Source: Mustelus asterias
Lineage: Eukaryota
DNA: 64,000 nucleotides
Direction of reading: 5' to 3'
NCBI RefSeq assembly: GCF_964213995.1
Contig: NC_135812.1
Coordinates: 66,588,001-66,652,000 of the forward strand
In this document: positions 1 to 64,000 of the stretch, in pieces
How the letters are laid out: every line of letters starts with the position of its first letter
Position numbering within the stretch: the stretch's first letter is position 1
Program-made: the position numbers and the translations under genes
The notes under the pieces: generated by a model
Databases searched by the model: none
Seen by the model: only the letters and a program-made list of their open reading frames with translations
Told to the model about the DNA's origin: nothing

Positions 1-26
1 GACCTAATTAAATCTCTACAAAAATA

Positions 27-195
27 GAAAATGCTGGAAAATCTCAGCAGTCTGACAGCATTTGTGGAGAGAGAACAGAGAGAAGAATCACCCAATCTTG
101 AAACATTAGTTCTGTCTCTCTCCACAGATGCTGTCAGACTTGGTGAGAATATCCAGTATTTTCTGTTGTTGTTTCCGAATCCATAGTAATTTGTT
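27..195. repeat. Decayed inverted-repeat (foldback) element, Penelope-like shark repeat
   Basis: Arm 27-79 (aaaatgctggaaaatctcagcagtctgacagcatttgtggagagag) is the imperfect reverse complement of 111-162. Related pieces lie at 15830-15927, 41407-41592 and 42504-42596. The family name is from recall. Confidence 0.6.
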
Positions 196-1176
196 TTTTA
201 ATTAAATGTCTAGTTCACATGGAACTATGCAGCAAACATCAGTGCCATATGGTTTATTTTCTTTCTCTGTCTATACCTGTCACAGATTGCTCCATTTACG
301 GCGTAATGGGGTGGTGTGTGTCATTGTAACCTGTTTGCAGGAAAACGCAACGATTGTTGATATTTATGAGATCCATTAAATCTTATTGGGTCAAATATGG
401 CACGATGGTGTAAAGGAATCAGCAATTCATTCAATTGATAAATCATGTACTTAAATCTATAATTTTATAACATCCGGGGAAGATACATATATACTTTGCA
501 TGTGTTATTTTGATTTAAATATTATGTTGCACAGTTACCAGATATCTTCATCTCAGAGAAGTGTTATATTTCAGCCTGAAATGTAAACACGTGCTTCTGA
601 TGTTATACGAGCCCAAATATTTGCACCGTCCACATTCTGGAGGGTAATGTAACATAATCCTTCAAGGAGTATTTGGAGATTTTGAAGCATTGCTTGTTCA
701 TGAAGCAAATATATTCATCCTTTCCAAAATTTGCAGGTCCGTTTAAAATTATGTTCTTTAAATCTATGTTCAAAATATTTTTAAATGTAACTATTCATTC
801 ATTCTTCGATTTCCTTTCACCATGCGCTATTCTGTAATCAAAAGGATAATTGCATTTCAAAAAAATGATCAGCTTTATACCTGAGGTTATAGTGAGAGGT
901 CAACTTTTAAGCTTGGGATTTTCCTTCGTAAAAATTAATCAACCAAGGATTAGGGGTATCATCAATAGTTAATATTAGTACAATATTGATAGGAGTACAG
1001 TTTCTTGATTTTTTCTTCACTAACTTGGGGAATTAACTCCGATTTTTTCACAAAAAGTCTGCAATAATTAGTTTGCTTTCCCTTCCAGTTCAACATGCTC
1101 AGAAACCTATGTTTTTCTCATTCCTGCTGCTAATTTGTGCTACGGCTAATCTATACCTGAGTATTCAATCAAGAAT

Positions 1177-1490
1177 GGGGCACAGTAGCTAGCACTGCTC
1201 CTTCACAGCACCAGGGACCCAAGTTCAATTCTGGCCTCCGGTCACTGTGAGGAGTTTGTACATTCTTCCTGTGTCTGCGTGGGTTTCCTCCGGGTGCTCC
1301 GGTTTCCTCCCACTGTCCAAAGATGTGCAGGTTAGGTTGATTAGCCATGCTAAATTGACCTTAGTGTCAGGGGAATTAGCAGGTTAAACATGTGGGGTTA
1401 TGAGAATAGGGCCTGGATGGGATTGTGATCGGTGCAGACTCGATGGGCTGAATGGCCTCCTTCTGCACTGTAGGGATTCTATGATTCTAT
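1177..1490 (+). mobile_element. V-SINE (HE1-like), tRNA-derived head and CR1-like tail
   Basis: B-box-like gttcaattc, V-core gtgtctgcgtgggtttcctccgggtgctccggtttcctccca, tail gattctatgattctat. Confidence 0.85.
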
Positions 1491-1659
1491 GAAAAACCTG
1501 CAACAATGCCATTGAATTGCCAAATAGCCTGTGAAAATAAAAACGTGCTATACGTAACATTCAGCACATTATGCAAGCTAATGAGACAAATGTGAAATGA
1601 AGAGGACAAAGAAGTCCAAAAAAGGCATACTCCCAGACAATATTTGCAAGTGGCTTCAA

Positions 1660-3005
1660 TGTCCTCATTTAGCAGGACAACTCCAATCCAGCTAATTACC
1701 ATTCCATCACTCGACTCTCAATCATCAGCAAACTAATGGCAGGTATTGTCGAAAATATCAAGTGGTGTTTACTCACCTGCTCAATTAAGGTCACTTTAGG
1801 TTCTGTCAGGGGGACATGGCTCCTGACCTCATTACAGCCTTGGTCCAAACATGGACAAAAGAGGTGAATTCTGGAGGTGAGATGAGTGATTGCCCTTGAT
1901 ATCAAGCCAGTATCTAACCAAGTGTGGCATCAAGGAACATTAGTGAATTTAAAGTCAACAGGAATCAAAGGAGAAAGTTCTCAACTGGTTTGAATCATGC
2001 CTAACTTGAGGGAAGATGCTTATGGCTGTTGGAAGCCAAGCATCTTAGCCCCAGAACATTGCTGTAAGTGCACCGCAGGGTAGCATCTACGACCAATCTT
2101 TTTGAACTGCTTCATTGATGAATTTTTTTCTATCATAAGGTCAGAAGTGGGGCTTTTCATTGATGATTTCACAGAATTTAGTAAAGTCTTGGATTCTGAA
2201 GCAGTTCGTATTTTTTATGGAAGTGAGAATAATGTTTGCACAAGTGAAAGGGCATTATCATCTCCAACAAAAGGCAATCGAACGATCCACCTTTGTCATT
2301 CAATAGCATCATCATCACTGAATCCCCACCATCAACTTCCTGAGAGTTACCACTGAGTAGAATCTTAACTGGATCAGCTATTAAATACTGTGGCAAAAAG
2401 AGCAGGTCAGAAGCTTGAAATTCTGCAGCCAATAACTCACTTTTTGACTCCCCAGAACCTGTTCAACATCTACAAGTACAAGTCCTGAGTTTGATCGAAC
2501 ACTCCCAATTTGGCCTGAATGAGTGCAGCTCCAACAACACTCAAGAAGCTTACCATCATCTAGGTTAAAGCAGCCTGATTGGTGTACCTCATCCACCACC
2601 ATAAACATTCACTCCTTCCAACACCAGCACTGGCAGCAGTGTGTTACATCAAAAAATACACTTCAGCAACTGCCAAGGATCCTTTGATCGCATTTTTCAA
2701 ATTTGTGACCTCTACCACCTAGGAGATCAAGGACAGCTAACGTATGGGAACACCACCGCATGCATGTTTTCCATCAACTCACCCAACATCCTGACTTGGG
2801 ATCATACTGCTATTCCTTCATCATCAATGAGTGAAAACACCTGAAACTCTATCCTTTTTCAGGATTGTGGATGTATCTACCTCACATGTGGCTGCTGTGG
2901 CTGACGAAGACAGCTCACCACCACCCTTCATCAAGGCAAATCGGGATGGGCAATAAATGCTGACCTTGCCAGCGACTCTCACATCCCATGAAGGAATAAA
3001 AACAA
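1660..3005 (+). mobile_element. Decayed non-LTR retrotransposon, RT and 3' end (CR1/L2-related)
   Basis: Frameshifted RT-like sequence ending gggatgggcaataaatgctg...cacatcccatgaaggaataaa. The same family recurs at 42885-43365 and 56845-57543. Confidence 0.7.
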
Positions 3006-4370
3006 AAAGTAAAAACTGATGGGGGGAAAGCCAGTTTGACCCGCAAAACTGTAAAATGATACAATCAGTAAAGAAGGCAGTTATAACTTTATCACTTCGT
3101 TATTCTGTCCACTTGGAGTCATACTGCAAAATCCCCATGAAATATATGAGCCGATCTAACAAAAACAGAAGAGGGTTACAGGTGTCATGAATGATGCAGG
3201 ATATAGAAATCATGAGTGCTATCCTCAAAACGTAAATTTATTTGCATAATTCATGTGGAATGATTGTTGACCATTTGCACATTTAGTGAGTTGCAGCCCT
3301 TTTGTTCAGTGCAAGGTTTGGGCAAGTAGCGCTTACACAAACTGGCTGATCCCATGGCATAGAGATTTATTGTTGTAGTGTCTATTCAATGCCTTATCCA
3401 CTGAGTCCAAATGGGTGACAATAGAATTCATCCAGGTTTTCACTTCTCACCTTTGCATCCCGAATGAAACCCAATCTCCTCAAATGGAATTCCTTTGTAA
3501 GGTCTAGATCGTTCACTCTGACATGGTACATTTGGCCTGGAGTAATTATTTCCTTAGATCAAGTTAGCACCAGATTTTCCTTTGGGGAGAGGTTCTCACA
3601 TCCCTGCTCGTGTTTCTTTTTGTCTCATTTTTACCGAAGAATTGCTTCAAAGGAATGAAAATAACACTAAAACAAGTGGTGTATAGGATTTACAGGTGAA
3701 GTAGTCACTCAATAATCAGAATGACATCATTAGAATATTGAAGCATTTATTAAACTGACTGGTTTTGTTCTTTTAAAGTCATGCTGATCAGTTCACAATT
3801 TTGCACATCGACCTTTCCTGATATGAAATGAAAATATCCCACGTGCAGGTAAAATGGTGAGCGGCCACACTATTCAGCTTTCCCACTGGCAGCCGTTTAC
3901 CTTTGTGTTGGCAGAATGACCTTCAAAAGACAAGGGGCCCGATTTTACCATTTGGAGTCTAAGGGCTGGATCCGGGCGTAATGCAGATCCGAGCCCGGAA
4001 TCTTCTTTGCAGCGCGCCCATACGCTTTTTGCCGGCTCCAGTCCGATCCGCGCAGTGGGCGGGGCTTAGCGCTGCCGGAACGATCGGAGCTCTGAACTGC
4101 GCATGCGCAGGTGATGGTTACAGAACTGTGCCACTTCCTACAATTTAACCTGCAGCCTTATACCAGGATGGGGAATGATGCTGCCAGTGGCTGTCAAGGT
4201 TACCGCTGCCATCAATTACTGCGCCAGTAGATTTTTCCAGATATGAAGAGGGAACATCAGTCACATCTCACAGTCCACCACTGTTGTTTGCTACATCAGA
4301 GAGGTGGGAAAAGCCTTTTTGTTGCAGAGGGGCCTTCATCATCTTTTTACAGGCCAGAGAAATGCAAGAC

Positions 4371-4714
4371 TAGAGAATCATAAAATCCATAGAATCCTAG
4401 AATCCCTACAGTGCAGGAGGAAGCCATTCGGCCCATCGAGTCTGAACCGACAACAATCCCACCCATACCCTTTCCCCGTACATTTACTCCGCTATCCCTC
4501 TAACCTACATGTCCCAGGACACTAAGGGGCAATTTAGCATGGCCAATCAACCTAACCCGCACATCTTTGGAATGTGGGAGGAAACGGGAGCACCCGGAGG
4601 AAACCCACACGGACACAGGGAGAATGTGCAAACTCCACACAGTGATCCAAGCCAGGAATTGAACCAAGGTTCCTGTGGGGCAGCAGTGCTAAGCACTGTG
4701 CCACCGTGCCACCC
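4371..4714 (-). mobile_element. V-SINE (HE1-like)
   Basis: Reverse-complement V-core (gggaggaaacgggagcacccggaggaaacccacac) with tRNA-like head at ~4650-4714. Confidence 0.85.
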
Positions 4715-5479
4715 CATATGAATTTGCCAGACTGGCAGGATTCACAATGATGTAAGATGCAATCAACTGCACTTCTGGCTTTGGCGAGCTCCACAAGTAA
4801 ACAAGCGCTGCCACATGGTGTGCAACCTTTTCTCAAAGATAACTCTTTTTGAATATCTGCTACACTGGCAATAACCATAACACACCTATCCTGCACCAAG
4901 AAAACATTGGCATAGTGAAGCAACAGTTCCACTTTCTGGACTGCTCATAGGAGTCCTCCAGGATTAACAGGAATGGGTGTTCTAAGGCATTCTCCATAAC
5001 CTTGCTACCATGAGGGCGCAGCCTTTGCCACCATAACTTTGGATGTTAGCTCAGATAGAGAAAGAAGAACAAGAGGAGCAGTAAGAAGATGATCAAAAGA
5101 GAATTGTCATAATAATAAAGTAAAAAAACACTGAATTATGTCTGGGAATATTGAGCTTTAAATAAGACCTGAGACTTTTTTTTAATGGGCACACAATCCA
5201 CTGGCTGAATTACTGCAGGGTAATTCTCTATGAGACAAAGGAAACCCTACCCTATCACCAGAGCAATCAGGGACTAATTGCCATATCTGGTAGAGACAAT
5301 TAAACGTAATGGTCATCTCACAACAAGATTTCCTGTGCAATACCCAAATGGATTTTTGTGGCCCTGTTCTGTGCTGTACTGTTCTATGTTCTATTCGTCT
5401 TCACACTTGGAATATTCAATGCTGGGGGTGGGGGCTCCGGGGTGGGGGGCGGTGGTGATCTTTTCAAAAGAATTCTAAG

Positions 5480-6497
5480 TCCAGGATGGCCAAGAAAACG
5501 GGGAAGATTCAAATCCATTTTTTGAGCGAGTTCAAATCTTCGATCTTATGTACTCAATGCATGAAAAACAACAGAAATGGTTTCTTGCCGGCAGAGGGAG
5601 GGCGGCAGGGCTTAAATACCCGAACGCTGGCTGAGAGCATTGGGACGCCCTTGCACCTGTGCAGGTCTCTAGCAATTACTGTTACTCAGCCTCTACTGCT
5701 CTCAGCCAGCCTCCCTGCCTAAACAAGGTATTCTCCAACTACCGCGGCCCCCATCCGCCCGGACCGATTCCGCTGCCCCCGCCCCCGCCCCCCGATCGCT
5801 AGCCGACCCTCCGCCCGGATCGCCGGCCCGACTGCCCTGCGATCAGCTGCCCTCCCCCACCCCGCGATTGGCCAGCCAACTCCCTGCCAATCACCTGACC
5901 TCCACGCCCACCCCCATGGCCAGCCATGATTGTCCCCCTCCCTCACCCCACTGATCCCTGATGCAGATGCACAGCGGTACCCCGCCCTGCTCCCAACGAT
6001 CCCTAATGCAGAATGCACCCACCACCAACCAGCAACCAGCCTCCCCCGGTCTGGCTCCCCCCAGTAGGCCCCACCCTCTCTGGGTCTGGCAGTGCAAGTC
6101 TGGCACTATGCAAAGGCCTCCCCCCTTGCCCCCAACCTCCCCAGGGGGCCTCAATGGCCTCCAGTTCTACCGGCGAGGCCATCATGACAGGTCGCTGGGG
6201 ACCAGCTGTGATTCTCCATTCCAGGTTCTTGCCGGCAAGATCACAGAGGCAAATGAACCCCGACGATACCGTCCTGGTGTATTAAATCAGTGTAAAATTA
6301 GATTTAAATATATTTAAATAAATTATTCAGCTTCGCGCCAGAAATGGGCATGCAGCTGATCGTGCTGGATATCCAGTGCCAGTAAGATCATGAGAGGGGA
6401 GAAATTGGGCATAAACCATGATTGCTTGTCTCTCGTGTGATTGTACCGGCTAGCCCTGCCCATCAGCCCGGTGGGGTGCAATGGTAAGAGCACCCCC
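5480..6497. mobile_element. GC-rich non-autonomous DNA-transposon-like (MITE-like) repeat
   Basis: C-rich low-complexity core. Right end gtaagagcaccccc resembles the termini at 26659 and 36785. The left boundary is uncertain. Confidence 0.4.
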
Positions 6498-6727
6498 AAA
6501 GAATGGGTTTAAAGCCAGCTGAAAAGCTGCCCCACATTGTCTGTGTGTGCTCTGTGAGAACAAGTGCCGTAAAGTTTGACACAGAAATAAAAGCCAACAA
6601 ACATACTCACATTACCCATGCAAATAGCAATTTTGCAAGAATCTCTCTCTCTCTGACTGGAAGTCAGTCAAGTCAGCAAAGACTGCAGCTGAACAAGAAC
6701 CGGGTAGCGTCTCCGCCACACTACAGA

Positions 6728-8878
6728 ACACTGCAATCGCAAAACTGACAATGTGGCCAAGATTAGTCATAAGACAGAGGATTGCGAAAGTCTTAGAAAC
6801 CAACAAAAGTTGACCAAAAATGTAATAAAGAGGGAGCAAATAAACTAGGAGGGAAAACTCACGAGTAATATAAAAATGCACAGTAAGAGCTTCATTAAAT
6901 ATGCAAATAGGAAGCGAGGCCAAAGTTAAAATAGGCCCTTTAGAGAATGAGACTGGTGAAATAATAATGGAGAAGCAGGAAATGGCAGAGGAGTTAATTA
7001 AATACTTTGCACCAGTCATTACAATGGAAGATGCTAATATCATTCCAAAAAGATGAAATAATAAAGGGGCAAAGGGATGGGGAAAAGGCTTGGGGTTGGG
7101 GAGAAAATAAATATACCTATCACAAGAGAAAAAGTACTAGGGAAACTAACAGAGCTAAGTGCTGAGAAGTCCCCCGGACCTGATGGGATGCATCCTTGTA
7201 AGTAGGAAGGAGGAAGTAGCTACTGAGATAGTGGATGCACAGGTAGCAGTAATCTCCAAAGAATCCTTAAATTCTGTAAAAATAGTAAGAAGTTTAACAA
7301 CACCAGGTTAAAGTCCAACAGGTTTATTTGGTAGCAAAAGCCACACAAGCTTTCGAGGCCTCGAAAGCTTGTGTGGCTTTTGCTACCAAATAAACCTGTT
7401 GGACTTTAACCTGGTGTTGTTAAACTTCTTACTGTGTTTACCCCAGTCCAACGCCGGCATCTCCACATTCTGTAAAAATGCCAGAGGATTGGAAAACTGC
7501 CAATGTAACACTCTTTTTCAAAAAGGGAGAGAGACAAAAAACAGGTAAGTATAGGCCATTTAGCTTAACATCCATTGCAAAGGAACATCTGGCAGAGCAT
7601 TTAGAAATACAAAACATAATCAAGCAGAATCAGGAGGGCTTCACGAAGGGGAATCATATCTGACAAATTTGTTAGAATTCTTTGAGGTAACGAGCAGAAT
7701 AGATAGTAAGGAACCAACAGATGTTGTATAACTGGAGTTCCAAAAAGCATTTGATAAGATACCGCACAAAAGGCTACTTAATAAGATAATAGTCCATGGT
7801 GTTTGGGGTAGTATATTAGCATGGGCAGAGGAATGGCTGAGAGAAGACAGAGAGTTGGAATATGACGTGCATTTTCAGGATGGCAACCTGTAACTAGTGG
7901 AGTGGAGTGCCACAGGGATCAGTAATTTACAATATATATTTAAGACGTGGATGAGAGGAGTGAATGTACTATTGTCAAGTTTGCAGATGACACAAAAGTG
8001 GTTGGGAAGGCAAGTAGTGAGTCCACAAAAGTCCACAGAGGGATATAGACAAGAGTATGTGAGTGGGCAAAACAATTGGCAATATAATGGAGGAAAATGT
8101 GGAGTTTTGCACTTTGGTAGGAAGAATAAAGGAGCTGAATATTATTTAAATGGAGAAAGACTGCAGAAAGCTGCAGCATAGAGGGATTTGGGGATCCTCA
8201 TATATAAATCAAACAAAGCTAGCATGCAATTCAGCAGGAAATAGGGAAGGCAAATGGAATATTGGCCTTAATTTCAAAAGGGACTGGAATATAAAAATAG
8301 GGAAGCCATGATAAAACTATACAAGGTACTAGTTAGACCACGCTTGGAAGACTGTGAAGAGTTTTGGCTCCCTTAAAGAAGTATATACTGGAATTAGAGG
8401 AACTTCACTAGATTGATCTTGGGTATGAAGAGAGGTTGAGTAGTTTGGACCCGTACTCATTGGAATTGAGAAGAATGAGAGGTAACCTTATTGAGACATA
8501 TAGAATTCTCACAGGGTTTGTCAGAGTAAATGCTGAGAGGTTATTTCCCCTTGTTGGAGAGTCTAGCACCAGAGGGTCGTATCTCAGAGTAAGGAGTTGC
8601 CCATTTAAGACAGTGCTCAGGAAAAATTTCTTCTCTCAGAGAATACTGAATTTATGGAATTCTTTCCTCTGAGGCTATAGAGGCTGGGTCATTAAATATA
8701 TTCAAGGCTGGGGTAGACAGATTTTTAATCAGTAAGGGAGTGAAGGGTTATGGGAACAAGGCAAAAGATTGGAGTTGAGGAAGATCATATGAGATCAGTC
8801 ATGATCTCATTGAACGGCAGAGCAGATTCAATGGGCCAAATGGACTACTTCTGCTCCTATGTCTCATGGTGCTATGGT
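6728..8878 (+). mobile_element. Decayed CR1 LINE, ORF2 and 3' UTR
   Basis: Fragments PEDWKTANVTLFFKKGERQKTGKYRPFSLTS, LHFGRKN and YSLELRRMRGNLIETY, with many stops and frameshifts and a CR1-type tail. Confidence 0.9.
7284..7466. mobile_element. Short Penelope-like insertion forming a perfect 150-bp palindrome, with 13-bp TSD
   Basis: 7284-7358 is the exact reverse complement of 7359-7433. ATTCTGTAAAAAT is duplicated at 7271-7283 and 7467-7479. The insertion interrupts the CR1. Confidence 0.85.
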
Positions 8879-10145
8879 CCCCTGGGACATTGCCTCAATG
8901 ATGCTAGCAATCTACTGGAGGACAGATTGCTGACCTGTTGTGAGAGCCTGCATGCCTCTTTGGGCAACTGTGTTGGCAGCCATGATAGCAGCATTCTAAG
9001 TCAGCATGGCATCAAGTTGTGTTTGCATGGTGACAAGTGTGGATCTCACGACTTCAGGTTGAATTTCCACAGTAGCACTGAGAAGTCTACCTGTGCTGCA
9101 ACTGAAGCTGAGACATTGTCCACCAAATGCCTGCAAGATGGGTGGGTCCTCAGGTGCTGTCATGGAGTTGGTCATTACTTCCATGCTACTAAACATGGAT
9201 TGTACGAAGCCCTGTGCCACGTTGGATGTTGGATTCTTCCATGTTTCTTGATCGTGACAAGAGGCTTTGTCGCAGGCCAGCCATTACACCCACTGTCATT
9301 CTCCTGTACACTGCCCCAATGAAAGCCTCATCTGAGTTCTCTGTATATTGTGACTATAGATCAGTTACTTTCAACATCTCCTATCCATGCCCCACCGACT
9401 TTCCTCCCTTTTTGCATTTCTCATTTCAGATGTCCAAGAACTTTCAGCAGTCCAGCCTCTTTATGACTGATCATAGATGCACCAGGCATCTGATGAAGAA
9501 GCACCATCACTTGTTCTGGCAATCGAAGCCATCAGCTCCGATAAGGACACGATGTTAAACTGAATAAAGAAAAGTGACAACTTACATTTATACAGTGCTC
9601 TCTATGAGAACCACACAGCTCACAATGCTTTACAGTCAATGAAGTACTTTTGAAGTTCAATGACTATTGCAATAAAGGAAAAATTTACAAGGTAATAGAG
9701 AGATTTAATAGATCAGCACGTGGTGAGAAACTGGGCACAAGTGGGCTGCAGCCAGGCCAAGGGAAATGAAGGCAATTTCACAGACAGGTTCTGCTTGCTC
9801 TTCACGCTAGATAGCAAAATGAGAATAAGGTGCAATTTTGTATTTTAATTAAAATGTTACAGAAACAAGATGTTGTGGCCATATTTCCAAAATGTTACCG
9901 ACAACGGAAGGAGTAAACCTATCAACAGCAAGTTATATGCTTGCAATTAGATTTCTTAATGATATATGCAGTCTTTGCTGATGAGGAAAGTTTCACCTGA
10001 TCAGCACAAGTCTATTTTAGAGATTCAGTCCATGAAGATGTTAAAAACAGGACAGGAATATAACAGACTTGTCATACTCAGTTTCACGGGCTCAACTAAT
10101 ATGGGTATACATGATGGGGACTGGATCGATGGTCAAAAACCATCA

Positions 10146-10272
10146 TCAAATTACTGATCTTGCTTCTCTAATTATATCCTGATATTGGAATACCACTTAA
10201 AGCAACCATCTTTTGTACGCTAAATATAGGAGCAGGACTTGCTGTATCGACAAGAAACACACGTATATAAGT
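10146..10272 (+). promoter_or_regulatory. MYH proximal promoter: AT-rich elements, MEF2 site, TATA box
   Basis: TCAAATTA 10146-10153; CTAATTATATCC 10168-10179; CTAAATATAG 10220-10229 fits MEF2 YTA(W)4TAR; TATATAA 10264-10270, followed by a strong donor CAGG|GTAAGT at 10314/10315. Confidence 0.75.
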
Positions 10273-10293
10273 TGTCTAGGAAATAGAGAAAGC

Positions 10294-10314
10294 TGCTGGT
10301 GTCCAACCATCAGG
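10294..10314 (+). other. Probable non-coding exon 1 of MYH (TSS approximate)
   Basis: Starts ~30 nt after the TATA box and ends at a consensus donor. Sarcomeric MYH genes typically have the ATG in exon 3. Confidence 0.6.
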
Positions 10315-10373
10315 GTAAGTTTCTTGCTAACTTTCTCAAGTATCTGAGTGAAGGTGCTGATTTTATTTTTCAG

Positions 10374-10398
10374 TACGGAGGTGATCTCATCAAATTAT
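10374..10398 (+). other. Probable non-coding exon 2 of MYH
   Basis: Acceptor ttttatttttcag at 10361-10373 and candidate donor gtaaag at 10399. The 3' end is uncertain. Confidence 0.45.
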
Positions 10399-11545
10399 GT
10401 AAAGTTTAACAGAATGAATCAATCCAGAAAATTATCTCAATATAAGCGTCAAAAGACATAAATGTAATTCGTCCGTTAAAATCGGATCCAAAGAAGTAAA
10501 ATTGATTGATTTGTTGTGAATTTTTTTTACTAGAATTGCTGTGAAGGATTTTTCTTACCGGGGACGCATAAAGGTAACGGATGTTATGACAACCAAATGT
10601 GAACTCAAATTTCTTGAATAGAAAACGAGTCAATGCCACTGTTTGGGTTTGACAGTGGGTCTTGCAGACAAAAGGATTTCAGGGTCATTTCACATCTAGT
10701 TTGCCTTGCTGCTATCAAAGAGGCTGTTACCTCATAAATATCTCACTGCAAGCAGCTGGTTCAGCTGCAAGAAGCACAACACCATGTATCAGACCAAGGG
10801 CACATAAACCGTACACGGTCTATGTAAAAGTGGCTGGGCGATCGGGCATTGCTTCTTACAGTTTGGAAATCACTTAACACAGAATTATTCAGGACCATTA
10901 AAAGCTTTAAATCACTTTGGCATTCTTCAGATGCCAGACAAATTCACATGACAGGACGTTTCCAACCTATTAAATTCAGCGGCACACAACACAAATGCTC
11001 TGGTTTTGAAAATGTCAAGGCACACCCGGCCTTTTGGCAGTAACCTGGGATCACCAATCCAAAGATGTGTTTTCTTTTCCTAGAAATGAATAAACCAGGA
11101 AAATCGTAACAATAGGCTTCATGTGAGAAACAGCTACTCCTGAATGTGCTAACATGTCGCTCGCGGAGGCGTCTTACAGATTTTATCGTCATTAACACAC
11201 AAATTGCATTTTGTAATCTCGTGTCTGTCAAATCACAGATCATCAATCATTTTAAGGATCTGAATAGCTTTCATGTTTAGAGGGGCTCGCCATTACGTTT
11301 TAAAGTTTATTTATTAGTGTCACAAGTCGGCTTTACATGAGCACGGCAACGGAGTGACTGTTAAAATAGGAATTGACACTTTTACCTCTACAAGCAGTTA
11401 GATTAGATTGAGTTCAAATGTGAGGGATCTTGCTTTCCGATAAACCAAGGAAGTACTTAATCGTGTCAAGAAATGATGCAATATAAGATGCTGATTCTGT
11501 TATTTATATAAACACACCTGTTTATTTTAGCAATAAACCGAAGCC

Positions 11546-33979
<22,434 letters not shown>

Positions 33980-34067
33980 ATGACGATTTGAAATGGTCCA
34001 AAGAAGAAATCCACAAAATGTGTGTTTCTTTGTAACATAGTTTTATAAAGGTAGCTCTGTCAGTAGA

Positions 34068-34073
34068 AATAAA
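34068..34073 (+). terminator. MYH polyadenylation signal
   Basis: AATAAA ~90 nt after the stop, followed by the T/GT-rich tract tctttctttgtcatctttgtctgtt. Confidence 0.8.
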
Positions 34074-34339
34074 AGCGCATCTCTGAAAAATCTTTCTTTG
34101 TCATCTTTGTCTGTTAGCTGTCTTGATAATGACTCTGGGAATAAAAATGCTGCACAGAAAAATCCAATGAAATTAGATTGTGAAAAAATGTAGGAAGGAG
34201 AATCCATTAGAATGGTGCACATGAAATTGTTGCAATCAAGAAACTGCCATATCTTTATTATACTGTTGAAACTAAGGGGTGGAAATTATTCTGGATCCTC
34301 ATGAGCCCAACTGGGAGGCCCAGCATTAAAACCAGCCTC

Positions 34340-34611
34340 AAAGAACAAAGAGAATTACCGCACAGGAACAGGCCCTTCGGGCCTCCAAACCTGCACTGAC
34401 CATGCTGCCTGATGTGACTAAAAGCCCCTACGCTTCCAGGGACCATATCCCTCTATTCCCATCCTATTCATGTACTTGTCAACCTTAAAAGTCACTACCG
34501 TATCCGCTTCCACTACCTCTCCTGGCAACGAGTTCCAGGCACCCTCTACTCTCTGTGTAAAAAATCTACCTTGTACATCTCCTTTAAACCTTGCCCCTCA
34601 CACCTTAAACC
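34340..34611 (-). mobile_element. CR1 3' fragment (duplicated at 52219-52499)
   Basis: Tail aaagaacaaag; the paralog translates RFFTQRVVGAWNPLP on the minus strand. Confidence 0.85.
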
Positions 34612-35029
34612 TATCAGGTCTCAGTAAGTTTTTTTTGGCATGAGCTGCCAAAACCTGCGTTGCCTTGACAGGTAACTCCCTCATTTGAGGATGCTGATTG
34701 CTGGGTCACTGATTTCAAGTGCAGCAGACCTGGAAGTCGTTCTGAGGAGCAGTATGAGAGAAGGCAGGACAACCGTGGAGTCAAAAGGAGACTTCTGTTC
34801 TTCCTGGCTCACCACGAGATTTGCTGAATAATGTTCTATTAAAATGCCTAACCTTTTATTATTGGCTGCTATTACTGAAGAACCCTGACCAGGACAGGCT
34901 TATTGATTACAAGAACAGAGGAAACCGGCTTACTGATAAACCTGCTTAGCTCTTCTTTAAATTATGAGAACAGACTGGGAAAACTCTAATGTGAAGTTGC
35001 TGAACTGAAGAGGGATAAATTCCATGAGA

Positions 35030-35186
35030 TCGTAGAATCCCTGCGGTGCACAAGGAGGCCATTCGGCCCATCAAGCCTGCACTGACAGCAATCCCACCCA
35101 GGCCCTATCCCCGTAACCGGTTCATCCCCCTGACATTAAGGGGTAATTTAGCATGGCCAATCAACCTAACCCACACATCTTTGGAG
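35030..35186 (-). mobile_element. V-SINE 3' half (duplicated at 52917-53078)
   Basis: tttagcatggccaatcaacctaacccacacatctttgg. Confidence 0.75.
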
Positions 35187-35604
35187 TTGGAAAGGAAACT
35201 GGCTCAAGTAGACGGGAAATAAAGATTGGGAGGCAAAATAATAAACAAAATGACAGAACACTACAAACCAATCAGATGGTTCAGTTACAAACTAGACCCA
35301 CTGCTCGGAGGGAGATACGAGGGGTGCCCAGACTCTCTTCCCACCTACCCTTGAGCTGTCTAACATGGGGCAGGTGGGCTGGTTTCAAAATCAGCAGCAG
35401 ACTCACCATATTAAAACAAATAATTAAAATCAAATGCGCTTGTTAACAAACCAATTGACCGGGATATTACACTGCCCAGTTGGTGTGGGTAGGTGGAGAA
35501 GCCATTCATGAGGCCAAGTTGAAAAAAGCCAGGAGGTATGTGACGAAGTCGATGGGGAGTGGGGAGGGTGGTACATCATTTGGGGGTGTTTGTAACGCAT
35601 CATC

Positions 35605-35840
35605 CCTGTTGATGTAGACAGGGGCATGTCCTCCACTATGCTTCCTGAAGTTGATGACGAGCTCCTTCATTTTATTGACATTGAGGGAGAGATTATTGTC
35701 ATCGCACCATTTCACCAGATTCTCGAACTCTACCCTGCACTCTGTCTCGTCATTGTTTGAGATCCGACCCAACATGATGGACTCATCAGCAAATTTGAAA
35801 ATGGAGTTGGAGTGGAATTTGGCCACCTAGTCATAAGTGT
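35605..35840 (-). mobile_element. Rex1/Babar-like RT fragment (duplicated at ~55080-55314)
   Basis: IFKFAD(D/E)SIMLGRISNND...LVKWCDDNNLSLNVNKMKELVINFRK. Confidence 0.75.
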
Positions 35841-36357
35841 ATTAAGGAGTTTAGTAAGTAAATAAAGGCAAAATACAGGTTATCTTTAACTTAACTGAAT
35901 CACTCTTTCTTGCACATTCAATGACGCTTGAACTACAAACCAGGGCAATAAGTATCTTTACACACGAGATGGTTAACTATGGCACGGAATCAGGAGATGG
36001 AGTTTGATAGTTGAATACATAATCTGATTGATGGAAGATGGGAGACACCATAAAAAGTTGCATAAACAATTTGAAAATGTCAAATTTTATGAAGCTCTGC
36101 AAGAAGAAATCCACCTGATCAGTGACGCCTTTCACTCTGCAAAGGTTTCAGAAACAGATGTGAATCAAATTCACAGTCATTTGATCAGTCTCCAGATGCC
36201 ATGAATAACCAATGCAGCCATCCCAAAATAGACTGTACTATCTGCCAAAGCAATGTAAAATTAATCAGCCATTCGCCAATACTGAACAGAAATAATATTG
36301 AACAATAGGAGAATTGTTTGTTCTGGGCTGATTAAACATTTCCGACAACAAATGTAT

Positions 36358-36785
36358 GGGGAGCAATTCTCCCCAAAAAATTGTAAGTGTTGAATTCACA
36401 TAAAAACTGCAGTAAATCACACTGAATTTTTCACCAGGAGTTTCAAAATGAATCTCACAATCTCCCACACACAGCGCACTGCAGAGAGTACTTGCGTGAA
36501 TCACGCTGAAAATCTGTGGGCCCGTTGGAGAGGCCGGTAGGAAAGCACTGAGCGGGCCACTGCGCATGAGCCGATCTGTCAGCGCCGAGATCGGCACATG
36601 TGTAAATGGCCCCTGTCTGCTGGCCTCCCAATTGCTGGCCAACCCCGCGACCCCCACATTGCTGGCCCTCCCAGCCCGATTTCTGGCTCCTTGGATGTGT
36701 CCGGGCCAGCCTCGTCCCGCCGCCCCCCCCCACCCAACACCCCCCCCCCATAAAAACAGTGCAGCGGGATGGGAGAATCGCCCCC
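36358..36785. mobile_element. MITE-like element with ~15-bp imperfect TIRs (duplicated at ~59053-59480)
   Basis: Left end gggagcaattctccc, right end gggagaatcgccccc. Confidence 0.65.
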
Positions 36786-39700
36786 ATTGTCTTTTATGCG
36801 TTTCTTTGCAGTTCTTTCCAGATAACTTACCTGTTCTGAGCTGATAGCTTTCCATTTAAAAGATGTTTGTATGAAATTGGTATCAATCTCACCATGCTGT
36901 TTCTCGCAATACAGAATATAACTCCAATGTTGAATCTATTTAAAAAGTTTATTTCTCCCATATTCAGATGGAAAATTTTAATCTGCCATTGACATTTAAA
37001 CATGGAACAAGGTCAGTCGTAAATCTTAACATCCAATGGTTGGTTCTAACTCCCCTTATCAGATTTTCCTAACTACCTCAGCGACTCCAAACCTGTTTGA
37101 GTCCCCATTTCTTTGGTTTAGGGTCATACAGCTGTCACTACATGAGGCAATTCAGCTCAAGCAGTGTTCATTATGGTGTCACCTGGTTACTTTTAACTAG
37201 GCCTACATTTTGAGTCCATTGAGCGCACGCACTGGGTGGACCAGAACTGAAAGCGAAGTGCATTTCCTGAATGCAATTTCACTCTCCTTGACCAATGAAC
37301 AGGCAGCCAACATGAAACGTGCACTGGGAAAGGCACAGCACTGCTGAGGGAGCGGGAAGAGGTTAGATAGGCACTGAGAAAAGAGAGGGTGCAGGCTGCT
37401 ACTTCTACTGGGATACCTCAAGGTGGACAGTTGTATGGTTCTGTCACAGGGAGCTGCAAGCCTCTCAAAATTAAGTGATGAAAAGTGCGGCAAACTGTGT
37501 CTATGCAGCACAGTCAAACACCTGACAGCAATCTTCAGATCCCAGACATCTCATCCTCCGGATAGGGGCTGAAGCAAAAATATAAATGCCACCTGGCCGA
37601 TAAACTCATCGACCATAAAAGTGGATGTGCCAAGTGGAATTGATTTTATTTGACTCCTTAACGGGTTTAACTAGGTTTGTAATTGCCGGCAGATGCACTT
37701 TCGATTGCTGAGCAGGCCCGCTGAACAAAATGTGGCACAAGTGGACGATGAGGTCAAGACGTGCGCCTAATATCTATTGAAACAATTTCACATGCTGTTG
37801 TGTTGAATCTTGGGTGGTCGGGGGGTGAGGGGATCAGATCAGGCCTTGGGGAATTGGGTGGATCGGGCCAATTGGTGTGGGGGTGGCTGGGTTGGCCTTT
37901 GAGGGGTGGGGGAGATCAGATCAGAACTTGGGGCATGGGTGTGTGGGTTATGAGGTTGAATCTCGGGAGGGAGATGGGCAAATCGGGCCTTGAGAGGAGA
38001 GGAAGGAGGTCTGGCCGGGCCTTGTTGTGTGGAGGGCTCCAACTGCTCGGGCTGTGTCTTCTCATGGGGATGGAATAGGAGAGACGTACAGATGGGTGTC
38101 ACCTGGGGGTTCAGGATATAAGGGGATTCCTGCGGGTGGGTGGAAAGTGGGGATTTGGTGCACATTTTGCAATAGTTAGAAGTGGTTCTAATTCTTCATA
38201 CTAGTTCGAGATAAAACAATTGGAACCGTCCAAAGTTTGTGACTTAAATTGCAATTTTCGGATGATTCTAGTGCAAGGAAATTGATTGTTGAAGTTTGCA
38301 CTTTGCGACCAATTGCCATGACCTGCGTACTTCGGGGGGAGGGGGGTTACTTAGTGGAGGCTTGGAATACGTCCTCAGATACCACACCCTGGAGCTCAGA
38401 AGATAGGGACTAATGTTTTACTTTAATAACATTGCAAAAGGAATAAGAACATTGAGGGAGAAAATGTCACCTGTGCATAATTTTTTCAACCTCATGATTC
38501 CTTCTGCCATCAGCTGCCTCAACCCTAATTCTCTTCCCTGCCTCTTTGATATCTGCCCGCATCTCATGTCAGTTCATGGGTGTCTAATTTTGTTTGATAA
38601 GGCTCCTCATTAAAGGAGCTATATAAATATATTGTAATGTATTGACAACACAGATTTAGACTTACCGCCTTTGAGGATAAGACAAGTATTTATGGGTCAT
38701 TACATTTCAACCTCTGTATTAATTTAAGAAGAAAAAAGCTGAGTGTTATGAACAGATGAATACATAATACTATGTGCCCCGATTAAATGTCATTGAAATT
38801 GACATCTGATATCTTGTGCACGTCATTTCTGAATTAGTTGCTTGTCGTAAGGTATTGAATGACAACCGGGGTACAGTGAATAACGAGCTCCTTCCCTTAT
38901 ATTGAATAATCAGCATTTACAATCAAATTCAACTTTAAGATGATCGATTAAGGCTTGTTTTCACTTTACGCTAAATAGATTAGATTCTGCTATATTATCA
39001 TCTCTTACCTTGATGAATTCAGCCTTTAAAAGGTGCACAACGGCCACTGTTACAAAAGAAGAGAAAAGAGACAGGTGAATCATCTGTCTATCATTTCTGA
39101 AAGCGGAAAGTACTATTTAGAAATTATACAATATGGTGCACAAAGTCATTACATATTAAACGAGGTCCTCACAAATATAAACATTTCAATATTTTAAGTA
39201 CCACAAGATGTCTAAATAAATACCTCAAAATCACAAATCTCATTCAGAGCGATACTCTAATATCATGAGTACCCTCATAAGCGTGAAGAAAGTTAATGAC
39301 AAAGAGACAAGATGGTCGGACTCCAGAAACATTCGATGCTCTGTCTGACAACTTATATACACATATTTTTCTGCCTCCACAGCAGTTTCATTCCCATTTG
39401 ATATGTGAAAAGCCTGACCAGCAGATTTAGTTATTACATGAACTCTCGTGTTCTCACATCAGGATAAAATTAGAGAAGCAATGTCAGTAGTTTTGTGTGG
39501 AAATAATCCTGTCCTCATCAAATGTCTCCAGAACTGACCATGTCCAGCTCATGTGGCAATATTTTACGAAGTGCAAAATCTTGATGAGGTTGAAACTTTA
39601 AGACAAGTAGCTTTTCCTTAGCCATTACAAAGTGTAAATAAACTTAATTAAATTCATTCCCCCAAAAAACCTTGAGATATAGAAACTTAGTAATACCTTA

Positions 39701-39949
39701 ATTATTACCATTGATCTGATAGCAAGGTTTGACACTTTTTTTCAATTAAATGATATTTAACTGTGGTTTATATTATTAATGAAAAAAAATCAACCCAACC
39801 CTAGGATTTCACATGGATTATATGCCAAAATGTGAGTTGTGGCAGTTTTCCAATGAATTTTGAATCTTTTTTCATCAAATTGTATTGCAAGTCCTAATTA
39901 AATTGTAAAAACCGTTTTGGGAATGGAACTGATTTATTTGACGTTTAAG

Positions 39950-40300
39950 TTATAGAGTCCGGACAGTGCAGAATGCGACGATACGGTCCATCGGGTCTGT
40001 GCCAACTCTTCGAAAGAGCATCTTACCCAGGCTCACCCGCCCACCACACCGCCCTATACCTGTAACCGCATGCATTTACCATGACTAATCCACCTAAACT
40101 ATATATCTTTTCGACACTAAAGGGCAATTTAGCATGCCCAATCCACCTAACCTGCACATCTCTGCAGGAGGAAACCAGAGCACTGGGAGGAAACCCATGC
40201 AAACATGGGGAGAACGTACAAACTCCACACAGTCACCAAGGCCAGAATTGAACCCGGGTCCCTGGCGCTGTGAGGCAACAATGGTAATCACTGTGCCACC
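39950..40300 (-). mobile_element. V-SINE (duplicated at ~62731-63065)
   Basis: Reverse-complement V-core and head gaattgaacccgggtccctggcgctgtgaggc. Confidence 0.8.
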
Positions 40301-41394
40301 ATCAACATGTTATCATTTCCATTAATAAATGAATGGATTACTTATGACTTACTGGCATTCCATAATTCATCCATGCCTTTTCTGTGAGTTAGTGTGTGAA
40401 GGGGCAAAGAGTCAAGTGGAGTGTAGATAATTTGGCATTTTCATTAGTGAAGCCATTTTAAAATGAGAAAATGCAATAAAGACAATTATTAAACTATCAA
40501 TTTAAATTATGAAGAGAAATTGTATATTTTAACACAATTTCTAATAGTACAATGAGTTACTCTATAAAAGTATATTTGCGGAAGTTATGTGAAGTAGGAG
40601 CTTGAGATTGAAGAAACAGCTCAGGCGAGACATGCCTTACAATCAAATTCCTCATCATTATCTGTGTAAAATTGGCATGACTGGATGGGGTTGAGTGGGA
40701 TGTCTCACATAGTCATGTATCCCTCCAAGTGTGGCATTAAACTACTTTCTGGAAACTAATTATTGGGCACTAGCCTGACAGTTGCACAGTTGGTAAACCC
40801 ATCCTGTTGCCACAGGAAACATTAACTTTGGGCCATTTAAATGTTAGTGCTGGAAGAGGGCAGGTAGTAAATATGTCAACCTCTTGTAGTGGTGAGGAGT
40901 CTGAGCATTAAAGTAAGAGTTCTTGGTTTTCCACTGGCAATCTTACAATGTTTATTTTTAGTTTTCTGCAACTAAATCATCAAAATGCATCCGAAATAAT
41001 TTTGAATTGATGTGAAAATGGTAGCATGACAACAGTGGCAGTGATTCCTAATGTTGACATGGGCATTCTTGTTAACGTAAGATGCAAAGCAGTTTGTGTT
41101 GACAATTGAACTGTACATCTGGCATGATTCAATGCCTTTAAGAAAGCAGAGCATGTCAGAAATGCAACGTAAAGTTCTAGAAGAAAAACTTCCGACAAAA
41201 TAGGATATAAAATGATAAATAATGCTTGAATTTAGAACGCCGCATTCAACACCACAATAATTGAATGGAAGAAATAAATTATCACGAAAACTACTTGTTG
41301 GCTAACATGAAAAATGTTAATCTCCATGTACTCGTGGATGTGAACACAATAACAGCAGAAAAAAATATTTTAATTGAACAAATTACCATAATGA

Positions 41395-43365
41395 ATTAAA
41401 TCTCGACAGAAACAGAAAATGCAGGTAAATCTCAGCAAGTCTAACAGCATCTGCAGAGAGAGAACAGAGAGAAGAATCATCCAGACTTGAAATGTTAACT
41501 TTGTTCGTTCTCCACAGATGCTGCCAGACCTGCTGGGATTTTGGGCATTTTCTGTTTTTCTTTCAGATTCCAGCATCCACAGTAATTTGTTTTTTAACCA
41601 ACAGTTCTATATGGTTTATTTTCTTTCTCCGTCTATACTTGTCATGGATTGCTCCATTTATGGCCTAATGGGGTATTGTTGGGTGTCATTGTGACCTGTT
41701 TACAGGAAAATGCAATATTATTTTTGATGCTGCTGTTACACGATCCATTAAATCTTACTGGATTAAATTTGGCACGATAGTGTAGAGATCAGGAAGTCAC
41801 CCAATCAACAAATCATATACTTAAATCTATAATTTTATTACATAGTATCCAGGGGAAGATACATAAATACTTTGCACGTGTTATTTTTATTTAAATATTA
41901 TGTTGCATAGTTGCTGGATACCTTCATCTCAGAGAAGTGTTATATTTCAGTCTGAAGTGTAAACACGTATTGCTGATGTTAATACGAGCCCAAGTATTTG
42001 CACCATCCACATTCTGGAGGATAACGTAACATAATCCTTCAAGGAGTATTTGGAGATTATAAAGCGTTGCTTGTTCATGAAGCAAATCTATTCATCCTTT
42101 CCAAAAGTTGCAGGTGCATTAAAAATGATATTATGTAAATCTATGTTCAAGACATTTTTAAATGTAACTATTAATATCCTTCAACTTAAGTTTTTAGATT
42201 AAATAATGCCTTCATTCTTCAATCTCCTTTCACCATGTGCTATTCTGTAATCAAAAGGATAATTGCATTTCAAAAAAAAAAATCAGCTTTATGTCTGAGG
42301 CTATCGTGAAAGGTCTAATTCTAGGTTTGGGATTTCCCTTCATAACAATTAATCAACCAAGGATTAATAAGACAAGGATCATTGGCTACCATCAATAGCC
42401 AATATTAGTGTACTACAGTATTGGTAGGAGTTTACTTTCTTGATATTTTTAAAATTAACATGGGGAACTGATTCACTCTTTTCACAAAAACATGCATTCA
42501 TTTAAAAGCAAAATACTGCGGATGCTGGAATCTGAAACAAAAACTGAAGATGCTGGAAAATCTCAGCATGTCTGACAGCATCTGTGGGGAGAGAATTAAT
42601 TTGCATTAATGTGTTTGTTTTCCATTCCAGTTCAACATGCTCACAAAATAGTTTTATGTTTTGCTCATTGCTGCAACTATGTGCTTAGCTAATCTACAAC
42701 AGAGCATTTAATCAAGAAAAACCAGCAATAATGCCACTGGACTGTCAATTAACCTGCATAATATACACATAAATGCTAGACGTAATATTCAGCACATCAA
42801 TTAAGCTGACAAGTCAAATGAATGTGAACTGAAGAGGACAAGGATATCCAAAAAAACCCAGATAATATTTGCAAATGGCCTCAAAAGCAGGACAACTCCA
42901 ATCCTGCCAATTATCAAACTGTCATTCTATTCTCAATCATCAGCAAAGTAATGGAAGGTGTTAATGACAATGCTGTCAAATGGTGATTTCTCACCAATAA
43001 CCTGCTCATTTAAGGTCATTTTAAGGTCAAGAGAACATGGCTCCAGACTTCATTGCAGTCTTGGTCCAAACATGGACAAAAAAGGTGAATTCTAGAGATG
43101 AGGTGAGACAGTGCCCTTGATATCAAGCCAGCACTTGACCAAGAGTGGCATCAGGAAGCCCTAGTGAAACTGAATTCAATGGGACTCAAAGGAAAACATT
43201 TTTAACTGCTTGGAATCATGCCTAACTCAAGGGAAGATGGTTGTGGTTCTTGGAAGCCAAGCATCTTAGCCCTAGAACATTGCTGCGGGTGCACCTCAGG
43301 GTAGCATCTCGCACCAATCATCCTCAGCTGCTTCATTGATGAAATTTGCTCTTATCACAAGGTCA
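41395..43365 (+). repeat. Older segmental duplication, copy 2 (paralog of 1-2143)
   Basis: Colinear with the window start, lacks the SINE at 1177-1490, and is truncated at the gypsy remnant. Confidence 0.9.
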
Positions 43366-44265
43366 CACGCAAGTTCCCTTTATCGTGAACCAAAGGAAAA
43401 ATCAATTTCTGCGGCTTACAGTCTGGTAGTCTTCACCTTGGAACCTACAACTAGTTTCAGGCTTAAGAACCCCTGCTCACTGCTTCCCATTGGGCGAGCC
43501 TCCACTCGCTCAATAAGGCAGCTCCACAAAGCCCTCGGTCTATTAATGATCCTCCAAGGCCTTTGTGGCCATCATAACTTTCCTCCACCTTAGGTCCCTG
43601 TTTCTCACAGCACCTCCACTGCGAGGATGTCCTTTTTGGTGCTTGGTGCTCGAGCGGATGTCCGTTGAAGGCAGGGCTGGGCCAGGTGACTTATATCGAA
43701 CAGGGGACCTTCTACTTTGGTGGAAATGTCTTGGAGTTACTGAAGCAGGTTCCTCCTCAAGTTCTGCTTCAACACGGAAGTCTGTTTCTTCAGCCTCCAT
43801 CTCAGAGTCTGTAACTTTGCTATCTGGAGGGACCAACGTGGAGTCAGTTTCAAGCTGAGGACTGGCACTGATAGCGGCTACCTCCATGGCCGGTGGAAGG
43901 GCGCTTCGGGCAAGGATTCCCTGGCCCTGAGGTGATCCAAGTACCCTGAACTTTGACTTTGTAAAATACTGGTCCGGTTTGTTCCATAATGATCCCAGGG
44001 ACTCATGTTTCTTACATGAATCAGATCACCTGTTGCAAACGTTCTTTCTGCCCTTGTGGAATTGAAGTTTCTTTTTTTGGTTTTCCTGTTGGGACTCCAC
44101 CTTCCCTGCCAAATTCTGAATAATAGAGTAAATCTGGTACAAAGCCATTGTCCCACCAACATCTATGCTGGAGCAACACCTGTTGTGGTGTGCGGTGTGG
44201 TCTTTAATTGAGCAATAATTGTGCCAGTTTAGTCTCCCTGGATGCCACCGGTGTTTCTTCATACC

Positions 44266-44595
44266 TGATGCGCGTTATCACACACGAGGCTTGAAATGCT
44301 CAAGGAAATAATGGCTTTATTTACTATTACAACGAAGCTACCATGTATAGTACACGATCCCAGACTGAGGGGTCCCAGACAGAGCAGTGATCTTTATACC
44401 TCTCCCAGGAGGCGGAGCCCGACTGGGATGTACCATAATAACTATAATACAGGTGTAACAGCCCAACCCTAACCCCAACAGCAACAAGTAGAACAACCCA
44501 TCCCTAACCCCAACAGCAACATATATACATACTCGTAGTACTGGCCAGACCCTGGCTCAGTACTACCTAGTGGGAACCAACGATGGTTCACCACA
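44266..44595 (-). repeat. 3' LTR of the gypsy element
   Basis: Direct repeat of 48711-49041, adjacent to the PPT. Confidence 0.95.
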
Positions 44596-44657
44596 TTCAC
44601 CCCTCCTTTGAAGACAGGCCGGCGGGGTACAAAAAAATAGAATAATTTGTCATCAGT

Positions 44658-47600
44658 CTATAAGTTCAGACGGTCAGGGGGACCGCACCGTCGTGACATC
44701 CTCAACACCGGTGATAACACCGGAGTAGGCACTCGCGGTGGCGTTCTCCTCAAGGCGATGTCCAACGGTTCCTCCACAGTCTCACGGGCCGGCTGACCCC
44801 GAGGTGATGATAATCCGTTGAGTTCCGACACGCCCTGAAGTGGTGACCATCTCCTGGACTCAGGCAAGCTGTACACGGGAGTAAAAGGGTTAAGTAATGG
44901 TCCCGATGCTGCCCGCGTCGTGTCAGGAAGAGAAACAATAGTTGGGGGGTCTCTAACAGGAGGTATGGGAGCGACAGGGGTTTCTACGTCCCCTGCTGGC
45001 GCCAGGTCTCGAATCGAGACCGTGTCCTCTCGCCCGTTAGGGTATGCCACATAGGCATACTGAGGGTTGGCGTGGAGGAGATGGACCTGTTCGACCAACG
45101 GGTCGGACTTGCAGGCCCTTACATGTCGCCGCAGGAGGACAGGTCCTGAGTACGTCAACCAAGACGGTAATGAGGTCCCAGAGGAAGACTTCCGAGGGAA
45201 TGAAAACAGCCTCTCATGAGGAGTAGCGTTGGTTGCCGTACACAGGAGTGAGCGTATGGAATAGAGCGCATCAGGGAGCACCTCTTGCCAACGGGAGACT
45301 GGAAGGCTTTTTGACTTCAACGCCAGTAAGACAGCCTTCCAGACTGTAGCATTCTCACGTTCCACCTGTCCGTTACCCCTAGGGTTGTAGCTCGTGGTTC
45401 TACTAGAGGCAATCCCGTATGAGAGCAGGTATTGCCTCAAGTCATCGCTCATGAACGATGAGCCCCTATCGCTGTGAATGTAGCAGGGGTACCCGAACAG
45501 AGTAAAAAGATCACGGAATGCCATGATAACCGTGGCAGCGGATGTATCAGAGCAGGGAATAACAAAAGGGAATCTCGAGTACTCATCAATGATGTTGAGG
45601 AAGTACACATTCCGATCTGTTGAGAGAAGGGGGCCCTTAAAGTCGACACTCAGTCTTTCGAAGGGACGAGTGGCCTTGACTAGTTGTGCCCGGTCAGGTC
45701 GGTAAAAGTGCGGTTTGCATTCCGTGCATACCCGACAACTTCTCGTTATGGACCTGACATCCTCCACCGAGTAGGGCAGATTGAGGGCTTTTACGAAGTG
45801 GTAGAGCCGAGTGACCCCAGGATGGCATAGGTCATTATGGAGAGCCTGCAAACGGTCCTCCTGTATACTGGCGCATGTTCCACGCGACAGGGCATCCGAG
45901 GGCTCCTTGAGTTTCCCTGGACGATACATGATGTCGTAATTATAGGTGGAGAGTTCGATTCTCCACCTCAAGATCTTGTCGTTCTTGATCTTGCCCCGCA
46001 GCGTGTTATTGAACATGAACGCCACGGACCGCTGGTCCGTGATCAGGGTGAACCGTTTTCCCGCCAAGTAATGGCTCCAATGCCTGACGGCCTCCACAAT
46101 GGCTTGGGCCTCCTTTTCCACCACTGAATGTCGAATTTCGGGGCCTTGGAGGGTGCGGGAAAAAAAGGCGACGGGCCTGCCCGCCTGGTTAAGTGTGGCG
46201 GCCAGGGCGAAATCAGATGCATCGCTCTCCACCTGAAAGGGGATGGACTCATCAACAGCGTGCATCGTGGCTTTCGCGATGTCGGCTTTTAGTTTATCAA
46301 AGGCCAATCGAGCCTCTGGTGTTAGGGGAAAAGAGGTGGACTTGATGAGCGGACGGGCTTTGTCCGCGTAATTGGGAACCCACTGTGCGTAGTAAGAGAA
46401 GAAGCCTAAGTATCTTCTCAGTGCTTTTGCGCTAGTGGGCAGGGGAAGTTCAAGGAGGGGACGCATACGGTCTGGATCAGGGCCAATGACCCCGTTTTCC
46501 ACCACGTATCCGAGGATGGCTAAACGACGCGTACGAAATACACACTTCTCCCTGTTGTAGGTCAGATTCAGGCGAGATGCAGTGCGTAGGAACTTAAGGA
46601 GATTTGTGTCGTGGTCCTGTTGGTCATGGCCGCAGATGGTGACGTTATCCAGGTACGGGAAGGTAGCCCGCAGTCCGTTCTGGTCCACCATTCGGTCCAT
46701 AGCACGCTGGAAGACCGAGACCCCATTGGTGACACCAAAAGGAACACTGAGAATGTGATACAAGCAACCATCCGCCTCAAAAGCCGTGTATTGTCGGTCC
46801 TCTGGGCGAATGGGGAGTTGGTGGTAGGCAGACTTGAGGTCTATGGTGGAGACCACCCGGTACTGCGCAATCTGGTTGACCATGTCAGATATGCGCGGGA
46901 GGGGATACGCATCCAGCTGCGTGTATCTATTAATGGTCTGACTATAGTCAATGACCATCCGGGGTTTGTTCCCACTCTTGACCACCACGACCTGCGCTCT
47001 CCATGGACTAGCGCTAGATTGTATGGTCCCTTCCTTGAGGAGCCGCTGAACTTCAGATCGAATGAAGATCCGATCCTCAGCGCTGTAACGCCTACTCTTA
47101 GTCGCGATGGGCTTGCAGCCTGGCACAAGATTCTGGAACAGGGAGGGTGTGGTAATCTTCAGCGTCGAGAGGCTACAGGCGGGGTGCGTTGGGCAATTTG
47201 GAAGCTGCTGTTCTCCCACTGAAAGCGGAGGGAGTGGCCCACCGTACTGTAGGGTTACACTCTTCAAGTGGACCATGAAATTTAGTCCGAGGAGTATTGG
47301 CGCGCAAAGGTGTGGTAACACCAGGAGCTTGAAGTGCTCGTAAACCGTGCCCTGCACCGTTAAATTTACCATGCAACTCCCTAGCACGGTGACAGACCGG
47401 GACCTTGATGCCATCGAAATCGTCTGTTTGACAGGTTGGATCTGGAGGCCACACTGCTTCACAGCGTCTGGGTGAATAAAACTCTCCGTGCTCCCGCTGT
47501 CAAACAGACAATAAATCAAGTGTTTGTTTACCTGAATGTCCATCATAGACTTGTCGAGTCTGTGAGGCTTGGCCTGGTCCAGGATGATCGACACCACCGT

Positions 47601-48650
47601 TGGTTCGTGAGCACCACTGCAGGCAGCTGAGATAGATGAAGATGACCCCTGCTGGTCGTTCGCGGTCGGTGCTGACCAATATGGCTGCTCCCATAGGTCG
47701 CACGTGGGTGATGGCGCCAAAATCAGCGACCCCTGGTGGTCGCGCATCTCTTGCGACTCCGTCGACTGTAATGGCGACGTCCTGGCCTCGCACGTGGACG
47801 AAACCCTCGACGATACCGACGACGAAGAACCGGGCTCCGGGGAGTTACAGGCCGCACTGCTGTTCCTGGAAGTAAGTTTGGATCGGCATACCTTCGAATA
47901 GTGCCCCTTCTTACCGCAGGCGGAGCACAACACAGCTTTAGCGGGACATCGCTGCCGAGAGTGCTTCACTCCCCCACAGAAGTAACACCGCGGGCCGCCC
48001 GGAGCTGCTGCCGTCGTCAGGCCCGTGTGTGGGCATGCCATCACGCAGCTTTTCGAACCCGAGGGACGAGGAGGGATCAGCGACTGCTCCTGCCACGTTG
48101 TCTTCACGTGGTCTTCGGGATACAATACTAGGCTTTTGGAGGCCGTCTCCAACGTATCCGCTAGTTCTATCGACTTAGTGAGATCAAGATTACCTTGCTC
48201 CAACAGTCTGAGTCGGATATAAGATGATCCGATTCCCGCCACAAACGCATCTCGAGCGAGGTCGTTCATGTTCTGGTCTGCCGACACTGCTTTGCAGTTA
48301 CAGCCCCTGGCTAGCTGTAGGAGCTCGTTCGCGTACTCTTCCGTCGTTTCGCCGGGCTGCCGTTGTCGAGTGGCTAAGAGGTATCGAGCATGCATCTCGT
48401 TTGGCGGTTTAATGTAATGCTTCTTAAGAAGCTCGAGGGCCCTTGTGTAGTTGGTGGCCGCACGGATCGCGAGATATACGGTGTCGCTTACCCTCGTGTG
48501 GAGGACCCGGAGTCTGTCGTCGTCTGTGGTGACCGCTGCGGAGGCTGCAAGGTAGTCCTCAAAACATTTCAACCAGTGGTCGAAGGTGTTAGAGGCGCCC
48601 GCCGCACGTGGATCCAGTGTAAGACGTTCGGGTTTTAACATTTGCTCCAT
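44658..48650 (-). CDS. Gag-Pol polyprotein, 1330 aa, uninterrupted (Gag with two zinc knuckles, protease, RT, RNase H, integrase)
   Basis: CYFCGGVKHSRQRC and CSACGKKGHYSKVC; protease LFDSGS; RT IDLKSAYHQ, PFGV, YLDN; RNase H ESDAS, EKEA, TDQ, DALSR; integrase H-H-CRVC, VDF, HSDRG, GQVEREN. Confidence 0.95.
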   Translation of the reverse strand: MEQMLKPERLTLDPRAAGASNTFDHWLKCFEDYLAASAAVTTDDDRLRVLHTRVSDTVYLAIRAATNYTRALELLKKHYIKPPNEMHARYLLATRQRQPGETTEEYANELLQLARGCNCKAVSADQNMNDLARDAFVAGIGSSYIRLRLLEQGNLDLTKSIELADTLETASKSLVLYPEDHVKTTWQEQSLIPPRPSGSKSCVMACPHTGLTTAAAPGGPRCYFCGGVKHSRQRCPAKAVLCSACGKKGHYSKVCRSKLTSRNSSAACNSPEPGSSSSVSSRVSSTCEARTSPLQSTESQEMRDHQGSLILAPSPTCDLWEQPYWSAPTANDQQGSSSSISAACSGAHEPTVVSIILDQAKPHRLDKSMMDIQVNKHLIYCLFDSGSTESFIHPDAVKQCGLQIQPVKQTISMASRSRSVTVLGSCMVNLTVQGTVYEHFKLLVLPHLCAPILLGLNFMVHLKSVTLQYGGPLPPLSVGEQQLPNCPTHPACSLSTLKITTPSLFQNLVPGCKPIATKSRRYSAEDRIFIRSEVQRLLKEGTIQSSASPWRAQVVVVKSGNKPRMVIDYSQTINRYTQLDAYPLPRISDMVNQIAQYRVVSTIDLKSAYHQLPIRPEDRQYTAFEADGCLYHILSVPFGVTNGVSVFQRAMDRMVDQNGLRATFPYLDNVTICGHDQQDHDTNLLKFLRTASRLNLTYNREKCVFRTRRLAILGYVVENGVIGPDPDRMRPLLELPLPTSAKALRRYLGFFSYYAQWVPNYADKARPLIKSTSFPLTPEARLAFDKLKADIAKATMHAVDESIPFQVESDASDFALAATLNQAGRPVAFFSRTLQGPEIRHSVVEKEAQAIVEAVRHWSHYLAGKRFTLITDQRSVAFMFNNTLRGKIKNDKILRWRIELSTYNYDIMYRPGKLKEPSDALSRGTCASIQEDRLQALHNDLCHPGVTRLYHFVKALNLPYSVEDVRSITRSCRVCTECKPHFYRPDRAQLVKATRPFERLSVDFKGPLLSTDRNVYFLNIIDEYSRFPFVIPCSDTSAATVIMAFRDLFTLFGYPCYIHSDRGSSFMSDDLRQYLLSYGIASSRTTSYNPRGNGQVERENATVWKAVLLALKSKSLPVSRWQEVLPDALYSIRSLLCTATNATPHERLFSFPRKSSSGTSLPSWLTYSGPVLLRRHVRACKSDPLVEQVHLLHANPQYAYVAYPNGREDTVSIRDLAPAGDVETPVAPIPPVRDPPTIVSLPDTTRAASGPLLNPFTPVYSLPESRRWSPLQGVSELNGLSSPRGQPARETVEEPLDIALRRTPPRVPTPVLSPVLRMSRRCGPPDRLNL

Positions 48651-48710
48651 ACTCTATGTATCGTTTTCTTTTTTTTTAACGACGAGAGTTTAATTAATAG
48701 TAAATAAAAT

Positions 48711-49041
48711 TGATGCGCGTTATCACACACGAGGCTTGAGATGCTCAAGGAAATAAAGGCTTTTATTTACTATTACAACGAAGCTACCATGTATAGTACA
48801 CGATCCCAGACTGAGGGGTCCCAGACAGAGCAGTGACCTTTATACCTCTCCCAGGAGGCGGAGCCCGACTGGGATGTACCATAATAACTATAATACAGGT
48901 GTAACAGCCCAACCCTAACCCCAACAGCAACAAGTAGAACAACCCATCCCTGACCCCAACAGCAACATATATACATACTCGTAGTACTGGCCAGACCATG
49001 GCTCAGTACTACCTAGTGGGAACCAACGATGGTTCACCACA
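48711..49041 (-). repeat. 5' LTR of the gypsy element (GC box, TATAAA 48844-48839, Inr TCAGTC 48814-48809, AATAAA 48767-48762)
   Basis: Motifs read on the minus strand, with canonical ~30-nt TATA-to-Inr spacing. Confidence 0.92.
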
Positions 49042-50886
49042 ATACCATATTTGAAGGTTTGATCCGTCTGTTCTGCCAATCCATTTGACGACGGGTGATA
49101 TGGTGCAGTCCGGACATGTCAGATACCATTGGAGAGCATGAAGTTCTGGAATTCACCGTTCATGAAGGCCATGCCATTATCTGAAACCAGGAAGGACTTC
49201 CAGTGTCCCACGTGTGCAACAGCTTTGCTGCAATTTCTCAATCGTAGCCTGAGCAGTTATGTGGAGCTCATGCGATGCACCTCCAACCACATGCACTGTG
49301 CGTCCACCATGATTAAAACCACAGAACCTGCAGAGGGACCTGAAAAGTCTGCATGTACTCACACCCTTGGCCTGCCAGTACACCTCCATGGATGTTGGCA
49401 GCCCTAGGGTGGTCGATTCAAATCTTAAAGGCACAAGTCACATTGCTTTACCAAGTCTATGCTGTTGGAAACAAGACCAGGACACCGAATGGGTGGCCAT
49501 TATGTGCTTCCTTTAATGTTGGACATCATCCAGGGGGCGGAACAATTACTTGAACCCCCAAAGGACGATTCCATCTCCCACATTAAGTTTGGACTCCTTG
49601 GTGAGGTAGGGTTTCATTTCTTCGGAGGGTCATTTTTGGAATCCCCCATGTAGGATCATGTGCCTAATTTTGGATAAGGTTGGGTCTTCTTAGGTCCAGG
49701 CTTTGATCTGCCTTGCTGACACTGTCAAGGTCTCCATAAAGTTCAGGGTTATCACAACTTTTTCTATTGCTGGTAAGGGAGCCAGGCCTCTGGGCAACGG
49801 GAGGCAACTCAGTCCGTCCGCATTAGCTATCCGGGTTCTGGGATGGTGTTCTAGAGTATGCTCGTAGGCTGCCGATAACAAGCCCAGTGCTGGATCCAAG
49901 TGGAGGTGAAAAGGTGAATGGCTTTGTCCTCTTTGAAGAGGCCCAGTCAGTGTTAATGGTCGGCAAATTTAGAAAACCGTCGACTGTAGACCTATTGATG
50001 GAATTTCTTCACATCAAATATGACCGGCAATCCTTCTTTCTCATTTTGTGAATATTATTGCTTTGCATCCGAAAGGGTCCTGGAGGCATACGCGATGGGC
50101 TTCTCCGTCCTTTCATTCCTGCCATGTGACAGCACTGCAACAACCCTGGACAGGGAAGTTTCACAGGTCATAATAAGTTCCTTCTTTCGAGTCAAAATGG
50201 GCCAGTAAGTTGAATGACAATAACTGACCTGAAAAAAAGCCTCTGCTGTGAAGCTCCCCAAGGCCATCTGTGATATTTTTGTAGAAGGGCGTGCAAGGGG
50301 GGTAAGCATGGGAAGCCAAATTTGGGATTAATTTTCTGCAATAGTTGACTAACCCGAGGAAGCATTTTAGCTCTGTGGTGTTCCTTGGGGTTGGTGCCTC
50401 CTTGATGGCCTTTACTTTATCCTTTACTGGATGTAACCCCTTGCCATCTACTCAGCAACTTAAATAGTTTACGTTGGCCGTTTGGAAAATGCATTTCTCT
50501 CTCTTCATGCGGACTCCTGCCCTGAAAAATCGTTGCAGGACTTCTTCTAGTTTGGTCAGGTGTTCCTGTTAACAAGCCACTGTGACCAAGACGTCATCTA
50601 AATATACTGCTACCCTGGGTAGCCCTTGAAGGATGTTCTCTATAACGGTCTGGAAGATGGCATAAGCCAAGGAGACACCAAAAGGCAAACTAGTATACCC
50701 ATAGAGTCCCTTATATGTGTTAATTGTCACACATTTCAAAGAAGACTTGTCGAGTTCAAGATGGAGATAGGCGTGGCTCATATCCAAATTGGAGAATGTT
50801 TGCCACTTGTTAACTTGGTGTACAGATCTTCGATCCGGGGCATAGGGTAACTATCGAGTTTGGAGACCCAACTGACTGTCTGTTTA

Positions 50887-51218
50887 TAGAATCATAGAAT
50901 CCCTACAGTGCAGAAGGAGGCCATTTGGCCCATCGAGTCTGCACCAAACACAATCCCACCCAGGCCCTGTCCCCATAACCCCATGCACTTACCCTAGCTA
51001 GTCCCCTTGACACTAAGGACCAATTTAGCATGGCCAATCCACCGAACCCACACATCTTTGGACTGTGGGAGGAAACTGGAGCGCCTGGAGAAAACCCACG
51101 CAGATACGGGGAGAATGTGCAAACTCCACTCAGGCAGTGAGTGTCCCAAGTCGGGAATCAAACCTGGGTCTCTGGCGCTGTGTTAGCAGTATGAACCACT
51201 GTGCCACCATGCCGCCCC
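50887..51218 (-). mobile_element. V-SINE inserted in the old gypsy RT
   Basis: Full SINE; the host reading RLC(GD)/YKQTV resumes on either side. Confidence 0.88.
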
Positions 51219-51559
51219 GCAAAGACGACCTGATTTATTGGGTTTAAGAACATGCTTGGTGCCATAGTTACTCTTGACTGGGCTTCAACAGAGCTGGAGA
51301 ATGATAATTTATAGCAACAATGCCACGCTATGGAAGAAGTTGCAAATGGCCAGCAGTGAAGGGAGCAACAGAGTGGCTGAGCCTTCACAAACACTGCCCA
51401 CTTAACGGAGTGCACAGACAGAAGCTCAGCTTCCTTTGTGTTTCAGAGAAGCAGCACTACCGATGGCTTAGGTTGACACTTCAAGCGGACATTACATATC
51501 CCCAGGCTCTGAGATGAAGATCTATTGCTTACTCTCCAAGTTTAAGGAAGTTTAAGGAA

Positions 51560-51953
51560 GTCCAAGTTTAGGAAGGTGCAGCATGAACTGGACGAAGCCG
51601 GGAAACGTGCTGACATTGCAGAATCTCAAGTCAACAAACTGAGAAGCAAAAGCCGTGACATAAGTAGAAAGGTATGCTGGATGTAAATGATTTCAAAACT
51701 GAATAAATAGTGGAGCTTAAAATACATTGACTAAAAATGTTGGTAAAGATTTCTATTGTTTGTCAAAATATAAATAATATTTTAAAAGCAATCTTTACAT
51801 GATATTGGTTTAACCATTTGCAATTTTGTTTTGCCCATTAGTCCTCCGCTGAAGAGTAGATGACGATTTGAAATGGTCCAAAGAAGAAATCCACAAAATG
51901 TGTGTTTCTTTGTAACATAGTTTTATAAAGATAGCTCTGTCAGTAGAAATAAA
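51560..51953 (+). pseudogene. Orphan MYH 3' fragment: partial exon 40 (51560-51671), intron, exon 41 (51842-51859), AATAAA (51948-51953)
   Basis: [37 protein letters not shown]; lacks the exon-40 acceptor and all upstream exons. Confidence 0.93.
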
Positions 51954-53592
51954 AGCGCATCCCTGAAAAATCTTTCTTTGTCATCTTTGTCTGTTAGCTG
52001 TCTTGATAATGACTCTGGGAATAAAAATGCTGCACAGAAAAATCCAATGAAATTAGATTGTGAAAAAATGTAGGAAGGAGAATCCATTAGAATGGTGCAC
52101 ATGAAATTGTTGCAATCAAGAAATTGCCATATCTTTATTATACTGTTGAAACTAAGGGGTGGAAATTATTCTGGATCCAAATGAGCTCAACTGGGAGGCC
52201 CAGCATTAAAACCAGCCTCAAAGAACAAAGAAAATTACAGCACAGGAACAGGCCCTTCGGCCCTCCAAGCCTGCACCGACCATGCGGCCTGATGTAATTA
52301 AAACCCCCTACGCTTCCAGGGACCATAACCCTCTATTCCCATCCTATTCATGTACTTGGCAAGATGCCCCTTAAAAGTCACTACCGTATCCGCTTCCACT
52401 ACCTCCCCCGGCAATGGGTTCCAGGCACCCACTACTCTCTGTGTAAAAAATCTACCTTGTACATCTCCTTTAAACCTTGCCCCTCGCACCTTAAACCTAT
52501 CAGGTCTCAGTAAGATTTTTTTTGGCATGAGCTGCCAACACCTGCGTTGCCTCGACAGATAACTCCCTCATTTGAGGATGCTGATTGCTGGGTCACCGAT
52601 TTCAAGTGCAGCAGACCTGGAAGTCGTTCTGAGGAGCAGTATGAGAGAAGGCAGGACAACCGTGGAGTCAAAAGGAGACTTCTGTTCTTCCTGGCTCTCC
52701 ACGAGATTTGCTGAATAATGTTTTATTAAAATGCCTTACCTTTTATTATTGGCTGCTATTACTGAAGAACCCTGACCAGGACAGGCTTATTGATTACAAG
52801 AACAGAGGAAACCGGCTTACTGATAAACCTGCTTAGCTCTTCTTTAAATTATGAGAACAGACTGGGAAAACTCTAATGTGAAGTTGCTGAACTGAAGAGG
52901 GATAAATTCCATGAGATCATAGAATCATAGTATCCCTGCGGTGCACAAGGAGGCCATTCGGCCCATCAAGCCTGCACTGACAGCAATCCCACCCAGGCCC
53001 TATCCCCGTAACCGGTTCATCCCCCTGACATTAAGGGGCAATTTAGCATGGCCAATCAACCTAACCCACACATCTTTGGGGTTGGAAAGGAAACTGGCTC
53101 AAGTAGACTGGAAATAAAGATTGGGAGGCAAAATAATAAACAGAATGACAGAACACTACAAACCAATCAGATGGTTCAGTTACACACTAGACCCACTGCT
53201 CGGAGGGAGATAGGAATGGGACCTAAAGCTTGAGTTCCTTTTATGATTAATGAAATAGAGATTTAAGTGAAACAGGAAACCATGATATATGTCAGGTTCA
53301 TCATTCAGTAGAGATTGAAGCTGATTACAGAAAGTTCAGATGAGAACTGAGAAAGCAAATAAGAGGGGCAAAGAGATTGCATGAGAAAAGAGTAGGGGTA
53401 ACATACAAAGGAATCGTAAACTCTTCTATAAACATATCAAGCATAAAAGCACAATCAAAGGAAAGTTGGGGCCTTCTCTCATACTGCTCCTCAGAACGAC
53501 TTCCAGGTCCGCAGCACTTGAAATCAGTGACCCAGCAATCAGCATCCTCAAATGAGGGAGTTACCTGTCGAGGCAACGCAGGTGTTGGGGCC

Positions 53593-54338
53593 CAATAAAT
53601 GGAAAAAATTTACAACATTCTGCTGTGCAAAGGGACCTAGGGGTCCTTGTGCATGAGTCGCAAAAACTCAGTCTGCAAGTACAACAGGTGATCAAGAAGG
53701 CAAATGGGATGTTGGCATTTATCGCGAGGGGGATAGAATATAAAAGCAGAGAAGTCTTGCTGCATCTGTACAAGGCATTGGTGAGGCCGCAGCTGGAATA
53801 CTGTGTGCAGTTTTGGTCCCCTTACTTGCGAAAGGATATATTGGCCTTGGAGGGAGTGCAGAGAAGGTTCACCAGGTTGATACCGGAGATGAGGCGTGTA
53901 GATTATGAGGAGAGATTGAGCAGATTAGGTTTGTACTCGTTGGAGTTTAGAAGGTGATCTTATAGAGGCATATAAGATAATGAAGGGGCTGGATAGGGTA
54001 GAAGTGGAGAGATTCTTTCCACTTAGAAACCAGAACTAGAGGGCACAGCCTCAAAATAAAGGGGGGTCAGTTTAGGACAGAGTTGAGGAGGAACTTCTTC
54101 TTTCAGAGGGTGGTGAATCTCTGGAATTCTCTGCCCACTGAAGTGGTGGAGGCTACCTTGTTGAATATGTTTAAGTCACGGATAGATGGCTTTCTGATCG
54201 GTAGGGGAATTAAGGGTTATGGGGAGCAGGCGGGTAAGTGGAACTGATTCACTTCAGATCAGCCATGATCTTATTGAATGGCGGGGCAGGCTCGAGGGGC
54301 TAGATGGCCTACTCCTGCTCCTATTTCTTATGGTCTTA
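53593..54338 (+). mobile_element. 5'-truncated CR1 inserted into an older CR1 remnant (~53290-54720)
   Basis: QRDLGVLVH...LVRPQLEYCVQFWSPY, tail tcttatggtcttat. Flanks retain older CR1 text (aaatactttgcatttgtcttt; aaatcacccggtccagatgggatacatc). Confidence 0.88.
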
Positions 54339-56844
54339 TTAAAAGAAAATCTTCTTGTGGAGGCAGACGACATGGCTGATGTAGATAATAAATACTTTGC
54401 ATTTGTCTTTGCTAATGAATGGTCAGTAAAGGAGCAAGTAATAGAGAAATTGGACAGGATAAAATGGTTAAAAAATGCTTAAATAGAGTGCTCAAAGCAA
54501 AAAACAAATCACCCGGTCCAGATGGGATACATCTCAGGTTGCTGAGAGAAGTAAGGATAGAAATAGGAGTTGGCCACACTCTTTCAATTCCCCTTCAACA
54601 TGATGTGATATTCAAGCACTGCAGGATTGACAACATTAGATGCCTGTTTAAAAATAGATAGAGATATAAACTGGGAAACCGAAGGCCAGTCAGCCAAATT
54701 ACAGATCTGGGACACTTCTATGGGCCTTGGGCTGGATTTTACAGCCCCGCGCTGCAGCATGTTTTCAGCAGGGGGAGGGGGATGTAAAATACGAGGGGTG
54801 CCCAGACTCTCTTCCCACCTACCCTTGAGCTGTCTAACATGGGGTAGGTGGGCTGGTTTCAAAATCAGCAGCAGACTCACCATATTAAAACAAACAATTA
54901 GAATCAAATGCGCTTGCTAACAAACCAATTGACCGGGATATTACACTGCCCAGTTGGTGTGGGCAGGTGGAGAAGCCATTCATGAGGCCAAGTTGAAAAA
55001 AGCCAGGAGGTATGTGACGAAGTCGAGGGGGAGTGGGGAGGGTGGTACATCATTTGGGGGTGTTTGTAACGCATCATCCCTGTTGATGTAGACAGGGGCA
55101 TGTCCTCCACTATGCTTCCTGAAGTTGATGACGAGCTCCTTCATTTTATTGACATTGAGGGGGAGATTATTGTCATCGCACCATTTCACCAAATTCTCGA
55201 ACTCTATCCTGTACTCCGTCTTGTCATTGTTTGAGATCCGACCCAACATGATGGAGTCATCAGCAAATTTGAAAATGGAGTTGGAGCAGAATTTGGCCAC
55301 ATAGTCATAAGTGTATTAAGGAGTTTAGTAAGTATATAAAGGCAAAATATAGGTTATCTTTAACTTAACTGAATCACTCTTTCTTGCACATTCAATGACG
55401 CTTGAACTACAAACCAGGGCAATGAGTAGCTTTACACACGAGATGGTCAACTATGGCACGGAATCAGGAAATTGAGTTTGATAGATGAATACATAATCTG
55501 ATTGATGGCAAATGGGAGACACCATAAAAAGTTGCATAAACAATTTGAAAATATCAAATTTTATGAAACTCTGCAATGCCCATGAGGAAAATGGATAAGG
55601 ACTCATATTTCCCAGACTCTTGTTTTGAGAAAGTCTGAGTAAACTCTCAAAAGGCTGGAATGAGGCCAGGAATCTGGATTAAACTGGCACTGTTTCCAGG
55701 ATTTGGGGCTCGAGTGGATTATACAAACACTGAAGACTATGGAGAAGGGACATTAATCTGATTGGCCAAAGAGTCCTTCCCCCAATATAAGGTTATCCAC
55801 AAACTTGATAATGTATGTACCAAGCGAGAAATTCTACCAATGTAGGGTCCTGTTATGGGGTTTGAGAATAGGCCAGCACAGGCTACATTATTATGGAGAT
55901 GGACGGAGCTTAAGAAGGTTCTCTGGTTTCAATGTACCTGTGCATTTGCTGGGAGACGGGTTGCTTGCAGTTTAAAACTCAGTGAGCATTGCAGCTCACA
56001 GAGAAGACCAGGGAGGTGTTAGTACGGATTAGGCAGTTTGGGGTCGAAGAAGTCCTTGAGGAGTTGAAATGCTGACAGAAGGTTGCTGGTCCTGTGCTGG
56101 TGACAGTGACACCCTGACAGCCATTTATAGCTTGGTGCAATTGAGAGATTAAAGTTCAGAGAAACCCAAGGGCAGCACTAGCTTAGTGAAAATAGGGTCT
56201 GCGAAGGAGTTGGAATTGAACTGATATATAGAGGCAGGAATGCAAATCTGCGCAACCCAGGCAGTCGCAGGAGAAGAGATTGAACCATCAACATGTGGCC
56301 AGTCACTGAGACAATCCAAGACTTTTCAGTGAATTCAATTTTGAAAATGAAATGTTGAAATTCCTCATGAGAGAGATAAGAGATTTAATGAGATTTTGTG
56401 ACTCACAATGGACACTGACATCCGGGTGAATTGCTCTGGGATCGGTCTTTGTCACATGCCATTTAAAGTGCGATGTGGCATGCTCGATCATAGTTTGCCT
56501 GTTAATTCATACTTACCCCATGTTAAATCTGAATGTTTGAGCTCGATCCTTTTATTTTGGAATGGAAGGTGACTGATCATTGTACACATTTTGTTATTGT
56601 AGGCAAAGTGAGGGAGAACCAGTTTGAGACATGAAGCCATCTATAGTATTATCTGTTATCACTCCTTGTATGTAGGCATGCCTGGTCCATTTGTTGAAAT
56701 TTCATCAAATATAATCTCATTTTGTTACTTTATTCAAGCTTTGTTTAGTATTATGCAGTTTAGTATTATGTTTGCTGAACTAGTTTTATTTATCCTTTAC
56801 TAGAATTAGTAAAGAGGATGATGTTTAAGTTTGGATTTCTTTAA

Positions 56845-57543
56845 CGCTAGAATTCATTCAGTCAGCCCACTGTCAACATCCTTGGGGTTACCATTGATCA
56901 AAAACACAACTGGACTCGCCACATAAACAGAGTGGCTACAACAGCAGGTCAGAGGCTAGGAATACTGCGGCGAGAAACTCATCGCCTGACTCTCCAAAGC
57001 CTATCCACCATCTATAAGGCATAGGTCACGAGTGTGATGGAATATTCCCCACTTGCCTGGATGAGTGCAGCTCCAACAACACTCAAGAAGCTTGATACCA
57101 TCCAGGACAAAGCAGCCCACTTGATTAGCATCACACCCACAAACATCCACTCCCTTCACCACCAACACTCAGTACCAATAGTGTGTACTATCTACAATAT
57201 GCATTGCAGCAATTCGCCAAAGATCCTTAGACAGCACCTTCCAAACCCACAACCACTTCCATTGAGAAGGACAAGGGCAGCAGATCCATGAGAACACCAT
57301 GACCTGCAAGTTCCCCTCCAAGTCACTCACCATCCTGACTTGTAAATATATTGCTGTCCCTTCACTGTCGCTGGGTCAAAATCCTAGAATTTCATCCCGA
57401 ATGGCTTTGTGGATCAACCCACAGCATGTGGACTTCAATGATGCAAGAGGGCAGCTCAATGCCACCTTCTCAAGGGCAACTATTGATGGGCAATAAATGC
57501 TGGCCAGCCAGTGACACCCATGAACAAATGAACAAATAAAAAA
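56845..57543 (+). mobile_element. Non-LTR retrotransposon 3' end, same family as 1660-3005
   Basis: MEYSPLAWMSAAPTTLKKLDTIQDKAA; ends gggcaataaatgctggcc...aaataaaaaa. Confidence 0.8.
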
Positions 57544-60500
57544 AGGTTATTAGTTTCCAGGTTTTCAGAAACAAAGGAAATTTGGAGAAAGGCTGAAACA
57601 AACAAAGAGGGGGGAGGAGGTGATCTGGACCTGGACATGTTCATGATTAAGCATGGTGGCAAGGTTGGGTGAGGTGGGAAGCCCTTATGGGAGAAATGTG
57701 ATTTGATGAATTTTGCTGCAGTACAGTTTTAATATATAACTACTGGGCCTCGGGCACATTCAGGGCAGTGCATTTAGCAGGGATGAGAAAAAACTGCAGG
57801 AAGTACATGGGACAATGTCACAGCCTTATCCATGGAACAATTTGGTTATGTAATTCTTGTTTGTCTGCTCAAATGTTATATTTATGTTTAAGTAAAAATC
57901 ACAACTGTTACCAATATGGGGTCAACTTCAAACAGTTCAACAGTCAACCATTTATAAACTACATGTGATAGTAGTATTTCAGAAAGTAATGTCAAACATG
58001 TTAACCAGGAATGCATTCATAAAGAACAACCTGAACATTATAGATAGACATTTAGCTGTTTTCTGTGAAATCAGAAATGCACGTGTTAACGTCAATTAAC
58101 AATCTAAACAAATTGAAGAAGAAATAAAGAAATTGGGAGGAGTATTTCTCTATATTCCAACAGGTTAGACCAGAAAGAAAACTTCTTAGAATAAAATCAA
58201 AAAATGAGTTGTAAAACACTTCAAGTTCTTTGCAAATAGAGACAGAGGAGTGTATTTTTATGGTGCTACTATACCAAACGTTTAACTCGCGTCATATACT
58301 TGTTCAGGTTCAGCATTACTGACCACTCTTGTAAGAAAGCATTCAACCATTTACAAGTGGAGGACACCAATACCTCGGTAGAAAATTGTGAGGAACAATG
58401 ATCATCCCAAAAAACTCTTGCAAAAATGCAGTATGTTCCAACATGTGATGCTTCCTTAATGGAAGGGGTGACTAGATTTGCACTCTTATCAAATTGAGCT
58501 GCAGGTTTTGGGTCAAAAACTTTATTGACATAAGATAAATATATAAGGAACAAACAGCATTAAATACCTATTTGTCCATGCTTCCTGATGCATAAAAATG
58601 ATATAAATATCATTCATTTTTTCTCTGGATATAGACTTCAAAAAGAATTCACTTACTGCAACAGCAATTTAACTTAGCATACCTACCTACCTTTGAAAAA
58701 ATACACAGATCTGCACCTGTTGGCTTCTAGACTAATGGCTCATGGCAGGCTGATCCCACTGGTATTATATAAGTAGAGGTTTCCTGCCTGCAAATCAACA
58801 AGAAATCCACCTGATCAGTGACACCTTTCACTCTGCAAAGGTTTCAGAAACAGATGTGAATCAAATTCACAGTTATTTGATCAGTCTCCAGATGCCATGA
58901 ATAACCAATGCAGCAATCCCAAAATAGACTGTACTCTCTGCCAAAGCAATGTAAAATTAATCAGCCATTCGCCAATACTGAACGGAGATAATATTGAACA
59001 ATAGGAGAATTGTTTGTTCTGGGCTGATTAAACATTTCCGACAACAAATGTATGGGGAGCAATTCTCCCCAAAAAATTGTAAGTGTTGAATTCACGTAAA
59101 AACTGGAGTAAATCACGCTGAATTTTTCATCAGGAGTTTCAAAATGAATCTCCCAATCTCCCACACACAGCGCACTGCAGAGAGCACTGGTGTGAATCAC
59201 GCTGAAAATCTGTGGGCCCGTTGGAGAGGCCGGTAGGAAAGCACTGAGCGGGCCACTGCGCATGAGCCGATCTGTCAGCGCCGAGATCGGCACATGTGTA
59301 AATGGCCCCTGTCTGCCGGCCTCCCAATTGCTGGCAAACCCCGCGACCCCCACATTGCTGGCCTTCCCGGCCCGATTTCTGGCCCCTTGGATGTGTCCGG
59401 GCCAGCCTCGTCCCGCCGCCCCCCTACCCAACACCCCCCCCCCCATAAAAACAGTGCAGCGGGATGGGAGAATCGCCCTCATTGTCTTTTATGCGTTTCT
59501 TTGCAGTTCTTTCCAGATAACCTACCTGTTCTGAGCTGATAGCTTTCCATTTAAAAGATGTTTGTATGAAATTGGTGTCAATCTCACCATGCTGTTTCTA
59601 GCAATACAGAATATAACTCCAATGTTGAATCTATTTAAAAAGTTTATTTCTCCCATATTCAGATGGAAAATTTTAATCTGCCATTGACATTTAAACATGG
59701 AACAAGGTCAGTCGTAAATCTTAACATCCAATGGTTGGTTCTAACTCCCCTTATCAGATTTTCCTAACTACTTCAGCTACTCCAAACCTGTTTGAGTCCC
59801 CATTTCTTTGGTTTAGGATCATACAGCTGTCACTACATGAGGCAATTCAGCTCAAGCAGTGTTCATTATGGTGTCACCTGGTTACTTTTAACTAGGCCTA
59901 CATTTTGAGTCCATTGAGCGCACGCACTGGGTGGACCAGAACTGAAAGCGAAATGCGTTTCCTGAATGCAATTTCACTCTCCTTGGCCAATGAACAGGCA
60001 GCCAACATGAAACGTGCACTGGGAAAGGCACAGCACTGCTGAGGGAGCAGGAAGAGGACAGGCACGGAGAAAAGAGAGTGCGCAGACTGCTACTTCTATT
60101 GGGATCCCTCAAGGTGGACAGTTGTATGGTTCTGTCACAGGGAGCTGCAAGCCTCTCAAAATTAAGTGATGAAAAGTACAGCAAACTGTGTCTATGCAGC
60201 ACAGTCAAACACCTGACAGCAATCTTCAGACCCCAGACATCTCATCCTCCGGATAGAGGTTGAAGCAAAAATATAAATGCCGCCTGGCCGATAAACTCAT
60301 CGACCATAAAAGTGGATGTGCCAAATAGAATTGATTTTATTTGACTCCTTAACGCGCTTAACTAGGTTTGTAATTGACGGCAGATGCACTTTCGATTGCT
60401 GAGTGGGCCCGCTGAACAAAATGTGGCACAAGTGGACGATGAGGTCAAGACGTGCGCCTAATCTCTATTGAAACAATTTCACATGCTGTTGTGTTGAATC

Positions 60501-63500
60501 TTGGGTGGTCGGGGGGGTGAGGGGATCTGATCAGGCCTTGGGGAATTGGGTGGATCGGGCCAATTGGTGTGGGGGTGGCTGGGTTGGCCTTTGAGGGGTG
60601 GGGGAGATCAGATCAGAACTTGGGGCATAGATGGGGGTTTAGGTCGGGTCTTGGTGTGTGGGTTGTGAGGTTGAATCTTGGGAGGGAGATGGGCAAATCG
60701 GGTCTTGAGAGGAGAGGAAGGTGGTCTGGCCGGGCCCTGTTGTGTGGAGGGCTCCAACTGCTCGGGCTGTGTCGTCTCATGGGGATGGAATGGGAGAGAC
60801 GTACAGGTGGGTGTCACCTGGGGGTTCAGGATATAAGGGGATTCCTGCGGGTGGGTGGAAAGTGGGGATTTGGTGCACATTTTGCAATAGTTAGAAGTGG
60901 TTCTAATTCTTCATACTAGTTCGAGATGAAACAATTGGAACCGTCCAAAGTTTGTGACTTAAATTGCAATTTTCGGATGATTCTAGTGCAAGGAAATTGA
61001 TTGTTGAAGTTTGCACTTTGCAGCCAATTGCCATGACCTGCGTACTTCGGGGGGAGGGGGGTTACTTAGTGCAGGCTTGGAATACGCCCTCAGATACCAC
61101 ACCCTGGAGCTCAGAAGATAGGGACTAATGTTTTACTTTAATAACATTGCAAAAGGAATAAGAACATTGAGGGAGAAAATGTCACCTGTGCATAATTTTT
61201 TCAACCTCATGATTCCTTCTGCCATCAGCTGCCTCAACCCTAATTCTCTTCCCTGCCTCTTTGATATCTGCCCACATCTCATGTCAGTTCATGGGTGTCT
61301 AATTTTGTTTGATAAGGCTCCTCATTAAAGGAGCTATATAAATATATTGTAATGTATTGACAACACAGATTTAGACTTACCGCCTTTGAGAATAAGACAA
61401 GTATTTATGGGTCATTACATTTCAACCTCTGTATTAATTTAAGAAGAAAAAAGCTGAGTGTTATGAACAGATGAATATATAATACTATGTGCCCCGATTA
61501 AATGTCATTAAAATTGACATCTGATATCTTGTGCACATCATTTCTGAATTAGTTGCTTGTCGTAAGGTATTGAATGACAACCGGGGTACAGTGAATAACG
61601 AGCTCCTTCCCTTATATTGAATAATCAGCATTTACAATCAAATTCAACTTTAAGATGATCGATTAAGGCTTGTTTTCACTTTACGCGAAATAGATTAGAT
61701 TCTGCTATATTATCATCTCTTACCTTGATGAATTCAGCCTTCAAAAGGTGCACAACGGCCACTGTTACAAAAGAAAAGAGACAGGTGAATCATCTGTCTA
61801 TCATTTCTGAAAGTGGAAAGTACTATTTAGAAATTATACAATATGGTGCACAAAGTCATTATATATTAAACGAGGTCCTCACAAATATAAACATTTCAAT
61901 ATTTTAAGCACCACAAGATGTCTAAATAAATACCTCAAAATCACAAATCTCATTCAGAGCGATACTCTAATATCATGAGTACCCTCATGAGCGTGAAGAA
62001 AGTTAATGACAAAGAGACAAGATGGTCGGACTCCAGAAACATTCGATGCTCTGTCTGACAACTTATATACACATTTTTTTCTGCCCACACAGCAGTTTCA
62101 TTCCCATTTGATATGTGAAAAGCCTGACCAGCAGATTTAGTTATTACATGAACTCTCGTGTTCTCACATCAGGATAAAATTAGAGAAGCAATGTCAGTAG
62201 TTTTGTGTGGAAATAATCCTGTCCTCATCAAATGTCTCCAGAACTGACCATGTCCAGCTCATGTGGCAATATTTTATCAAGTGCAAAATCTTGATGAGGT
62301 TGAAACTTTAAGACAAGTAGCTTTTCCTTGGCCATTACAAAGTGTAAATAAACTTAATTAAATTCATTCCCCCTAAAAACCTTGAGATATAGAAACTTAG
62401 TAATACCTTAATTATTACCATTGGTCTGAAGCAAGGTTTGACACTTTTTTTCAATTAAATGGTATTTAACTGTGGTTTATATTATTAATGAAAAAAAATC
62501 ATCCCCAACCCTAGGATTTCACATGGTTTATATGCCAAAATGAGAGTTGTGGCAGGTTTCCAATGAATTTTGAATCTTTTTTCATCAAATTGTATTGCAA
62601 GTCCTAATTAAATGGTAAAAACCGTTTTGGGAATGGAACTGATTTATTTGACGTTGAAGTTATATTGTCAAATTCAAGTATATGAATAGAATACCATGAA
62701 GATCAATTAACATGTAGACGCATTATTATCACATAGAGTACGGACAGTGCAGAATGCGGCGATACGGTCCATCGGGTCTGTGCCAACTCTTCGAAAGAGC
62801 ATCTTGCCCAGGCTCACCCGCCCACCACACCGCCCTAGACCTGTAACCGCATACATTTACCATGAAAATCCACCAAACCTATATATCTTTTCGACACGAA
62901 AGGGCAATTTCGCATGCCCAATCCACCTAACCTGCACATCTCTGCGGGAGGAAACCAGAGCACATGGGGAGAACGTACAAACTCCACACAGACAGTCACC
63001 AAGGCCAGAATTGAACCTGGGTCCCTGGCGCTGTGAGGCAACAGTGGTAATCACTGTGCCACCATCAACGTGTTATCATTTCCATTAATAAATGAATGGA
63101 TTACTTATGACTTACTGGCATTCCATAATTCCATAATTCATCCATGCCTTTTCTGTGAGTTAGTGTGTGAAGAGGCAAAGAGTCAAGTGGAGTGTACATA
63201 ATTTGGCATTTTCATTAGTGAAGCTATTTTAAAATGAGACAATGCCATAAAGACAATTATTAAACTAAAAATGAGTGATAAGGCATTGATTCTCCAACTA
63301 TCAATTTAAATTATGAAGAGAAATTGTATATTTTAACACAATTTCTAATAGTACAATGAGTTACTCATATAAAAGTATATTTGCGGAAGTTATGTGAAGT
63401 AGGAGCTTGAGATTGAAGAAACAGCTGAGGCGAGACATGCCTTACAATCAAATTCCTCATCATTATCTATGTAAAATTGGCATGTCTGGATGGGGTTGAG

Positions 63501-64000
63501 TGGGATGCCTCACATAGTCATGTATCCCTCCAAGTGTGGCATTAAACTACTTTTTGGGAACTAATTATTGGGCACTAGCCTGACAGTTGCACAGTTGGTA
63601 AACCCATCCTGTTGCCACAGGAAACCTTAACTTTGGGCCATTTAAATGTTAGTGCTGGAAGAGGGCAGGTAGTAAATATGACAACCTCTTGTAGTGGTGA
63701 GGAGTCTGAGCATTAAAGTAAGATTTCTTGGTTTTCCATTGGCAATCTTACAATGTTTGTTTTTAGTTTTCTGCAACTAAATCATCAAAATGCATGTGGA
63801 ATAATTTTGAATTGATGTGAAAATAGTAGCATGACAACAGTGGCAGTGATTCCTAATGTTGACATGGGCATTCTTGTTAACGTAAGATGCAAAGCAGTTT
63901 GTGTTGACAATTGAACTGTACATCTGGTATGATTCAATGCCTTTAAGAAAGCAGAGCATGGCAGAAATGCAATGTAAAGTTCTGGAAGAAAAATTTCCAA

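Follow-up and report, generated by a model that had tools for sequence, protein, structure and literature searches.

A Ty3/gypsy lineage with a primer-binding site complementary to its own LTR poly(A) signal: candidate self-priming and palindromic LTR insertions

Results

An intact Ty3/gypsy element pairs its PBS with its own LTR

The window (the whole 64,000-nucleotide stretch of Mustelus asterias DNA analyzed here) contains an intact Ty3/gypsy element on its minus strand, and the feature under study sits at the 5′ end of this element (Table 1). TG...CA LTRs, a TSD, a PPT, and the domain order PR-RT-RH-IN place it in Ty3/gypsy, and the best PDB match of its protein was Ty3 Gag-Pol (E 3e-59). 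Both of the Gag zinc knuckles named in the original prediction were present (CX2CX4HX4C), and Pfam gave no Chromo match in the element, including the integrase C terminus, where a chromodomain had been said to be lacking. Between the two LTRs there are 5 substitutions and 1 deletion (6 positions in all), and the A-run after the hexamer is shorter by one A in the 3′ LTR. Many family copies ~99% identical were found in the 3.68-Gb host genome (40 scored of 2971 candidates); the element is a young, multicopy Ty3/gypsy. An Rfam search across the element returned no match. It is surrounded by a decayed integrase-like Gypsy remnant (window 49042-49400; ORF 49099-49407), and repeat copies that we take to be SINE- or LINE-like lie nearby (window 40079-40183, 50886-51079, 52919-53097, and 53556-53957).

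Table 1. Features of the element in the window and related palindromic insertions elsewhere in the genome
Feature	Position or locus	Strand	Basis or remark
TSD, upstream copy (5 bp, GGTAT)	49042..49046	.	
5′ LTR (331 nt, TG...CA)	48711..49041	-	
TATA box (TATAAA)	48839..48844	-	kept across clade families in this genome
Inr (TCAGT), predicted transcription start 48812	48810..48814	-	motif spacing behind TATA, 31-34 nt in 12/14 representatives
Predicted 37-nt leader with predicted hairpin, upstream of primer segment	48776..48812	-	RNA fold
PBS-complementary segment, candidate self-primer (AATAAA 48767-48762; predicted cut after 48761)	48761..48775	-	
Loop, remaining R plus U5 (predicted stems 48749-48735 and 48730-48715)	48711..48760	-	RNA fold
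Spacer between LTR end and PBS, single base A	48710	-	one base in 23/23 anchored representatives
Putative primer-binding site (15 nt, without TGG, complement of 48775-48761)	48695..48709	-	
Single ORF Gag-PR-RT(YLDN)-RNase H-IN (1330 aa, without env)	44658..48650	-	
Polypurine tract	44596..44609	-	
3′ LTR (330 nt)	44266..44595	-	no PBS behind its hexamer to pair with
TSD, downstream copy	44261..44265	.	
Palindromic LTR-only insertions	L031, L033, L046, L049, L053, L064, L069, L078, L090, L091, L095, L212, L415, L427		395-614 bp; 12/14 with exact 5-bp TSDs

The 5′ LTR is followed by one A and then by a 15-nt stretch (48709-48695) with exact reverse complementarity to an LTR segment that contains AATAAA (48775-48761), just as originally described. 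This match is not expected by chance, since none of 5000 dinucleotide shuffles of the LTR gave a complement of at least 13 nt (best, 12 nt); across sampled window positions, 7 of 5086 had a complement of at least 15 nt. The predicted geometry also held: with only base 48710 between LTR and PBS, the 3′ end of the paired LTR segment would come to lie 1 nt from the LTR edge. When the predicted transcript (48812-48650) was folded, the duplex was recovered with central pair probabilities of 0.70 to 1.0, together with a leader hairpin and two stems in the 51-nt loop, namely, the 6-bp CTTGAG/CTCAAG stem that had been anticipated and a second stem in U5. The fold is more stable than expected (z = −2.6; 3 of 200 shuffles equally stable).

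No TGG PBS was seen in the window copy or in its clade relatives, whose possession of one would have spoken against the original prediction. The best match of the PBS in a tRNA screen was 9 nt and internal (72 tRNA genes covering 7 anticodon classes only).

PBS and LTR segment covary from single copies to distant families

To ask whether PBS and LTR segment change together, as the original prediction implied, we compared copies at increasing distance. Among 30 near-identical copies, one (L026) had both strands of one duplex pair changed, a double compensatory change. PBS variants of this type occur in 110 genomic copies, and 91 of these junctions were examined. The 75 normal variant junctions comprised 67 with the compensating LTR base, 6 with a G-U pair, and 2 that had lost the partner by deletion, so that 67/73 junctions with an intact partner were compensated and 6/73 wobble paired. 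In 120 LTR haplotypes, a biased sample, paired sites were linked with r2 values of 0.77 and 0.87, and one two-site class was missing. Linkage along the LTR in these haplotypes gave no strand-transfer breakpoint, the signal being dominated by subfamily structure. Across three contig runs, one complementary allele pair, unphased, was seen at the paired positions 48702/48768 in contigs from another organism, and no strand-changing joint was seen.

Further families in this genome were recruited with Gag queries from other species. A perfect duplex of at least 10 bp was found at 60 of 90 own-genome loci, and 30 of 90 did not reach 10 bp. A metagenome scan yielded 80 loci at 32-44% Gag identity, a redundant set of ~14 families by inspection; 57 of the 78 testable loci had a duplex of at least 11 bp versus 1 of 68 in a control window shifted into gag, and 11/78 had no duplex of 8 bp. 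Some of the duplex-less loci in both sets were visibly decayed or interrupted.

We then aligned representatives (28 hand-picked loci selected for a duplex of at least 9 bp, of which 23 could be anchored). Over the six positions 5′ of the hexamer, the LTR segment matched its own PBS at 5.87/6 positions versus 2.06/6 for the PBS of other families. The hexamer itself was AATAAA in 20, ATTAAA in 2, and TGTAAA in 1 of the anchored representatives. Loop length ranged from 21 to 57 nt, yet the spacer was constantly one base, giving the same register in all anchored families: LTR CA, one base, PBS. As a control, 18 copies of two other Gypsy lineages were examined; the 13 in which the LTR end was captured had TGG near that end and an LTR complement of only 5 to 8 nt. 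The feature is therefore real and conserved across the clade by compensation, from single copies to families at 32-44% Gag identity. Since the PBS follows its own LTR in nearly every family, it cannot match a fixed host tRNA.

The clade lacks a chromodomain and is separate from two other Gypsy lineages of the genome

Among 120 homologs listed, the closest named were from rays and sharks (74-86% identity in RT-RNase H), followed by Trichuris, Trichinella, Actinostola, Apostichopus, and Styela (58-63%). None of the 120 had a Chromo domain among its precomputed domains. The RT motif was YLDN in 78/128 proteins. In an RT tree of 38 rows, 33 relatives were separated with support of 100/99 from two further Gypsy lineages of the genome, represented by five copies, with no Tf1/sushi reference among the rows and with 12 of 34 chosen loci omitted for want of an RT stretch; L158, L172, and L210 were on long, uncertain branches. 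A Chromo search of this genome gave 17 loci, none with Pol nearby and hence no usable Tf1/sushi element, and an SH3_Tf2-1 search gave weak matches only. No relatives were found in viral contigs. The parasitic nematodes Trichinella and Trichuris carry clade members at 58-59% RT-RNase H identity, like the marine invertebrate members. Another young Gypsy family of the same genome (L368-L381) has ORFs of up to ~2000 aa and a TGG-type PBS.

Conserved promoter motifs predict a transcript that begins upstream of the duplex

The original prediction put the transcription start near 48812, with the paired segment ~37 nt inside the transcript, and motif conservation supports this placement. In the window copy, 32 nt separate TATAAA (48844) from the Inr A (48812), as described. 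In 12 of 14 representatives of this genome, TATAAA and the TCAGT Inr were 31 to 34 nt apart; the distance from Inr to duplex was 36 to 41 nt in 11 representatives and 61 nt in one, in which TATA and Inr were shifted together. Visual inspection of the metagenome families revealed no such TATA-Inr pattern. Given a conserved TATA-Inr pair 36 to 61 nt upstream of the duplex, transcription likely starts at 48812 and the primer segment likely lies inside the transcript, unlike that of Tf1.

Predicted pairing between leader and U3 was stronger than in shuffles (P ≤ 0.01) in 5 of 12 representatives (L101, L122, L285, L299, and L325) and not significant in the window family (P = 0.2). Where it occurs, such pairing may link both ends of the RNA or fold the 3′ LTR.

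Palindromic LTR insertions are joined at the duplex

Among the 91 variant junctions, 14 were fold-back junctions, in which the PBS is followed not by the 5′ UTR but by the reverse complement of the LTR (position 281 to 1). These counts cover the examined loci only, and the resulting rate of ~15% reflects a single variant class, not the genome as a whole. Twelve of the 14 were complete palindromes of 578 to 614 bp with a U3 end on each side, consisting of a whole LTR and an inverted U3-R joined at the duplex; in L218, the element with the fold-back junction is cut short. Ten of these 12 palindromes of the window family were flanked by exact 5-bp TSDs, all different. In a second family (Gag 59% identical), 2 of 30 junctions were palindromes (395-399 bp), both with 5-bp TSDs. 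A junction search in the L285 family found none, and likewise missed that family's own locus. At L055 (1441-1778), a solo LTR of a subfamily 82% identical, with a 5-bp TSD, carries an internal 23-nt insertion connecting LTR position 281 with the inverted end of U5, a junction identical to that of the palindromes. Locus L098 (G000:C23:59802200-59804200) has two copies in opposite orientation, one of which ends after 843 nt and is joined to a second LTR and PBS.

Direct TSDs indicate that the palindromes formed before integration rather than by later inversion of an integrated copy, and their several subfamily backgrounds indicate that they arose repeatedly. Rare alleles were common to both arms in 7 of 12 palindromes, so the arms were mostly copied from one template. 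In L031 and L212, however, the arms carry different alleles at common polymorphic sites, a sign that some events may have been intermolecular. Polymorphic differences between arms within the leader fell mostly at CpG sites. In LTR elements, the end of plus strong-stop DNA is copied from the primer, and for this reason the palindromes support a primer with the sequence of the LTR partner. They are likely integrated fold-back strong-stop DNA and would thus be a genomic readout of a reverse-transcription intermediate. For Tf1, one study describes a cDNA 3′ end that keeps a single-stranded PBS copy (PMC11042837). The palindromes fit either LTR copy as the source of the primer. They also resemble nonautonomous DNA transposons with long inverted ends and could be misannotated as such.

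Discussion

Our data argue strongly that this clade self-primes in some form. RNA cleavage, priming, and poly(A) masking by the duplex are what we infer from sequence. In the account that we favor, which we hold to be moderately probable, the primer is the internal poly(A)-signal segment of the 5′ LTR after an RNA cut predicted behind the A-run, ~52 nt inside the transcript as predicted from 48812. The duplex would form during transcription and conceal the 5′ AAUAAA. By analogy with Tf1, RT/RNase H would then cut at the duplex end, behind the A-run, so that the 3′ end of the primer would come to lie one base away from the edge of the LTR. Minus strong-stop DNA of ~51 nt would transfer via the part of R that separates the hexamer from the poly(A) site, and plus strong-stop DNA would copy the retained primer, rewriting the PBS from the LTR segment; such rewriting would explain why covariation comes easily. 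Alternatively, the plus-strand 3′ end would anneal to the same segment in the plus-strand LTR and be extended as far as the end of U3; a pair of such strands would then yield a palindrome with two U3 ends to be inserted by integrase. Several points count against this account. The cut would be internal here, whereas Tf1 uses RNA bases 1 to 11 (PMC7175516). Unless the leader were trimmed or blocked, plus-strand synthesis on a 52-nt primer would run 37 nt beyond the 15-nt PBS. Families with a 21-nt loop keep only ~20 nt for strand transfer. The duplex-less loci, the metagenome families without an evident TATA-Inr pattern, and the lack of a strand-transfer breakpoint in the LTR linkage also weigh against it.

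The overshoot and the short transfer overlap would be no difficulty if the 3′ LTR copy, near the RNA 3′ end, paired with the PBS and primed, its tail behind the A-run being cut or trimmed to the duplex, the genome circularized, and minus strong-stop DNA folding back onto the adjacent 3′ R. Sequence, register, and covariation are identical under this alternative and under 5′ priming; the 37-nt overshoot is avoided, a long R overlap is available for transfer even in 21-nt-loop families, and a cut tied to the poly(A) signal would be natural at a 3′ end. However, only 51 nt separate the 5′ copy from the PBS, and this copy is transcribed first and has a pairing probability near 1, whereas the 3′ copy is 4.4 kb off; Tf1, the only demonstrated precedent, uses the 5′ copy. 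LTR linkage favored neither copy. We therefore regard 3′ priming as unlikely. Ordinary Tf1-type self-priming, with transcription starting at or near 48775 so that the segment is the RNA 5′ end, seems to us less likely still. The start at 48812 is predicted from motifs, a TATATAA lies ~22 nt upstream of the segment in some subfamilies, and Tf2 uses alternative starts (PMC5341516). Against this, TATATAA is missing in the window copy and in the other families inspected, and the 31-34 nt between TATAAA and TCAGT is held while the surroundings diverge, the two motifs moving together where the leader is 61 nt.

The duplex might instead serve only to hide the 5′ poly(A) signal, with the primer supplied by some other RNA, for example a small RNA or a fragment of a tRNA. 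The near-constant presence of AATAAA or ATTAAA in the paired segment would suit such a role, and the tRNA screen was narrow (see above for its coverage). Masking, however, would work without any fixed one-base register relative to the end of the LTR; the site varies nearly family by family and tracks its own LTR, which a fixed host RNA cannot follow; TSD-flanked palindromes require a preintegration plus-strand end that reads the partner's complement; and the best tRNA match was short and internal. We give masking alone little credence. As for chance complementarity or a local inverted duplication in the window copy, 13 of the 15 paired bases are A+T, but the shuffles, the TGG controls without a complement, and compensation throughout the clade (in representatives and metagenome relatives alike) led us to reject it, and we assign it virtually no weight.

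Priming by an LTR-derived segment, as proposed here, has relatives elsewhere. Tf1/Tf2 of Schizosaccharomyces pombe and Tj1 of S. japonicus are likewise Ty3/gypsy elements without a tRNA PBS, in which the PBS complements a segment of the element's own LTR, a U5 stem stands beside the PBS, and a PBS copy remains at the plus-strand 3′ end (PMC7175516, PMC4600332, PMC10085805, PMC11042837). Tf1 RT/RNase H is reported to cut between RNA bases 11 and 12 (PMC7175516), so that bases 1 to 11 are the primer; the segment in our clade is 12 to 18 nt long, is predicted to lie 36 to 61 nt inside, and has its end at the poly(A) hexamer. Unlike Tf1/sushi chromoviruses, the clade has no chromodomain, a single spacer base, and an RT motif that is mostly YLDN. 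The third duplex of the Tf1 "pretzel," a pairing of PBS-downstream sequence with the loop, was absent in the window copy (best, −5.5 kcal/mol). Given the missing chromodomain, the missing third pretzel duplex, and a primer that is likely internal, the element likely works like Tf1 without being assignable to Tf1/sushi. Self-priming has also been predicted, from PBS-LTR complementarity of at least 10 bp, for Tcn1 (Ty3/gypsy) and the plant elements TAR/Houba/Osr-1 (Ty1/copia) (PMC6317226); these belong to other lineages and hosts than the window clade. Ty3 has a bipartite PBS (PMC1635307), and in a similar way an extension of the primer that pairs with the 3′ LTR could bridge two RNA ends in our clade; a difference is that Ty3 uses a tRNA.

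The predicted masking has a counterpart as well, as the duplex base-pairs the 5′ LTR AAUAAA of the window element. In retroviruses, the 5′ poly(A) signal can be occluded by RNA structure, as in the HIV-1 poly(A) hairpin. Here, unlike in HIV-1, the signal pairs with the PBS, which lies beyond the LTR, and masking can therefore affect only the 5′ copy of the signal.

To our knowledge, fission-yeast Tf1 is the only element for which self-priming has been demonstrated, and the primer is generally held to be required at the very 5′ end of the RNA. Repbase entries reportedly call some marine-invertebrate Gypsy families self-priming. In the portions of the literature consulted (including PMC3601003, PMC2836005, and PMC13524379), we found no account of this clade's priming or of such palindromes. 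The broadest reading of our data is that the clade, spanning cartilaginous fishes, nematodes, sea anemones, echinoderms, and tunicates, is large and old and evolved self-priming independently of Tf1, that one duplex both hides the 5′ poly(A) signal and cuts out an internal primer, possibly from the RNA 3′ end, and that the clade routinely sheds palindromic LTR integrants that record the primer junction. Our judgment on this combined reading is evenly poised. If true, tRNA-free priming would have been solved a second time, by a poly(A)-linked internal primer in a separate animal lineage that is widespread. Such elements would be independent of tRNA supply and of silencing by 3′ tRNA fragments, and they would account for Gypsy elements that annotation tools report without a PBS.

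Two further features were seen around the hexamer and the spacer. Most families have GCCT or ACCT behind the hexamer (L131, L132, L136, L154, L157, L176, L184, and L187; window 48760-48757), a possible cleavage determinant; in many metagenome families, though not in the window family, this motif and a downstream AGG close a hairpin. In a metagenome family with a 21-nt loop (L136, L141-L147, L150, L153, and L155), the spacer base is any of the four letters among close copies, and where it is C it complements the base behind the hexamer, as though the copied primer had been cut one base too long.
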